A DNA stretch of 63,553 nucleotides, the filler included. It is 5 parts of 5 records of this genome, joined end to end, with 100 filler letters (N's around TTAATTAATTAA, not from the genome) between each part and the next. Parts side by side here need not be neighbours in the genome. Positions count along the whole stretch, not along the records: positions 56,505 to 63,553 come from SRR20825006_3093; 4 more parts are not named here. One strand, given 5' to 3'. Below, in pieces: positions 1 to 63,553 of the stretch (positions within the stretch are counted from its first letter, which is position 1; every line of letters begins with the position of its first letter). The notes beneath the pieces were generated by a model. That model made no database searches. It saw only the letters and a program-made list of their open reading frames with translations, and was not told the DNA's origin. Position numbers and translations under genes: made by a program.

Positions 1-1
1 G

Positions 2-169
2 GACGACATGCCTGCCCATATCAAGGCCGCGCTGACACAGACCTCGCTCTCCATTCCCGTTTCGGCGGGGCGCATGGCGCTCGGCACATGGCAGGGCATA
101 TATTTGTTCGAGCATCGCGACGCCCCGCATACCCGGCGCGTGGTTGCTCATTTCCTCACATCAGGCTGA
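2..169 (+). CDS. yjbQ: YjbQ/UPF0047 family protein (secondary thiamine-phosphate synthase), 3' part only
   Basis: Manual translation from base 2: DDMPAHIKAALTQTSLSIPV...LGTWQGIYLFEHR, the typical YjbQ C-terminal motifs; TGA at 167-169; not in the ORF track. Confidence 0.9.
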   Translation, partial: DDMPAHIKAALTQTSLSIPVSAGRMALGTWQGIYLFEHRDAPHTRRVVAHFLTSG

Positions 170-772
170 GGATTGCTGGGCGGGCAAGCCAAACGCGCTT
201 CGCAAATGCGCATCGAAGCGTTCGAAGTCTGCCGCGATTGTCGGCGCCTTGGAAACATCATATGCCGCAAAGCTCGGCAGGGCCTGCATACCGAAAAATC
301 GGAAATTCAAATGCACCGGCCAGAGCAGGTCTTCGACGGAGCGACCTTCAAAGAAATTCTGGTTCGGATCGCCAAATGCCATTCGCGGCGCATTGAGTGT
401 GAGCGACAGCATGTATTGCGTTTCGGTCAGGTGACCGCCGCTGCCATATTGGCGGGACGGGTCCTTGCGGCTGCGCCCGTCTCCCTTTGACAGGCGGCCA
501 TCCATACCGGCGGTGTATACCTCATCGAGATAACGTTTCAGAGGCCAGGGCAAGCCCATGGAGTTCAGGGGGAACTGAAAAAGTATCTGACCGGCCCAGA
601 GTTGATTGGCGACCTCTTCTTCCGTGTCCCATCCATCTGCCACATGAGTGGTGCGAATGTTCCAATCGGCCGCCTCGAATATACGCCGAGCGCGTTCGAC
701 AAAGGCAGAGTTCAGTGTACCGGGAGAGGTTGGAAAGGGCTGGTGACCATTGACGATGAGGACATTTGTCAT
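161..772 (-). CDS. NAD(P)H-dependent quinone oxidoreductase, flavodoxin-like fold (MdaB-like)
   Basis: LIVNGH start, QFP..W.LK.Y.DEV, DGRSR.DP...YGSGG and YMLSLT.NAP motifs of the MdaB family. Confidence 0.85.
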   Translation of the reverse strand: MTNVLIVNGHQPFPTSPGTLNSAFVERARRIFEAADWNIRTTHVADGWDTEEEVANQLWAGQILFQFPLNSMGLPWPLKRYLDEVYTAGMDGRLSKGDGRSRKDPSRQYGSGGHLTETQYMLSLTLNAPRMAFGDPNQNFFEGRSVEDLLWPVHLNFRFFGMQALPSFAAYDVSKAPTIAADFERFDAHLRSAFGLPAQQSSA

Positions 773-862
773 CCTCTCCTTCTGGCCGGGCCACTAAAGG
801 ACCGCAACTGCATGGGGCCATAAGTGCTGCTAACAGGGGAGGGTTATGGTCGCGTGAGCGGA

Positions 863-2200
863 TCAGCCGCCCAGTGCTTTCCAGCGTATCATGGCCTCGC
901 ATGTGTTTTCGCCCTGGAAGGCAGACTTGGCGGCGCCATTGAATTGATCGGAGACGGATGCGGCCCAGACCGCAGCGGCCGCGTCATAGGATGTGAATCC
1001 GATCTCGGAAAGGCCACGCTCAATCCGGTTGCAGATCAGGCCGGCAACGTCCGGGTCAGCCGAGCTGTTGAGGTAGGAGATGCGATCTGACAGGTCGAGC
1101 CGTGAGAAGATGTAATCATACACGGTCAGGTCTTCACCAACATCAAAAGCCAGGATGTCGCCTGAAGTGACGCCGGTAAAGTCCGGGTATCCGGTATCCG
1201 AAACACCTGCTGTGAAAATGGACGGGATCGGCTGGTCCAGATACACGGCCCATTGACCGATGGCGCCTTTGCCGCGCGTGTCCTTGATATCATTCGTGTC
1301 CGGCAATTGTGCGGAGACAACGAGGATCGGCTTGTCGCTCCATGCCTTCACGGAAAACGCGCTGACCGATTGCTCCGTGATCGACTGACCGAACAGGGTG
1401 CTGGTGGAGTTATTCAGGAAGTTGGAAGCCTCCATCATCAGGGGCGCATTGAAATAGGTGACCAGTGTGGAAGTCGGTGCGATCAGATTGGCGGCGGTGG
1501 TCAGCGCCCCCATCACATTGGCGCTGGCTGAAGATTCCTTTTCATCCGACAACTGCAGGCGAAAGCGTGCCTCAATGGTCGTGTTGGGTCCGACCTTGAA
1601 GTAAGGCGTGGCATAGACCGAGATGCTTTCGTTCGTCGTCCAGGATTCGCCCTCGCGGTTATTCGAGGAGAAGGTGGAGGAGAAGAGCGCGTTGGTTGCG
1701 GTGATGTCCGGCTTGGCCACATCGAATTCGGCGATCAGGGTGCGGGTAATGCTGCGCGAAGACATCATGCGAGAGAACCAGCCCCGGCTCTCCTCGTCAT
1801 AATTGCGAGCCTCAACTTCCTGACTGCGCACGCCGGACGTCACGCCTTCCATGTCATAAGCGTCGGGTTTCAGCGTGACGATCTGGATGCGCGTGTAACG
1901 GTCCTGCAGCATGTCTCCGAACTCGGAATAGACGGCTGCCTCGTCAATCGCGACATCGATATAGGGGAGGTAGTCCTTGGCGGGCACGGCGCCGCCGCTG
2001 GCGCGGCCCGTATGGCGCCGCACGGTGGGGGTTGGCGCGCCGAGAAAGTCATCATCACCGGGATTGGGTATGCCGCGCACGGGTCCGTTGGGTGCCTGCC
2101 CGTCTGCGGGCGGCGGAGACGCGGGTGCGGGGTCCGGGCTGGACGCGCAGCCGGCGACGATCATTGCGATGGCGATGGCGCTTGCGGACACCTGTTTCAT
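863..2200 (-). CDS. Hypothetical lipoprotein (445 aa)
   Basis: Signal peptide with lipobox VAGC followed by a Pro-rich linker; no recognised domain. Confidence 0.7.
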   Translation of the reverse strand: MKQVSASAIAIAMIVAGCASSPDPAPASPPPADGQAPNGPVRGIPNPGDDDFLGAPTPTVRRHTGRASGGAVPAKDYLPYIDVAIDEAAVYSEFGDMLQDRYTRIQIVTLKPDAYDMEGVTSGVRSQEVEARNYDEESRGWFSRMMSSRSITRTLIAEFDVAKPDITATNALFSSTFSSNNREGESWTTNESISVYATPYFKVGPNTTIEARFRLQLSDEKESSASANVMGALTTAANLIAPTSTLVTYFNAPLMMEASNFLNNSTSTLFGQSITEQSVSAFSVKAWSDKPILVVSAQLPDTNDIKDTRGKGAIGQWAVYLDQPIPSIFTAGVSDTGYPDFTGVTSGDILAFDVGEDLTVYDYIFSRLDLSDRISYLNSSADPDVAGLICNRIERGLSEIGFTSYDAAAAVWAASVSDQFNGAAKSAFQGENTCEAMIRWKALGG

Positions 2201-2417
2201 GTCGTTCTTCCCCTGTATTATTCCCCAGCCTTACAGATTGTTAACAGACGAAATCCTGCAAGGCGACCCATTTTGATACGGAATTCGCGAGATAGGGGTA
2301 TGGGAGCGAGGGTATGTCATGACCTCGCGTGAAGGTGAGGCCCAAGCGTCCAATATCGTCTTTACTCACATTTGCTGCGATGCAATAAGCGCCTTGCGCA
2401 AGGCCGCAGGCCTTCCT

Positions 2418-2438
2418 ATATGCTCACTATGAGCATAA
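2418..2438. promoter_or_regulatory. NadQ-type palindromic operator upstream of panD
   Basis: Perfect inverted repeat TATGCTCA-cta-TGAGCATA (2419-2437), matching the NadQ consensus ttATRCTCannntGAGYATaa as recalled. Confidence 0.75.
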
Positions 2439-2472
2439 TTATGCGCTCATAATAATCCGGGAGGATCCATCC

Positions 2473-2829
2473 TTGTTGCTCAATATGCTGAAAGCGAAAC
2501 TGCATTCTGCGACCGTCACGCAGTGCGACCTTCACTATGAAGGCTCGGTATCGATCGACCAGGACCTGCTGGACGCCTCGGGCATCTTGCCGAATGAGCG
2601 CGTGGATATCTGGAACGTCACCAATGGCGCTCGCATTCAGACCTATGCTTTGGAAGCTCCTCGCGGTTCGAAGACGATCGGTGTGAACGGCGCGGCGGCC
2701 CGCCACTTTGCGGCCGGTGACAAAGTCATCATTGCGGCCTTTGCCGGGATCGATGCCGACAAGGCCCGCCAGCATGCGCCGACCGTTGTGCTGCTGGACG
2801 ACCACAACGAGATCAAGCGCCCCGTCTAG
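2473..2829 (+). CDS. panD: Aspartate 1-decarboxylase
   Basis: MLKAKLH, YEGS self-cleavage site, NGARIQTY and NGAAAR motifs; GGAGG RBS before the TTG start. Confidence 0.97.
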
Positions 2830-2853
2830 CCGGGGCGGTCATCAAACGACAAT

Positions 2854-3837
2854 TCAGTCTTTCAGGACGTTCGCGATGATTTCGAACGAGCGTAGGCGCT
2901 TGTCGACATCATACATGTCGGAGACGATCATCAGCTCGTCGGCCTGTGTGCGGGCGAGCAGGGCCTCGACGCCGCGTTTCACCGTATCCGCGTCCCCGAT
3001 GATGCTGAAATTCAGCATGTGTGACGCGCGCATTTTCTCTTCCGGCGTCCAATAGGTGTCGATGTCGTCAATCGGCGGCTGGGTCAGCTTGCGGTCGCCG
3101 CGCACGAGATTTGCGAACGACATCTGCTGGGAGGTGGCGAGATATTCCGCTTCCTCATTCGTCTCGGCAGCGATGATGTTCACGCCGATCAGGGCATAGG
3201 GGGTCTTCTGCTGATCTGATGGCTGGAAGTTGGCGCGATAGGTAGCCAGCGCATCATCCAGCGCCTGCGGGGCGAAATGGGAGGCAAAGCCATAGGGCAG
3301 GCCATAGGCGGCCGCGACCTGCGCGCCGAACAGGCTGGAGCCGAGGATCCAGAGCGGGACATTCGAATTGGAGCCGGGGACAGCCTCGATCTTCTGGCCG
3401 GGCTCGACCGGGCCGAGAAAGGCCTGCAGTTCCAGCACATCCTGGGGGAAACGGTCGGCGCTGTTGGGATCCCGGCGCAGGGCACGCAGCGTCATCTGGT
3501 CGGTGCCGGGGGCGCGGCCCAAGCCAAGGTCGATTCGGCCCGGATAGAGCGCCTCCAGCGTGCCGAACTGTTCGGCGATGATATAGGGCGCGTGATTGGG
3601 CAGCATGATGCCGCCAGCGCCCACGCGGAGGGTCTTCGTGCCAGCCGCAATGTGCGAAACGACGAGCGAGGTGGCCGCCGTCGTGACGGCCCGCATATTG
3701 TGATGCTCGGCGACCCAGAGCCGCTTGTAGCCCCATGTCTCGGCGTGCTGGCCGAGGCGTCGGGCATCGTTCAGCGCGTCGGCGCGGGTAAAGCCCTCGC
3801 GCACGCGTCCGAGTTCCAGGATCGAAAGTTCAGCCAC
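2854..3837 (-). CDS. LLM-class (luciferase-like) flavin-dependent oxidoreductase
   Basis: WVAEHH, GAGGIMLPNH, EQFGTL...PGRIDLGLGRAPG; start moved to GTG 3837, which has an AAGGGG RBS. Confidence 0.92.
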   Translation of the reverse strand: MAELSILELGRVREGFTRADALNDARRLGQHAETWGYKRLWVAEHHNMRAVTTAATSLVVSHIAAGTKTLRVGAGGIMLPNHAPYIIAEQFGTLEALYPGRIDLGLGRAPGTDQMTLRALRRDPNSADRFPQDVLELQAFLGPVEPGQKIEAVPGSNSNVPLWILGSSLFGAQVAAAYGLPYGFASHFAPQALDDALATYRANFQPSDQQKTPYALIGVNIIAAETNEEAEYLATSQQMSFANLVRGDRKLTQPPIDDIDTYWTPEEKMRASHMLNFSIIGDADTVKRGVEALLARTQADELMIVSDMYDVDKRLRSFEIIANVLKD

Positions 3838-4003
3838 ATCAAGGCCCCTTGCATTGCATCCCTGAGACATGGGGACCGCGCCGCCAAAGCCAAGCCCGGC
3901 TTGCGCAGCGGAAGGGGGGGAGTTGGTCGGAATCGGGCGGTTTCGGTGTTGCCTCGCCTTTCCATCCAAAATAGCCTGAACGCAGTTATTGGGGAGATCC
4001 TGC

Positions 4004-5962
4004 ATGAGAGTATTGGTCCTCGCCGTTCTGGCGGCATGGCTCGGCTTTGGCTTCAACACGGCCAGCGCCGAGGTCACCCATCCGCCGCTGGAAGCCTATG
4101 GCGACCTGCCCTCAATCCGGTACATGGCCCTGTCTCCGGATGGATCGATCGTTGCCTTTGCCGAGCGCCGGGAAGGGGCGGACTATCTGGTCACGTTTGA
4201 CTTCGCGACGCGACAGAAGACCTATCACGTGAAGATCGACGACGTTGCCACGCGTGACATCTGGTTCGCCGATGAGGAGAACATCGTCATCCTTGCTTCG
4301 GAAACGAAGTTCGTGATCGGGTTTCGGGGGGAGTTTGAATATTCGGGCGCTTTCTCTTTCAGTCTGAAGACTAAGAAACTGACATTCTTGTTGAGGGGTA
4401 CGGACAACATCTATCCAGCCCAGGGCGATCTTGGGCGGATTGTCGGTGACGATGCCGACCCCGGCTACATCTTCATGCCGGCTTATGTCGGAGATCGCTA
4501 TTCTCATCCGAATTACAGCCTGCTGCGCGTCAATTTGAAGACCGGCAAAGGAAGACGGTTCAAGAGCGGTGTCGACAATACGGTTGATTGGTTCGTGGAC
4601 AAGGATGGGACGGTACTTGCGCGGGAGGACTATAATAACACCACGGATACCTACAGGGTTTATACCTATGTGAACGGGAAGCGTGAGCTCATCTATGAAC
4701 TCGAAACATCGCAACTGCCCCCCGGTGTCACGGGTATCAAGGCTGACCGGTCCGCCTTGCTGTTTTCCGACGGTAGTGATGCCGATGATTCCGGAAACGT
4801 TTATGAGCTCGATTTCTCGGGGCATTTGACGCCTGCATCGCTCGGCGGGAAGGGCGGTACGATCGAGCGGATCATCAAGGATGGGAACCGGTTCGTTCTC
4901 GGTGTCGAATATTCCGGCGCAGTGCCCTCGTACAAGTTTTATGATCCGGATGTGGACGCGGCCGTCTCGGGCATGGTGAACCAGTTTTCCACGGCCTCCG
5001 TAAATCTCGTATCCTGGACCGATGACTGGTCGAAGCTACTCTACCTGATCTATGGCAGCGACACGCCCGGCAGTTATGTCCTGCAGGATCGGGAAACCGG
5101 CCAAATGATGCTCGTCGCGGATGAGCGTGACAACATACCCCCAGACGCCGTCGGCCAGATGGTTTCTGTCAATTATAAAGCCCGGGATGGGCTCAACATT
5201 CCGTCGATCCTGACCTGGCCGGCAGGCGTGGATATTGAAACGGCCAGCAAGCTGCCTCTGGTCGTGATGCCACATGGCGGACCAGAATCGTATGACGCGG
5301 TGGGGTTCGATTGGATGGCGCAGTATTTCGCCAATCGGGGCTACCTCGTGCTTCAGCCGAATTTCCGGGGGTCGTCAGGCTACGGAACTGAGCACCGGAT
5401 TCTCGGCAAGGGGGAGTGGGGCGGCAAGATGCAGGATGACATCACTGATGGCGTGCAGACGCTGGTGGAGCAGGGCCTGGCAGACCCGACACGTGTCTGC
5501 ATTGTCGGGGCCAGCTATGGCGGCTATGCGGCGCTCGCGGGCGGTGCGTTCACACCTGACCTGTACAAATGCGTCGTGGCGATTGCACCCGTGTCGGACA
5601 TTCGACCCCTCCTCGTGGATGTGAAGTGGGATAATGGGCGCAAGCATTGGGCGCTGGACTACTGGCAGGAAAACATAGGCGATCTTGATGAAGAGCGCGA
5701 GAAGCTGGATGCTATCTCGCCAGCCAGAGCCGCAGACAAGTTCACGGCACCCGTACTGTTGATCCATGGCAATGACGACACCGTCGTGCCGATCAAGCAG
5801 AGCGAGATCATGGAACGGGCTCTCGAAAAAGCCGGCAAGGATGTGACCTTCCTCGAACTGGAAGGTGAGGATCACTGGATGTCGGATGGCGATACGCGAA
5901 TTGACGCATTACGCGCTATGGCGACATTCATAGACCAGCATATCGGCGCTGAAGCCGAGTAG
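4004..5962 (+). CDS. Secreted S9 (prolyl oligopeptidase family) peptidase
   Basis: Signal peptide; HGGP, NFRGSSGYG, GASYGG (catalytic Ser), HG.DD.VV and EDH catalytic triad. Confidence 0.93.
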   Translation: MRVLVLAVLAAWLGFGFNTASAEVTHPPLEAYGDLPSIRYMALSPDGSIVAFAERREGADYLVTFDFATRQKTYHVKIDDVATRDIWFADEENIVILASETKFVIGFRGEFEYSGAFSFSLKTKKLTFLLRGTDNIYPAQGDLGRIVGDDADPGYIFMPAYVGDRYSHPNYSLLRVNLKTGKGRRFKSGVDNTVDWFVDKDGTVLAREDYNNTTDTYRVYTYVNGKRELIYELETSQLPPGVTGIKADRSALLFSDGSDADDSGNVYELDFSGHLTPASLGGKGGTIERIIKDGNRFVLGVEYSGAVPSYKFYDPDVDAAVSGMVNQFSTASVNLVSWTDDWSKLLYLIYGSDTPGSYVLQDRETGQMMLVADERDNIPPDAVGQMVSVNYKARDGLNIPSILTWPAGVDIETASKLPLVVMPHGGPESYDAVGFDWMAQYFANRGYLVLQPNFRGSSGYGTEHRILGKGEWGGKMQDDITDGVQTLVEQGLADPTRVCIVGASYGGYAALAGGAFTPDLYKCVVAIAPVSDIRPLLVDVKWDNGRKHWALDYWQENIGDLDEEREKLDAISPARAADKFTAPVLLIHGNDDTVVPIKQSEIMERALEKAGKDVTFLELEGEDHWMSDGDTRIDALRAMATFIDQHIGAEAE

Positions 5963-5968
5963 GGGCGC

Positions 5969-7015
5969 CTAGAACCCAACCGGCGCGGGCAGGCCCGTGC
6001 TCGACAGGCAGATCGCCTTGAAGCGGCTGCCCATGTCTTTCGGGTCGATCAGCCGCTGGGCATTGTTGAAGATCGCGTCGGCATGGTCGGGATTGGCCTC
6101 GACCAGCTGGTTGAGCCGTGCCTGTGCCCCGAGCCCCATCAGGAACATGCCCTGCGGTGTCGGCCCGGCCACATCCAGTCCCATGCGCGCGGCAAGCCGT
6201 TTCAGGCGTCCGAAATCCACGTCCACGGTCAAATCGGTTTCGCCGGGGCGGGCGAGGGGGGAGACCTGCTCGCCCTGGCTGAAGGCGCGGAGGCTGTCGC
6301 CCGGCGTCGCATCGGCGGGGCCGTAGTCAATGAACAGCGCGCGCATCGGCGCGGGGCGGGTGAGGAGGTCTGCAATCAACAGGTCGAAGCCGATCTGGAC
6401 CTCGACCGCCTCTGACGTTTCGGCGGCGCCATCGGGCGCGCGCTGCTCGTCGGCGGCAAGACCGAAGGCCAGCGCTCCGTCCGCATCCAGCCCGACCACG
6501 CATTCGCGCCACTGGCCATCCGCCTTGCGGAACTGGCGGGCGGGCAGGCAGTCGAGATATTCATTCGCGACCAAGATCATCGGCCCGGCGGGCACATTGC
6601 CGAGCGTGTCGGCAAAAGACGGCGTATAATCGCTGAGACGCTCTGCCTGCACCTTGCGCAATTCCGGGCTCGGCTCGACGAGGGTGAGTTTGGCGGCATC
6701 GGCAAATTCGCGGCCGCCCGCGACATAGGCGAGGCGCAGCGCATCCGCCATCAGCGTGCCGCGACCGGGACCAATCTCGACCAGATGAAACGAGTCCGGC
6801 GCGCCCATGGCCCGCCATTCATTCACGACCCACAGGCCGATCAGTTCGCCGAAGACCTGGCTGACTTCCGGCGCCGTGATGAAATCAGTGCCAAGGCCGG
6901 GGCGCGTGGCATAATAGCCTTGGGCCGAGTCATGCAGGGCAAGCTGCATATAGGTCGAAACCGGGATGGGGCCGCCGGTCTCGATCAGGCGGATGATGCG
7001 ATCCTTGAGGGTCAT
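5969..7015 (-). CDS. SAM-dependent methyltransferase, MidA/NDUFAF7 family
   Basis: GYY...DFITAPE.SQ.FGE, EIGPGRGTL, ANEYLD.LP and MG.RFK motifs; usual neighbour of lgt. Confidence 0.92.
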   Translation of the reverse strand: MTLKDRIIRLIETGGPIPVSTYMQLALHDSAQGYYATRPGLGTDFITAPEVSQVFGELIGLWVVNEWRAMGAPDSFHLVEIGPGRGTLMADALRLAYVAGGREFADAAKLTLVEPSPELRKVQAERLSDYTPSFADTLGNVPAGPMILVANEYLDCLPARQFRKADGQWRECVVGLDADGALAFGLAADEQRAPDGAAETSEAVEVQIGFDLLIADLLTRPAPMRALFIDYGPADATPGDSLRAFSQGEQVSPLARPGETDLTVDVDFGRLKRLAARMGLDVAGPTPQGMFLMGLGAQARLNQLVEANPDHADAIFNNAQRLIDPKDMGSRFKAICLSSTGLPAPVGF

Positions 7016-7022
7016 GGGCAGA

Positions 7023-7979
7023 TCAGTCCGCGGCTACAGGCTTTGTCTTCAGCGCATTCCAGACCAGCCAGGCGCCGCCGATCCACATCGGGATGGAGAG
7101 CAGCTGGCCCATCGTGATCCAGTCCGGCAGGCCCTCGACGAAACTGTCGGGCAGGCGGAAATTCTCCACGATGGTACGGCCGGTCGCATAGATCAGCAGG
7201 AACAGGCCGGCGATAAGGCCGGGCCGCTTCAGCGCACCAAAGCGCCAGATCAGGATCGATCCCACAATCAGCGGTAACCAACCCTCCAGCACGCTTTCAT
7301 ACAGCTGGCTGGGGTGGCGGGCGGTCTCGAAGTCTGTATAGGCCCATTCGCCTGTATCCCAATTATAGGCCGGCGGCGTCGAGCCGCGCACATAACCTTC
7401 CGGGAACACCATGCCGATGGGCGCATCCGTGTGGCGACCATAGAGTTCGGCGTTCACGAAATTGGCGAGTCGGACGAGGCCGATGCCAATAGGCGCGACG
7501 ACGCCGGCAATATCGCCAATCGAGAGCAGAGACACTTTGCGACGGCGCGCGAACAGGATAAGCGCGATGGTAACGCCCAGAATGCCGCCATGAAATGCCA
7601 TGCCCCCATCCCAGATCTTGAAAATGGTCAGCGGGTTCGCCGCGATCACGTCGAACTGGTAGGGCACCATGTAGAACAGGACATAGCCGAACCGTCCGCC
7701 GAGAATGATGCCGACAATGATCCAGAACATGATGTCGTCGAGCTGGTCCTTGGTCAGCGGGCTGGTGCCGCCAAACAGGCGCGGACGCCGGATCATCGCG
7801 CTGGCATACCACCAGGCAAGCGCGATTCCGGCCATGTAGCCGAGCGCGTACCAGCGCAAATGGAAGGTGCCGAGGCCAAGAAAGCCGAGATCAATGGAGA
7901 CCAGCGCCGGACTGACATCCGGGAAGGTCAGCGCCGCAGCGGGCAGGAGGGTTGCAGCGAAGCTCATCATATCCAGCAT
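7023..7979 (-). CDS. lgt: Prolipoprotein diacylglyceryl transferase
   Basis: RWYAL, GGRFGYVLFY, GGMAFHGG, R.ANFVNAELYGR and RHPSQLYE motifs. Confidence 0.97.
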   Translation of the reverse strand: MLDMMSFAATLLPAAALTFPDVSPALVSIDLGFLGLGTFHLRWYALGYMAGIALAWWYASAMIRRPRLFGGTSPLTKDQLDDIMFWIIVGIILGGRFGYVLFYMVPYQFDVIAANPLTIFKIWDGGMAFHGGILGVTIALILFARRRKVSLLSIGDIAGVVAPIGIGLVRLANFVNAELYGRHTDAPIGMVFPEGYVRGSTPPAYNWDTGEWAYTDFETARHPSQLYESVLEGWLPLIVGSILIWRFGALKRPGLIAGLFLLIYATGRTIVENFRLPDSFVEGLPDWITMGQLLSIPMWIGGAWLVWNALKTKPVAAD

Positions 7980-8064
7980 GCAGCGTCTTTTCCCTGTATG
8001 GATAAGGACCTATCTGTTAGGGGACCGAGAACTTGTCCGCCCGATGCCGCGAAGGAGTAGCCGC

Positions 8065-8316
8065 ATGGCCACAACAAATCCACTGCTAGATGACATTGCA
8101 GGTCTGATGACCGGCGCAATGGGTGCTGCACGGGCCGCAAGCGAAGAGGCGAAGACCGCTGCCCAGGCCCGCGTGAAGGGCCTGATCGCCGATATGGACC
8201 TGGCGGGCCGCGACGAAGTCGAGGCACTGAAGACGCTCGCCACGGCGGCGCTGGAGCGTGTCGAAGCGCTGGAAGCGCGTGTGGCAGAGCTCGAAACGGC
8301 CGCAAAATCCAAATAG
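8065..8316 (+). CDS. ubiK: UbiK/BMFP family accessory factor
   Basis: 83-aa coiled-coil protein (MDL..RDE.EA.K...LEARVAELE), AAGGAG RBS, divergent from lgt as is typical in alphaproteobacteria. Confidence 0.8.
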   Translation: MATTNPLLDDIAGLMTGAMGAARAASEEAKTAAQARVKGLIADMDLAGRDEVEALKTLATAALERVEALEARVAELETAAKSK

Positions 8317-8445
8317 CGCAACCCACAGACTTTATATGCCTACCTGTTGTTCGGGGTGGACGCAGACCCTGCGCCGCGTTTCAACGGGGATGGCCATTGG
8401 GCACGAATCCTGTGTCCATGACTTCAGAAAGAAGGGGAGACTTTC

Positions 8446-8949
8446 ATGAGCCTTGATCTTTCACGCGAAGAATTCGAAGGGATCGATCCGCTCGATCGCG
8501 TCGAAGAGGCCCTCGAAATCGCCGGGTGGCAACACGAACGCGACGAAGAAGGCACTATTCAGGCTGTGGCTGAGACCCGTTGGGGTGATATGGGCGCGCT
8601 GTTTGCGTTTCGCCCTGAGCCAGCCGCGATCCACTTTTCCGTCACCCTCGACATCAAGCCGATTGCCGATAAACGCCGTCAGCTGTCCGAACTGATCATC
8701 ATGGCCAATGAGCGCCTCTGGCTCGGCCACTTTGATTACTGGGCAGACGAAGGTGTGGTCATTTTCCGATATACCTTTTCCATGATGGATCGGGATGAAG
8801 CCTCGCTGGGCGAGCTCCGTTCGACCATCGCGGCGGCCGTCAGCGCCGTTGACCGGTTTGTGCCTGCGTTCAACTTCCTGATCTGGGCTGGCAAGAGCCC
8901 ACGCGAAGCGATGGATGCGGTCATGTTCGAAACCCACGGCGAAGCCTGA
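8446..8949 (+). CDS. YbjN domain protein
   Basis: NERLWLGHFD.W, PAFNF..WAGKS..EA...FET.GEA; sits between ubiK and proC. Confidence 0.85.
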   Translation: MSLDLSREEFEGIDPLDRVEEALEIAGWQHERDEEGTIQAVAETRWGDMGALFAFRPEPAAIHFSVTLDIKPIADKRRQLSELIIMANERLWLGHFDYWADEGVVIFRYTFSMMDRDEASLGELRSTIAAAVSAVDRFVPAFNFLIWAGKSPREAMDAVMFETHGEA

Positions 8950-8959
8950 GACCCGGCGC

Positions 8960-9769
8960 GTGGCGGCGGCACAGTCAATTGTCCTGATCGGGGCAGGCCG
9001 CATGGGCGGCGCACTGGCGTCCGGTTGGCTGTCGGGGCGATCCAAGCCTAGTATTTCCATCGTCGCGCCGCGCCCGACCCCGCAAGTGCAAGAGTGGGCT
9101 GAAGCCGGCCGCATCACGCTCAACCCGGACCCGTCGCCTGCGCGCATCGTCGTTCTGGGTATCAAGCCCCAGCAATTCACGCGCGCTGCTGAAAGCATCA
9201 AGCAATACATCGATGAGAGAACATTGGTGATCTCTGTCATGGGCGGGATCAAGCTGAGCCAGCTCGAAGACCGCCTCGGCACACCGCATGTGATCCGCGC
9301 CATGCCGAACACGCCGGGGTCCGTCGGCAAGGGCGTCACGCTGCTGTCGGCGGCCTCGTCGCTGGGCTCTGTGGATATTGAAACCGCCCGCAAGCTGCTC
9401 ACACCGCTCGGGCTGGTCGAAGGGCCGATGGACGAGAAGACGATGGTTGCCGCGACTGGCATTTCAGGATGCGGCCCGGCCTATGTCTTCCTGCTTGCTG
9501 AGGTGATGGCCGAAGCCGGAGAGGCCGAAGGCGTGCCAAAGGACATGGCGGCGCGCCTTGCCATCGAGACGATCATCGGCGCGGCGGCCCTGATGGAACA
9601 CTCTGGCCAGACTCCAAATGCGCTCAGAAAAATGGTCACTTCCCCCGGCGGCATCACCCAGGCCGCTCTTGACATCCTTATGGATGACGGTGGGATGCCT
9701 ATATTGCTGAGGAAAGCCCTGCGCGCTGCTGTGACCCGCGACCGGGAGCTTTCCAGAGAGCCGGATTAG
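8960..9769 (+). CDS. proC: Pyrroline-5-carboxylate reductase
   Basis: GAGRMGGA, KPQ, RAMPNTP, SGCGPAY and VTSPGG motifs; start (GTG 8960) approximate. Confidence 0.95.
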   Translation: MAAAQSIVLIGAGRMGGALASGWLSGRSKPSISIVAPRPTPQVQEWAEAGRITLNPDPSPARIVVLGIKPQQFTRAAESIKQYIDERTLVISVMGGIKLSQLEDRLGTPHVIRAMPNTPGSVGKGVTLLSAASSLGSVDIETARKLLTPLGLVEGPMDEKTMVAATGISGCGPAYVFLLAEVMAEAGEAEGVPKDMAARLAIETIIGAAALMEHSGQTPNALRKMVTSPGGITQAALDILMDDGGMPILLRKALRAAVTRDRELSREPD

Positions 9770-9782
9770 AGGACAGTTACCG

Positions 9783-10421
9783 ATGACGACGCAGGCGGGC
9801 ATATTGGAAAAGGGCCTGCTCGCCGCACTGGAACTTGCCGACGAGACGCCCTGGGCCGATCTGACACTGTCGGCCATTGCGGAGGCCGCAGATACCAGTC
9901 TTTCCGAATTTCATGGCCTTGCCAGCAAGGATGATCTTGCCGCACATGCCGACCCCTATTTCGACAAGGCCATGTCGGAAGAGGGCGTGTCGCATGATGA
10001 AAGCCCGCGGGAACGCCTGTTCGACGTCATCATGCTGCGGTTCGAGGCAATGGAAGCGCACCGTGCCGGTCTCCTCTCGCTGATGAAGTATCGCGACCAT
10101 ACGCCGTCGCTCTTGCTCTCGCTTCCACTCGCCCGAAAGCGCAGCGCCGACTGGGCGCTTGTCTCGGCCGGGCTCGACAATCGCTCCGGCGCGCCGGTGG
10201 GGCTCAAATCCGTCGCAATTGGTTATGTGATCGACACAGCCGAACGCGCCTGGCGCAAGGAAACAAGCGGCGATTTCGCGCTGACCATGGCCGCGCTCGA
10301 CAAGGGCCTGCGCGACGCCGAAGACCGGATGGAGCAGCTTCAGCGCTTCACCGGCTGGGGAAAAAAGAAAACACGGCAGGACAACACTGCCGACGAGGAA
10401 ACGAAACCGGAGGAAACATGA
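9783..10421 (+). CDS. TetR/AcrR-like regulator
   Basis: N-terminal HTH-like segment, RERLFDV.M.RFEA and TMAALDK.L motifs. Confidence 0.7.
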   Translation: MTTQAGILEKGLLAALELADETPWADLTLSAIAEAADTSLSEFHGLASKDDLAAHADPYFDKAMSEEGVSHDESPRERLFDVIMLRFEAMEAHRAGLLSLMKYRDHTPSLLLSLPLARKRSADWALVSAGLDNRSGAPVGLKSVAIGYVIDTAERAWRKETSGDFALTMAALDKGLRDAEDRMEQLQRFTGWGKKKTRQDNTADEETKPEET

Positions 10422-11504
10422 ATGAGTCGACCAGGCCTCGACGCAGACCCGCTCTCATTGGGAGCGGATTGGTTCAATGCGCTATTTGGAGAGATCGGTA
10501 TTGACGCCGAGGTTGCTGGCCTCACCGCAAAATCCATCGGCACCGGACAGATCGGCGAGAATGTCCGCTTTGTTTTCGACTATGCGCGCAAGGGGCCGAA
10601 TGCTCCGGCGACACTGGTAGGCAAGTTTCCGTCTGACAGCCCCGAAAGCCTGATGACTGCCAAGCTGCTCGGCCATTATGAGCGGGAAGTAAAATTCTAT
10701 CGAACTTTTCCGAAAGTGGCCGGCGTGATTACACCCGCGGCATTTTACACAGATTATGACCCGGACACGAACCGGTTCGCGCTGATCATGGAAGACATGG
10801 CGCCGTCAGAGCAGGGCGACCAACTTCAGGGGTGTAGCGTTGCCGAGGCCGAGCGTGCCTTGTCGGCAGCGGCTGTGTTGCATGCCGCGTACTGGAATGA
10901 TCCTTCGCTTGATACGCACGCCTGGTTGCAGGGCAGTGACCTTGCGCCGCCACCCGCGCTGACACCGGAAGCAGTGAGTGGGCTCTGGCATGGATTCAAG
11001 GATCGGTATGGTGAACGGCTGGAGGCTGACGACATCCTTGTGGGCGATGCCTATGCGGCCGCGTTGCCAGCCTGGAGTGAGGGTTATGACGGCCCGCACG
11101 CGCTTACGCACAATGATTTCCGGCTCGACAACATGTTGTTCGGCGCGGACGCGGCACCCAAGCCACTGGCCGTTGTAGACTGGCAAACAGCTGGCAAGGG
11201 CGCGCCAGCTGGCGATGTCGCATACTTTATCGGCGCCGGCCTGACGCGCGAAGACCGGCCAAAGCACGAGCAGGCATTGCTGCGCTTCTATCATGCGCGG
11301 CTGACCGAGCAGGGTATTTCCGACTACTCGTTCGAGGCGCTCTACGATCATTATCGCTGGTTCAGCTTTTACGGCATGTCGGTCGCTTTCGGGGCTGCGA
11401 TGCTGGTGAAGCAGACGGATCGCGGAGACGAGATGTTCCTCACCATGCTGCGACGTCACGCAGCGCAGGCGCGCGACAATGATGCGCTGGCATTGCTGCC
11501 GTAA
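10422..11504 (+). CDS. APH/choline-kinase-like phosphotransferase (EcKinase-like)
   Basis: REVKFY, L.MED, HNDFRLDN Brenner motif, DWQ. Confidence 0.85.
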   Translation: MSRPGLDADPLSLGADWFNALFGEIGIDAEVAGLTAKSIGTGQIGENVRFVFDYARKGPNAPATLVGKFPSDSPESLMTAKLLGHYEREVKFYRTFPKVAGVITPAAFYTDYDPDTNRFALIMEDMAPSEQGDQLQGCSVAEAERALSAAAVLHAAYWNDPSLDTHAWLQGSDLAPPPALTPEAVSGLWHGFKDRYGERLEADDILVGDAYAAALPAWSEGYDGPHALTHNDFRLDNMLFGADAAPKPLAVVDWQTAGKGAPAGDVAYFIGAGLTREDRPKHEQALLRFYHARLTEQGISDYSFEALYDHYRWFSFYGMSVAFGAAMLVKQTDRGDEMFLTMLRRHAAQARDNDALALLP

Positions 11505-11714
11505 TCCAGGCGAAAGTTATACTTTCTGTAATGAATCCAGCCGATTCCCACAATTTGTCCCGGCCCGGTACAGCTTTCCAAACATTCCTCTAACCGGGGG
11601 AGTAAAACTGACCGGGTCGCTTACGCCTCGGCTTAAACCCCACCCTGTATGTTGATTTCCATGGCGCCCGGAGAAGCCGGGCAGTCCTGTCATAGCAACT
11701 AGAATGGTGTGGAC

Positions 11715-11987
11715 ATGGAACAGCACAATGCACGTAACATCAGCGTCCCCGGCCCGGATGGCCAGATGCTGACCCTGGCGGATCTTCCGTCACCTAACAT
11801 TTCGCGTTGGGTTACGCGTCGCAAAGCTGAAGTCGTTGCAGCAGTCTCCGGGGGGCTCCTGTCCCGCAAGGCTGCTTGCGATCGCTACAGCCTGAGCGAA
11901 GAAGAGTTCGAGACGTGGGAGAAGCTTTACTCCCGTCACGGAACCAAGGGACTGCGGACCACACGTTTGCAGCAATACCGCCGCTAG
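11715..11987 (+). CDS. sciP: CtrA inhibitor SciP (DUF1153)
   Basis: GPDG..LTLADLP....RWV.RRKAEVVAAV.GGLL and GLRTTR.QQYR motifs. Confidence 0.95.
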   Translation: MEQHNARNISVPGPDGQMLTLADLPSPNISRWVTRRKAEVVAAVSGGLLSRKAACDRYSLSEEEFETWEKLYSRHGTKGLRTTRLQQYRR

Positions 11988-11999
11988 GACGCGTCACGG

Positions 12000-12033
12000 T
12001 TAACGGACTCCTCTCCGTTAAACACAAATTTAA
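12000..12033. promoter_or_regulatory. Inverted repeat with TTAA half-sites between sciP and the fliF-like gene; candidate CtrA site and/or hairpin
   Basis: TTAACGGA-ctcctc-TCCGTTAA (12000-12021), then TTAA-N7-TTTA (12018-12032), one mismatch from the CtrA box. Confidence 0.45.
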
Positions 12034-12093
12034 ATGCCAGCGCCTATCACTGGTCCTGAATGCCGGAAGTTTACCCGGCAACAGGAGTGGCGA

Positions 12094-12771
12094 ATGGACC
12101 ATAAGCTCGCAAAATTCCAAGGCAGCGCGATGCTCTCCACACGAGCAGTCGCGCTGTTTGCGCTTGTCATTGCTGGCGTGCTGGGCAGCTGGCGTGCCAG
12201 CGACCTGTTCACCCAGCCCGTTGAATCCTGGGTGCCTGGATCAGCCATTGAAACTTCCCTGATGGGTATTCTTGAGCCGGTGGCTGGCACGGGAAATATC
12301 CGCCTTTCCGTGTCCGGCGATGGTCGCTCAGGCCGATCGGTCCTCATCCTGCTGGCGTCAGATGCGAGCGAGACCGCACCAACCCTGCAACGTCTTGCAA
12401 GTTCCGCCATTCTCCTGTCGCCTGAAACCGGCGATCAGTTGATCATCGAACAGGCTGACTTCGCGCGCGGTGTTGCCGGTCGTCCGGATGCAACTGGCCG
12501 GACCGAGCTTGGCCTGTACGCATTGCTTTGCGGTTTGTTGGCATGGGTTGGTTTTCGTGCCCCGCTTGATGCGGCTCCCGCGGCGACGAGCACCGGCGCG
12601 CCAGCTGACCGAAAGTCGACCCGCATCGAATCTGCCGACATCATTCCGGTGTCCAAACCACGCCCGGTCCGCCAGCCGGACCCGGACGCCGCATCCCTTG
12701 TGCGCAAGGATCCCGCGCGCACCGCATCGATCCTGCGCAGTTGGATGCGCGGTGAAGGAGATGCCGCATGA
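12094..12771 (+). CDS. Strongly reduced FliF-like (MS-ring) protein
   Basis: ILEPVAGTGNIRLSV ... SAI..S..TGDQLII...F (RBM3-like), two hydrophobic segments, C-terminal DPARTASILRSWM helix; AGGAG RBS; overlaps the fliG start; 225 aa. Confidence 0.65.
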   Translation: MDHKLAKFQGSAMLSTRAVALFALVIAGVLGSWRASDLFTQPVESWVPGSAIETSLMGILEPVAGTGNIRLSVSGDGRSGRSVLILLASDASETAPTLQRLASSAILLSPETGDQLIIEQADFARGVAGRPDATGRTELGLYALLCGLLAWVGFRAPLDAAPAATSTGAPADRKSTRIESADIIPVSKPRPVRQPDPDAASLVRKDPARTASILRSWMRGEGDAA

Positions 12772-13697
12772 GCGCGCTGGCGATTTCCCGGCCGCGCGGC
12801 ACGACCGGGCTTGCTCGGTCGGCGCGTCTGATGCGCGCTCTGGGGCCTGAGGCCGCGCCAGTCTGGAGCGAATTGAGCCCGCAGGAAGCCCGCGCACTTT
12901 CTGCCGCAATGGACGCGCTGGATGATGATTTGCGTGATGAGACTGATGCGCTGGAAAGCTACAAACAGGCGCATGCGCGCAGCGGCGCATCTGCCGAAGC
13001 CGATACGCCAATCTGGGCTGAAGTGTCTGAACTTGAAACGCGGGACCTTTTGAAATTGGCCGAGGGCCAGCACCCGCAAGCACTTGCCCTGATGCTTTCC
13101 CGCCTGGATGGCAAAGCCTCGGCGCGCATGTTGAAGGCGCTCGAGAAACCTGTCGCCGTCGATGTGATGCAACGCCTGTTACACTTGGGTCCGGCGCATC
13201 CAAGCGCGGTCGCAGCGCTCGAAACAGCCGTGTCTGCATGGATGGCCGGTGCGGCGCCAGCTTCCCGAACCGGTGGTCATGAAGGTGTCGCCCGTATCTT
13301 CGACCGGATGGATAGCCGTTCAGAACAAAGCCTTTTGTCCGCGCTGGAATCCGCTGTGCCAGGCGCAGGACAGCGCGTCCGCTCATTGATGTTCACTTTC
13401 GACGATCTGGCGAATCTGGATGCGGGGGGACTGCAGACCTTGCTGTCTGCCGCAGACCGTACACGCCTCACCTTTGCGCTGAAAGGCGCACGCGAAGAGA
13501 CCTGCGCGGCCTTCTTCCGAAACATGACGCAACGCGCTGGAGAATTGCTGCGCGAGGAAATCGACATGCTTGGCGCCGTGCGCCGCAGCGAGATTGAAGC
13601 CGCACGAATGGAACTGGTTGATCTGGCCCGCACGCTGATCGAGCGCGGAGACATTCGCGCAGGGCGTCCGCAAGATGAGGATGAACTCGTCGAATGA
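12768..13697 (+). CDS. fliG: Flagellar motor switch protein FliG (divergent)
   Basis: QHPQ (EHPQ motif), GG linker, MFTFDDL, FFRNMTQRA..LLREE...LG.VR..EIEAA. Confidence 0.88.
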   Translation: MSALAISRPRGTTGLARSARLMRALGPEAAPVWSELSPQEARALSAAMDALDDDLRDETDALESYKQAHARSGASAEADTPIWAEVSELETRDLLKLAEGQHPQALALMLSRLDGKASARMLKALEKPVAVDVMQRLLHLGPAHPSAVAALETAVSAWMAGAAPASRTGGHEGVARIFDRMDSRSEQSLLSALESAVPGAGQRVRSLMFTFDDLANLDAGGLQTLLSAADRTRLTFALKGAREETCAAFFRNMTQRAGELLREEIDMLGAVRRSEIEAARMELVDLARTLIERGDIRAGRPQDEDELVE

Positions 13698-14098
13698 TCC
13701 ACCGCGCTGTCAAATCTGTTACGCAATTTGAATTTCGCAGCGATTTCAGTCCGGGCGAAGCGGCTCCGGTCGAGCTCGACCCACCGGTGAAGCTGACCAC
13801 GCCGGAATTGCTGGAAATGCTGGCGGAAGCCCGTGCGGAAGGCGCTGCCAGTGTGCGCGCCGAAGCGGCCCGCGCCGACAGCGAGCGCTTGCAGGGCGTG
13901 ACGAATGCACTCAACGAAGCCCTCGCCAATCTCGTGGCGCTGACAGGTCATCTGGAGGCCTGCGCCTATGAGGAGGGTTTCAGTGACCGGGCCCATGCGT
14001 TAATAAGGGCCACCGCCCGCACCATTCTTGACGGGCAGGGTGATCTGTTCGACGCCCGGCAATCTCTCACGCGTGTTACACCCGAAGGTACCTCATGA
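13694..14098 (+). CDS. Short FliH/FlbE-like protein
   Basis: Position between fliG and fliN, N-terminal F.F..DF motif, AEARAEG repeat; truncated at 134 aa. Confidence 0.55.
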   Translation: MIHRAVKSVTQFEFRSDFSPGEAAPVELDPPVKLTTPELLEMLAEARAEGAASVRAEAARADSERLQGVTNALNEALANLVALTGHLEACAYEEGFSDRAHALIRATARTILDGQGDLFDARQSLTRVTPEGTS

Positions 14099-14361
14099 CT
14101 GATTCTGCCAATCCCGCGCTGAAAAAGAGCCTGATGGATGTGCCTGTCCGGGTGGATGTGGTGCTGGGTGAACTGCGGATGCCCATCGAGGAACTGATGG
14201 CCATGGCAGAAGGGGACATCGTTGCCCTGGAACGCCATACGGGTGAGCCGGTTGACATCTATCTGTCAGATCGCCTGATGGCGCGGGGCAAACTGGTTAT
14301 TGCGGATGGCCAATTGGGCGTGACCCTGTCGGAAATCGTCGACGATCGCGCGGCTGCCTGA
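14095..14361 (+). CDS. fliN: FliN (SpoA domain) switch protein
   Basis: DVPVRVDVVLG...EPVDIY...ARGKLV...LGVTLSEI. Confidence 0.9.
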   Translation: MTDSANPALKKSLMDVPVRVDVVLGELRMPIEELMAMAEGDIVALERHTGEPVDIYLSDRLMARGKLVIADGQLGVTLSEIVDDRAAA

Positions 14362-14526
14362 CGCTTAGGCAATTATCATTAAAACATTGCAAGGCCGCTC
14401 AATTCCTAACGGAAGAAAGGAAGTTGTTAACCTTTGCCGGTGTTAACTGCTTCCAACGAAAGCATGTCCTGTCGGCCTATTGGGGTGGCGATCGGCGGGG
14501 TGATCAACACAAGGGAACATGCAAAC

Positions 14527-15537
14527 ATGCGCATGAAGATGTTCGCCGCGGAGACCCTTGAGGCCGCCAAAGCGATGATTTTTGCCGAAATGGGAGCGGA
14601 CGCGGTCATCCTGTCTGAACGGGAGATCGACGGCGGTGTGGAAGTTCGCGCTGCAACGGACAAGCTGGGAGGCGGCGTTGTTCCAAGCGAACCGCTATTC
14701 CTGCGAGAAGCCCGTGGCACCGGCCATGGTCGTGGCTCTGAAAACCCTCTCTACAGTCGCGTTCGCGACGCTCTTCTATGGCATGGCGCCCCCAAGCGCT
14801 TTGCGGATCGGGTGGCTCATGAGGGCGCTGATCAGAATGCGGTTCCGGGCGACTCGCCAGAGGATTCGATCGCGGCCGGTCTGGAGCGCATCGTCACCTG
14901 CGATCCGATTGCGGCCCGCATGGAACGCGACATCATCCTCGTGGGGCCGCCAGGACATGGCCGGACCTCCACTGCAGCGAAACTGACCCGCCGGGCGGCG
15001 GTTGCCCGTACGGCCATCCTGCCAATCGCTGCAGACCTTGATGGAACTGCAGGCGGCGCTCAGCTCGCAGCCTATCTGGAACAGGAGCGTGGCCAGATTC
15101 GCACCGCTTTGACGCCAGATGCCCTTTTCGACACGTTGCGCACCGCACGGGCCGCCGGGCATCGCTGTGTGATTGACCTGCCATCGATCAATGCGTTCGA
15201 CCAGGATGACATGGACAGCCTGCAGGACCTGATTCAGGTCGTGCGCGCCGAGCCCGTACTTGTCATGTCAGCCGAAGGTCACCCGGAAGATCAGGCAGAT
15301 GCTGCCCGCATCTTTGCCCGCGCTGGCATACGCCGCGCTATCCTGACCAAACTCGATATTGCCCGCAGGCGGGGAGGGGCCATTTCGGCTCTGTCTTCTG
15401 CGGGAATCGCCTTCTCGCACCTTGCCGTTACGCCCTTTATAGGCGGCGGGCTGGTGCCGGCAGCGCCGTCCCGGCTGGCTGCCTTGTTGATGGAAGATGC
15501 CCCCGGCGATGTGATCGCCCTGAAAGGAGCTGCGTAG
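14527..15537 (+). CDS. flhF: FlhF-like SRP-family GTPase (divergent G motifs)
   Basis: MRMKMF...EMGADAVILS N-terminus, GPPGHGRT P-loop variant, TKLD G4. Confidence 0.8.
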   Translation: MRMKMFAAETLEAAKAMIFAEMGADAVILSEREIDGGVEVRAATDKLGGGVVPSEPLFLREARGTGHGRGSENPLYSRVRDALLWHGAPKRFADRVAHEGADQNAVPGDSPEDSIAAGLERIVTCDPIAARMERDIILVGPPGHGRTSTAAKLTRRAAVARTAILPIAADLDGTAGGAQLAAYLEQERGQIRTALTPDALFDTLRTARAAGHRCVIDLPSINAFDQDDMDSLQDLIQVVRAEPVLVMSAEGHPEDQADAARIFARAGIRRAILTKLDIARRRGGAISALSSAGIAFSHLAVTPFIGGGLVPAAPSRLAALLMEDAPGDVIALKGAA

Positions 15538-15541
15538 TCCT

Positions 15542-16381
15542 ATGAGCTTCATGCTTCGAAAATCGCAGGAACGTCCGGCTCAGCGGCCGACCCCTCGCGT
15601 CGCGCCAGCCTCGATCATCGCTGTTGCGAGTGGCAAAGGTGGTGTCGGCAAGACTTTCATGGCCATTACCCTGGCCTCCGCTTTTGCCCAGGCCGGCAAG
15701 CGCACACTGTTGGTGGATGGCGATTTGGGCCTTGCCAATGTCGACGTTCAACTCGGCATCGCTCCGGAAACCGACCTCGCCGCGGTCATCGCAGGCTGGG
15801 TCGAACTGGATGACGCTGTGACGGCCGTCGATGGCGGCGCAGCAGATGGCGGCTTTGACGTATTGCCTGGCCGATCCGGCTCTGGCGCGCTGGCTGAGCT
15901 TCCGCCTGAGGAAGTTGCCCGCCTTGCTGCAGGCCTTTCGGCGCTGGCGCTGCAATACGACCAGGTGGTCGTGGACCTTGGCGCCGGGATCGAAGCCAAT
16001 TGCATGCGCTTGGCGCGCGCCGCCGACAAGGCGCTCATGGTCATTACCGACGAGCCGACCTCGATGACGGACGCTTATGCGTTCATCAAGGTGTTGCGCG
16101 GTTACGCGCCGAATGTCGAACCGGTCATCTGTATCAATCAGGCCGAGTCTCGGGCCGCAGGCCAGCGCACCTATGAAGCGATTGCGCGCGCTTGTCAGAC
16201 CTTCCTCGGCTTCCGTCCACATCTTGCGGGCACCGTAATGCGGGATCCGAAAGTGCGCGATGCGATCCGCTGCCAGAAGACGCTGATCTCCACAGACCAG
16301 CAGGCACAGCCGATCCAGGACGCAATTGCAATTTCCCAGATGCTCATAGGCGCCCGTCAAGGTGTCGATATTGGCTATTAA
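15542..16381 (+). CDS. flhG: MinD/ParA family ATPase, FlhG/FleN-like
   Basis: SGKGGVGKT, DGDLGLANVD, DLGAG and EPTS.TDAYA.IK motifs; follows flhF. Confidence 0.88.
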   Translation: MSFMLRKSQERPAQRPTPRVAPASIIAVASGKGGVGKTFMAITLASAFAQAGKRTLLVDGDLGLANVDVQLGIAPETDLAAVIAGWVELDDAVTAVDGGAADGGFDVLPGRSGSGALAELPPEEVARLAAGLSALALQYDQVVVDLGAGIEANCMRLARAADKALMVITDEPTSMTDAYAFIKVLRGYAPNVEPVICINQAESRAAGQRTYEAIARACQTFLGFRPHLAGTVMRDPKVRDAIRCQKTLISTDQQAQPIQDAIAISQMLIGARQGVDIGY

Positions 16382-16427
16382 TCTGTGTGAAGAAAGTAGA
16401 AGTTTTGGGGGCGGATCGTACGGCTTG

Positions 16428-16504
16428 TTAACCTTCGTTAAAGGAACAGCCCGTAGGATTCACATTGACAGGAAATGCGGCTAGCTTGGTCGTAATGATG
16501 ATTC
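16428..16504 (+). promoter_or_regulatory. ctrA promoter region: CtrA-like box and CcrM GANTC sites
   Basis: TTAA-ccttcg-TTAA (6-bp spacer, 16428-16441), GATTC at 16457 and 16500, TTGACA at 16465. Confidence 0.6.
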
Positions 16505-16516
16505 GGGAGACGAGAG

Positions 16517-17101
16517 ATGCGCGTCCTGCTGATTGAAGATGATAGTGCGGTGGCTCGTTCCATCGAGTTGATGCTGAAGGCTGCAGGCTTCAACATCTAC
16601 ACCACCGACCTCGGCGAAGAGGGCGTGGACCTCGGCAAGGTCTATGAGTACGACATGATCGTGCTTGACCTCTCACTGCCTGATATTTCCGGGTACGAAG
16701 TGCTCAAGCAGCTGCGCATGGGCCGTGTGAACACGCCTGTGATGATCCTCTCCGGCAATCCCGACATTGAAGCGAAGGTGAAGACGCTCGGCTACGGCGC
16801 CGACGACTATCTCACCAAGCCATTCAACAAGGACGAGCTGATCGCCCGCATCACCGCCATTGTGCGTCGCTCCAAAGGCCATGCCGAGAGCGTGATCCGC
16901 ACGGGCGAAATCGTTGTGAATCTCGACGCGAAGACCGTGGAAGTGGACGACGAGCGCGTTCATCTGACCGGCAAGGAATACCAGATGTTCGAGCTTCTTT
17001 CCCTCCGGAAAGGCACGACGCTGACCAAGGAAATGTTCCTGAACCACCTCTATGGCGGCATGGACGAGCCAGAATTGAAGATCATCGACGTCTTCATCTG
17101 C
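16517..17101 (+). CDS. ctrA: Cell-cycle response regulator CtrA (3'-truncated by the fragment end)
   Basis: [52 protein letters not shown]. Confidence 0.98.
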
Positions 17102-17201
17102 NNNNNNNNNNNNNNNNNNNNNNNNNNNNNNNNNNNNNNNNNNNNTTAATTAATTAANNNNNNNNNNNNNNNNNNNNNNNNNNNNNNNNNNNNNNNNNNN
17201 N
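17102..17201. other. Artificial contig spacer
   Basis: N44-TTAATTAATTAA-N44 (stops in all six frames); genes on both sides are cut. Confidence 0.99.
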
Positions 17202-18463
17202 CCGAAGTCGAGCGCGCCGAGGCTCATCAGGTTCCCTGACACTCCCAGTTGATTCATCACGATCAATGTCGCCAGCATGCTTGCCGGGATAATGCTCGCC
17301 ACGAGCAATCCGCCGCGCACGTTCCCGAGTAATAACAACAGGATCACGATCACCAGCACGCCACCCTCGAGGAGGTTCGTGGCCACGGTCTTGATCGTGC
17401 GTTCGACTAACTCGGTGCGGTCATAGTAGGTCTCGAGCGTGACCCCTTCGGGGAGGCTGTCGCGGACTTCATCCAGGCGCGCTGTCACTGCCTCGGAGAC
17501 CGTGCGCGAGTTCGCGCCCGTGAGCATCATCACCGTCCCGGTGACGACCTCGCCGCGACCATCTCGACTGACCGCGCCCTGGCGTACCATGGGGGCGAGC
17601 TCGATCTTGGCGACGTCACCGACCCGGATCGGGGTGCCGTCATGGCGCGTGCTCAGGACGACCTGCCGAATGTCCTCGAGTGATTCATAACTCCCCTCGC
17701 CGCGGATCAGGTTCTGCTCGCCACCTCGCACGAAGTAGGCGCCGCCCGTGTTGGCGTTGTTTTCTTCCAGAGCCTCGAAGAGTTGCTCGAGGGTGATGTC
17801 GTGCACCACGAGCTGCGCGGGATCGACCTCGACCTGGTAGGTCTTGAGATCTCCGCCAAAGCTGTTGACCTCGACGACGCCATCGATCGCGCGTAGCTGA
17901 TAGGCGATCTGCCAGTCGAGCAAGCTGCGAAGCTCCATCGAGGTATAGCACTCCGGCGTATCGGGTGCTCCTGGCGCGCACATCGGCTCGCCGCGGACCT
18001 CGAACTGGTAGATCTCGCCGAGCCCGCTCGTCAGCGGCCCCATCTCGGGCTCGCCGTAGCCTTCTCGGATCGCGCCTCTGGCGCGCGAGAGGCGCTCGTT
18101 GACGAGCTGCCTGGCGAAGTGAATATCGGTCCCTTCCTCGAAGACGATCGTCACCGCCGAGAGCCCGAAGCGCGAGAGCGAGCGGATCTCTTCGACGTCC
18201 GGCATCCCGCTCATGGTCTCTTCGACCGGGAAGGTGATAAAGCGCTCGACCTCGAGCGGTGGCAGCCCTGGCGCGTTGGTCAGGACCTGCACCTGGACGT
18301 TGGTGACATCGGGCACCGCGTCGATGGGGAGTTGCCTGGCCGAGCGCACGCCGAATACGCCCATCAGCAGGACAAAGAAAATCACCAGGAAGCGGTTGTG
18401 GATGGCGGCCTCGATGATCCTCGAGATCCATCCTTCTGACCCAGGATCAGTGTGCGTGGCCAT
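17202..18463 (-). CDS. czcA: CusA/CzcA heavy-metal RND permease (3'-truncated)
   Basis: LPIDAVPDVTNVQVQV, GLGEIYQF, YYDRTELV and GNLMSLGALDF motifs. Confidence 0.95.
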
Positions 18464-19664
18464 GACCGAGCTCCGAGCGCATCAGGTGTGATTTCAGGAC
18501 GAATGCTCCCTGGACGACGACCTTTTCGCCGACCTCGATCCCTTCGAGGATCTCGACGAAGCCATCTTGTTCGACGCCCGTGATGACCTCGCGCACGCGG
18601 TAACTCCTCGGCTTATCACCCGGAACAAGCAGGACGGTTCTGTTATCCATGCGTTGGAGGGCGTCGACGGGGACCACGGGGCGAGGCTTGCTGTCGCCGC
18701 CGGTGTCGAGGTGAAGGGCGCCGAAGTAGCCTGGCTTGAGCAGCCTCTCGGGGTTGTCTAGCTCCATGCGCACGGCCACCGAGTGCGTGCGGTGATCGAG
18801 GACGCGATCGACGTAGGCGACCTTTCCCGTCCAGGACTTGCCTGGGTATGCGTGGAGCGTGAGGACGGCGGGCATTCCCTCGAGGACCTTGGATGCGTCC
18901 TTCTCGAAGACGCGCCCGACGACCCAGACCTTGCTCGTGTCTGCGATCTGGAAGAGGACATCCTCGGGATCGACGACTTCGCCCATGGTGGCGTGACGCT
19001 CGATGATGGTGCCATCGATCGGGCTCGAGAGCGTGGCCGCGCCGCGGCCGCTGGTCGAGTTATAGATGGCTGCGCGTGCGCGGGCTTCGCGCTCTCTGGC
19101 GCGCGCGAGCTCGAGCTCGCGCCTGGCCTCTTGCAGCGCGCGCTCCGAGGTGATGCGCTCGTCGCGCAGCTTTTGCTGCCTTTTTAGTGTCTCTCTGGCG
19201 AGCTTGACCGAGGCTGTGGCGCTGGCGAGCCTGGCGCTCGCTTCGCTGACTTCCACGCTGCTCAACTCGGCGAGCTTGTCCCCTTTTTTGACGCGCGCGC
19301 CGATCTCGCCGCTGACCTTTGTCAGTTGACCCGAGAGCAGCGGTGAGATGTGCGCGACGCGGTTTGGCGCGAGCTCGACCTCGGCGATGACGCGTAGGTT
19401 GTTCGTGAGCGCTCGAGCGCTCACGGTCTCCACCTCGATGCCCGCGCGACGTCGCGCGATCTCGCTCAAGACGACCTCCCTCACGCCAGCATCTCCGTGG
19501 TCATCAGCGCCTTCGTGGTCATCCTCTTCTTCTTCACGCGAGTGGTCGTGCCCTTCATGATCCTCTGCGCTGGCGTCCTGGTGACAGCCAGAGACGAGCA
19601 GCAGAGAGGCCAGCGCGCCGAGGAGCGCGAGGTGGCGAAGTTGTTGTTTTATGAAGCGATTCAT
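18447..19664 (-). CDS. czcB: CzcB-type membrane fusion protein
   Basis: Lipobox VSGC, His/acid-rich N-terminus, SPIDG, GEKVVVQGAFVLKS and terminal GHGHAH. Confidence 0.9.
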   Translation of the reverse strand: MNRFIKQQLRHLALLGALASLLLVSGCHQDASAEDHEGHDHSREEEEDDHEGADDHGDAGVREVVLSEIARRRAGIEVETVSARALTNNLRVIAEVELAPNRVAHISPLLSGQLTKVSGEIGARVKKGDKLAELSSVEVSEASARLASATASVKLARETLKRQQKLRDERITSERALQEARRELELARAREREARARAAIYNSTSGRGAATLSSPIDGTIIERHATMGEVVDPEDVLFQIADTSKVWVVGRVFEKDASKVLEGMPAVLTLHAYPGKSWTGKVAYVDRVLDHRTHSVAVRMELDNPERLLKPGYFGALHLDTGGDSKPRPVVPVDALQRMDNRTVLLVPGDKPRSYRVREVITGVEQDGFVEILEGIEVGEKVVVQGAFVLKSHLMRSELGHGHAH

Positions 19665-21013
19665 TCTTCCGTGTCCTCGCTTGTTGTGGGACCGACGAGC
19701 GCCTCGATGTCGAGGCGTGCGTCGAGGTATTCCTGTCTGTTTTGGAGTTCGCGCGCTTCCGCTTCGAGCAACTTCGCGCGCCCCATCGAGGCGGTCACGA
19801 GATCGATCTCGCCTTCCTCATAGGCACGCAGCAGCAGCGCGAGGTTGGCGTCGATTTCAGGAGAGACGAGTTCGCGATAGAGCCTGGATTGTTCGCGCGC
19901 GCTCTCGGCGCGCGCGTGCGCCGCGGTCAGGTGTCTCGAGAGCTCGGCGAGTGTTTGATCATGTCGCGCGGAGGTCGCCACGATGGAGGCTTCGGCGCGC
20001 GCGATGTTGCCCTGGTTGCGGTTCCAGAGCTGGATGGGGAGGGCGATAAACAGAACGTTCACAGCCTCTCCAACGCGGATGCCGTTACGCTCGTGCGCGT
20101 ACCCGAAGGTGATGTCCTGGCGCGCCTCTTTCGTGGCGAGCGTGAGCGCGCTCGAGGCGCGCTCCTGCTCACTGCGCAACCTGGCGAGCTCCGGGTTCGA
20201 TGTCTTCGCGCGGTCGATCAGCGTCGTGAGCGGCGGCAGCTCGGCGGGTTCTGGCAACTCCGGCGTGAGCGAGCCGAGCGCATCTTCGGGGAGCCCCGCG
20301 GCCAACGCGAGCAGTGTGCGTTCGGTTTGGAGCGCGCGCTCTGCGCGCGCGACCTGTTGTTGCCACGTCGCGACATCAGTTCGAGCGACCAACAGGCTCG
20401 CTTTTCCAACCTCGCCGACTTCGACGCGGCGCGCTTCGATGCGCGCGATCTCTCTGGAGAACGCGAGCGACTCGTTGGCGAGCTCGAGCTCTCGGGCGCG
20501 CATGGCGAGCGCGTGATAGTGGGCGATGAGCGTGGCGCGTGTCTGCCAGCAGAGCCCTGCCTTCGTGGCTCTGGCCGCGTTGATTGTCTGCTCTGCGAGG
20601 TCCTCGCGAGCGGCGCGTTGCCCATTGATTTCGACGCGTTGCTGGATGTTGAGGCGCGCGCTGGGGCCGAACTCATCCGGCGCTCTGTAGACGCCGCCGC
20701 CGATCTGAACCCTGGGGTTGTAAGGGCTTCGGATCGCGGCCGCGGCGCGCTCGGCGCGCGCGGTTTCGAGGCTCGCTCCGGCGCTCGAGAGAAGCGGGGA
20801 GCGCTGCCTGGCTTGCTCGAGCAAGCTCGCCAACTCTGGGTTGTCATGCCTTGCAAACGAAGCATCGCACAGCTCGCGCGTATCCTTATCCCTGGCGCTC
20901 GCGATATCTGGAAGGCAGAGCACGAGCACCGATAACACCAGACACGACAATGTTTTACTATTTGTAATAGTAGTTCGAGTCGTGGCTCGAGCAGAGGAGG
21001 GTGTCTGTTTCAT
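19661..21013 (-). CDS. czcC: TolC/CzcC outer-membrane efflux protein
   Basis: Signal peptide, LPIQLWNRNQGNI and AYEEGEID motifs; translationally coupled to czcB. Confidence 0.88.
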   Translation of the reverse strand: MKQTPSSARATTRTTITNSKTLSCLVLSVLVLCLPDIASARDKDTRELCDASFARHDNPELASLLEQARQRSPLLSSAGASLETARAERAAAAIRSPYNPRVQIGGGVYRAPDEFGPSARLNIQQRVEINGQRAAREDLAEQTINAARATKAGLCWQTRATLIAHYHALAMRARELELANESLAFSREIARIEARRVEVGEVGKASLLVARTDVATWQQQVARAERALQTERTLLALAAGLPEDALGSLTPELPEPAELPPLTTLIDRAKTSNPELARLRSEQERASSALTLATKEARQDITFGYAHERNGIRVGEAVNVLFIALPIQLWNRNQGNIARAEASIVATSARHDQTLAELSRHLTAAHARAESAREQSRLYRELVSPEIDANLALLLRAYEEGEIDLVTASMGRAKLLEAEARELQNRQEYLDARLDIEALVGPTTSEDTEE

Positions 21014-21031
21014 GGGAGGGTACCTGTGAGG

Positions 21032-22081
21032 TTAGCCGAGCGGCAGGAGGTTCAGGAGTTGATGGAGCTCGATGCAGAGCAGCGAAGAGGAGAGGTGCGG
21101 CTGCAACGCGAAGATCGCGAGCATGGGAACGCTTGTAAAGAGCGTGAGCTGTGATGGCGTCGAGAGCGCCTGTTTGTCTGTGTCTGGCTCGCTCGCCATG
21201 GCGAGCAACGCGTGTACGCGCGCTTCGATCAGGGTCTTCTGGTAGCTGCCGCCAAGGTGCGCGGCGAGCGTATGGCCGGTGGCTCTTGCTCGCTGGTGCC
21301 TGGAGACCTTGATGATGGCGCCAGCGAGGGCGAGCGGGTCTGCGCCGCGAAGGTGCGCGAGGCGGTCGCTCGCGAGCTCTCTCGTGGCGTGCCAGCGCGC
21401 GAAGTCGACCTCGAGCAAACTCGCCAATGGGTTGAGCGCGCGGGCTGTCAGCAGCAATAAGAAGAGGAGCGGATCGAGCGCGCGAGCGTGCTCGGCCTCG
21501 TGCAACAGGGCGGCGCGAAGCTCCACATCAGAGAGCTCGTCGAGCAGGTGCACGCAGCATTCGATACGAGGTCGAAAGAGCCCCAGCGTGCATAACCTCC
21601 CGCACTCGCCATCGGTCAAGAGGATGCGCGCTCGCCACGTGGCGAGCGCGGGCTCTTCGTCGATGATGGCGAAGAGGTCCTTGTAGGCGGAGTGATTCGC
21701 GGGCAGGTGCCGAACGCTCGAGCGATGCTTCGTGTCGCGCCAGAGCCTGCGTCCAATGGCGAGCGCGCAGAGCGCGCTCAGTCCCACGGTGAGCACGAGC
21801 GCGTCCTGGCAAAAGCCGCCAGCGCTCGTGCAGAGCTCGACCACGGATTTCGCGGTCGCGGCGTGCGCGGCGCTCGAGATGAACCAGAGCCAGGGGCCGA
21901 GCGCAGGCGTCAGGAGCAGCGCGTAGCGCACCCACGAGAAGCGCTGGTCGAGGTCGACCCTGGTTCGCATCAGGCGCAGTGATAAGGCGCTGATCAGCGT
22001 CAGGATGGCGATGATCGCCAGGCAGAGCGCGAGCCCTGTCGTCGCCTCGAGCGCCGGGAGGAGGTGAGGAGACGCGATCAT
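21032..22081 (-). CDS. M56/BlaR1-like membrane zinc metalloprotease without a penicillin-binding domain
   Basis: GLFRPRI, LHEAEH (HExxH), RELASD; several TM segments; coupled to the BlaI gene. Confidence 0.85.
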   Translation of the reverse strand: MIASPHLLPALEATTGLALCLAIIAILTLISALSLRLMRTRVDLDQRFSWVRYALLLTPALGPWLWFISSAAHAATAKSVVELCTSAGGFCQDALVLTVGLSALCALAIGRRLWRDTKHRSSVRHLPANHSAYKDLFAIIDEEPALATWRARILLTDGECGRLCTLGLFRPRIECCVHLLDELSDVELRAALLHEAEHARALDPLLFLLLLTARALNPLASLLEVDFARWHATRELASDRLAHLRGADPLALAGAIIKVSRHQRARATGHTLAAHLGGSYQKTLIEARVHALLAMASEPDTDKQALSTPSQLTLFTSVPMLAIFALQPHLSSSLLCIELHQLLNLLPLG

Positions 22082-22509
22082 GCCTTCTTCAACTCCTCGC
22101 GTTTGCGAGCGATGAGCGCCTCGAGGTGATCGAGCTGCGCGCTGTCTGCCTGTGAGACCTCGTCGACGAGCAGCGCGATGGCTGCCTCGTGGCCGAGGTC
22201 ATCGAGGCTATCGAGGACCTCTCTGGCGATGTGCGCGTGGAACTCGGCCTGCGTCATCGAGGGCGCGTAGAGGAAGCGGCGACCATCTTTCTTTCGCTCG
22301 AGCAAGCCCTTGTCATGGAGGCGCTTCATGGTGGTCATGACGGTGGTGTAGGCGAGCTCGCGTTGGTCGGCCAGCCCATCCTTGACGCAGTTGACCGAGT
22401 GCCACTCCTTGCCACAACACGACCAGATGTTCTCCATGATGAGCGCCTCCAGATCGTAGAGCGAGGCGCGGAGCCCCTCTTTCTCTGGCCTGATCCTGAT
22501 TCCTTTCAT
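22078..22509 (-). CDS. BlaI/MecI/CopY family repressor
   Basis: LEALIMENIW, LAYTTVMTTMKRL..KGLL.R....RRFLY; start at ATG 22509 with AAGGAG RBS. Confidence 0.92.
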   Translation of the reverse strand: MKGIRIRPEKEGLRASLYDLEALIMENIWSCCGKEWHSVNCVKDGLADQRELAYTTVMTTMKRLHDKGLLERKKDGRRFLYAPSMTQAEFHAHIAREVLDSLDDLGHEAAIALLVDEVSQADSAQLDHLEALIARKREELKKA

Positions 22510-22548
22510 CGCTCTCGCTCCTTTCTGTTCCAGGTCCCGGTGCAGGTG

Positions 22549-22591
22549 ACTACTAACGCTGATAGTAGAAACTACTAGCGTGGATAGTAGT
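22549..22591. promoter_or_regulatory. Tandem palindromic operators, probably for the BlaI-family repressor
   Basis: CTACTA-N7-TAGTAG twice (22550-22568 and 22572-22590), 22-bp period, 40-80 bp upstream of the repressor start. Confidence 0.75.
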
Positions 22592-22729
22592 AAGGTTTTC
22601 AAAACAGAAGTCAAGCACAAGAAGAGACGCCACCCTTTGCAATCCTTGGCGGTTGGGAGTAACACACTGCTTCGATGCAAGGACGCTGCGCTCCTCCAAA
22701 CAGCGCGCCAGGGAATGAGGTTGCTTTCG

Positions 22730-23494
22730 ATGGGGTACTTCGACGCGGTCAAGAAGGTTTATCGCGACTCGCTAAAACCGAACGACATCTTCTGGAACGT
22801 GTACGTGGCCAGACCGCTGGCGGCGCCGCTGGTGCTGTTGCTCTCGCGCACATCGATCACGCCCAACCAGGTCACGCTCATGGGCGCGGTGGTGTTCATG
22901 GGCGTGATCGCGAGCCTGATCCTCGTGCCGGATTGGCAAGGAATGCTGCTCGCGGCCTTTGTCCTCGAGCTCGCCTACATCTTTGACTGCGCCGACGGTC
23001 AGCTCGCGCGCATCACCAAAAAGACCTCCATGGTCGGCGCCTACCTCGACTTCCTGATCGACGAATTCAAGGCGCTCGGCCTGGTCGCCGCGTTCAGCGT
23101 CCGGCTCTGGATCGAGTGGGATCGCCAGGAGTGGTTGATCGTCGGCCTGATCGGCGTGTGCATGGTCGCGGTGGCGACATCGCTGACGACGTTCGTGCGT
23201 CGCCCCGAGTACGCCGGTGTCGAGGTCAAGCCAGGCGTCCAGCATAAACAGGAGATCCCGAAATCGATGGTCGGCAAGGTCGTCTGGCTGATGAAGTCTG
23301 TGGCCAAGTGGCTCGTGCACTACCCCTCGTGGTTTGTCTACCTGGCCTTGATCGATATCCTCGAGGTCGTGCCTGGATCGATCGTGTTTTTGGCGCTCTA
23401 CCTTGGCGTCTACGCGCTCTACATCGCGCAGACAGGGCTTGGCATCTTGCTAAAGCTCGGGCGCGCGTCCTATTACGACAACCAGGCTGACTGA
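22730..23494 (+). CDS. CDP-alcohol phosphatidyltransferase family protein
   Basis: ITPNQVT and D..DG.LAR......G..LD...D signature. Confidence 0.92.
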   Translation: MGYFDAVKKVYRDSLKPNDIFWNVYVARPLAAPLVLLLSRTSITPNQVTLMGAVVFMGVIASLILVPDWQGMLLAAFVLELAYIFDCADGQLARITKKTSMVGAYLDFLIDEFKALGLVAAFSVRLWIEWDRQEWLIVGLIGVCMVAVATSLTTFVRRPEYAGVEVKPGVQHKQEIPKSMVGKVVWLMKSVAKWLVHYPSWFVYLALIDILEVVPGSIVFLALYLGVYALYIAQTGLGILLKLGRASYYDNQAD

Positions 23495-23531
23495 TTCTCA
23501 CTCCCCCTATCCCCACACCTGCGAGTATCTC

Positions 23532-24281
23532 ATGCGCGCCATTATCATCGCCGCCGGCCGAGGCTCTCGCCTCGAACACCACACCGACGCTTGCCCCAAA
23601 TGCATGGTCGAGATCAACGGGCGCTCGATCCTCTCGTTTCAGCTCGAGGCGTTCGAGGCAAACGGCGTCGATGATTTGCACGTCGTGCGAGGTTACCTCT
23701 CGGACAAGCTCACGGTCTCTGGCGCGACCTATTACGAGAACGAGGTGTGGGAGCAGAACAACATCCTGCACTCGCTCTTTTGCGCCGAGGATGCGTTCGC
23801 AGGGCCGTTGCTGACGACATATTCGGACATCGTTTACACGCCACAGGTCGTGGAGAAGCTGCTCGCCACGACGCATGATATCGCGCTCGTCGTGGACGCG
23901 GACTGGGCAAAGACCTACGTGGGGCGAGATGATCATCCGGTCGAACAGGCCGAGCTCTGCGAGGCTGATGGGGAGTTTGTCACGCAGGTCGGCAAGTGGG
24001 TTGGGCCCGAGGCGACGATCGGCGAGTTCATCGGGTTGGCGTATTACTCTGAGGAGGGGGCGAGGCAGTTGTTGGAGATCTGGCGCGATCTTCGCGCCAA
24101 CCTCGGCGATGACGAACCTTTCCGACACGCCGAGCGCTTCCGAAAGGCATACCTCGCCGACCTCTTCAACGAGGCGATCGCGCGCGGCGTCAAGATTGGC
24201 TTTGTTCAGATCGAGGGTGGCTGGCGCGAGATCGACACTGTTCAGGACCTCGAGCGATTGAGCGCGCAGGGCTCTGTCTGA
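23532..24281 (+). CDS. Phosphocholine/sugar-phosphate cytidylyltransferase (LicC-like NTP transferase)
   Basis: IIAAGRGSRL......PKC, YSDIVY and WREIDT..DL motifs. Confidence 0.88.
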   Translation: MRAIIIAAGRGSRLEHHTDACPKCMVEINGRSILSFQLEAFEANGVDDLHVVRGYLSDKLTVSGATYYENEVWEQNNILHSLFCAEDAFAGPLLTTYSDIVYTPQVVEKLLATTHDIALVVDADWAKTYVGRDDHPVEQAELCEADGEFVTQVGKWVGPEATIGEFIGLAYYSEEGARQLLEIWRDLRANLGDDEPFRHAERFRKAYLADLFNEAIARGVKIGFVQIEGGWREIDTVQDLERLSAQGSV

Positions 24282-24293
24282 CAGACAACGTGC

Positions 24294-24322
24294 TTTTCAA
24301 GCAGACTCGAAGCGTTTAGGGT
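24294..24322 (+). promoter_or_regulatory. Possible sigma70 promoter of the tRNA-like RNA
   Basis: TTTTCA-N17-TAGGGT ending 4 nt before the 5' strand of the closing stem. Confidence 0.4.
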
Positions 24323-24326
24323 TGTC

Positions 24327-24448
24327 CCTGGCGGCCATGGGCATGCTTACTTTCACACTGATAATGCAGGTTCGAGTCCTGCCGTGCCTTCGGGCACGTC
24401 GTCTAATGGTCAGGACATCAGATTACAGTGTGTCCGATTTCCGCCAGG
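24327..24448 (+). ncRNA. yrlA: YrlA-type Y RNA: circularly permuted tRNA-like module (T arm, closed acceptor stem, D arm) inside a long closing stem
   Basis: T arm GCAGG-TTCGAGT-CCTGC (24366-82); acceptor CGTGCC-TTCG-GGCACG (24383-98); D arm GTCT-AATGGTCA-GGAC (24401-16); CTGAT/ATCAG stem; outer helices GGGCATGC/GTGTGTCC and CCTGGCGG/CCGCCAGG; GTCCGA motif on the 3' strand. Confidence 0.85.
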
Positions 24449-24457
24449 TTATTAAAG

Positions 24458-24501
24458 ACGCGCCGGTTTTTTCATCGAAAAAACCGGCGCGTTTTGTTTT
24501 T
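24458..24501 (+). terminator. Intrinsic terminator after the tRNA-like RNA
   Basis: Perfect 16-bp stem ACGCGCCGGTTTTTTC-atc-GAAAAAACCGGCGCGT followed by TTTGTTTTT. Confidence 0.88.
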
Positions 24502-24572
24502 GACGCGGCTAAAGCCCGCCCGGATGTGATCCGATGCTCGGGAGGTGGGGACACCTGAGATTGGAGCAGATC

Positions 24573-25325
24573 ATGTCAAAAGCAATGCGGCGTCACCGAC
24601 GCCTGAGCGCGCGAATCCCAGTGCGTGTTTCGACCGCAAATCAGTGGACCTTCGAGACGGTGACAGGAGATGTCTCCGTCTCGGGGATGTTTTTGGCCGC
24701 GCCCGATTTTCCCGCGCACGTCAGCCGGATCGTGGTCGAGTGCCTCTTGCCTGATCGCCTGGACACGGTGGTGATGCGGGCGCGCGTCGCGCGCCGCACC
24801 AGCGAGGGGATCGGCGTCGAGCTGATGGGTGGTTGTATGGATGGGGATGTCGAGCGCTGGTCTCGTTTTATCGCCATGACGCAATCGCATGACGCGGCGA
24901 ACGCGTGGAGTCGAGATGGGCAAACGACCGATGTCTTCATCGAGCACGCGTTGAGGTTCGATTCGATCGAGGCGATCGACGAGTTTCAACAGATCGATCT
25001 CTATATGGGAGGCTTCTTCTTGCAGACGCGCGCGCCGCTCGCGGTGGGAGATCATATCAAGCTCACGATCGTGCACCCGATCGATGGCTCGCGTTTTGTG
25101 ATCCCGGTGAGCGTGACGCGGCGTGTGCTCGGAGAAGAGATGGGGGTTTGCGTGGCGTTCCCGAGCGATCTCGACAGGCTCGGCAAGAAGCTCGAGGTCT
25201 TTATCGAGCGCGGCGTCCCGGAGCTCTCGCTCGACGAGCTGACCGACCCCGACCTGTTTGTTCGCGAAGAGGCGACGACGCCACACGTTCGAGCACCGGG
25301 CGCCATGCTCAGAAGTGCTCTCTAG
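24573..25325 (+). CDS. Tandem PilZ-domain protein
   Basis: RRHRR (RxxxR) and DVSVSG (D/NxSxxG); second PilZ-like domain (DL..GGFFLQT..PL.VG). Confidence 0.8.
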   Translation: MSKAMRRHRRLSARIPVRVSTANQWTFETVTGDVSVSGMFLAAPDFPAHVSRIVVECLLPDRLDTVVMRARVARRTSEGIGVELMGGCMDGDVERWSRFIAMTQSHDAANAWSRDGQTTDVFIEHALRFDSIEAIDEFQQIDLYMGGFFLQTRAPLAVGDHIKLTIVHPIDGSRFVIPVSVTRRVLGEEMGVCVAFPSDLDRLGKKLEVFIERGVPELSLDELTDPDLFVREEATTPHVRAPGAMLRSAL

Positions 25326-25483
25326 GAGTACGCGTTCCAGGGGCTTCTCTTGACCATATTCTCATAGCCGTTACTCTCTCTGGCACACGCCGCGAGGCGT
25401 GTTCACGTATTTGTCACATTTGTAATTCTCGCGCCCGGTTCTTCGGGGGCGAGATTTTGGGGAGAGAAGAGAGGCCATTCGCT

Positions 25484-26725
25484 ATGACGACTGAGAAGCC
25501 ATGGGCAGAGAGCATGCCCGAAGAGCAGTTCCAATTTATGCGTAAGATCCTCGCTGCACCGAGCCCTGTGGGCTTTGAAGGAGCGATGACTTACGGGGTC
25601 CTGCGTCCTTTCTTCGAGGAGATCTCGAGGGAGGGGTGGGGGGTTCACCAATTCACGGGGAACGCCGGGCTCGTGCTCGACACGCACCCAGGCCGCGATG
25701 ACATGCTCACGGTGATGCTGATCGGGCACGCGGACAAGATCCGCATGCAGGTCCGAAGCATCGGTGAGGATGGCAAGATCTGGATCGACTCGGACTCGTT
25801 CCTCCCTAACGTCTTGATCGGTCACGAGGTCCTGCTCTTTAGCCAGGACCCTGACAACCTCGGTACCTGGCGCGTCCTGGAGGGGGGCACGGTCGAGGCG
25901 CTCGGCGCGATCCACTTCGCCGACGCCGAGACGCGCACGGGTTCCAAGGGGATCACCAAGAAGATGCTCTATCTGGAGCTGCAAGTGCACGGTGAGAATC
26001 GCCGCGAGCAGGTCGAGAAGCTCGGCATCCGCGCTGGCGATCCGATCGTGTTCGATCGCCCGATCCGCCGCGGGTTCTCGCCGGACACCTTCTATGGCGC
26101 CTACCTCGACAACGGCCTCGGCTGCTTTGTCACCGCAGAGGTCGCGCGCGCTCTCTCGCAGCGTGGCGGCACCGATAACGTCCGCGTCCTCTTCACCATC
26201 GCCTCGCACGAGGAGATCGGCAGGATGGGGAGCCGCGTCGCAGCGGGCGAGTTCAAGCCCGATGTGATCGTGGGCATCGACGTCAACCACGACTACGAAG
26301 CCGCTCCCGGCGTCGGCGATCGCCGCCTCAACCCGCTCAAGATGGGCAAGGGGATGACGCTCACCTCCGGGTCGATCACGAGCGAGTACCTCAACGCGCG
26401 CATCGAGCAAGCCGCCAAGAACGCTGGCGTGCCTGTCCAGAAGGCTGTCACCGGCCGCGACACGGGTACCGACGCGATGGCAGGCGTGTTCGCCGCCATC
26501 GACGCCGCGGCGACCTCGATCGGGTTCCCGATCCGCAACATGCACACTATCTCCGAGACGGGTCACACCGGTGACGTGCTCGCGGCGGTGTGGGCCATGG
26601 TTCACACGATCGAGGAGATGGATCGCGACAAGGTCACGGTCGACGACTTCAAGAACGGGCACGTTCGCCTCGACAACATCGAGCGCATTCACCCCTACGT
26701 CGCCCCCGAGAGCGACGAAGAGTGA
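25484..26725 (+). CDS. M42/M20 family metallo-aminopeptidase
   Basis: SPVGFE, GHADKI, LDNGLG, HEEIG, DVNH, GTDA and RNMHT metal-ligand motifs; start set at ATG 25484. Confidence 0.9.
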   Translation: MTTEKPWAESMPEEQFQFMRKILAAPSPVGFEGAMTYGVLRPFFEEISREGWGVHQFTGNAGLVLDTHPGRDDMLTVMLIGHADKIRMQVRSIGEDGKIWIDSDSFLPNVLIGHEVLLFSQDPDNLGTWRVLEGGTVEALGAIHFADAETRTGSKGITKKMLYLELQVHGENRREQVEKLGIRAGDPIVFDRPIRRGFSPDTFYGAYLDNGLGCFVTAEVARALSQRGGTDNVRVLFTIASHEEIGRMGSRVAAGEFKPDVIVGIDVNHDYEAAPGVGDRRLNPLKMGKGMTLTSGSITSEYLNARIEQAAKNAGVPVQKAVTGRDTGTDAMAGVFAAIDAAATSIGFPIRNMHTISETGHTGDVLAAVWAMVHTIEEMDRDKVTVDDFKNGHVRLDNIERIHPYVAPESDEE

Positions 26726-26934
26726 GCGCGTCGTGAACCTCCAGGCGATCGCTTATCGATCGGGTCTCGCTTCGCGCTCCCCTTGTCCGCTGTGAAATGG
26801 CGGCTACAATAGGAGTATGCGAAGCCGACCTCTGGAGCGTTCTCTGAACACACGACACGATGAGGGGCGGTGCGAGTAAATCAGAGCGTTCGATGCAAAC
26901 CTTATCGAGCGCTCTCTTTTCAGGAGTTTCGACC

Positions 26935-27549
26935 ATGGCGTCAGAAGAAACCGAAGATCGTACAATGATGCTGACCCTGCTTATCGGGGGCGGCTTCCTC
27001 GCGTTTTGCGTGTTGGGGATCGCTGTTGGCGGTGGCTTGCTCTACGCGAACACGCAGGAGTCATCGAACGGCTCGGCCAAACCTTCTGTCACGGTGGGCG
27101 CGCTCACCAATGGCGGATCGATCGACACCAGCGCGCTGACGGGCGCCGCGGGGAACGACTACAAGCCGACCAGCTCCTACGTCGAAGAGGGCGCGGATAG
27201 CGATGTCATGGTGATGGGATTTAACGAGGGTGACGGCGGCACAAACGGCAAGGCCACGACCCTGTCTGATAACGCCGTCCAGAACACCATCAACAACCAT
27301 CAAAATGACCTCATCCAGTGCTACGCCGAGGGGCTCGAGGACAACCCTGATATCCAGGGGCGCGTCGACTTCCACTTCCGCATCGCGGGCGATGGACACG
27401 TGGCCATGGTCAAGGTCACGCGCTCTGGTCTCGAGGACAAGGCGACCGAGGATTGCTTCGTGCGCTCGGCCAGAGGTTGGAAGTTCCCCTCCACAGGAGG
27501 AGAGGCGATGACCAAGTTCGACACGAACTTTAACTTTGTCTTCGAGTGA
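26935..27549 (+). CDS. Membrane protein with AgmX/PglI (TonB C-terminal-like) domain
   Basis: N-terminal TM, IQCY..GL..NP..QGRV.F.F.I..DG.V and C......WKFP motifs; CAGGAG RBS. Confidence 0.8.
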   Translation: MASEETEDRTMMLTLLIGGGFLAFCVLGIAVGGGLLYANTQESSNGSAKPSVTVGALTNGGSIDTSALTGAAGNDYKPTSSYVEEGADSDVMVMGFNEGDGGTNGKATTLSDNAVQNTINNHQNDLIQCYAEGLEDNPDIQGRVDFHFRIAGDGHVAMVKVTRSGLEDKATEDCFVRSARGWKFPSTGGEAMTKFDTNFNFVFE

Positions 27550-27619
27550 TTCTTTCGTGCGCTGGCTCTCATGACACCGGGCAAGGTCTCCTCGTCCGGT
27601 GTTTTTTTATGGTCGTCTC

Positions 27620-29206
27620 ATGCATGTCTTTATCGTCCACGGAGATCTCACGCGCATCGCCTGTGATGCATGGCTGATGCCTTGCGGCATCGACGCCAAG
27701 CCGGGCCCGCACTGGCTCACAGACATCGAGACGAACCCGTTCTTTCGCTGGCCTGCGCCGCCAGTGGACTGGTCGATCACAGGGCGCCGTTGCATCAAAC
27801 TCCACAGCGAACGACAGCGCGGCCACAACGGTTCTTTGCGTCCGATCCCATGGCTCGTGAACGTTGGCGGAGGTCGCCGCCAGGGGATCGAGTGGTTCGT
27901 CGATGGCGTGCGCGCGTTCATGGATTGCGTCGCTCAGGACGAGGAGTTGCAACAGCCCTTGCATGGCCGCGCCAGGCCGCTCGTCGCGCTCCCGATCGTG
28001 GGCACTGGATACGGCGGCGCGCGAATGCGCGCGGGTCTTGTTGTGCGCGCGCTGCTCCCCTGTCTATACGAGTGCGCCAGAGAGCATGGCATCGACATCG
28101 CGCTCGTGGTCAAGGATCAGGCGGACTACGCCGCCGCACAACGCGAGCGTTTGAGTTACCAACAGGCGGGCCAGCATCGCTGGCCAGAGCTCGGGAGAGG
28201 GTTGCGTGCGCGCGCGGAGAAGCTCGCCGAGCGAGCCTCCGCCGGTGAGTTGGTCGTGTTCCTCGGCTCAGGTGTCAGCCGTGGCGCTGGCTTACCCACC
28301 TGGGGCGAGTTCTTGCGCCAGCTCGCCGAGCAACCCGATCAACAGATGGAGATCGAGTGGGAGGAGCTCGCGCGGTGGAATTACACCGATCAGGCGCGCA
28401 TCATCGAGCGCGGGTTCGGCGGCAGAGAGCGCATGGGCGAGGCGATCGCGCGTTGCCTGAAGCGCCGCAACTACTCGCTCTCTCATGCATTCCTGGCGGG
28501 GTTGCCGACGCTCGAGACGGTCACCACCAACTATGACACGCTGTTCGAGATGGCGAGCGCATCGATCGACAAGCCCGTGGCAGTGCTCCCCTACGAGCCA
28601 GTGCGCCCAGAGGAGCGATGGATACTCAAGATGCACGGGTGCATCTCACACCCCGAGGACATCGTCCTCACGCGTGAGGATTACCTGCGTTACACGGAGC
28701 GCCGACGCGCGCTCGCTGGCATCGTGCAGGCGCTCCTGATCACCAAGCATATGATGTTTGTCGGGTTCTCGCTCGACGATGATAACTTCCACCGCATCGC
28801 TGATGATGTGCGCAAGATCGTGTGGGCGAACGAGCGCGGCGAGCCCTTCGGGACCTCGATCGTGCTCGATTCGAGGCCGTTTCTGGCGCAGATGTGGGAT
28901 GGTGAGATCGAGATGGTCGTTGTGGACGAGTCCGAGCAGGCGGGCGTTGCCACAAACACGGTGGGCGCGCTCGCCGAGCGAGCGCGCAAGCTCGAGATCT
29001 TCCTCGACTATCTGTTGGCGCAAGTCGCTGACCCGAATCACTTGCTCAACGCCCGCTTCGCGCACTTGCTGACCGAGGACGAGGCCGCGTTGAGCGATGC
29101 GCTCCACGCGTTTATCGCCTCGACGACGCCTCAGATGCGTCAGACGGCAGCCTGGGCAAAGATCCAGCGCTTGCTCACGGAGCTAGGCTGGAGTCCACGT
29201 CGCTGA
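27620..29206 (+). CDS. Macro-like domain fused to a SIR2-like (SIR2_2) domain
   Basis: N-terminal VHGDLT..ACDA and VALPIVGTGYGG (macro signatures); C-terminal FLGSGVS..AGLPTW, TTNYD, KMHG and FVGFSL.D (SIR2-like). Confidence 0.8.
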   Translation: MHVFIVHGDLTRIACDAWLMPCGIDAKPGPHWLTDIETNPFFRWPAPPVDWSITGRRCIKLHSERQRGHNGSLRPIPWLVNVGGGRRQGIEWFVDGVRAFMDCVAQDEELQQPLHGRARPLVALPIVGTGYGGARMRAGLVVRALLPCLYECAREHGIDIALVVKDQADYAAAQRERLSYQQAGQHRWPELGRGLRARAEKLAERASAGELVVFLGSGVSRGAGLPTWGEFLRQLAEQPDQQMEIEWEELARWNYTDQARIIERGFGGRERMGEAIARCLKRRNYSLSHAFLAGLPTLETVTTNYDTLFEMASASIDKPVAVLPYEPVRPEERWILKMHGCISHPEDIVLTREDYLRYTERRRALAGIVQALLITKHMMFVGFSLDDDNFHRIADDVRKIVWANERGEPFGTSIVLDSRPFLAQMWDGEIEMVVVDESEQAGVATNTVGALAERARKLEIFLDYLLAQVADPNHLLNARFAHLLTEDEAALSDALHAFIASTTPQMRQTAAWAKIQRLLTELGWSPRR

Positions 29207-31067
29207 CCTCTTCTCCAGGAGGATCGATGCTACGGAGCTTCTCGAGGAGATCCTTGCCCTTGAAAGGTTTGAGCAGCACGTGCGCCCTGGAGTCTTGCAA
29301 GAAGGCTCTCAGGTCCTCGTCGATCGCTCCCGCCAGGAAGATGATCCTGTCTTCATATCCTTGACCTGCGGCCGCGAGCCAGAACTCTTCGCCGGTCATG
29401 TCCACCATATCCAGCTCACACAAGATGTGCATGAATCGCTCGCCGCGCGCGAGCTTCTCGAGCGCGATCGAGGCGTTCGCGCAAAAGTGCGTCTCGTAGG
29501 CGCTGCCGAGCAATCTGCCTAGCGTTGGCCCGAGACCTAGCGCGTCCTCGACGATGAGCACGCGCTCCATCCCCTTGACGCCGATGCTCTCCGGGCGCTG
29601 CTCGTGCTCTCTGGGGAGTTGGATGCGCATGGTCGTGCCCGAAGGCGAGCTCTCCACGAGCTTTAGCTCGCCTTGATGGGCGGTGATGATCTGTTTGCTC
29701 AACGAGAGCCCCAGGCCGAGGCTCCCCTGGCGCTTTTTGGTCGTGATGTAGGGCGAGAAGAGCTGGCGTTGGATCTCCTCCGGGATGCCAGCTCCATTAT
29801 CCTGGACATCGATGATCACTTCGTCGGCTGTCGAGCTCACGGCGATTTTTATGGCGTTGCTCTGTCTGTGGCGCTGACCAAAGGATTGGGAGCTGTTGAG
29901 CAAGATATTGACCAGAACCTGGGTGAGCTGGGTGACGTTGCCAGAGACCTTCAGGTTCGCGTCGAATGGCGCGAGCTCGAGGTTGGCGTAACGCCTGACC
30001 TCGTACCCCGTCAGCGTGATCGCGTCCTGGATGATCTGCTCGATGGTGAGCGTCTCGAACTCGTGGCGCGAGAGCTCCGCGTCGGCGCGAGCGAAAGATC
30101 TCAGCCCATGAACGATCTTGCCGATCCTGTCAAAGCCTTCGCGAACGTCGCTGAGGATCTCTTCCACGTCCTGGTTGCGTTGCCCGAAGAAGAATTGGTG
30201 GCCGAGCATCTCGTGGAGCAGCTCGAGGTTGCCGTCGATGTAAGCGAGCGGGTTGTTGATCTCGTGAGCGATGCCCGCGGCGAGCATTCCCAGTGAGTCG
30301 AGCCTCTCGAGCTGGATGGCCCGGCTTCGGAGCTCTTTCTCCTCGGTGATATCTTGCATGATGCCGCAGAGCGCGACGGGGGCTCCGTCGATGTCGCGCT
30401 CGAGGTGCCCCTTCATGCGCACGAAGCGGATCTCTTCGTTGGGGTGTTCGAACTTGAGCTCGAAGTGAAACGGCTCCCCCTGCTCGGCGAGCGTCTCGAG
30501 GCTGCACGCGAGCGTCTCGCGCTCGTCTGCCTTGTACATCCTCATGATCGTTTCCATCGAGGGCCCCTTGTCCGCAACAGGGATGCCGTGGATGTGGAAC
30601 ATCTCATCGCTCCAGAGCATCTCCTCGAGCTCGAGGTCATAGCGCCAGTAGCCGATCCTGGCGATCGTCTCGATCATCGTCAGCAGACGCTGGCGGCCTT
30701 CGAGGATGCGGTTGGTGGTCTGGAGCGCGGTCACGTCTCGAGCGCAGGCGTAAATATGACCGCTCTCCATATCGCGATGAGCGTCCCAGAGGAGCCAGCG
30801 CCAGCTCCCATCATTTTTGCGGTGACGCGATTCGAAGGTGAGGATGTCATCCTCGGTCTCGAGCTCCGCGAGCCGCTCCATGACCTCCTTGGCGTCATCC
30901 GGGTGGATGTAGTCCTTGCACGGATTACCGAGCATCTCCTCTCGCTTCCACCCGAGCACCTGCGACCAGTTATCGCTTAGCCACGCGATCGTTCCATCTT
31001 TCTCGAGGACCAGAAACAGAGAGGTGCCGCGTTGGTAGAACTGCTCGAAGTGAGGATCGATCGGCAC
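29175..31067 (-). CDS. Cytoplasmic PAS-PAS hybrid histidine kinase with atypical receiver
   Basis: Two PAS/PAC domains, AHEINNPL H-box, N/G1/F/G2 boxes, C-terminal REC (VLIVED...LLKPF). Confidence 0.92.
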   Translation of the reverse strand: MPIDPHFEQFYQRGTSLFLVLEKDGTIAWLSDNWSQVLGWKREEMLGNPCKDYIHPDDAKEVMERLAELETEDDILTFESRHRKNDGSWRWLLWDAHRDMESGHIYACARDVTALQTTNRILEGRQRLLTMIETIARIGYWRYDLELEEMLWSDEMFHIHGIPVADKGPSMETIMRMYKADERETLACSLETLAEQGEPFHFELKFEHPNEEIRFVRMKGHLERDIDGAPVALCGIMQDITEEKELRSRAIQLERLDSLGMLAAGIAHEINNPLAYIDGNLELLHEMLGHQFFFGQRNQDVEEILSDVREGFDRIGKIVHGLRSFARADAELSRHEFETLTIEQIIQDAITLTGYEVRRYANLELAPFDANLKVSGNVTQLTQVLVNILLNSSQSFGQRHRQSNAIKIAVSSTADEVIIDVQDNGAGIPEEIQRQLFSPYITTKKRQGSLGLGLSLSKQIITAHQGELKLVESSPSGTTMRIQLPREHEQRPESIGVKGMERVLIVEDALGLGPTLGRLLGSAYETHFCANASIALEKLARGERFMHILCELDMVDMTGEEFWLAAAGQGYEDRIIFLAGAIDEDLRAFLQDSRAHVLLKPFKGKDLLEKLRSIDPPGEEVSDVDSSLAP

Positions 31068-31183
31068 GAACGCCTCCCGGCGGCCAGTAAAACAGAGCGG
31101 TAATGGATGGAGTTACACTGCTGCTGTTATTTTTGCCTTTTCGCGGACAGATGAGCAAGCTCCATCTGGCGAGGAGCCTGTTA

Positions 31184-32026
31184 TCATGTGCGCGTGATCA
31201 CGCCGTCGAGGCTCCCCCACGCCTCTTCGAAGGATTCGAGCAGGAGGTTCTTGATCGCGGCCTCATCTGGAGAGTGCGGGATGACGTCGGTTTGTTCATA
31301 GACGGCATCGAGCTCCTTCTCTTTTTGCTCGAAGTAGGCTTCGACCTGTTCCTGCGTCCACTCGCCGCTGCGGATCTCGATCAGGCGATTCTTGCTCGCC
31401 TGCAAGTCGAGGTCTCCGCCCGTGAGGATCTGCTCGGCCTCGTCCATCAGCCGCACCGCGTGGTAGGCGAACTTCACGTCAAAGCCAAACTTCTCCACGA
31501 GCGCCACTCGCTTTCCTTCCGGCTCCTTGTTCTTCATCTTGTGGACCTGCGAGTAGGCGAAGCCGCGAAACTTGTGCCAGGCGCCCTTGTGCAGGAACAG
31601 GCTCCGATGTTCTCGGATGCGCTTGGCGATCGGGCTCGCGTAACGCACGCACGAGTCGGGCGTGAAGAGTGACTCGAGCATGTTCGGGTTGTTCTCCATG
31701 CAGAGCCCGAAGTAGCGCACGATCGAATACACCGTGAGATCCCAGACGAGCTCCTCTCCATCGCGAATGCCGTGTTGTTGATACTGCTCGAAGTTCTTCT
31801 TCTGCCTCCCGAACCCAGGGATATCACCGCGCAGGTGGGTGAAGATCATCTCCTTTGGCGGGATGCAGAACCCGTAGATGTCGACATCCGAGCTCGACTG
31901 CGCGACGCCATAGGCGACCGAGCCGACCTCGGTCTCGTAATGGACGCACCCTTCCTTGACGAGGAACTTTGGCGGCGAGATGAGCTTTCGTTGGTGGAGC
32001 GTTCGGGTGACGGTCTCGGCGGCCAT
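31184..32026 (-). CDS. DNA polymerase-beta superfamily nucleotidyltransferase (RlaP/YcgL-like)
   Basis: GSVAYG....SSDVD, NNPN.LE.LF, G.D.K.A.H.VRL and L..IR.G motifs; AAGGAG RBS before ATG 32026. Confidence 0.85.
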   Translation of the reverse strand: MAAETVTRTLHQRKLISPPKFLVKEGCVHYETEVGSVAYGVAQSSSDVDIYGFCIPPKEMIFTHLRGDIPGFGRQKKNFEQYQQHGIRDGEELVWDLTVYSIVRYFGLCMENNPNMLESLFTPDSCVRYASPIAKRIREHRSLFLHKGAWHKFRGFAYSQVHKMKNKEPEGKRVALVEKFGFDVKFAYHAVRLMDEAEQILTGGDLDLQASKNRLIEIRSGEWTQEQVEAYFEQKEKELDAVYEQTDVIPHSPDEAAIKNLLLESFEEAWGSLDGVITRT

Positions 32027-32289
32027 GGGAGGTCTCCTTTTATCGCGAGTGATGGGGCGTTTCATTCGGGGGACTTGCAACCTCTCTCACACCTCGAGCT
32101 ATTCCGTCGAGGGTGTCATGGCGTGACTTGAAGACATATCGAGGCGTCGATATCCTCGATATGTCGCGCACTCGGGGGAGCACGACGTGCATCTTCAGAG
32201 CGGAGCTCGGAGAGGATCGTTCCGGCCACACCAAAAGCGCTGGTGCTCTCGAGCTCGCTCGAACAGTCCATGAAAGAGGGTTGGAGGTT

Positions 32290-32793
32290 ATGGCAAGACC
32301 GACAAAAGAACTTATCGACGCGCTCCACGAAACCATCGCTCGCGTTGCCGATGGCGCCAACTATCAGTGGGGCAATATGGGGGCGTGCAACTGCGGTCAC
32401 TTGGTGCAATCGCTCACAAAGCTCGACCGCGCGACGATCCACGCCGCCGCGCTCCAGCGCGCTGGCGACTGGGGACAGCAGGCGGTCGACTACTGCTCGA
32501 CCAGCGGTTATCCGCTCGATCACATCATCTCCACGGTCCTCGACGCGGGGATGACGCTGGCAGACATCGAACATCTCGAGCGACTCAACGGACCCGAGGT
32601 TCTGCAGCGTCTGCCGAGGGAGCGACGTTGGTTAAAGCGCAACTCGCGCGAGGACCTCTTGTTGTACTTGCAGACCTGGGTGGCGCTCCTCGAAGAGCAG
32701 CTCGCGTCGTTGCCGACACCGCTTCCCATCGAGAAGAAGCAGCGAGGCGTGTCCGAGGCATCCGAAGATTCCCAGATCAAGCAAGCCGGCTGA
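32290..32793 (+). CDS. Hypothetical protein with a YQWG..G.CNCGHL motif
   Basis: GGAGG RBS before ATG 32290; Cys/His motif suggests metal binding; function unknown. Confidence 0.7.
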   Translation: MARPTKELIDALHETIARVADGANYQWGNMGACNCGHLVQSLTKLDRATIHAAALQRAGDWGQQAVDYCSTSGYPLDHIISTVLDAGMTLADIEHLERLNGPEVLQRLPRERRWLKRNSREDLLLYLQTWVALLEEQLASLPTPLPIEKKQRGVSEASEDSQIKQAG

Positions 32794-32950
32794 ACCTGCC
32801 GCGCAGGCGCATGAAACAAGGGGGAGCGCCTCTGTTTGTTTGGTGTTTGATCGCGATGCGATAAAGGTTGTCTGTGGATTTTGCTTCTCGTGGCTTCTCA
32901 TCGGCCTAGAATCCAGATCGTGAGGTCGGATTTTTAGGAAGAGGTCGGTC

Positions 32951-34477
32951 ATGGATAAGAGCGCATCAGAATTGTTCGAGGATTTCGAGGCTCGCTTCGT
33001 GGGGCTCGGGAAGAAGAAACTCCCCACCTTTCTCACACATGACGAGCTCCCTGCGCTACACATTCAGGGCACGAGCGATCCTGTCGACGAGGTGATCGTG
33101 CGCGGGGTTGTCCAGGCGTTCGTCAAGAAGCGCACGTCGTTCTACGACCTGTTTCGAGACATCTTCGTGCGTGATGACGCGGACGCGTTCGCGCTGTCAG
33201 CGCTCGAGATGTGGGAGAAGCAAGGCTCCTTCCATATGCGGTATGGGTGGATGACCGAGCTTCTGGCGACGCTCGGGGGCGATCACACCGCCATAGAGCT
33301 CGAGCGCCACCTGCAAAAATGGCAAAAGCGCAATGACACATGGCGCAAGCGCGCCATCGCTTCGATGTATGTGCTCGAGCGAATCGACACGCCGACTTCA
33401 CTGATGGCGCTCGTGGGGCTGACGCAGCGCCAGGAGCGCCCTTCTGTTTATGACGAGGCGGTGCGACAGCTGCACCGCGCGGCGTCGAGCAGGAAGTTGG
33501 GTTGGGAGACGCTCTCGGATCAGGTCGTCCCGACCTGTGGTCTGGATATGCGCGGCACGCGCGTCTTCGAGCTGGGGCAGCGTTCGCTGGGGGTCATCCT
33601 CGATGAGGAGTTTGTCCCGAGGTTGCGCGGCGAGGATCGCGAACTCCTCGATGAGATCCCTGCGCGCGAGGAGGGGGATGATTCGGAGCGTTATGAGGAG
33701 GCGGTGAGCGCCTGGGGGTTGATGCGCGAGCAGCTCGTCGACGTGCTCGATATCCAGACGCGGCGTATGGAGCACGCGATGGTGTCCGGGCGCCGCTGGA
33801 AGCCGCAGGATTGGAAGACATACATTTTGGAGCATCCGCTCATGATCAACTTCGCCAGGCGCCTGGTCTGGGGGAGCTTCGATCATCAAGGGGAGCTGGT
33901 CAGCACGTTTCGCGCGACCGAGGATCATTCGCTGATGAATGTCGAGGATGACGAGGTCGAGCTCGACATGTCGTGTGACGTCGGGATTCTGCACCCGGCG
34001 GATTTGCCGGATAAAGAGCTCCAGGACTGGGCTCAGTCATTCGCAGAGTACGAACTCTTCTCGCCATTCCAACAGCTCGATCGCCTCGTGATCCGCCCTC
34101 CCAGTGAGAAGAGTAAGCGAAAGACTCTCACCAAATACGCCGATGATACCTTTAACGAGGGCGCCCTGAGGCGCATGATGAAGGAGGAGATGTGGCGCCG
34201 AGAGACAGGGTCGGGGCGTCAGCGTCGCTACTTCTACAAGGATCTCGAGGGTGATGGCGTCAGCGTTCGCGCTTACGTGGATCTTTCTCCTGGTCTGAGC
34301 GCGGGGGGCGCGGGGTATGATCCTGATCAGACGATCCCCAAGGTTCGCTTCGAGAGCCTCGGGGATGGGAAGCACGCGAAGTTTGACAGTCTGATGTTGA
34401 AAGATGTCCCCGACGTGGCGTTTAGCGAGGCGTGTCGGTTTGTCGAGATGGTCAAGCTCGCGCAAGAGGATAGGTGA
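32951..34477 (+). CDS. DUF4132 domain protein
   Basis: L.D..VP.CGLD..G, R.E.AM..GRRW, HPL....ARRLVW, HP..L....W......YE..PF.QL.R and FSEA.R motifs. Confidence 0.85.
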   Translation: MDKSASELFEDFEARFVGLGKKKLPTFLTHDELPALHIQGTSDPVDEVIVRGVVQAFVKKRTSFYDLFRDIFVRDDADAFALSALEMWEKQGSFHMRYGWMTELLATLGGDHTAIELERHLQKWQKRNDTWRKRAIASMYVLERIDTPTSLMALVGLTQRQERPSVYDEAVRQLHRAASSRKLGWETLSDQVVPTCGLDMRGTRVFELGQRSLGVILDEEFVPRLRGEDRELLDEIPAREEGDDSERYEEAVSAWGLMREQLVDVLDIQTRRMEHAMVSGRRWKPQDWKTYILEHPLMINFARRLVWGSFDHQGELVSTFRATEDHSLMNVEDDEVELDMSCDVGILHPADLPDKELQDWAQSFAEYELFSPFQQLDRLVIRPPSEKSKRKTLTKYADDTFNEGALRRMMKEEMWRRETGSGRQRRYFYKDLEGDGVSVRAYVDLSPGLSAGGAGYDPDQTIPKVRFESLGDGKHAKFDSLMLKDVPDVAFSEACRFVEMVKLAQEDR

Positions 34478-34482
34478 AGGTG

Positions 34483-34583
34483 ATGGGACGTCGGCATCTG
34501 TTTGTGGTGATGGTCGCGGTTTTCGCGCTCCTTTGTTGGAGCGGCTGCGCCGAGCGAGGACCAATGGGGGAGGCGCAGCAGCG
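34483..34583 (+). CDS. Start of a probable lipoprotein (truncated)
   Basis: MGRRHLFVVMVAVFALLCWSGC signal/lipobox-like sequence running into the spacer. Confidence 0.45.
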
Positions 34584-34683
34584 NNNNNNNNNNNNNNNNN
34601 NNNNNNNNNNNNNNNNNNNNNNNNNNNTTAATTAATTAANNNNNNNNNNNNNNNNNNNNNNNNNNNNNNNNNNNNNNNNNNNN
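34584..34683. other. Artificial contig spacer
   Basis: N44-TTAATTAATTAA-N44. Confidence 0.99.
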
Positions 34684-34684
34684 T

Positions 34685-34855
34685 ATCAAATCGACCAATC
34701 ACTTCTACGATGCGTTCGCCAAGATCGCGGGCGAGATCATTTATGTCGATGTCCACGGACCTTATCCGTCCGATCCGAAAACCAATGGATATCGTCATCT
34801 GACACGCCCGATATGGCCGATTGTTGATGACCCGTTTGCGGCAATTGCAAGCTGA
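34685..34855 (+). CDS. C-terminus of an M81/MlrC family metallopeptidase
   Basis: Manual translation IKSTNHFYDAF...GPY......Y.HL.RPIWP, typical of the MlrC C-terminus. Confidence 0.75.
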   Translation: MKSTNHFYDAFAKIAGEIIYVDVHGPYPSDPKTNGYRHLTRPIWPIVDDPFAAIAS

Positions 34856-34893
34856 TTGCTGCCACCACCTGATTTGATAAGGACGCTGCCCCG

Positions 34894-35964
34894 ATGACCG
34901 GAATGCCCCAATATCCCGAACTTGATACGCCGTGCGCGGTTGTTGATCTTGATATCGTTGACCGAAATATCGAAAGCTATCAGGCCTATTGCGACAAACA
35001 CGGGATCGGGCTGCGTCCGCATATCAAAACCCATAAAATTCCGGCCTTCGCCGCCCAGCAGATGAAGGCCGGGGCGATTGGCATCACCTGCCAGAAAATC
35101 GGCGAGGCCGAGGTAATGGCAGATGCAGGGCTGGATGATATTCTTCTGACCTATAACGTATTGGGCGAACGCAAACTGGCCCGTCTGCGGGCCTTGTTTG
35201 ACCGGATCAAAAGCCTGCGCGTGGTGGCCGACAATGCGGTTGTGGTCGAAGGATTGTCCAGGGCCTTTGCCGACAGTGCCAAGCCGCTTGAAATTCTGAT
35301 CGAATGCGATACCGGTGGCGGACGTTGCGGGGTGCAAAACCCGGCAGAGGCCGTTGAACTGGCAAAGAAAATTCAATCGCTTCCGGGCGTGAAATTTATC
35401 GGTCTGATGACCTATCCGGCGACCGGTGGTGGTGCCAAGGTTGAGGCATTTTTCACCACGGCCATGAAGGAACTGGATGCGATTGGCCTTGAATGCCCAG
35501 TGCGCAGTTCCGGTGGGACGCCCGATATGTGGTTGGCCCATGAAGTGCCGTCTGTGACCGAACATCGCATCGGGACTTATATTTATAATGACCGATCCCT
35601 GATGGCGCGTGGGGTTTGCAAGGAAGATGATTGTGCGCTTCGGGTTTTGACGGAAATCGTATCCTTGCCAACGCCGGGCCGGGCGATCATTGATGCCGGG
35701 TCAAAGGTTCTGACATCCGATTTGCTGGGCCTTGACGGATACGGCTATGTCGTGGGGCATCCCGATGTTGCGGTCAAGGCTCTGTCCGAGGAACACGGCA
35801 TTTTGCATTTCGATCCGGCGACAAAACCGTTTGAAATCGGCCAGCGGATCGAAATCATCCCGAATCATGTCTGCGTTGTCAGTAACATGCTGGATCAGGT
35901 GCATCTGGTGCGTAATGGCGATATCGAAACGGTTGATGTTGCCGCGCGTGGTTGCGTGCTGTAA
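34894..35964 (+). CDS. D-threonine aldolase/DSD1 family PLP enzyme (fold III)
   Basis: RPHIKTHK (PLP Lys), RCGV, GGTP, DAGSK, SEEHG and PNHVC motifs. Confidence 0.92.
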   Translation: MTGMPQYPELDTPCAVVDLDIVDRNIESYQAYCDKHGIGLRPHIKTHKIPAFAAQQMKAGAIGITCQKIGEAEVMADAGLDDILLTYNVLGERKLARLRALFDRIKSLRVVADNAVVVEGLSRAFADSAKPLEILIECDTGGGRCGVQNPAEAVELAKKIQSLPGVKFIGLMTYPATGGGAKVEAFFTTAMKELDAIGLECPVRSSGGTPDMWLAHEVPSVTEHRIGTYIYNDRSLMARGVCKEDDCALRVLTEIVSLPTPGRAIIDAGSKVLTSDLLGLDGYGYVVGHPDVAVKALSEEHGILHFDPATKPFEIGQRIEIIPNHVCVVSNMLDQVHLVRNGDIETVDVAARGCVL

Positions 35965-35975
35965 GGCAAGCGTAT

Positions 35976-36470
35976 CTATGCCGGGTCGTGATTGGGCAGA
36001 TAGCCGGTGAAACCGGTAATCAGCCATTTTCCATCGATCTGTTTTTCGCAGTAATAATGGGTTTTCCAAAGCAGACGGTCGGTTGATCCGTCTGCTTTTT
36101 TTATGGTGCCGTTGAAATGTTTGCGCACCAGTGCACGATTGCCGGTGATATCGATTTTCGAAAGGTCGGTGGCACGAAAAACGCCGTCAAACAGGTCTTC
36201 GGCATAATCGATTTCCTGTGCGACAATCGCCTGACGCAGCCATTCGTCACGATAGGCTGCCAGATCGGGAAACATCATTTTCCAGTCATCCGGATCGTCG
36301 GATTTACAGGCATCAATCGCGTAAAAACCGTCTGCCTTGAAGTCATCTTGCACCATGGACCAGTCGGCCGCGACAAAGGCCGCGATGTCGCGTGGCACCA
36401 GCATTTCCCAAATCTGATTACGATCCGCATCATCGGCGGGGAACGGGCTTTGGATATTGCGGTTGCTCAT
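35976..36470 (-). CDS. NTF2/SnoaL-like hypothetical protein
   Basis: IWEMLV.RDI.AF..ADW, terminal W.ITGF.GYLP. Confidence 0.65.
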   Translation of the reverse strand: MSNRNIQSPFPADDADRNQIWEMLVPRDIAAFVAADWSMVQDDFKADGFYAIDACKSDDPDDWKMMFPDLAAYRDEWLRQAIVAQEIDYAEDLFDGVFRATDLSKIDITGNRALVRKHFNGTIKKADGSTDRLLWKTHYYCEKQIDGKWLITGFTGYLPNHDPA

Positions 36471-36672
36471 GGTCTATCCGGCTGATTTTAAAATTGATTT
36501 TCGATATTCTGCCATTGCCTTTCAGGTCTTGCAATCACGACCGCATTTGTATCGCATTGCGTGATGGATTTGTGCGTAGCGTTTGCAAAAACCTGAAAAA
36601 TAAAGAAAGATTATCGGACAGGTTTGATCTGCCGATAATAATTCCGGTCCGGGCAACGCAAACGAGGTTCAG

Positions 36673-37524
36673 ATGAGTTGGGGTGGTTTTACCCTTGCCG
36701 AGCTTGAATGGCAGTATAATCCGCGCGAAACCGTGCCGGAATATATGACCTGTTTTGACCGGTTTGTGCGTCTGTCCGACGATACACGGGCAAGTGTCCA
36801 CCACATGACCGATATCCGTTATGGGGGCGGGCCCCAGGAAACCATGGATGTTTATCCGGCAGCCGAGCCGGACGCACCGGTGCATGTGTTTTTCCATGGT
36901 GGGTATTGGCGAAGCCAGGACAAAAAGGACTATGCGTTTGTTGCCCGCGACCTCAACGCCGCGGGCTTTACTGTCATTTGTGCGAATTATGATCTGTGCC
37001 CGGATGTGACGGTGGCGGAAATCACCCGTCAGGCGATCCGTTGCATGACCTTCATTTACCAGAATATCGGCGACTTTAACGGGGATCGGGATCGTATCAG
37101 CATTTCCGGTCATTCGGCAGGCGGGCAGATTGTCGCGCGGCTCGCGGTTCATCATTGGGAAGATACCCTTAATGATGCCTATCCGTTTTGTGCGGTTGTT
37201 CCGGTTTCCGGGGTTTTTGATCTGGAACCGATCCGGTTCACCAGTATCAACAACGACCTGCAACTTAATGCCGCGACGGCAGCGGATAATTCACCGATGC
37301 TTGATGCCGTCCCACACGACATCAAAATGATGGTCGTGGTCGGCAGTAACGAAAGCCCGGAATTTGTCCGCCAAAGCGATGCTTATGCCGCCTATTGCAG
37401 TCGGGAAGGACTGCATGTTCCGGTTTATAAGGCATGGGGGGCGAACCATTTCACGGTGCTTGAAGAACTTTATCTTGGCACCGGTTCACTGTTTGGCCAT
37501 TTCAAACGTTTTTTGCAGCGTTAA
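36673..37524 (+). CDS. Alpha/beta hydrolase, arylformamidase (kynurenine formamidase)-like
   Basis: HGGYW, GHSAG, SGVFDL, ES.EF.RQS and NHF motifs. Confidence 0.85.
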   Translation: MSWGGFTLAELEWQYNPRETVPEYMTCFDRFVRLSDDTRASVHHMTDIRYGGGPQETMDVYPAAEPDAPVHVFFHGGYWRSQDKKDYAFVARDLNAAGFTVICANYDLCPDVTVAEITRQAIRCMTFIYQNIGDFNGDRDRISISGHSAGGQIVARLAVHHWEDTLNDAYPFCAVVPVSGVFDLEPIRFTSINNDLQLNAATAADNSPMLDAVPHDIKMMVVVGSNESPEFVRQSDAYAAYCSREGLHVPVYKAWGANHFTVLEELYLGTGSLFGHFKRFLQR

Positions 37525-37662
37525 TTTCACCCATTTCGGGAAGATTTTTCACCTGAAACAAAGTGAAAAACAGTGTGCGATCCTGTGACGCATGTCCTTT
37601 GACGTGGTATAAGATATCAACGCTACCACGCTGAAATCGAAAATAAATTTACAGGAAGGCCC

Positions 37663-38613
37663 ATGCGTTTCGTATCCGCCCAAGAAATCGATAAATTCGT
37701 CTCGCCCCGCGATCTGGTTGAAGCGCTCCGTCAAGGATTTGCCGATGGCTGCGAAGCGCCGCTACGCAGCCATTTCAACATGGAACGCAGCAATGAGGAT
37801 GACGCGACTTTCCTGATCATGCCTGCCTGGCAAAAGGATGGCGCGGCCGGGGTCAAGGTTGCGGCCGTTGTGCCGGGGAATTCAGCGCGTAACCTGCCGG
37901 CTGTTTCTGGGACTTATATCCTTTTGGATGCGGTGACCGGGCAACCATCGGCCGTGATTGATGGCACCAAGCTGACCACACGCCGGACGGCGGCGGCATC
38001 GGCATTGGCGGCGGACTACCTTGCGCGCCAAGATACGCGCGAAATGGTCATGGTCGGTTCCGGGGCGATGGCACCCAATCTGATCAATGCACATGCGTCG
38101 GTGCGTCCGATCAAAAAGGTCACGATCTGGAACCGCAATGGCGACAAGGCCCGCGCATTAGCCGCCGAAACCGCCACCCTTGGTTTTGAAGCGGTGGGCA
38201 CGGATGATCTGGAAATGGCCTGCAAGACCGCCGATCTGATTTCATGCGCGACACTTTCGACCGAGCCGCTGGTGCGGGGCGAATGGCTTCGCGAGGGGAC
38301 GCATGTTGATCTGGTCGGGGCGTTCAAGCCGACCATGCGCGAAACCGATGATGCCCTGATGCAGAAATGCCGGATTTATGTTGATAGTTTTGAAGGGGCC
38401 GCGGCCGAGGGCGGTGATGTGGTGCAGCCGCTAAATGCCGGATCGATTTCAAAATCCGATATTCTCGGCGATCTGTTCGGCCTGACGCGTGGTGAGGTCA
38501 AGGGACGCGAGACAGATACGGAATGTACGGTTTTCAAATCGGTTGGTCATTCGCTGGAAGATTTTGTTGCGGCAGTCGCGGTTGTCGATGCGGTGGGAAA
38601 GGCCGGTAAATGA
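37663..38613 (+). CDS. Ornithine cyclodeaminase/mu-crystallin family imine reductase
   Basis: MPAW, GVK, RRTAAASALA, GSGAMA and FKSVG motifs. Confidence 0.9.
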   Translation: MRFVSAQEIDKFVSPRDLVEALRQGFADGCEAPLRSHFNMERSNEDDATFLIMPAWQKDGAAGVKVAAVVPGNSARNLPAVSGTYILLDAVTGQPSAVIDGTKLTTRRTAAASALAADYLARQDTREMVMVGSGAMAPNLINAHASVRPIKKVTIWNRNGDKARALAAETATLGFEAVGTDDLEMACKTADLISCATLSTEPLVRGEWLREGTHVDLVGAFKPTMRETDDALMQKCRIYVDSFEGAAAEGGDVVQPLNAGSISKSDILGDLFGLTRGEVKGRETDTECTVFKSVGHSLEDFVAAVAVVDAVGKAGK

Positions 38614-39110
38614 TCAGTACCGACCTTTTTGCCCCGGAGATGCTGGAAAGCTATCGCGGGACGGTGCCGCAGGACTGGATCGATTTTAACGGGCATGTGA
38701 ATGTCGGGTATTACGTGGTTGGTTTTGATCTGGGATCTGTGGCGTTTCTGGACGGGGTCGGGATGGGGCGGACTTATCCCGAACGGCGCGGGTTTTCGAC
38801 CTTTGCGCTTGAAATGCACATCACCTATGACCGGGAAATTCACCTTAACGACCCGTTCGTGATCCATACGCAAATTCTGGATTGCGATCACAAACGCATT
38901 CACATGTATCACGAATTGCGTCACGGGACCGAAGGGTGGCTGTCGGCGACCAATGAAATCATCACGATGCATATCGATATGGAAACGCGCCGTTCGGCGG
39001 CATTTCCCGATGACATTCAAAAGACGCTTGATCTGATCCGTGAGGCGCATCGCGATTTGCCGGTGCCAACGGGTGTCGGGCGCAAGATCGGTATTCGCCG
39101 CAAGGAATAA
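38610..39110 (+). CDS. Hot-dog fold acyl-CoA thioesterase
   Basis: WIDFNGHVN..YY and E.HITY.RE motifs. Confidence 0.88.
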   Translation: MISTDLFAPEMLESYRGTVPQDWIDFNGHVNVGYYVVGFDLGSVAFLDGVGMGRTYPERRGFSTFALEMHITYDREIHLNDPFVIHTQILDCDHKRIHMYHELRHGTEGWLSATNEIITMHIDMETRRSAAFPDDIQKTLDLIREAHRDLPVPTGVGRKIGIRRKE

Positions 39111-39135
39111 CGATTTTCAATGCTCCGAAATGAGC

Positions 39136-39163
39136 AAACCCGCATCCAGTGATGCGGGTTTTT
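39136..39163. terminator. Intrinsic terminator between convergent genes
   Basis: AAACCCGCATC-cagt-GATGCGGGTTTTT. Confidence 0.85.
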
Positions 39164-39167
39164 GCGT

Positions 39168-39677
39168 TCAGGCGACCTTTACAAACAGCTTGCAGATTTC
39201 ACCGCTGTTGTTCACGTCCTGATCGCGTTCATAGGTCAGGCCCAGTTTGGCGAGAAGTTTAAGCGATACGGTATTTTCCGGCAGCGTATAGCCAAATATC
39301 CGATCAAAGCCCAGCGTATCGTGGCCATAGTCGATCAGGGCGGTACTGACTTCAAACGCATAACCCATGCCATGATGGCTTTCGGTAATGGCATAACCGA
39401 TATCGGGTGCATCAAGCGTGTCGCGTTTGACAAATCCGCAAAGCCCGATACTGCATTCGGTTGCTTTTTCGTCCACGATGTAAAGCCCGAAACCGTGTTT
39501 CAGATAGCTGCTGAGAAGCCGGTCATCAATAAATTTTCGGGCGGCATCAAGATCATGGATGTTGCGATCCCCGACAAACCGTATCCAGCCCGGTTCGTTC
39601 AGCAGTTGCATGATAAAGGGGGCGTCGTTGTGGGTTCCGTGACGCACAAGCGTTCTTTTGGTTTCCAGTATTGTCAT
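39168..39677 (-). CDS. GNAT (RimJ/RimL-type) acetyltransferase
   Basis: IG.CG..KRD.L..PDIGYA, G.GYAFE and N..S..LL.KLG motifs. Confidence 0.9.
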   Translation of the reverse strand: MTILETKRTLVRHGTHNDAPFIMQLLNEPGWIRFVGDRNIHDLDAARKFIDDRLLSSYLKHGFGLYIVDEKATECSIGLCGFVKRDTLDAPDIGYAITESHHGMGYAFEVSTALIDYGHDTLGFDRIFGYTLPENTVSLKLLAKLGLTYERDQDVNNSGEICKLFVKVA

Positions 39678-39779
39678 ACTGTATTACCCTTGGTTTCGTG
39701 GTGGCGAAGACAGCATGCTAGCCTAGAATGCGCGTAAATGAACAATGAATTCGCCAAATACCGGCGGCGGAGGTCCGAT

Positions 39780-41018
39780 ATGGCTGTAAGGCCGATTAAG
39801 CTTAGCTTTGAAGGTGCACTGGGGGCACAGCTTTCGGCACGGTTGGATTTGCCAACGGGGCCGGTTCGGGCCTATGCGCTGTTTGCGCATTGTTTTACGT
39901 GCAGTAAGGACCTGACGGCGGCGCGCAAGATCGCGCAGTCGCTGACCATGCAGGGGATTGGCGTTTTGCGGTTCGATTTTACCGGGCTTGGCGGATCGGG
40001 CGGTGATTTTGCATCGACCAATTTCACATCCAATCTGGATGACCTGAAACGTGCGGCCGATTTCCTGCGGCATGAATTTGCCGCCCCCCGTTTGCTGATC
40101 GGGCATTCGTTGGGCGGGGCGGCGGTTTTGGCCGTGGCCGATAGCGTGCCCGAAGCAACCGCAGTTGCAACGATTGGTGCGCCCGCCGATGTCGAGCATG
40201 TGACCCATAATTTCGCCGATTACCTTGAAGATATCGAACGGGACGGGCAGGCCGAAGTTTCGTTAAGCGGGCGGCCATTTGTGATCAAGAAGCATTTCAT
40301 TGACGATCTGCGTGCCCACAATATTGAAAAATCGGTCGGCAGATTGCACAAGGCGTTGCTGGTGCTGCATGCGCCGATGGATCAGACGGTGGGTATTGAA
40401 AATGCCGCACGGATTTTTGATGCCGCCAAGCATCCGAAAAGTTTTGTGTCGCTTGATAGTGCGGATCATTTGTTACGCGATCCCGATGATGCGACCTATG
40501 CCGCCGAGGTGATCAGCGCCTGGGCCAGGCGTTATATTACCGACGAAGACCCGGTAAATGACGAAGTGCCAGACGGTGCCGTCGTGGTGCGTGAAACCGG
40601 ACTTGGCAAGTTTCAGGCGATGGTTCTGGCCGGGCATCATCGTATGTTGGCCGATGAGCCCGAAGATGTTGGCGGGTTTGACAGCGGACCGTCACCTTAT
40701 GATTTTCTGGCGGCCGCCCTTGGGTCATGCACGGTGATGACGATGCGTATGTATGCCGATCAGAAACAGATACCGGTCGATGGCATTCGGGTCGAAGTCC
40801 GACATGATAAAATCCATGCAAGCGATTGTATGGAATGCGGGGCAGAGTTCGAACAAAAGGGCGGCAAGATCGACCGGTTCGAACGGATCATTACCCTGCA
40901 TGGTGATTTTACCGAGGAAGTCCGGGAAAAGCTGATAGCGATTGCCAATAAATGCCCGGTACATCGGACATTGGAAGCCAAGTCATTGATCGTGACACGG
41001 GACGAGCGGGATCGGTAG
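39780..41018 (+). CDS. Bifunctional alpha/beta hydrolase-OsmC protein
   Basis: FAHCFTC, GHSLGG, HPKSF.SLD.ADH; C-terminal ADEP...GG...GP.PY, LG.CT and KCPVHRTL. Confidence 0.92.
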   Translation: MAVRPIKLSFEGALGAQLSARLDLPTGPVRAYALFAHCFTCSKDLTAARKIAQSLTMQGIGVLRFDFTGLGGSGGDFASTNFTSNLDDLKRAADFLRHEFAAPRLLIGHSLGGAAVLAVADSVPEATAVATIGAPADVEHVTHNFADYLEDIERDGQAEVSLSGRPFVIKKHFIDDLRAHNIEKSVGRLHKALLVLHAPMDQTVGIENAARIFDAAKHPKSFVSLDSADHLLRDPDDATYAAEVISAWARRYITDEDPVNDEVPDGAVVVRETGLGKFQAMVLAGHHRMLADEPEDVGGFDSGPSPYDFLAAALGSCTVMTMRMYADQKQIPVDGIRVEVRHDKIHASDCMECGAEFEQKGGKIDRFERIITLHGDFTEEVREKLIAIANKCPVHRTLEAKSLIVTRDERDR

Positions 41019-41049
41019 AATTCATATTCCCGTGCAAATGGCCAAAATA

Positions 41050-41080
41050 AAAACGCCCGGCGAAATCAGCCGGGCGTTTT
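41050..41080. terminator. Bidirectional intrinsic terminator
   Basis: AAAACGCCCGGC-gaaatca-GCCGGGCGTTTT. Confidence 0.85.
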
Positions 41081-41104
41081 GCCTTCGAGTCGGAAGTGAC
41101 CGGA

Positions 41105-41281
41105 TTACGGTTTTGCCGCAACCACGATGAATTCAACCAGATAGTCCGGGGTGGCAAGTTTGGCTTCGCCGCATGCACGTGCCGGGGTGTGACCCTGCGG
41201 GACCCATGCATCCCAGATTTCGTTCATTTTGGCGAAGTCGGCCATATCGGCAAGCCAGATGGTGGTCGACAGGATGTTTTC
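41105..41281 (-). CDS. RidA/YjgF family protein, 3' part
   Basis: Manual translation [41 protein letters not shown]; not in the ORF track. Confidence 0.88.
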
Positions 41282-41282
41282 C

Positions 41283-41382
41283 NNNNNNNNNNNNNNNNNN
41301 NNNNNNNNNNNNNNNNNNNNNNNNNNTTAATTAATTAANNNNNNNNNNNNNNNNNNNNNNNNNNNNNNNNNNNNNNNNNNNN
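41283..41382. other. Artificial contig spacer
   Basis: N44-TTAATTAATTAA-N44. Confidence 0.99.
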
Positions 41383-41383
41383 C

Positions 41384-41866
41384 GACGGCGTATTCCCGGT
41401 GTGGATGAGCCCAGACAAATATTCCGTGCTTGAGCCGGCGATCAACAAGGGCCTGGAGAAGAGTGGCCGCAGCAAGGCCGACTTCGATGTTGCCCCCTTT
41501 GTCGGCGTTATCATGGACGACAACCTCGATGGCTGTCGCCACTTCATTAAAGACTTCCTCGCGCTATATATTGGCGGTATGGGCGCCAAGGGCAAGAACT
41601 TCTACACTGACTACGCCACCCGTATGGGCTACGGCGACGCGGCAGAAAAAGTGCAGGACCTCTACCTGGCCGGCAAGAAGGATGAAGCCCGAGAAGCGGT
41701 GCCCAACGAACTTGTCGACGAGGTCGCGCTGGTTGGCCCAGAAGCCCGCATTCGCGAGCGCGCCCAAGATTGGAAAGCAGCGAATCAACGCGGCGAAGTC
41801 GGCACAATGATCCTCAACTGCCAGCAGGCTGAAGCCCGTGAAGTAATGGCGGACTGCTTCCTGTAA
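41384..41866 (+). CDS. LLM-class oxidoreductase, 3' part
   Basis: ALYIGGMGAK.KNFY, QDLYLAG.K.EA...VP.ELVD..ALVGP. Confidence 0.8.
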   Translation, partial: DGVFPVWMSPDKYSVLEPAINKGLEKSGRSKADFDVAPFVGVIMDDNLDGCRHFIKDFLALYIGGMGAKGKNFYTDYATRMGYGDAAEKVQDLYLAGKKDEAREAVPNELVDEVALVGPEARIRERAQDWKAANQRGEVGTMILNCQQAEAREVMADCFL

Positions 41867-41965
41867 GCGCAAACATCGCAGCCCCCCACTGTCCGACTTC
41901 GCTTTTCTGCGAAAGTCGGGCAGACTCTTAGCTATACCCTCCTACGTGACAGGACACCACCAGCA

Positions 41966-43723
41966 ATGACCGCTGTTACCCGCCGACTCGCGATGGCCAT
42001 TCTCAATGGCTTCGATGCGTTTTTCGCCGAATTTAAAAATATCACCCTCGGCGCCCAAGCCCGTTTTGAAGCCGCCGATTGGCACGGCTCTCAAGAGGCG
42101 ATGCGCGCGCGCCTCAACCTCTGGAAGCAAAAACGGGTCATTGTCGCCGAAGCTGCCCACACCATTACCGGCGGCAGCGTGCAGGACCGCGAGCACTGGG
42201 AAGTTGCCAAGCAAGAATACGCCGAGCTAATTCAGAATCACGACAATTACGAGATTGCACAATCCTTCTTTAACTCCATTTACTGCTACGTCTTCGAGCA
42301 CGAAAAAATTCGGGATCAACACACCTTTGCCACCACACCGGCAGGACACCGAGGCCCGATCGACAGCGACTCTATTCTCCGGCGCTACAAGTTCAACGGC
42401 GATAATGGCGCCGCCATCGTCAAACAAATGTTGGACGATTGTGAGTTCAATATTCCCTGGGAAGACCAGCAGCGCGACATTCAATTTGTCATGAACGTCG
42501 TCAACCAAGACCTGGTGCCCCGCATCCCCGAAGGCACTGGGGAGATCTGGGTCGAGACCCTGGAGTCACTATTCTTTCGCAACAAAGCGGCGTATTTGGT
42601 TGGGCGCGCCTACAGCGGCAATTTCAGCAAGCCCTTCGTGCTGCCGATCCTGCACTCCGATGACGGTTCGCTCTTCGTCGACACCCTGCTGCACGAGCCT
42701 GACGACCTCTCAATTCTTTTCAGCTTCAGCCGCAGCTACTTCATGGTCGACGCCTCGATTCCTTCGGAATACGTTGCATTTTTACGACGCCTCATGCCGC
42801 ACAAAGAGGTGTTTGAACTCTACAACGCAATCGGTATGCAAAAGCACGGTAAAACCGAGTTTTACCGCTTTGCCGTCAACGATACGTTAAACAGCGAAGA
42901 TCCCTACGTGATCGCCCCCGGGATCAAGGGCATGGTGATGCTGGTATTCACCCGGCCAGACTTCGGGTACGTGTACAAAGTTATCAAAGACAAGTTCACG
43001 CCCCCTAAAGAGATGAGCCGGGAACACGTTAGGAAATGCTACAGCCTGGTAAAACGCTGGGACCGCGGCGGCCGCATGGCCGACACCCAGGAGTTTAACA
43101 ACCTGGCCTTTGACCGCCGCCGTTTCTCCGACGAGCTCATGGCCGAGCTCTACAAAGAGGCTCCCTCGTTGGTCGAGGAGCACGGCAATGTGTTGATACT
43201 CAAGCACGTCTATATTGAGCGGAAAATGATTCCTCTCAACCTCTACCTGAAAGACTGCAACGAAGAGCAGCTTTACAGCGTGATGGACGAATACGGCAGC
43301 GCCATTAAACAGCTCGCCGCGGGGAATATTTTCCCCGGCGATATGCTGCTTAAAAACTTTGGTGTTACCCGCCACGGACGCGTGGTGTTCTATGACTACG
43401 ACGAAATTTGTCCGCTGACCGACTGTAACTTCCGCCGCCTGCCAGAGCCCAAAACAGAGGAGCAGGCCATGGCCACTCACCCCTGGTATGAGGTCAAACC
43501 CGAGGATGTGTTCCCGGAAGAGTTTCGCCTGTTCTTCTCAGGGAATCAGCGCGCCAAGAAGGTATTTGACGAGTTGCACAGCGACCTCTACGACCCCGAT
43601 TACTGGCGCGAGCTGCAGGACAAGATTCGCAACGGTTATGTCGCCGACGTATTCCCATATAGAAAGAAACAGCGCTTCCAACAGCGCGATGGCGGCAACA
43701 ACAGCCCGGCCACCTCAAATTAA
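41966..43723 (+). CDS. aceK: Isocitrate dehydrogenase kinase/phosphatase
   Basis: APGIKGMVMLVF, GRMADTQEF, NIFPGDMLLKNFGVTRHGRVVFYDYDEI. Confidence 0.97.
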   Translation: MTAVTRRLAMAILNGFDAFFAEFKNITLGAQARFEAADWHGSQEAMRARLNLWKQKRVIVAEAAHTITGGSVQDREHWEVAKQEYAELIQNHDNYEIAQSFFNSIYCYVFEHEKIRDQHTFATTPAGHRGPIDSDSILRRYKFNGDNGAAIVKQMLDDCEFNIPWEDQQRDIQFVMNVVNQDLVPRIPEGTGEIWVETLESLFFRNKAAYLVGRAYSGNFSKPFVLPILHSDDGSLFVDTLLHEPDDLSILFSFSRSYFMVDASIPSEYVAFLRRLMPHKEVFELYNAIGMQKHGKTEFYRFAVNDTLNSEDPYVIAPGIKGMVMLVFTRPDFGYVYKVIKDKFTPPKEMSREHVRKCYSLVKRWDRGGRMADTQEFNNLAFDRRRFSDELMAELYKEAPSLVEEHGNVLILKHVYIERKMIPLNLYLKDCNEEQLYSVMDEYGSAIKQLAAGNIFPGDMLLKNFGVTRHGRVVFYDYDEICPLTDCNFRRLPEPKTEEQAMATHPWYEVKPEDVFPEEFRLFFSGNQRAKKVFDELHSDLYDPDYWRELQDKIRNGYVADVFPYRKKQRFQQRDGGNNSPATSN

Positions 43724-43777
43724 CTCTGGCTGGGAATAACACCTTTATAGGCAGCAATTTCAGGGATCGCGATTACC

Positions 43778-44851
43778 GTGTTAAGAAAACGCCTCAAGTT
43801 CGTACTACCACCGTTAATCGTTATCGGCGCACTGCTACTGGCCAAGGTGCTTATCAGCAGCCGGCCAGAGCTTGCATCCCAACCCCGCGTGGACGAGCAA
43901 CCGCTTGTGCAGGTGCACACCATCGAGCGCCAAGGGGCCGCGATGACCCTTGGCTCGCACGGCACGGTGAGAGCAAAAACCACCTTGCAATTAACCAGTG
44001 ACGTCGCCGGCAGAATCACCTGGGTGAACCCTGCGCTGGAGGTCGGCGCCATTATCGCTGCCGATACCCCCATCGCCAGAGTAGACCGCAGCCAATACAA
44101 ACTGGCAGAAGCCCAGGCGCTACTCGCCCTGCGCGATGCCGAGCTAGCCCTGGCAGACACCCGCAGCCGCTTTGAAACCCGCAACCCTCGCCACCCGCAA
44201 ATTCGACGGGCGCGCGCCCAGATTGCCGCCGCCAAAGCGCAAATCCGCAAGGCCAATGTCGACCTTTCGCGGACAGAAATCTCGCTGCCGATGGAAGCGC
44301 TGGTCAGTATCAAACAAGTGGCTCTCGGGCAGTATGTGGCTCCCGGCAGTGTCCTCGCCAGCTTTCAAGCGGTCGACCAAGTAGAGATTCCCCTGCCGAT
44401 TAGCCACGCCGAGTTAGAGATGCTGGAGACAGTCGATGGCGCCAGTGTTACGCTCCATGCTATCGACCAACAAACCGGTCGCTGGCAAGCGCGCCTCGGT
44501 CGCCTAAATCAACAATTGGACGATGCGACTCGGGTCGCCTATGCCGTGGCAGTGCTGGACGCCCCCTACGCGACCAAGCCGGCGTTGCGCATCGGTCAGT
44601 TTGTTCGCGCCGACATTCACGGCGTTGAATTTGACGACGCCTTTCGCATTCCCGCGAGCGCGGTTTTTGAAAACCGCTTCGTTTACCGCCTCGACCCACA
44701 GCAGCAATTGCAGAGCGTGGCGGTAACCCTACTGCAAAAGAATGCCCAATACGCCGTGGTAAGAGGAGACATAAACGTCGGCGACCAGCTGGTACTCAGC
44801 CGCCTCGACATTATGACCGAGGGCATGAAAGTTAGAGTCGAGTCGCTATGA
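43778..44851 (+). CDS. RND efflux periplasmic adaptor
   Basis: N-terminal TM, lipoyl/alpha-hairpin pattern, LRIGQFVRA.I.G. Confidence 0.88.
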   Translation: MLRKRLKFVLPPLIVIGALLLAKVLISSRPELASQPRVDEQPLVQVHTIERQGAAMTLGSHGTVRAKTTLQLTSDVAGRITWVNPALEVGAIIAADTPIARVDRSQYKLAEAQALLALRDAELALADTRSRFETRNPRHPQIRRARAQIAAAKAQIRKANVDLSRTEISLPMEALVSIKQVALGQYVAPGSVLASFQAVDQVEIPLPISHAELEMLETVDGASVTLHAIDQQTGRWQARLGRLNQQLDDATRVAYAVAVLDAPYATKPALRIGQFVRADIHGVEFDDAFRIPASAVFENRFVYRLDPQQQLQSVAVTLLQKNAQYAVVRGDINVGDQLVLSRLDIMTEGMKVRVESL

Positions 44852-47800
44852 CGCCCTATGATCGCCGCAGTGGCGCCATTGGCTGGATGGCCCGCAATCC
44901 CGTCGCCGCCAATCTGTTAATGGCCGTGGTGATGCTCGCCGGGCTGGTCTCCCTGTTAGATTTGCGCAAAGAGGTCTTCCCCACAATCCCACTGGAGATG
45001 ATCCGTATCACTGTTCCCTACCCTGGCAGCTCCCCCAGCGAGGTAGAGGAAGGCATTCTGATCAAAATTGAAGAAGCCCTGCAGGATATGGAAGACGTCG
45101 ACGACATCATTGCCGAAGCCAATGAGAATGTCGCCACGGTGCTAGTGCAAATGCAGCCCAAGACCGATATGGCGCCGGTGCTCAACGATGTCACCTCCCG
45201 CGTTAACGCCATCGCGTCGTTTCCCGCCAATGCCGAAAAACCCATCATTGAAGAAATACTGGCCAAGAATCACACCATCAACCTGAGTATCGCAGGCGAA
45301 AAACTTAGCGAGCATCAACTCAAAGCCCTTGCTGACGACGTGCGCGACGACCTGCTGGCCACCGGCGAGATTACCCAGATTGAACTCGTCGGTGTACGCG
45401 ATTACGAGGTGGCCATCGAGCTCTCCGACAGCACACTTCGCCAGTACGGCCTGAGCTTCGACCAAGTGGTAACGCTCATTCGCAGTCGATCCGAAAACTT
45501 ACCCGGCGGCAATGTTCGCACCGACAGCGGTACGATTACTCTTCGCTCACAAGGTCAGGCCTACAGTGGCGATGAATATCGCCGCATTCCGCTACTCACC
45601 CGCCCGGACGGCACCCGCTTGCTGCTAGGCGATATTGCCAATGTGCGCGATGGTTTCAGCGAGCAGCCTATTCTCAGCCGCCTGAATGGCGCCAACGGCG
45701 CGCGGCTCACAATCTTCACCGTCGGCCGCCAGAGCACCCTCGATGTCAGCCAGTTAGTCAAAAACTACGCTGCCCAGAAGCAACTGGAATTACCCGATGG
45801 TGTCAGCCTCAATGTCTGGTTCGATAACTCGCGCATCCTCAAAGGCCGAATCGACCTACTACTTAAAAATGCGCTGCAAGGGGGCATATTAGTTCTATTG
45901 GCACTGGCGCTATTTTTACGCCTGAGCATGGCCTTTTGGGTGTTAATCGGCGTGCCATTCAGCTTTCTTGGCGCCATGATGGTAATGAACCTTGGCTTTT
46001 TCGACTACTCGATAAACCTGATGTCGCTATTCGGTTTTTTGCTGGTGCTGGGCATTGTGGTGGACGATGCCATTGTTACCGGCGAGAGTGCCTACAGCTA
46101 CCTTGAGAGCGAACAGCAAGGCTTAGACAGCATTATTCACGGGGTAAAACGCGTCTCGACAGCGACAATATTTGGCGTGCTTACGACTATTATCGCCTTC
46201 ACCCCAATGCTGACAATGACCTCGCACATCGGCCGCTTTGGCTCCAATATCGCGGTGGTCGTGATCTTCTGCCTGATCTTTTCTCTGATAGAAACCAAGC
46301 TGATCCTGCCCGCCCACCTTCGTCATATCAAACTGGATAAAAAATCCACCGGCCCCATCGCCGCCCTGCAAAACGGCTTTGACCGCCAGCTAAAAGCGTT
46401 TGTGTACAATATTTATCGCCCAGCGTTGCAAACCTTGCTTGCGTATCGCTATGTCAGCCTCGCCGTATTTGTGGCCGGCTTTATCGTCGTTCTCAGCCTG
46501 GTACCCGCTGGCATTGTCCGCATGGTGTTCTTCCCCGATGTTCCCTCAGACCAGATCGTAATTAGCCTGCGGCTGCCGCCCAGCGCGCCCTACCAGCTCA
46601 CTCATGACTACGCACTGAAAATCGAGGCGGCGGCGGCGACCGTCAATGAGCGCTACCGCGAACGTACTGGTGAAGATGTCGACGCCATTAGCAATATTGA
46701 AACCCTGAGCAGCTCCGACGACCAGGCAAGAATTTGGGCGTCCCTCGTCCCCTCGGAACAACGGCAAATCGATTCCGTTATTCTCGCCCAGTGGTGGCGA
46801 GAAGCGATCGGCCCACTCCCCGGTATTAAACAGCTGAGCTTCGATGCGAAAGCGGGCCCGGGCGAAGGCGTCGACCTCGACGTCGCGTTAGAGTCTGACG
46901 ACCTCGCTGAACTGCAGCGCGCCGCACAGTGGCTCAAAGCGGAGCTTCAGCAAATAAGCGGCGTATTCGATATCCGCGATACCTTTGGCGCCGGCGCACC
47001 GGAGGTGGATATTCGCATTAAACCCGCCGGCGAATTGCTGGGCCTCGGCCAGGCTGAAATTGCCCGCCAAGTGCGCCAAGCCTTCTTTGGCGCTGAAATT
47101 CAGCGTTTCCAACGCGGCCGTCACGAAGTGCGAGTCTACGCGAGATTGCCGCTCGCCGAGCGCAACACGCTGGAAACCCTGGAGCAATTGTGGATCAAGC
47201 TGCCAAGTGGTGAGCGGGTACCCTTCAGTGAAGTGGCCGAAGCGCAATATTCCTCCGGCATTTCCAGCATCAAACGGGTCGACAGAAAGCGCGTGGTCAA
47301 TATCCAAACGGGCATCGACAAAGCCACCATTGAACCCGATGCGGTGGTCGCCAAGCTCGACCGGGACGTGATGCCCACACTACTGAAACAATTCCCTGCG
47401 GTTAGCTATTACTACACTGGCCAGGTGGAAGAGCAGCAAAAAGACACCCGCGAGCTGCAGGTGATGGGGTCGCTGGTATTACTGCTGATTTTTGCCGCAC
47501 TGGCCATTCCGCTGAAGTCCTATATCCAGCCGCTGTATATCATGTCGGCAATTCCCTTTTCAGTGGCAGGCGCCATTATTGGACACTGGCTCACCGGCAA
47601 TGATCTGAGCATGCTGTCTATTATCGGTGTGGTTGCGCTCGCCGGGGTGGTGGTGAATGACTCGCTGGTTCTGGTGGACTTCATCAACCAGAAGGTTTCC
47701 GAGGGGGAGGAAAAACTCAAAGCCGTGGTCGAAGCCGGACAGATGCGCTTTCGCGCGGTGATACTGACCTCACTGACCACTTTTTTGGGGCTACTGCCCA

Positions 47801-47973
47801 TTCAGCTAGAAACCTCGATACAGGCGCAATTCATCAAACCAATGGCCACCTCCGTTGGCTTCGGTATATTGTTTGCCACGGCGGTCACATTATTTTTAGT
47901 GCCAATCCTGTTTTTTATCGCCCATGACATCAGCCAGTTTTTTGCTAAACGACTGAGCCCAAAAACCCTCTGA
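44848..47973 (+). CDS. RND efflux permease (AcrB/AcrD/AcrF family)
   Basis: NPVAANLLM, LGIVVDDAIV.GE, GVVVNDSLV and RFRAVILTSLTT motifs; 1041 aa. Confidence 0.95.
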   Translation: MTPYDRRSGAIGWMARNPVAANLLMAVVMLAGLVSLLDLRKEVFPTIPLEMIRITVPYPGSSPSEVEEGILIKIEEALQDMEDVDDIIAEANENVATVLVQMQPKTDMAPVLNDVTSRVNAIASFPANAEKPIIEEILAKNHTINLSIAGEKLSEHQLKALADDVRDDLLATGEITQIELVGVRDYEVAIELSDSTLRQYGLSFDQVVTLIRSRSENLPGGNVRTDSGTITLRSQGQAYSGDEYRRIPLLTRPDGTRLLLGDIANVRDGFSEQPILSRLNGANGARLTIFTVGRQSTLDVSQLVKNYAAQKQLELPDGVSLNVWFDNSRILKGRIDLLLKNALQGGILVLLALALFLRLSMAFWVLIGVPFSFLGAMMVMNLGFFDYSINLMSLFGFLLVLGIVVDDAIVTGESAYSYLESEQQGLDSIIHGVKRVSTATIFGVLTTIIAFTPMLTMTSHIGRFGSNIAVVVIFCLIFSLIETKLILPAHLRHIKLDKKSTGPIAALQNGFDRQLKAFVYNIYRPALQTLLAYRYVSLAVFVAGFIVVLSLVPAGIVRMVFFPDVPSDQIVISLRLPPSAPYQLTHDYALKIEAAAATVNERYRERTGEDVDAISNIETLSSSDDQARIWASLVPSEQRQIDSVILAQWWREAIGPLPGIKQLSFDAKAGPGEGVDLDVALESDDLAELQRAAQWLKAELQQISGVFDIRDTFGAGAPEVDIRIKPAGELLGLGQAEIARQVRQAFFGAEIQRFQRGRHEVRVYARLPLAERNTLETLEQLWIKLPSGERVPFSEVAEAQYSSGISSIKRVDRKRVVNIQTGIDKATIEPDAVVAKLDRDVMPTLLKQFPAVSYYYTGQVEEQQKDTRELQVMGSLVLLLIFAALAIPLKSYIQPLYIMSAIPFSVAGAIIGHWLTGNDLSMLSIIGVVALAGVVVNDSLVLVDFINQKVSEGEEKLKAVVEAGQMRFRAVILTSLTTFLGLLPIQLETSIQAQFIKPMATSVGFGILFATAVTLFLVPILFFIAHDISQFFAKRLSPKTL

Positions 47974-47983
47974 AGCGTGCAAA

Positions 47984-48014
47984 AAAAAAACGGCGCTCCC
48001 TGCGCCGTTTTTTT
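47984..48014. terminator. Bidirectional intrinsic terminator
   Basis: A-tract-CGGCGC-tccct-GCGCCG-T7 between convergent genes. Confidence 0.85.
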
Positions 48015-48027
48015 GCCGCCGCCGCAG

Positions 48028-48612
48028 TTAAAACTGCACGCGGCCACTAATGCCAAAGCTGTCTGTATCCAGGTCGCCAACAAAGCTGCGATTCAGCTCC
48101 GCTGCCACAGAGACCAGCGGCGTCACGTAGAGTCGCACACCAGCACCAAGCACAGCGCCGCTATCATCACCCTTATCGTAATCTGCGTGGGCATAACCCG
48201 CACTGAGATTACCCTCTATATTATTGGTCAGCCAGGTGCGTGATTGCACACTCGCTGCCAAGGTATCGATGTCGTTGTCACCCCGGTCGGGATCGGTATA
48301 GCTGTAGTCCAGCGCCAATACTAAGTCGCTGCGCTCAGATATCCGCATCGGATGGCCCACACCGAGGCTCACCACATCGGCCTCACCGGGATCAAAATCC
48401 AGATTACCCACTGACGCGCGAATAAATACATTGCGATCCAAGGCCAGCGAGCCGCCACCATAAAGGTAGTCGCCATCGCGATCATCCACCTCAATATCAG
48501 CCACCCCTAATTCCGCATAACTGTAGCTAAATTCCTTTGCCATCAGTGGTGAGCTGACCGCAAGTGCAAGAAAGCCAGCGGGAACCATTAGAGTCGATGT
48601 AATGCGCTTCAT
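48028..48612 (-). CDS. Small outer-membrane beta-barrel protein
   Basis: Signal peptide, FSYSYAE start of the mature protein, alternating beta pattern, terminal Phe; start at ATG 48612. Confidence 0.85.
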   Translation of the reverse strand: MKRITSTLMVPAGFLALAVSSPLMAKEFSYSYAELGVADIEVDDRDGDYLYGGGSLALDRNVFIRASVGNLDFDPGEADVVSLGVGHPMRISERSDLVLALDYSYTDPDRGDNDIDTLAASVQSRTWLTNNIEGNLSAGYAHADYDKGDDSGAVLGAGVRLYVTPLVSVAAELNRSFVGDLDTDSFGISGRVQF

Positions 48613-48768
48613 AAGACATCCTTTTTTTGCCAATAGATGCCTTTTAGACGAGCTCATATTACTGAGTTCACCGAAAAAACCGGCTTTGTGAAGAAGTTGA
48701 CACAGGCGCAAAAAACGGCAAAAACGCGGGAACCGCGTCGCCATAAATCTGTCGGGAGTGGGATAACG

Positions 48769-49206
48769 TTACGATTCCAGTAGAAAAGTCACCGGCCCGT
48801 CATTGAGCAGAGAGATCTGCATATCCGCGCCAAACTCTCCGCTTGCCAGTTTTGCCTGGCGAGGAGAAAGCCACGCCAGGGCATGATCGTAAAGCTGGCG
48901 GGCGCGCTCGGGTTCCGCGGCCGTTGAAAATCCGGGGCGCCGCCCCTTACTGGTTTGTGCCGCAAGAGTAAACTGGGAAACCACCAACAGCCCGCCATCA
49001 ATATCGCGCAGCGACAAATTCATACGCCCCTGCTCATCGGAAAATATGCGGTAATTCAGTACCCTTTCCAATAACTTTTCCAGCTCGGTTTCACTGTCGT
49101 ATTTTTCCAGCCCGAGAAACAACAATATTCCCTGACTAATTTCACCAACGCAGTGCTGATCAACCTCGACCTTCGCGTGGCGAACCCGTTGAAGTAGTGC
49201 TTTCAT
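48769..49206 (-). CDS. dtd: D-aminoacyl-tRNA deacylase
   Basis: QRV, RIF.D..G.MN.S, SQFTL and NDGPVT motifs. Confidence 0.97.
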   Translation of the reverse strand: MKALLQRVRHAKVEVDQHCVGEISQGILLFLGLEKYDSETELEKLLERVLNYRIFSDEQGRMNLSLRDIDGGLLVVSQFTLAAQTSKGRRPGFSTAAEPERARQLYDHALAWLSPRQAKLASGEFGADMQISLLNDGPVTFLLES

Positions 49207-49239
49207 TCAATTCTCAATACGTAAATCCGTGGCGCAGTA

Positions 49240-50217
49240 TTATGCGCCCTCGCCCGAAAACTGCCGTACCAGCACCTCGGCAATCTCATCTGTTGCCTTA
49301 ACCAGGGCATCACTCATGCTCGGCTCAAAAGCGGAGTGCCCGGCATCGCGAACCACGAACAACTCGGCGGCTGGCCAGTATTGCGATAGCGTCATCGCGT
49401 TGTCCAGCGGGCAGATCATATCGTAACGACCGTGGACAATAACCCCGGGAATATCTGCCAGCGCCGACATATTATCCAGGATTTCCTGATTCAACAGGTA
49501 CGGGTCACTGCGGAAAAAGTGATTCTCGATATGCGCCATCGCCACGGCGGTGTGAGCGTCCAGCAAATGCGACTCAACATCGTGGTTAGGGCGCAGCGTT
49601 GAGCAGCGCCCCTCCCAGTGGCACCAAGCCTTTGCGGCGGACATCCGCGCCAGTTCATTACTGCCGTGCAACTGCCGGTGATAAGCCTCGATCCAGCTCT
49701 CACCGGGTTGGCGATGGGCGGCCTCGTCAAACTCCTGCCAGTAATCGGGAAAGACGCGGCTCGCGCCTCCCTCCTCGTAAAACCACTGAAGCTCCTGAGG
49801 ACGGCACAAAAATATACCGCGCAATATCATCGCCAGCACGCGGCTCGGGTGACGTTGTGCATAGGCAATACTGAGCGTGGATCCCCAGGAGCCACCAAAC
49901 AGCACCCAGTGATGTACACCCAAATACTCTCGAATGGCTTCCATGTCTTCGATCAGCGCTTGCGTCGTATTGTTGTCCAGACAGGCATGGGGCTCGGATT
50001 GACCACAGCCGCGCTGGTCAAACAAAATAATGCGGTAGACCTCTGGGTCAAAAAAGCAGCGCGCCTTGGGGCTGCAACCCGCACCGGGACCGCCGTGCAC
50101 AAATAGCACGGGGATACCGTCCGGGTTACCAGATTCTTCTACATAGAGAACGTGGGGGGCTTGAACAGCCAGACGATGACGTTGATAAGGTTTGATATCG
50201 GGATAAAGTGCCAACAT
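49240..50217 (-). CDS. pip: Proline iminopeptidase
   Basis: HGGPG, DQRGCG.S.P, GGSWGS, LRGIF, GRYD..CP and AGHS motifs. Confidence 0.95.
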   Translation of the reverse strand: MLALYPDIKPYQRHRLAVQAPHVLYVEESGNPDGIPVLFVHGGPGAGCSPKARCFFDPEVYRIILFDQRGCGQSEPHACLDNNTTQALIEDMEAIREYLGVHHWVLFGGSWGSTLSIAYAQRHPSRVLAMILRGIFLCRPQELQWFYEEGGASRVFPDYWQEFDEAAHRQPGESWIEAYHRQLHGSNELARMSAAKAWCHWEGRCSTLRPNHDVESHLLDAHTAVAMAHIENHFFRSDPYLLNQEILDNMSALADIPGVIVHGRYDMICPLDNAMTLSQYWPAAELFVVRDAGHSAFEPSMSDALVKATDEIAEVLVRQFSGEGA

Positions 50218-50301
50218 TCAGCGCACCTGAGGTCGATTAACAGCGGAGACCTTCAGTGTAGCGCAGCGAGGGACGGCTTGCCCGCCCTCGCCCCAGGCAA
50301 A

Positions 50302-52110
50302 TTATTTTGCCGCGCGTTTGCGCTCGTTTTCCGTTAGCAGCTTTTTACGCAGGCGAATGCTCTTCGGCGTCACTTCCACCAACTCGTCGTCTTCAATGAA
50401 CTCGAGCGCTTGCTCAAGGGTATGACGTACCGGCGGCGTCAGCGTCAGCGCATCATCGGTGCCAGAAGCGCGAACGTTAGTCAGCTGCTTGGCCTTGGTC
50501 GCATTCACCACCAGGTCGTTGCTACGGCTGTGCAAACCGATAATCTGCCCTTCGTAAATTTCCTCAGCGTGGCCGAGGAACAAGCGACCGCGATCCTGCA
50601 GGTTAAACAAACCGTAGGCAAGGGTTTTGCCCTTCACCATTGAGACCAACACGCCGTTTTGGCGCTTGGCCATCTCACCGCCTTTCACTTCACCGTAGTG
50701 GTCGAAGACTGTGGTCATAATACCGCTGCCCGAGGTCAGCGTCAGGAATTGACCACGGAAGCCGATCAGGCCACGCGCAGGCGCAATAAACTCAAGCTTA
50801 ACGCGACCTTTGCCGTCGGGCTCCATGTTGGTCAGCTCTGCCTTGCGCAGACCCAACTCTTCCATGACGGCACCTTGGTGCTGCTCTTCAACGTCGATAA
50901 CAACCTGCTCGTAGGGCTCTTGCAGAACGCCGTCAATTTCTCGCTGAACAACTTCTGGGCGTGACACACCCAGCTCAAAACCCTCGCGACGCATGGTTTC
51001 AATCAATACCGACAAGTGCAGCTCACCGCGACCGGACACTTTGAATTTGTCGGGGCTGTCGCCCTGCTCAACCCGCAGCGCCACATTGTGGATCAGCTCT
51101 TGCTGGAGACGGTCGTTGATATTACGCGAGGTAACAAACTTGCCTTCCAAACCGGCAAACGGTGAATCGTTAACCTGGAAGGTCATACTGACTGTGGGCT
51201 CGTCAACGGTCAGCGCTGGCAACGCTTCCGGCTGACTGGGCGAACAGATGGTATCGGAAATATTTAAGCCTTCGATACCGGTGATACATACAATATCGCC
51301 GGCTTGTGCTTGCTCGACTTCAACACGCTCCAGACCGTGATAACCCATCACCGTGAGCACACGCCCTTTGCGCTGCTTACCATCGGCGCCAACAACCACA
51401 ACCTGCTCATTGGGCTTCATGGTACCGCGCGTGATGCGGCCAACACCGATAACGCCGACATAGCTGTTGTAGTCCAGCGCTGAAATTTGCATTTGCAGCG
51501 GGCCGTCAACATCGACATCCGGCGAAGGCACTTTATCCACGATCATCTCAAACAGCGGCGTCATATCCTCCGCCAGCTCGTCGGCCTCTGGGCCGGCAAT
51601 ACCGTTCAAGGCAGATGCGTAAATGATGGGGAAATCAAGCTGTTCGTCGGTCGCACCCAGGCGGTCGAACAGGTCAAAGACTTGGTCGATTACCCAGTCA
51701 GGGCGAGAGCCTGGGCGGTCGACTTTATTGACGACAACAATGGGCTTGAGACCGCGCTCGAACGCTTTTTGTGTAACGAAGCGTGTCTGCGGCATAGGGC
51801 CGTCTACGGCGTCTACCAGCAGCAGTACACAATCAACCATCGACAACACCCGCTCAACTTCACCGCCAAAGTCGGCGTGCCCAGGGGTGTCCACAATGTT
51901 AATGCGGTAGTCGTTCCAGCGGATCGCGGTGTTCTTAGCAAGGATGGTAATGCCGCGCTCTTTCTCCTGATCATTAGAGTCCATAACACGCTCGGTGTCT
52001 TGGTTGCGGCGGTCGAGCGTACCCGACTGACTCAGCAGTTTATCAACCAGGGTCGTTTTACCGTGGTCAACGTGGGCGATGATGGCAATATTGCGCAGCT
52101 TATCAATCAT
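50302..52110 (-). CDS. typA: Translational GTPase TypA/BipA
   Basis: [42 protein letters not shown]; start at ATG 52110. Confidence 0.98.
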
Positions 52111-52298
52111 GGGCGAGGTCGTCGTCGGATAAATTTGGGCGCGCAGTATACACCAGCGGCGCCGAGATACGCACAACTCATCAGCATCTACGACATATTG
52201 CCAGTGTTTCCTCGGCCACCGCACTGGCCAAACCTTGGGCCGAAGTACCATTTACCGCTACAATTCCCAAAAAAGCCTTCCCGCGACGGAAAAATAAT

Positions 52299-53645
52299 AT
52301 GAGTAAAGCCCTTTCGGCCCCCGAGGGCGTGACATGGAAATCGCGCTGGACATTTATACTTGCCGCCACAGGCTCAGCCGTCGGCCTTGGCAACATTTGG
52401 AAATTTCCCTACATCACCGGTGAATATGGCGGCGGTGCATTTGTACTGGTTTATCTCGCCTGCATATTGATGATCGGCATTCCCGTGATGATTGCTGAAG
52501 TTATGCTCGGCCGCGCCGGGCGCAGCGACCCCGCCGACTCAATGGCCAAACTGGCAAAAGAAAGCGGACGCAGTCGCTACTGGGGCGTGATCGGGGGTGT
52601 CGGCATGCTCGCCGGCCTGCTTATCATGATGTTTTACAGCGTTGTCGCTGGCTGGGCGTTGGAATACGTATCACAGAGTATCGGCGGCACTTACAGCAAT
52701 TTAGACCCGGCGCAAATCGAGAGCAATTTCAGCGGCTTACTCGCCAGCAACAGCCAACAGCTGCTTTGGCACAGCGTGTTCTGCGTGCTCACTGCCGGCG
52801 TTGTGGCAGCGGGGGTCACACAGGGCATCGGCAAGGCCGTCGACATTTTGATGCCCATGCTGTTTTTCTTCCTGTTACTACTGGTGGGCTACAGCGCAGT
52901 AAACGGCGATTTCGAAGCCGGGCTGCACTTTATGTTCGACACGGATTTTAGCCGCCTAAACGGCGAGGCAATACTGGTAGCGATGGGGCACGCCTTCTTT
53001 ACCCTGAGCCTCGGCATGGGCGCCATCATGGCCTATGGCGCATACTTTCCCGGGCATTCGTCCATCGGCAAAACCGTCATGACGATCGCCGCACTGGATA
53101 CCATTATTGCCCTATTGGCGGGCATGGCGATGTTCCCGCTGGTCTTCGCTAACGACTTAACACCGGGCCAAGGGCCGGGGCTGATGTTTGTCACACTGCC
53201 GATCGCCTTCTCCAACATGAGCGGCGGCATCTTTTTCGGCACCCTGTTTTTCACGCTGGTGAGCATCGCCGCACTCAGTTCGTCGATCTCCCTTATTGAG
53301 CCGGGCGTCGCGTGGCTGGAAAAGCACGGCGTCAAGCGGCCGGTATCCACCTTCGGCTTGGCCGGTATCGCCTGGCTGGGCGGCATCGCGAGCATTCATT
53401 ACGAGTCCGTATTCAACGCCCTGGACTACCTGACGGCCAACGTTATGCTGCCGCTTGGCGGCCTGTTAATCGCGGTATTTGTCGGCTGGCTGATGCCTAG
53501 CGACCGGGTGTTCGACGAAACCGGCATATTGCACGCCAAGGTCTTCAAAGCCTGGCGCTTTTTGTTGCGCTACATTGCACCACTGGGCATTATCGCGGTG
53601 TTCCTGCACAGCCTGGGCCTACTCGGCTGGCTTATGCGCCACTGA
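52299..53645 (+). CDS. NSS (neurotransmitter:sodium symporter) family transporter
   Basis: GSAVGLGNIWKFPY..G..GGGAF, FFTLSLGMG and GPGL.F.TLP motifs. Confidence 0.95.
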   Translation: MSKALSAPEGVTWKSRWTFILAATGSAVGLGNIWKFPYITGEYGGGAFVLVYLACILMIGIPVMIAEVMLGRAGRSDPADSMAKLAKESGRSRYWGVIGGVGMLAGLLIMMFYSVVAGWALEYVSQSIGGTYSNLDPAQIESNFSGLLASNSQQLLWHSVFCVLTAGVVAAGVTQGIGKAVDILMPMLFFFLLLLVGYSAVNGDFEAGLHFMFDTDFSRLNGEAILVAMGHAFFTLSLGMGAIMAYGAYFPGHSSIGKTVMTIAALDTIIALLAGMAMFPLVFANDLTPGQGPGLMFVTLPIAFSNMSGGIFFGTLFFTLVSIAALSSSISLIEPGVAWLEKHGVKRPVSTFGLAGIAWLGGIASIHYESVFNALDYLTANVMLPLGGLLIAVFVGWLMPSDRVFDETGILHAKVFKAWRFLLRYIAPLGIIAVFLHSLGLLGWLMRH

Positions 53646-53674
53646 TACCGCTAGCACCTCATTTAGGATCACTT

Positions 53675-54109
53675 GTGAACAGCACCCTGCTCCGCAGCTT
53701 TATTTTGGTTGGTCTCATTGCCTTTGGTGGCCTGTATTACTACAGCAGCCAAGTCGAAGAGCAGTACGGCGAGCCCGCGCGCAGTTATTTAGACACGGCA
53801 CTGAGCAGCATTTCGAGCTGGCAGCCCGCAGCGCTGCGCGCCCAGCTCAGCCGCGAAACACTGGCGCAAGTCAATGATAAGCAACTGGCTGCACTCAGCG
53901 CGCAATACCAGCATTTAGGGCAATATCAGCGCATGGATGAGCTGCGCTTTTCTCGCCTGAGTGGCGCCCTATCTCTCTTTGCAGACTCGCCGCGACTCAG
54001 TTATAGCAGCAAGCTTTATTTCGAAAACGGCAGCGCGATCATGACCGCAACGCTGACCCTGCAAGATCAACGCTTCAAACTGTATAACTTCAATTTGGCT
54101 ACGCCCTGA
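53675..54109 (+). CDS. Hypothetical membrane-anchored protein
   Basis: N-terminal TM; fills the gap after the NSS transporter. Confidence 0.65.
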   Translation: MNSTLLRSFILVGLIAFGGLYYYSSQVEEQYGEPARSYLDTALSSISSWQPAALRAQLSRETLAQVNDKQLAALSAQYQHLGQYQRMDELRFSRLSGALSLFADSPRLSYSSKLYFENGSAIMTATLTLQDQRFKLYNFNLATP

Positions 54110-54122
54110 CGCGGCAAAAGCG

Positions 54123-54542
54123 CTAGCTTTCGATCAGCGACCGCGCCAGTATGGCCCTGGCAGCAGCAGAAATAGCCTCCGGCCGGTGATCCTCATTCAC
54201 ATGTACCAGGGTGGCATCGCCCTCTGCCACCAGCTGCTCACCATCGTCACTAAATAGCGCTTGCCGCAAACTAAAGCTACTGTTCCCCACGCGCGTAACC
54301 CAGGCGCGCGCCCGCAGCGATCGGCCGTGCCGCCACTCCTGCCGGTAATTCAAAGCGATGGCCGCAATCACAAGCCGAAAGCCGCCCAAGGCCAGCATTT
54401 CCTCGGAGCGCAGCCAGTGCACTCGCGCCTCTTCAAGATAAGAGAAGTACTGCACGTGATTGATATGCCCCAGGCTGTCTTGATCGGCCCAGCGAGGCGC
54501 TATCTCGACATCAAATAACGGCGGTTGCGTGTAGATAGTCAT
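54123..54542 (-). CDS. Acyl-CoA thioesterase (4HBT/FcbC-like)
   Basis: RWAD.D.LGH.N...Y..Y.EEAR and G.SSF motifs. Confidence 0.9.
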   Translation of the reverse strand: MTIYTQPPLFDVEIAPRWADQDSLGHINHVQYFSYLEEARVHWLRSEEMLALGGFRLVIAAIALNYRQEWRHGRSLRARAWVTRVGNSSFSLRQALFSDDGEQLVAEGDATLVHVNEDHRPEAISAAARAILARSLIES

Positions 54543-55993
54543 GAGGGGCGATACACCTTAATGTTGTCATACCCCTGCTCAAGCAGGTGTGCAGCATGCA
54601 GACGACTCATCACTCCCTTGTCGCAATACAGCTGGTAGACCGTGTCGCGATCGAGCTCAACGCAGCGCTTATGCAATTCATAAAAGGGCATGCACGCCAC
54701 GCGATTGCGTTCCAACTTGAGCGGCTTGCGGTCAACTTCATCGGGGTGGCGCACATCCAGCACCACGGCGTCAGCCAAGGGAATCGGCAGCACCTCGACC
54801 TCGGTATGGCTGACCTCTTCATCTGCCAATTTGTCGATGTTGATATATTTGGCACTGGCAACCGCGCGCTCAAGCACTGAAAAATCGAACTTCTCTTCCT
54901 CCGCAGCAATCCGCTCCGGGCGCGCGCGCGTGGTGGGCTTCACAGAAATCACACCGCAGTATTCAGGCATATTCGCGGCAAATTGCTCGGTGCCAATTCT
55001 GGACGCGGTATTGATAATATCCAACTTGTCGGTGGTGATCAGCGGGCGCAACACCAGGGTATCAGTCACCTGATCGATCACAGAGAGGTTGGTTAGCGTC
55101 TGACTACTCACCTGAGACACCGCCTCACCAGTCACCAGCGCTGGCGCCTCCAGCTCCGCCGCAACCTGTTCGGCAGCGCGCAACATCATGCGCTTGAGAA
55201 TCACCCCCATCTGTGAGTTCTCAACATTCTTCAAAATTTCGGCGACAACATCTTCAAATGGCACGCTGATAAATTTCACGCGATGCGACGCACCAAACTT
55301 CTGCCAGAGATACAGCGCGACTTCTTTTACCCCCACCTCGTGCTCACGACCACCGAGATTGAAAAAGCAAAAATGCGTGCGCATGCCCCGCTTCATTGTC
55401 ATGTAACTGGACACCGTGGAATCAAAGCCACCGGAAATCAGGCTAACAACGGAGTCGACGGTGCCGATGGGGTAGCCACCCAGCCCTTCGTGGCGTCGCC
55501 TGACAACAAAGAACTGATTGTGACGGACTTCGACGCGCACCACTTCATCGGGGTTTTTCAGCTTCACACCACCCGTTTCTGAATACTGATTTAAGCCACC
55601 ACCGACGTAGCGTTCAACCTCATTGGAATTGAACTCGTGATCACCCGTGCGCTTGCAGCGCACCGCAAAGGTTTTACCACGCAAGCTATCGCCAACGGCG
55701 TCCCGGACCTTTTCATAGATATCGTGCACATCTACCAAGGGGTACTCTGCCACCTCGACGACATGAGCAATGCCCGGGGTATTGCCCAACACTGCCAATA
55801 TCGCCGCAATATCTGCGTCGGCACGACACTGGGTTTCAATAGTGATACGGTCCCATTCACGAACGATATGGAGTTCAGGGTCAATCGGAATCAGCAGCTT
55901 GCGCAGGTTATCGCGCAACTGTTTGATGAACTTTTTGCGAACAGGCTTGCTCTTGATGATAATTTCAGGGAAGAGCTTTACGATGAACTTCAT
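54539..55993 (-). CDS. thiI: tRNA 4-thiouridine synthase with C-terminal rhodanese domain
   Basis: PEI..KS..VR, SGGFDS, PEYCG, YCDKGVMSRLHA. Confidence 0.97.
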   Translation of the reverse strand: MKFIVKLFPEIIIKSKPVRKKFIKQLRDNLRKLLIPIDPELHIVREWDRITIETQCRADADIAAILAVLGNTPGIAHVVEVAEYPLVDVHDIYEKVRDAVGDSLRGKTFAVRCKRTGDHEFNSNEVERYVGGGLNQYSETGGVKLKNPDEVVRVEVRHNQFFVVRRRHEGLGGYPIGTVDSVVSLISGGFDSTVSSYMTMKRGMRTHFCFFNLGGREHEVGVKEVALYLWQKFGASHRVKFISVPFEDVVAEILKNVENSQMGVILKRMMLRAAEQVAAELEAPALVTGEAVSQVSSQTLTNLSVIDQVTDTLVLRPLITTDKLDIINTASRIGTEQFAANMPEYCGVISVKPTTRARPERIAAEEEKFDFSVLERAVASAKYINIDKLADEEVSHTEVEVLPIPLADAVVLDVRHPDEVDRKPLKLERNRVACMPFYELHKRCVELDRDTVYQLYCDKGVMSRLHAAHLLEQGYDNIKVYRPS

Positions 55994-56072
55994 TGTGACA
56001 CCACGGAGATAGCTGGGCGGGCATTATAGCGGTTCACTTAAAACGCTTCAGCTCCGCAGAAACCCCGACAAC

Positions 56073-56108
56073 GCACCAAAATGAAACAACAGAGCACTAT
56101 ATTGGTGC
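56073..56108. promoter_or_regulatory. NtrC binding sites upstream of glnA
   Basis: GCACTATATTGGTGC (56094-56108; GCAC-N7-GTGC) and a weaker GCACCAAAATG site at 56073. Confidence 0.8.
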
Positions 56109-56189
56109 GCACTTTTTGGCAAAACGCACAGTTTTCAGGCAAAGTGGGTTTTTCGCTCGGATTTTGAACAAAAAACCAGCACAAAAATA

Positions 56190-56205
56190 TGGCACGCATA
56201 TTGCT
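56190..56205 (+). promoter_or_regulatory. Sigma54 (-24/-12) promoter of glnA
   Basis: TGGCAC-GCATA-TTGCT. Confidence 0.88.
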
Positions 56206-56375
56206 CTATAAATTTCGAACAGAAACAGCGGCGCCACGGCCCGCAGCGCATATGCGTGTTTACTTTCGGTTCTATGCAGATGTCGCTATGCGGCACGCGG
56301 CAATGAACCTATAATCGCCACTGCTTTCGGCCACGCCGAATCGACTACAAGACTCTATATTGGAGGATGTTAAGA

Positions 56376-56404
56376 ATGTCAGAGAACACTCTGAAGTTAA
56401 TCGC
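56376..56404 (+). CDS. glnA: Start of glutamine synthetase (truncated)
   Basis: GGAGG RBS, MSENTLKLI; identity inferred from divergence from thiI plus the NtrC/sigma54 promoter. Confidence 0.7.
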
Positions 56405-56504
56405 NNNNNNNNNNNNNNNNNNNNNNNNNNNNNNNNNNNNNNNNNNNNTTAATTAATTAANNNNNNNNNNNNNNNNNNNNNNNNNNNNNNNNNNNNNNNN
56501 NNNN
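56405..56504. other. Artificial contig spacer
   Basis: N44-TTAATTAATTAA-N44; abrupt shift to AT-rich DNA afterwards. Confidence 0.99.
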
Positions 56505-56515
56505 TACCTCTTACT

Positions 56516-56701
56516 ATGAATTACCAACAACCTAATGAAAGGCTTCAAATTATTAATGGCATGTACAAATTAGTTTCAGAAGACTACGTACAAGAATTAC
56601 AACCTGAACCTAAAACTAAAGTTAGACAAGCTTTAAGAAAATCTTCAACAAGAATTAAAAACTCCTTAAGACGACAGCTGGATAAGTGGATGGAATCTTA
56701 A
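56516..56701 (+). CDS. Small hypothetical protein (61 aa)
   Basis: Open frame in AT-rich DNA, basic C-terminal helix; no recognised motif. Confidence 0.5.
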   Translation: MNYQQPNERLQIINGMYKLVSEDYVQELQPEPKTKVRQALRKSSTRIKNSLRRQLDKWMES

Positions 56702-56781
56702 AAACTACTTTAATATGTTAACGTTTCATTAATTGTTTAGGGTAATGCTAATTTCTATCTTTAGCAGATAAAATTATCCAA

Positions 56782-58638
56782 ATGAAAATTCAAAATTACG
56801 TTACCCTTATTTTAGTATGCTTTGCGTGCTTTCAAATTAGCTGCGCACAAGATAGCGCACAACCAGTTTATGATGTTTCTGCACATTACAACAAGCAAGA
56901 GGTAGATATACCTATGCGCGATGGTGTAACACTGCATACCACAATTTATTCTCCAAAGGATACCTCTAAAAAGTATCCAATGATTATGCAACGTACTCCA
57001 TACAGTTCAAGACCTTATGGTGAAGGCCAATTTAAATCTAAAATTGGACCAAACGAATATATGATGAAAGATGGTTACATAGTTGTATACCAAGATGTGC
57101 GTGGTCGTTGGATGAGTGAAGGAGATTATGATAATATGCGTGCTTATATACCTAATAAGAAAAAAGGTCAAGTAGACGAATCAAGTGATACCTATGATAC
57201 GATTGATTGGTTAGTTAAAAATGTAGACAATAATAACGGGAATGTAGGAACTTGGGGAATTTCTTATCCAGGCTTTTATGCTACATATTCATTGTTAGAC
57301 TCGCATCCAGCTTTAAAAGCGGTTTCTCCTCAAGCCTGTATAGGTGATTTCTTTTTTGATGATTTTCATCATAACGGTGCTTATTTATTAAGTTACTGGA
57401 GAGCAACAGCTGTATTCGGATACCAGACAGAACCTACTACAGAGTCTTGGTATGATTTCCCACAACTAGATACCCAAGATCAATATCAGTTCTTTTTAGA
57501 TAACGGTCCACTAAGTAATTTAGATGAGTACTATAAAGAAGATAATGAGTTCTGGACACAGTTAAAAGAACATCCTAATTATGATGAGTTCTGGAAATCT
57601 CGTGGTATCATACAGCACTTAAAAGATATTAAACCAGCTGTAATGACAGTAGGTGGTTTGTTTGATGCAGAAGATCTTTATGGTCCTTATGAAACCTATA
57701 AAAATATTGAAGCCAAGAGTGATAACTTCAACATAATGGTTTTCGGACCTTGGAGTCATGGTGATTGGGCGCGTAACAAAGAACGCCAAGCAATAGGTAA
57801 TGTATATTTTGGAGATAATATTTCAGACTACTACCAAAAAGATTTAGAAACACCATTCTTTGAGCACTTCCTTAAGAATGATGGTAAAGGCGACGTAAAT
57901 TTAAGTGAAGCGAGAATATATGATTCTGGAACTAAAGAATGGAAATCTTATGATTCTTGGCCTCCAGAAAATACTACTAAAAAAACAATGTATTTAGGCA
58001 GCTCGCAAAAGTTAAACAGCTTGCCAGAAGCAACTCAGGAAACTAAGTTTATTAGTGATGTAAATAAGCCAGTACCATATTCTGAAGATATTAAAATGGT
58101 ATTTACACCTAGAAAATATATGACAGATGATCAGCGCTTTGCAGCGCGAAGACCAGATGTCTTGGTATTTGAAACACCAGTAATGACAGAAGATATGACA
58201 CTTGCAGGAGATATTTTAGCTAAGCTACAAGTGGCAACAACAGGTACTGCTGCAGATTGGGTTGTAAAAGTTATAGATGTTTATCCGGCAGATGCTAAGG
58301 ATACAGAAGAAACACAAGACCACCTTAAGATGAGTAATTACCATATGATGGTTAGAAGTGAAGTGTTAAGAGGTAGGTTTAGAAACAGTTTTGAGCAACC
58401 GGAACCGTTTGTGCCAAACCAAAAAACTCCAGTTACTATAAAGCTACAAGATGTACACCATACCATAAAGAAAGGTCATAAACTACAAATACAGGTACAG
58501 AGCACATGGTTCCCTTATATTGACTTAAATCCGCAGACTTACGTAGACAATATTTTTGAGGCAAAAGCTTCAGACTTTAAGACACAAACACATTCTGTTT
58601 TTGGAGATAGTGCAATTGAGTTTTCAATATTAAATTAA
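56782..58638 (+). CDS. CocE/NonD family serine hydrolase (S15/alpha-amino acid ester hydrolase-like)
   Basis: MRDGV.L.T, RTPY, QDVRGR..SEG, GISYPGFY nucleophile motif, GPWSHG, QSTWFP..D.NPQ. Confidence 0.92.
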   Translation: MKIQNYVTLILVCFACFQISCAQDSAQPVYDVSAHYNKQEVDIPMRDGVTLHTTIYSPKDTSKKYPMIMQRTPYSSRPYGEGQFKSKIGPNEYMMKDGYIVVYQDVRGRWMSEGDYDNMRAYIPNKKKGQVDESSDTYDTIDWLVKNVDNNNGNVGTWGISYPGFYATYSLLDSHPALKAVSPQACIGDFFFDDFHHNGAYLLSYWRATAVFGYQTEPTTESWYDFPQLDTQDQYQFFLDNGPLSNLDEYYKEDNEFWTQLKEHPNYDEFWKSRGIIQHLKDIKPAVMTVGGLFDAEDLYGPYETYKNIEAKSDNFNIMVFGPWSHGDWARNKERQAIGNVYFGDNISDYYQKDLETPFFEHFLKNDGKGDVNLSEARIYDSGTKEWKSYDSWPPENTTKKTMYLGSSQKLNSLPEATQETKFISDVNKPVPYSEDIKMVFTPRKYMTDDQRFAARRPDVLVFETPVMTEDMTLAGDILAKLQVATTGTAADWVVKVIDVYPADAKDTEETQDHLKMSNYHMMVRSEVLRGRFRNSFEQPEPFVPNQKTPVTIKLQDVHHTIKKGHKLQIQVQSTWFPYIDLNPQTYVDNIFEAKASDFKTQTHSVFGDSAIEFSILN

Positions 58639-58641
58639 TTT

Positions 58642-60450
58642 ATGAATAAATATATAATAGGCGCAACGCTAGTCGTTGCGCTTTTCTCTTGCAAACAAAA
58701 TTCAGAACCTATTTCTGAAGAAACAATAGCAACAGAAAGTAAAAAGGCAAATGATTTTTTTGAAGCCTCATTTAAAGAAGATGTTTCAATTAGCCCTATG
58801 CTTCAAACACAATTAGGAGTAAAAACTAATTATGGAGAATGGGATGATTTTTCTAACCAAGCAGAAGCAAAAGAACTTGAGAGAGCAAAAAACAGGTTGG
58901 CTTATTTAAATGACAGCCTAAATGTAAACGCTTTAAATAAGGAAACTGCACTTAGCTACACATTATACAAACAAGATTTAGAGCATACTATTGAAGATTA
59001 TGCGTTTAGATTATACAATTATCCTGTTAATCAAATGCACGGTATGCATGCCGAAATTCCTGCATTCCTTATCAATATGCATAGTATAAACTCTGTTGAA
59101 GATGCAGAGGCTTATATTTCTAGGTTAAAAGGTTTAGAAAAAGTATATGCAGACGTTTCTGAAAATTTGAGCATTCGTGAAACTAATGGAATAATGCCTC
59201 CAAAGTTTGTTTTTGAGAAAGTTATAGGAGATAGTAAGAATCTAATTAAAGGAAGACCTTTTGAAAAGAGTAACGAAGTAAGTGCGTTAATGGAAGATTT
59301 TACGACCAAAGTAAATACACTTTCAATACCTAAGGATGAAAAAGAGGACTTATTAAATAAAGCAGAAAAAGCACTTACAGAACAAGTAAGACCAGCTTTT
59401 GAGGGTTTAATTTCTACAATGCAGGACCAACAACAAAGAGCTACAGTTGAAAATGGTGTATGGAAATTCCCTAAAGGAGATCAATTTTATAATTTAGCAC
59501 TTAAAAGAACTACCACTACTAGTCTCACAGCAAATGAAATACATGAGATTGGATTAAATGAAGTTGCTCGTATACACAAGGAAATGGAGCAAATTATGCA
59601 AGATGTAGGTTTTAACGGTACATTGCAGGACTTCTTTAAATTTATGCGTGAAGATGAAAAGTTTTACTATAAAAATACGGTAGAAGATAAGCAAGCTTAT
59701 AAAGATAAGGCTACAGCAATCATCAATACCATGAAAGGTACCTTAGATAAATTGTTTAATACAAAGCCAAAAGCAGAACTCGTAGTAAAGGCAGTGGAGC
59801 CATTTAGAGAAAAAAGTGCAGGTAAAGCCTTTTACCAACAGCCAGCAATAGATGGATCTAGACCTGGCACTTATTATGTTAACCTTTATGATATGAGTGC
59901 TATGCCTACCTACCAAATGGAAGCTTTAGCATACCACGAAGGCATACCTGGTCACCACATGCAAATTGCAATATCTCAAGAACTAGAAAACATACCAGCT
60001 TTTAGAAAGCATAGTTTTTACACAGCTTATGTAGAAGGTTGGGCATTATATTCAGAATATATACCCAAAGAAGTAGGGTATTATAAAGATCCTTATTCAG
60101 ATTTTGGTCGTTTAGCCATGGAATTGTGGCGCTCTTGCCGTTTAGTTGTAGATACGGGTATACACGCTAAGAAATGGACACGTGAAGAAGGTATTGAGTA
60201 TTATAAAAAGAATACACCAAATGCAGAAAGCGACTGTATAAAAATGGTTGAACGTCATATAGTAATGCCTGGCCAAGCAACCGCTTACAAAGTTGGAATG
60301 AATAAAATATTAGAATTAAGGAACTTATCTGAGGAAAAGCTAGGAAGCAATTTTGATATTAAAGAGTTTCATGATATTATACTTAAAGACGGTGCATTAC
60401 CGTTAGATATTCTAACTCAAAAAGTAGAAGCTTGGATAGCCAGCAAATAA
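58642..60450 (+). CDS. DUF885 family lipoprotein (metallopeptidase-like)
   Basis: Lipobox LFSC; HEGIPGHH.Q, EGWALYSE, RLVVDTGIH and PGQA.AYK.G motifs. Confidence 0.92.
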   Translation: MNKYIIGATLVVALFSCKQNSEPISEETIATESKKANDFFEASFKEDVSISPMLQTQLGVKTNYGEWDDFSNQAEAKELERAKNRLAYLNDSLNVNALNKETALSYTLYKQDLEHTIEDYAFRLYNYPVNQMHGMHAEIPAFLINMHSINSVEDAEAYISRLKGLEKVYADVSENLSIRETNGIMPPKFVFEKVIGDSKNLIKGRPFEKSNEVSALMEDFTTKVNTLSIPKDEKEDLLNKAEKALTEQVRPAFEGLISTMQDQQQRATVENGVWKFPKGDQFYNLALKRTTTTSLTANEIHEIGLNEVARIHKEMEQIMQDVGFNGTLQDFFKFMREDEKFYYKNTVEDKQAYKDKATAIINTMKGTLDKLFNTKPKAELVVKAVEPFREKSAGKAFYQQPAIDGSRPGTYYVNLYDMSAMPTYQMEALAYHEGIPGHHMQIAISQELENIPAFRKHSFYTAYVEGWALYSEYIPKEVGYYKDPYSDFGRLAMELWRSCRLVVDTGIHAKKWTREEGIEYYKKNTPNAESDCIKMVERHIVMPGQATAYKVGMNKILELRNLSEEKLGSNFDIKEFHDIILKDGALPLDILTQKVEAWIASK

Positions 60451-60452
60451 AT

Positions 60453-60495
60453 AGCCATACCAATTGTATGGTTCAACCATACATATGATAGGGTT
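60453..60495. promoter_or_regulatory. Array of alternating CCATAC/GTATGG half-sites; candidate response-regulator operator
   Basis: CCATAC(60455)-caatt-GTATGGTT-c-AACCATAC (perfect 17-bp palindrome 60466-60482), then degenerate ATAGGGTT at 60488; 22-bp period. Confidence 0.65.
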
Positions 60496-60502
60496 TAAAA
60501 TG

Positions 60503-60532
60503 TTGGTATGTAACAGTTTGTATATATTTTTG
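60503..60532 (+). promoter_or_regulatory. Bacteroidota sigmaA promoter (-33/-7) for the peptide gene
   Basis: TTG(60503-05)-N19-TATTTTTG(60525-32), matching TTG-N19..21-TAnnTTTG. Confidence 0.7.
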
Positions 60533-60615
60533 TAGTGTAAGATTTAAAATAAGAATCTTATTTAGTTAATTTGATTACAATTTAATACAATATAACTCTA
60601 ACAAATATCATTATT

Positions 60616-60762
60616 ATGAAAAAATTAATTTACACTTTCGCTCTTACAGTATTCGCATTCTCATTCGCAGCTTGTGAAGCAGATGAATTACCACAAGACG
60701 TTGACAACGGTGTAGGAGATCAGGTACAAGTACCTGCAGACAGAGAAGATGAAGGACTATAA
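60616..60762 (+). CDS. 48-aa lipopeptide (below the ORF-track cutoff)
   Basis: MKKLIYTFALTVFAFSFAA-C-EADELPQDVDNGVGDQVQVPADREDEGL; basic n-region, hydrophobic h-region, lipobox FAAC (Cys20), acidic mature part; flanked by a promoter and a terminator. Confidence 0.85.
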   Translation: MKKLIYTFALTVFAFSFAACEADELPQDVDNGVGDQVQVPADREDEGL

Positions 60763-60784
60763 TAGTTTTTACATTTAAAAAAAT

Positions 60785-60819
60785 AAAAAAGCCTTTGAAT
60801 AATTTTCAAAGGCTTTTTT
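60785..60819 (+). terminator. Intrinsic terminator between the peptide gene and the kinase
   Basis: AAAAAAGCCTTTGAA-taatt-TTCAAAGGCTTTTTT. Confidence 0.88.
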
Positions 60820-60847
60820 ATTGGTTTTAGATATATTTGAACTCTGT

Positions 60848-62890
60848 ATGAAATATAAATATTACATATATCTAATTTTATTCTTTTTACTCTCTTGTTC
60901 TGAGGGATTTGATTTTCATGAAAAGAATTTAGCAGTAAATGATAGCCTTAAATTTTATATTGATGAATACAAAAGACAAGATTTAACTGACCAACAGAAA
61001 AACAATATACTGTTAAAAGCTTTTAAATTTGCTGAACAAATAAATTCAGATTCATTAAAAAATAATTACTACAAAAGAATTTCATATCAGTTTTATAAAT
61101 TAGGTGATACTTCCAACTTTTTAAATGTAAACAATAAAGGGGTTGAGCTTTCTGAAAAAATAAATGATTCCACAACGCTAGCAATTTTATTATGGGATGC
61201 TGCAACTTATTATAGAGATAAACAACTCAAAAACAAAGAAGCTTACGAACGTTATTTTAAAGCCAAATCTATATTCGAAGATTTAGGGAATGATTATAAT
61301 GCTGCTAAAATGTTACTTAACATGGCAATCATTCAAACTAATGTAAGGGATTACATAGGTAGTGAGAATACAACGATTACAGCCATAAATAAATTTGAAC
61401 CTTTAGGAAAGCAACAGTATTTATATAGCTGTTATAACAATATTGGTATCATTAATAATGAGTTGGAAGAATATCAAGATGCCTTATACTATCACCGCAA
61501 AGCTTTAAAAACATTAGATAGGTTTGAAAGTGATCCTACTTTAAAGGCTGTGTCTCTTAATAATATTGGTGTTGTTTATAAAAATAAGGGTAGTTATGAT
61601 GATGCAATTACATCATTTAATCAAGCCTTAACAGTTGATAGCTTATTCTATAAAAATACGATTCTTTACTCTGCGCTATTAGATAATATTGCCTTCTCTA
61701 ACTTTAAGAGCGGTAATAATGCAGAGATCCCATACCTTTTTTACAAAGCAAAACAAATAAGAGATAGTATAAAGTTTGATCCTGGTATGATAGAAAGCAG
61801 GTTAAATTTATCTGATTACTTTTTGGGAGAAGGAAATTATGATAAGGCGTTAAGTTATGCCAAGGAAGCAAAAAAACTTTCAGAAGAATCAAACTATACA
61901 GATGATATACTAGCATCCTTACTCAAGTTGTCTAAATTAGATACGCTTAATGCTAGAGCTTATGCAAATAGGTACATAGTTTTATCAGACAGTTTGCAAG
62001 CTCAAGAACGTTTAATGCAAAATAAATTTGCTAGAATTAGATATGAGACAGATGAGTATATAGATAAGAACAATGCGTTAAGCGAGCGAGTTAGAAATAT
62101 TACTATAAGCTTATTAATTGCATTAGTGGTTTTTGGGTTACTATTCGTTATAAAGAGTCAATTATCTAAAAACAATCAACTTAAGTTAGAACGTGAACAA
62201 CAGTTAGCAAATGAGCAGATTTATAATTTAATGATAGATCAGCAAAATAAAATTTCTGAAGGAAGAAAACGTGAAAAACAGAGAATTTCTAAAGAACTCC
62301 ATGATGGTGTTTTAGGAAGTTTATTTGGTACTCGTTTAAGCTTAGGGAGTTTAAATACAAAGCATGATGAAAGTGCAATTAATAACAGGCAAAACTATAT
62401 AGATAGGTTAAAGGAAATAGAAGAGGAGATACGAAGTATTTCTCATAACCTACAAAGTAAGGTGTTAAAAGAGGAACAGGTTTTTACTTCTTTAATTGAA
62501 GAGCTTTTGGAAATACAATCAAAAGCCGGAAACTTTAATTATGCTATACAAACTCAAACCGATTTGGATTGGGATATGATAGATGGTAAGGTTAAAATTA
62601 ACATTTACAGAATACTACAGGAAGCCATACAGAACATAAATAAATATGCAGATGCTACCGAAGTTTTGCTTACCTTTAATGCCAATCAAAATCACATTAA
62701 AGTTACTATTGAGGATGATGGTGTAGGTTTTAATGTTCAGAAAAAATCACAAGGAATTGGTTTGTCAAATATGACATCAAGAGTTAAGGATTTGCAGGGA
62801 ACAATAAAAATCACTTCAGAACTTTCTAAAGGAACTTTAATAGAGGTTACAGTCCCTAAAACCAATTATTTTGACAAAAAAACGGCTTAA
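60848..62890 (+). CDS. TPR-repeat sensor histidine kinase (HisKA_3 type)
   Basis: N-terminal signal ending LLSC, several TPRs (YNNIG...Y..AL.Y..KAL; LNNIG.VY...G.Y..A...F.QAL), one TM, RISKELHDG H-box, YRILQEA..N..KYA, DDGVGF, GIGL. Confidence 0.93.
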   Translation: MKYKYYIYLILFFLLSCSEGFDFHEKNLAVNDSLKFYIDEYKRQDLTDQQKNNILLKAFKFAEQINSDSLKNNYYKRISYQFYKLGDTSNFLNVNNKGVELSEKINDSTTLAILLWDAATYYRDKQLKNKEAYERYFKAKSIFEDLGNDYNAAKMLLNMAIIQTNVRDYIGSENTTITAINKFEPLGKQQYLYSCYNNIGIINNELEEYQDALYYHRKALKTLDRFESDPTLKAVSLNNIGVVYKNKGSYDDAITSFNQALTVDSLFYKNTILYSALLDNIAFSNFKSGNNAEIPYLFYKAKQIRDSIKFDPGMIESRLNLSDYFLGEGNYDKALSYAKEAKKLSEESNYTDDILASLLKLSKLDTLNARAYANRYIVLSDSLQAQERLMQNKFARIRYETDEYIDKNNALSERVRNITISLLIALVVFGLLFVIKSQLSKNNQLKLEREQQLANEQIYNLMIDQQNKISEGRKREKQRISKELHDGVLGSLFGTRLSLGSLNTKHDESAINNRQNYIDRLKEIEEEIRSISHNLQSKVLKEEQVFTSLIEELLEIQSKAGNFNYAIQTQTDLDWDMIDGKVKINIYRILQEAIQNINKYADATEVLLTFNANQNHIKVTIEDDGVGFNVQKKSQGIGLSNMTSRVKDLQGTIKITSELSKGTLIEVTVPKTNYFDKKTA

Positions 62891-63545
62891 ACTCCTTATT
62901 GTAGATGATCATCCTATGATTATCGAGGGCTATAAGAATGCTCTCCAAGATATGTCATCAGATGATTATGAACTTATCATAGAATCTGCTCAAGATTGTG
63001 ATGAAGGTATGGAGAAGATTCAAAACTCTACAACCGGCACACCATACGATATTATATTTTTAGATATACAGCTGCCTCCATCTAAAGATGGCAGAATATT
63101 ATCTGGCGAAGATTTAGGATTACGAGCAAACAGGTTATCACCGTCTTCTAAGCTTGTGTTCTTAACTATGTTTAATGATAATTACCGTATTCATAGTATT
63201 CTTAAAAATGTGAACCCAGACGGCTTCTTAGTAAAGAGTGATGTAAACTCATCTGAGTTGGTAAAGGCTTTTGATACAATAAATAACGATCCTCCATATT
63301 ATAGTAAATCTGTTAAGCAGTTTATAAGAAATGACATGACAAATAGAAATGTTATAGATGAGCTGGATAGAAAAATATTATTTCATCTTTCTAAAGGTGT
63401 TCAAACAAAAGACTTACCAGAATATGTTTCACTTTCTATTAATGCAATAGAAAAGCGAAAGAAATCTTTACGAAAACTGTTTGATATTAGCACAAGAAAC
63501 GATGTTTCTCTTATCCAAAAAGCTAAAGAACAGGGTTTTCTTTAA
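62871..63545 (+). CDS. NarL/LuxR-type response regulator
   Basis: IVDDHP, FLDI (phospho-Asp), FLVK, C-terminal HTH (LSKG.QTK.....SLS..AIEKRK); overlaps the kinase stop. Confidence 0.92.
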   Translation: MTKKRLKLLIVDDHPMIIEGYKNALQDMSSDDYELIIESAQDCDEGMEKIQNSTTGTPYDIIFLDIQLPPSKDGRILSGEDLGLRANRLSPSSKLVFLTMFNDNYRIHSILKNVNPDGFLVKSDVNSSELVKAFDTINNDPPYYSKSVKQFIRNDMTNRNVIDELDRKILFHLSKGVQTKDLPEYVSLSINAIEKRKKSLRKLFDISTRNDVSLIQKAKEQGFL

Positions 63546-63553
63546 AATTTTAA

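Follow-up and report, generated by a model that had tools for sequence, protein, structure and literature searches.

Peptide pheromones are a textbook feature of Gram-positive bacteria. In the Agr and ComCDE systems, the peptide gene lies beside the genes for a membrane kinase and a regulator, and these systems have a dedicated processing/export gene (AgrB, ComAB), a multi-pass sensor, a LytTR cognate regulator and a density-dependent activation by the extracellular peptide. In the periplasm, CpxP, MgrB and RcsF act as kinase accessory proteins. In the RRNPP systems of Firmicutes (Rap-Phr, NprR-NprX, PlcR-PapR), a small Sec-exported propeptide is encoded beside a receptor whose TPRs recognize the mature peptide; the criteria used are a propeptide of 10-100 aa adjoining a receptor of 250-500 aa (PMC10075063), and Phr precursors repeat the core in tandem (PMC5199041, excerpted text). 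For FimS of Porphyromonas gingivalis, the best-studied TPR sensor kinase of Bacteroidota, the authors propose a polypeptide ligand, find Asn residues critical and state that the signal is unknown (PMC11053733, excerpted text).

Here, we analyse a cassette of a marine flavobacterium that consists of a small peptide gene, a TPR sensor kinase and a response regulator (Table 1). It lies in a window of 63,553 nucleotides, i.e. the whole stretch of DNA that was analysed, which consists of joined contigs and of which only positions 56507-63553 are flavobacterial. As in the RRNPP systems, a small propeptide, of lipoprotein type and predicted by a hydropathy/lipobox filter to be exported by Sec, is encoded beside a TPR receptor, and its 48 aa lie within the 10-100 aa range. 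The likeness extends to the C-terminal position of the core, its intragenic duplication and a TPR fold matching the Rap and NprR structures; the tandem cores resemble those of Phr and of fungal pheromone precursors. However, RRNPP receptors are intracellular proteins of 250-500 aa, whereas this receptor, a histidine kinase of 680 aa, sits in the membrane and has its TPRs, to which peptide binding is predicted, in the periplasm; moreover, the phylum has two membranes, the precursors are mostly lipoproteins, the cores comprise about 10-16 aa and the peptide gene lies upstream. With Agr and ComCDE, the cassette shares a peptide gene adjoining kinase and regulator genes, likely autoinduction and an often adjacent LytTR-domain gene, but it has a soluble TPR superhelix on a single-TM HisKA_3 kinase and a NarL-like cognate regulator, and no AgrB- or ComAB-like gene is present in 20 neighbourhoods. 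FimS is likewise a Bacteroidota kinase with periplasmic TPRs, and its profile matches our kinase over the TPR part (E 1.5e-10); at 40 versus 600 bits, the kinase misses the cut-off of the FimS family (NF053520). None of the best 25 matches to this profile, all below the cut-off, has an upstream peptide gene (0/25, FimS not among these), and an extension of the cassette to FimS-like kinases was rejected. In PorA-PorY, a sensor kinase is modulated in the periplasm by a protein that its own cell exports (PMC12152298, excerpted text), as may be the case here. PorA, CpxP, MgrB and RcsF are folded or membrane proteins, whereas the core described here is unstructured, hypervariable and sometimes repeated. 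No published description of the cassette was found in the literature searched, and it may be undescribed.

Table 1. Features of the peptide-kinase-regulator locus, in positions of the window
Feature	Position	Strand	Basis or remark
Operator array	60455..60493	+	Four alternating half-sites, spacing 7-5-7; predicted regulator binding site
Operator half-sites	CCATA 60455-59, TATGG 60467-71, CCATA 60477-81, TAGGG 60489-93	+	Sequence
Peptide gene promoter, presumed Bacteroidota type, -33 (TTG) / -7 (TATTTTTG)	60503..60532	+	Read from sequence
Peptide precursor gene, 48 aa: signal peptide 1-19, lipidated Cys20 (predicted), acidic linker, C-terminal core	60616..60762	+	
Core ligand (predicted), residues 33-48	60712..60759	+	Alignment of relatives, tandem repeats, complex model
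Intrinsic terminator-like hairpin in peptide/kinase gap	60777..60827	+	23-bp hairpin
-7 box of putative kinase promoter	60832..60839	+	TAnnTTTG match
Sensor kinase, 680 aa	60848..62890	+	TPR, HisKA_3, HATPase_c domains
NarL-like response regulator, 224 aa	62871..63545	+	Receiver domain by Pfam; sub-cut-off NarL-like profile matches

The 48-aa gene with its promoter, operator array and terminator, the kinase and the overlapping regulator all lie where an earlier note on this DNA had placed them. The peptide promoter has the form TTG-N19-TAnnTTTG, presumably of the Bacteroidota type, and 58 nt separate its -7 box and the central half-site of the operator. The peptide gene ends 85 nt upstream of the kinase gene (family medians, a precursor of 53 aa and a gap of 99.5 nt), and the regulator gene overlaps the kinase gene by 20 nt. 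The kinase most likely starts at the ATG at 60848; because this start is preceded by its own -7 box, the peptide and kinase genes would be separate transcription units. Among homologs, 89/100 peptide-kinase gaps hold a hairpin with z < -2, and 48/102 have TAnnTTTG no more than 70 nt from the kinase start (7.3 after shuffling). A housekeeping -7 box before the peptide genes is not enriched (12/102 versus 9.2 after shuffling). Neither the contig nor the DNA past the regulator has an Rfam match above threshold. The peptide gene is covered by RNA-library contigs in three of four marine metatranscriptome runs, and two of them stop at 60782 and 60790 and resume at 60871 and 60846; as contigs cannot show transcription, we do not count this as evidence. 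The upstream DUF885 and S15 hydrolase genes were rejected as parts of the system, being conserved neighbours in just 1/20 neighbourhoods.

The cassette is real and family-wide in Flavobacteriaceae. The earlier note had made its proposal depend on an enrichment of small ORFs upstream of homologous kinases, and a small exported-peptide gene precedes 103/113 homologous TPR-HisKA_3 kinases versus 23/234 control genes (103/108 versus 16/78 at matched gap size). Among 15 held-out homologs, the script found 14 peptide genes and inspection by eye the last. The kinase itself is present in 141 of the 201 Flavobacteriaceae genomes searched. Outside the clade, only 4/34 TPR-HisKA_3 kinases have an upstream peptide gene. 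The two other HisKA_3 kinases of genome G105 have none. A word-based search for the locus returned just 2 loci. Across 20 neighbourhoods of 20 kb, the recurring genes are those for the kinase, the regulator and a LytTR protein only; no exporter, peptidase/protease or importer is conserved, and modification, immunity and transport genes were not found in the neighbourhoods examined. The adjacent LytTR proteins mostly have no acceptor Asp (12 inspected by eye).

The kinase begins with a lipobox-like N-terminus (LLSC), which is followed by TPRs that form a periplasmic superhelix over residues 21-400 or so, a single TM helix at about 418-435 and the kinase domains. Domain matches and a structure model that is all-helical over residues 21-400 bear out the view that its extracytoplasmic part is TPR. 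The superhelix carries an Asn ladder (N158/N197/N239/N280), with N239 retained in 100/102 homologs, and the HisKA_3 histidine H485 is invariant. The fold neighbours of the sensor are the peptide-binding TPRs of LGN, Rap and NprR, and RapF is matched by sequence too. For the regulator, described earlier as NarL-type, Pfam confirms the receiver domain only, and the NarL-like profiles remain below their cut-offs.

The peptide ORF encodes a signal peptide and a lipobox (FAA-C20) followed by an acidic mature peptide of 29 aa, as previously described. The ORF had also been called unannotated, but NCBI holds a 98% identical 'hypothetical protein [Croceibacter]', and the peptide is therefore not unannotated everywhere. 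Searches of Pfam and NCBIfam gave no family match above cut-off for the query peptide and only weak, scattered ones for 38 members; PG1828 family lipoprotein (NF050142) reaches 20.9 of the required 50 bits in the signal-peptide region only, and an ESM Atlas search returned hypothetical-protein clusters only. Computationally, it is well supported that the active portion is the C-terminal core (residues 33-48) and not the whole 29-mer. The core fits a [T/V]G[D/E/G] motif plus tail, a unit that is tandemly repeated in 14 relatives (7/102 precursors by script and 7 more by eye), in up to six copies and with units that differ between lineages.

In the complex model, the core is placed in the Asn-lined TPR groove with a score of 0.86 in three runs versus 0.02 for the best control; the runs share at least 63% of contacts, and partner pLDDT is at least 59. 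The mark used was reached by 51/78 solved complexes and 2/108 mismatched pairs, in a calibration that did not include peptides. Only the core contacts the groove (residues 33-43 and 45-48, on N158, N197, N239, N280 and K154). Close cousins also pass, as do 7/44 blind neighbour pairs, and the pass could reflect memory of similar LGN/Rap peptide complexes. Co-variation between peptide and TPR, proposed earlier as a check, was found at two levels. Similarity between cores follows that of the sensor domain (rho 0.37; partial 0.34, permutation p 0.002) but not that of the kinase domain (rho 0.03), and core charge opposes the charge of 41 predicted groove columns (rho -0.46; other columns, -0.02), also without the two big clades (rho -0.40). 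Tree contrasts of core versus predicted-groove charge give r -0.49, with 65/92 opposite in sign, and 0/2000 random charged-column sets are as low. By contrast, the 31 members of the A+E clade show no co-variation among themselves (partial -0.06), a strict independent-pairs test is not significant (median p 0.375), and whole-domain charge complementarity comes mostly from one clade and loses significance once clades B and C are left out (rho -0.15). Because of the gene linkage, the tandem repeats, the complex model and the groove-specific co-variation, the core is probably the cognate ligand of the kinase; the earlier proposal that the peptide or a fragment of it has this role is thereby narrowed to the core.

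The operator array is a real element. Genome-wide operator analysis was done in G105, whose kinase is 100% identical to that of the window. There, 9 perfect TATGGNTNANCCATA sites occur versus 1 for a reversed-pattern control (0.35 expected). Eight of the nine sites are intergenic, and these eight include sites at the genes for the peptide, for a thermolysin-family protease of the T9SS and for a giant repeat protein, which makes secreted proteins a candidate regulon. A second operator copy in G105 lies 24 nt past the regulator stop, beyond the window end. Among homologs, the family palindrome follows directly after the regulator gene in 71/101 versus 18/192 control genes, at 37 nt (45 loci) or 59 nt (19 loci) from a -7 box; in held-out loci only 4/13 have it. 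Ten pattern variants preceded the two with which the operators of homologs were counted, here and before the peptide gene, and these counts therefore do not come from a pre-set pattern. With a spacer of 4 nt instead of the actual 5 nt, the palindrome is not enriched (56 versus 76 in the control). Before the peptide gene, the operator is found in 17/102 homologs versus a shuffled mean of 8.1, and when the DNA upstream of the peptide gene was aligned directly with that downstream of the regulator gene, only 5/101 loci had a shared element. Thus, the feedback on the peptide promoter anticipated in the earlier note appears to hold for this genome and to be a minority trait across homologs.

We propose a released, activating peptide signal that is shared between cells and read by the TPR kinase, a reading to which we give an even chance. 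The precursor would be exported by Sec and, as the lipobox suggests, lipidated on Cys20, and the acidic linker would tether it to a membrane, with a probable outward routing, the match to export signals being loose. Proteolysis would then free a core of about 12-16 residues from the C-terminus, as the tandem repeats suggest. The core is predicted to lie extended in the Asn-lined groove of the periplasmic superhelix, in line with the co-variation, and the long helix that continues from the final TPR across the membrane would switch the HisKA_3 kinase. By established two-component logic, the kinase would phosphorylate the regulator, which may then bind TAnGG-N5-CCnTA palindromes at fixed distances from -7 boxes and activate its targets, in this genome the peptide gene itself, secreted proteases and surface proteins. 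With the peptide gene among the targets, the system would form an autoinduction loop. Because the receptor is periplasmic, the producer's own kinase would meet the precursor first, and a core of about 1.8 kDa coming from outside needs an import route.

CpxP and MgrB modulate their kinases inside the cell. Similarly, the precursor, tethered or soluble, might bind the TPR groove in the periplasm of its producer and act there as an in-built inhibitor or activator, so that the kinase would report lipoprotein traffic, periplasmic proteolysis or an outer-membrane leak; we consider this rather unlikely. The complex model and the co-variation fit it equally well, and no gene for export, processing or import is conserved across the 20 neighbourhoods. 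A periplasmic precedent is the activation of PorY by PorA binding (PMC12152298, excerpted text). The surface lipoprotein signal of Bacteroidota reads C-X-K-(D/E)2 or Q-A-(D/E)2, or is SDDFE/SDDDD-like after Cys+1 (PMC5080379, excerpted text); the strict motif is present in 1/70 lipoprotein members, and 32/102 members have no lipid cysteine and should remain periplasmic. However, 69/70 have at least two acidic residues at +2 to +9 (34/70 at least two D/E at +2 to +6; EADEL in the query, i.e. three acidic residues and no K, Q or S), which is loosely surface-export-like. Confinement to the producer is also at odds with a candidate regulon of secreted goods and with cores that are hypervariable and amplified up to six times in tandem, the pattern of diffusible pheromones.

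It is improbable that the peptide does not bind the kinase and is a co-inherited output, e.g. a small lipoprotein of a bacteriocin-like, structural or chaperone-like kind. Its gene appears to be a separate unit with a terminator, in this genome with the operator upstream, and peptide class follows the kinase tree (19 changes versus 62 when shuffled, on a tree made by a quick method), for which shared descent alone suffices. Yet co-variation is confined to the core and the groove columns, the signal peptide having none beyond random columns (0.31 versus a mean of 0.33), and the neighbourhoods examined yielded no modification, immunity or transport genes and the family searches no match above cut-off for the query peptide. 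We hold it very improbable that the linkage is real and the operator belongs to another regulator, e.g. the adjacent LytTR-domain protein, in which case the proposed regulon and feedback would be wrong. In 14/20 neighbourhoods, a LytTR gene lies ahead of the peptide gene, and binding of the operator by the regulator is a prediction, but the palindrome directly follows the regulator gene at fixed spacings to the -7 box and is present in the window's locus, where the LytTR gene is absent.

For a Bacteroidota TPR kinase, the cassette supplies a candidate ligand, a predicted binding groove, an operator and candidate targets. Tentatively, it could represent a Flavobacteriaceae-wide peptide language of quorum or kin recognition, in which lipoprotein or repeat-polyprotein precursors release lineage-specific cores and, as part of the same tentative reading, periplasmic TPR kinases read these cores and activate T9SS exoenzymes, adhesins and a small RNA. 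If true, a Gram-negative phylum would have a peptide pheromone system with its own receptor architecture. The more than 100 natural peptide-groove pairs offer a specificity code. Because Flavobacteriaceae are major degraders of marine algal matter, peptide control over their secreted proteases and adhesins would matter for the colonization of particles.

The window joins several unrelated contigs, and the cassette lies at the end of a low-GC flavobacterial contig, where a 48-aa lipoprotein gene is followed by a hairpin, a TPR-HisKA_3 kinase and an overlapping NarL-like regulator. An N run parts this contig from a high-GC proteobacteria-like one. A Croceibacter hypothetical protein on record is 98% identical to the query peptide, and genome-wide tests were run on G105 because its kinase is identical to the query's. 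The kinase N-terminus is lipobox-like (LLSC), as in 40/113 homologs by our own filter; given this start, the sensor domain may have an anchor at either end.

Features of the contig, the cassette, homologous loci and G105 palindrome sites
Feature	Position	Details
N run	window 56400-56510	between contigs
Flavobacterial contig	window 56507-63553	low GC
TPR-HisKA_3 kinase	start ATG, window 60848	680 aa
Lipobox-like kinase N-terminus	window 60848-60898	LLSC
Folding stretch	L202:11170-11320	G105
LytTR-domain gene	L203:7065-7742	before peptide gene
LytTR-domain gene	L206:11334-12065	before peptide gene
TATGGNTNANCCATA site		before 1154-aa M4 metalloprotease with T9SS tail
TATGGNTNANCCATA site		before 378-aa T9SS cargo
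TATGGNTNANCCATA site		before DUF7507/DUF11 repeat protein, >3892 aa
TATGGNTNANCCATA site		before operon: secreted protein without Pfam family, then T9SS cargo
TATGGNTNANCCATA site		before operon: secreted protein without Pfam family, then Met-zincin and PhoD cargo
TATGGNTNANCCATA site		in gap adjoining RNase R-like gene (name assigned by inspection)

Kinase matches (E <= 1e-60) were present in 141/201 Flavobacteriaceae genomes, with at least 171 matches among the best five candidates scored per genome. From 108 regions cut around such matches, plus loci from two other genomes, our script retained 113 kinase ORFs and dropped seven (four without a start, three at a locus edge). The expectation that small peptide genes recur upstream of homologous kinases was borne out: a small signal-peptide ORF ends upstream of 103/113 kinases vs 23/234 genes in 20 random 20-kb regions, and at gaps of at least 250 nt the figures are 103/108 vs 16/78. 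Among the positives, L008 is an ordinary 130-aa protein; L056 and L063, scored as misses, have clear precursors by eye, and most other kinases lacking the gene belong to tandem arrays. In three such arrays (L120, L066, L131), two to five TPR kinases follow one another with no peptide gene between members; one precedes the first member in L066 and L131, and none was found in L120. These arrays are possible multi-signal listeners. In a later phylum sample, 14/15 new in-clade kinases had the peptide gene by script and the 15th by eye. Among distant TPR-HisKA_3 kinases only 4/34 had one, all in a second group (L011, L185, L186, L187) whose lipopeptide genes resemble the ones described here and in three cases encode proline-rich tails, and among FimS-profile matches 0/25 did. 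A LytTR-domain gene, absent from the query locus, precedes the peptide gene in 14/20 neighbourhoods; at the phospho-acceptor position its product usually carries Asn or Glu, and it is likely a pseudo-receiver and fourth component.

Precursors have a median length of 53 aa; the median distance from their end to the kinase is 99.5 nt, and 89/100 of these gaps contain a hairpin. Lipoprotein-type precursors make up 70/102; because the remaining ones lack the lipid cysteine, the lipid is dispensable. Among acidic members, 50/83 carry a T[GDE][GDEN] motif before a variable tail (24.4 shuffled, maximum 39), with VGD at this position in the query. Motif and tail are repeated two to six times in 14 precursors (seven found by script; L010, L056, L057, L162, L163, L165 and L167 by eye), and the units are unrelated between lineages. 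Tandem core duplication of the same kind is described for Bacillus Phr and fungal pheromone genes in the part of PMC5199041 available. A subgroup of cores (L088, with six copies, L044, L047, L058, L076, L032) contains CxxC, which suggests a disulfide or metal-bound ligand.

Does the core match its sensor? Peptide class keeps to the sensor tree, changing 19 times vs 62.4 when shuffled, a pattern that descent accounts for. A stronger indication comes from the last 16 residues, whose similarity rises with that of the sensor domain (rho 0.37) but not with that of the kinase domain (0.03); for the signal peptide it is the kinase domain that correlates (0.51). In the co-variation test suggested in the earlier note, the partial correlation of core with sensor domain is 0.34 (p 0.002); it is 0.20 when both large clades are left out, but -0.06 inside the 31-member clade A+E. 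Charge in 41 groove columns, chosen from the single query complex model, opposes core charge (rho -0.46 over all rows); when the large clades are set aside, the 63 remaining rows give -0.40 for groove columns vs -0.02 for other columns. Tree contrasts agree (r -0.49; 65/92 opposite in sign), and 0/2000 random charged-column sets reached so low a value. A binary independent-pairs test agrees in direction but falls short of significance (2.9 vs 0.5 of 13 pairs).

The kinase model is of high confidence (mean pLDDT 89.7) and has a TPR superhelix continuing as one long helix across the membrane; among solved folds it lies closest to LGN-peptide complexes, Rap and NprR. Three Asn lining the groove are kept among 102 homologs (N197 in 90, N239 in 100, N280 in 91). 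Modelled without alignments, the complex of kinase residues 24-412 and peptide residues 19-48 reached 0.86 over three runs vs 0.02 for the best of three controls, a pass that may reflect likeness because similar complexes are already solved. The pass mark, calibrated without peptides, was reached by 51/78 solved, 2/108 mismatched and 7/44 blind neighbour pairs. Contact agreement between runs is 63% or higher and partner pLDDT 59 or higher; contacts fall only at residues 33-48, the core found independently from the repeats. The core is predicted to sit in the TPR groove.

In G105, the perfect palindrome TATGGNTNANCCATA occurs nine times vs one reversed-pattern control (0.35 expected); eight sites are intergenic, two of them at the cassette, where a second operator copy lies 24 nt past the regulator stop. 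Across homologs, TAnGG-N5-CCnTA or CCnTA-N7-TAnGG, two patterns picked after inspecting the data, lies within 200 nt past the regulator gene in 71/101 vs 18/192 control genes; in held-out loci, the figure is 4/13. A -7 box follows 37 nt on in 45 loci and 59 nt on in 19; in the query peptide promoter, the -7 box lies at 58 and 36 nt. This spacing fits an activator. Feedback on the peptide promoter, also proposed earlier, is supported for the query promoter, which has the operator, but would be a minority trait among homologs, as the motif precedes only 17/102 peptide genes (8.1 shuffled, maximum 11). Behind the second G105 copy, in a 520-nt gap past the window, a strong fold (z -5.0) had no match in an Rfam search and may be a small RNA under the operator's control. 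In clades B and C, 45 loci have another conserved element past the operator; it contains a CCCTCA stretch similar to the TTAATCCATTTT and TTCCCTCA motifs repeated upstream of peptide genes in about one third of loci (L071, L089 and L119 among them).

Sequence shows that peptide gene and kinase gene are linked and have transcription signals of their own, that cores are repeated and co-vary with the groove, and that the operator is linked to the cassette. In the mechanism that we propose, the precursor would be lipidated, a protease would free the core, the core is predicted to occupy the TPR groove, the regulator would bind the palindrome and the system's sign would be activation. The main doubt is the range of the signal. 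The receptor faces the periplasm, the first compartment that the precursor enters; 20 neighbourhoods contain no recurrent gene for an exporter, peptidase or importer, and precursors match the surface-lipoprotein export signal loosely, not strictly, as far as the available part of PMC5080379 gives it. A ligand acting as a modulator within the cell's own periplasm would account for these features and has a precedent in the phylum in PorA (available part of PMC12152298), yet it would sit poorly with amplified, hypervariable cores and with targets that are secreted goods. Because of the latter two features we favor a signal shared between cells, to which we give about even chances, and regard the periplasmic modulator as a rather unlikely but serious competitor.

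The cassette resembles RRNPP systems in ligand logic and Agr/Com systems in wiring, but falls outside both by their defining tests. Searches of open-access full texts yielded no published account of it, and named peptide homologs are hypothetical proteins, bar one automatic LpoB label. Such peptides could be listed in the proteomic or mutant tables of supplements.
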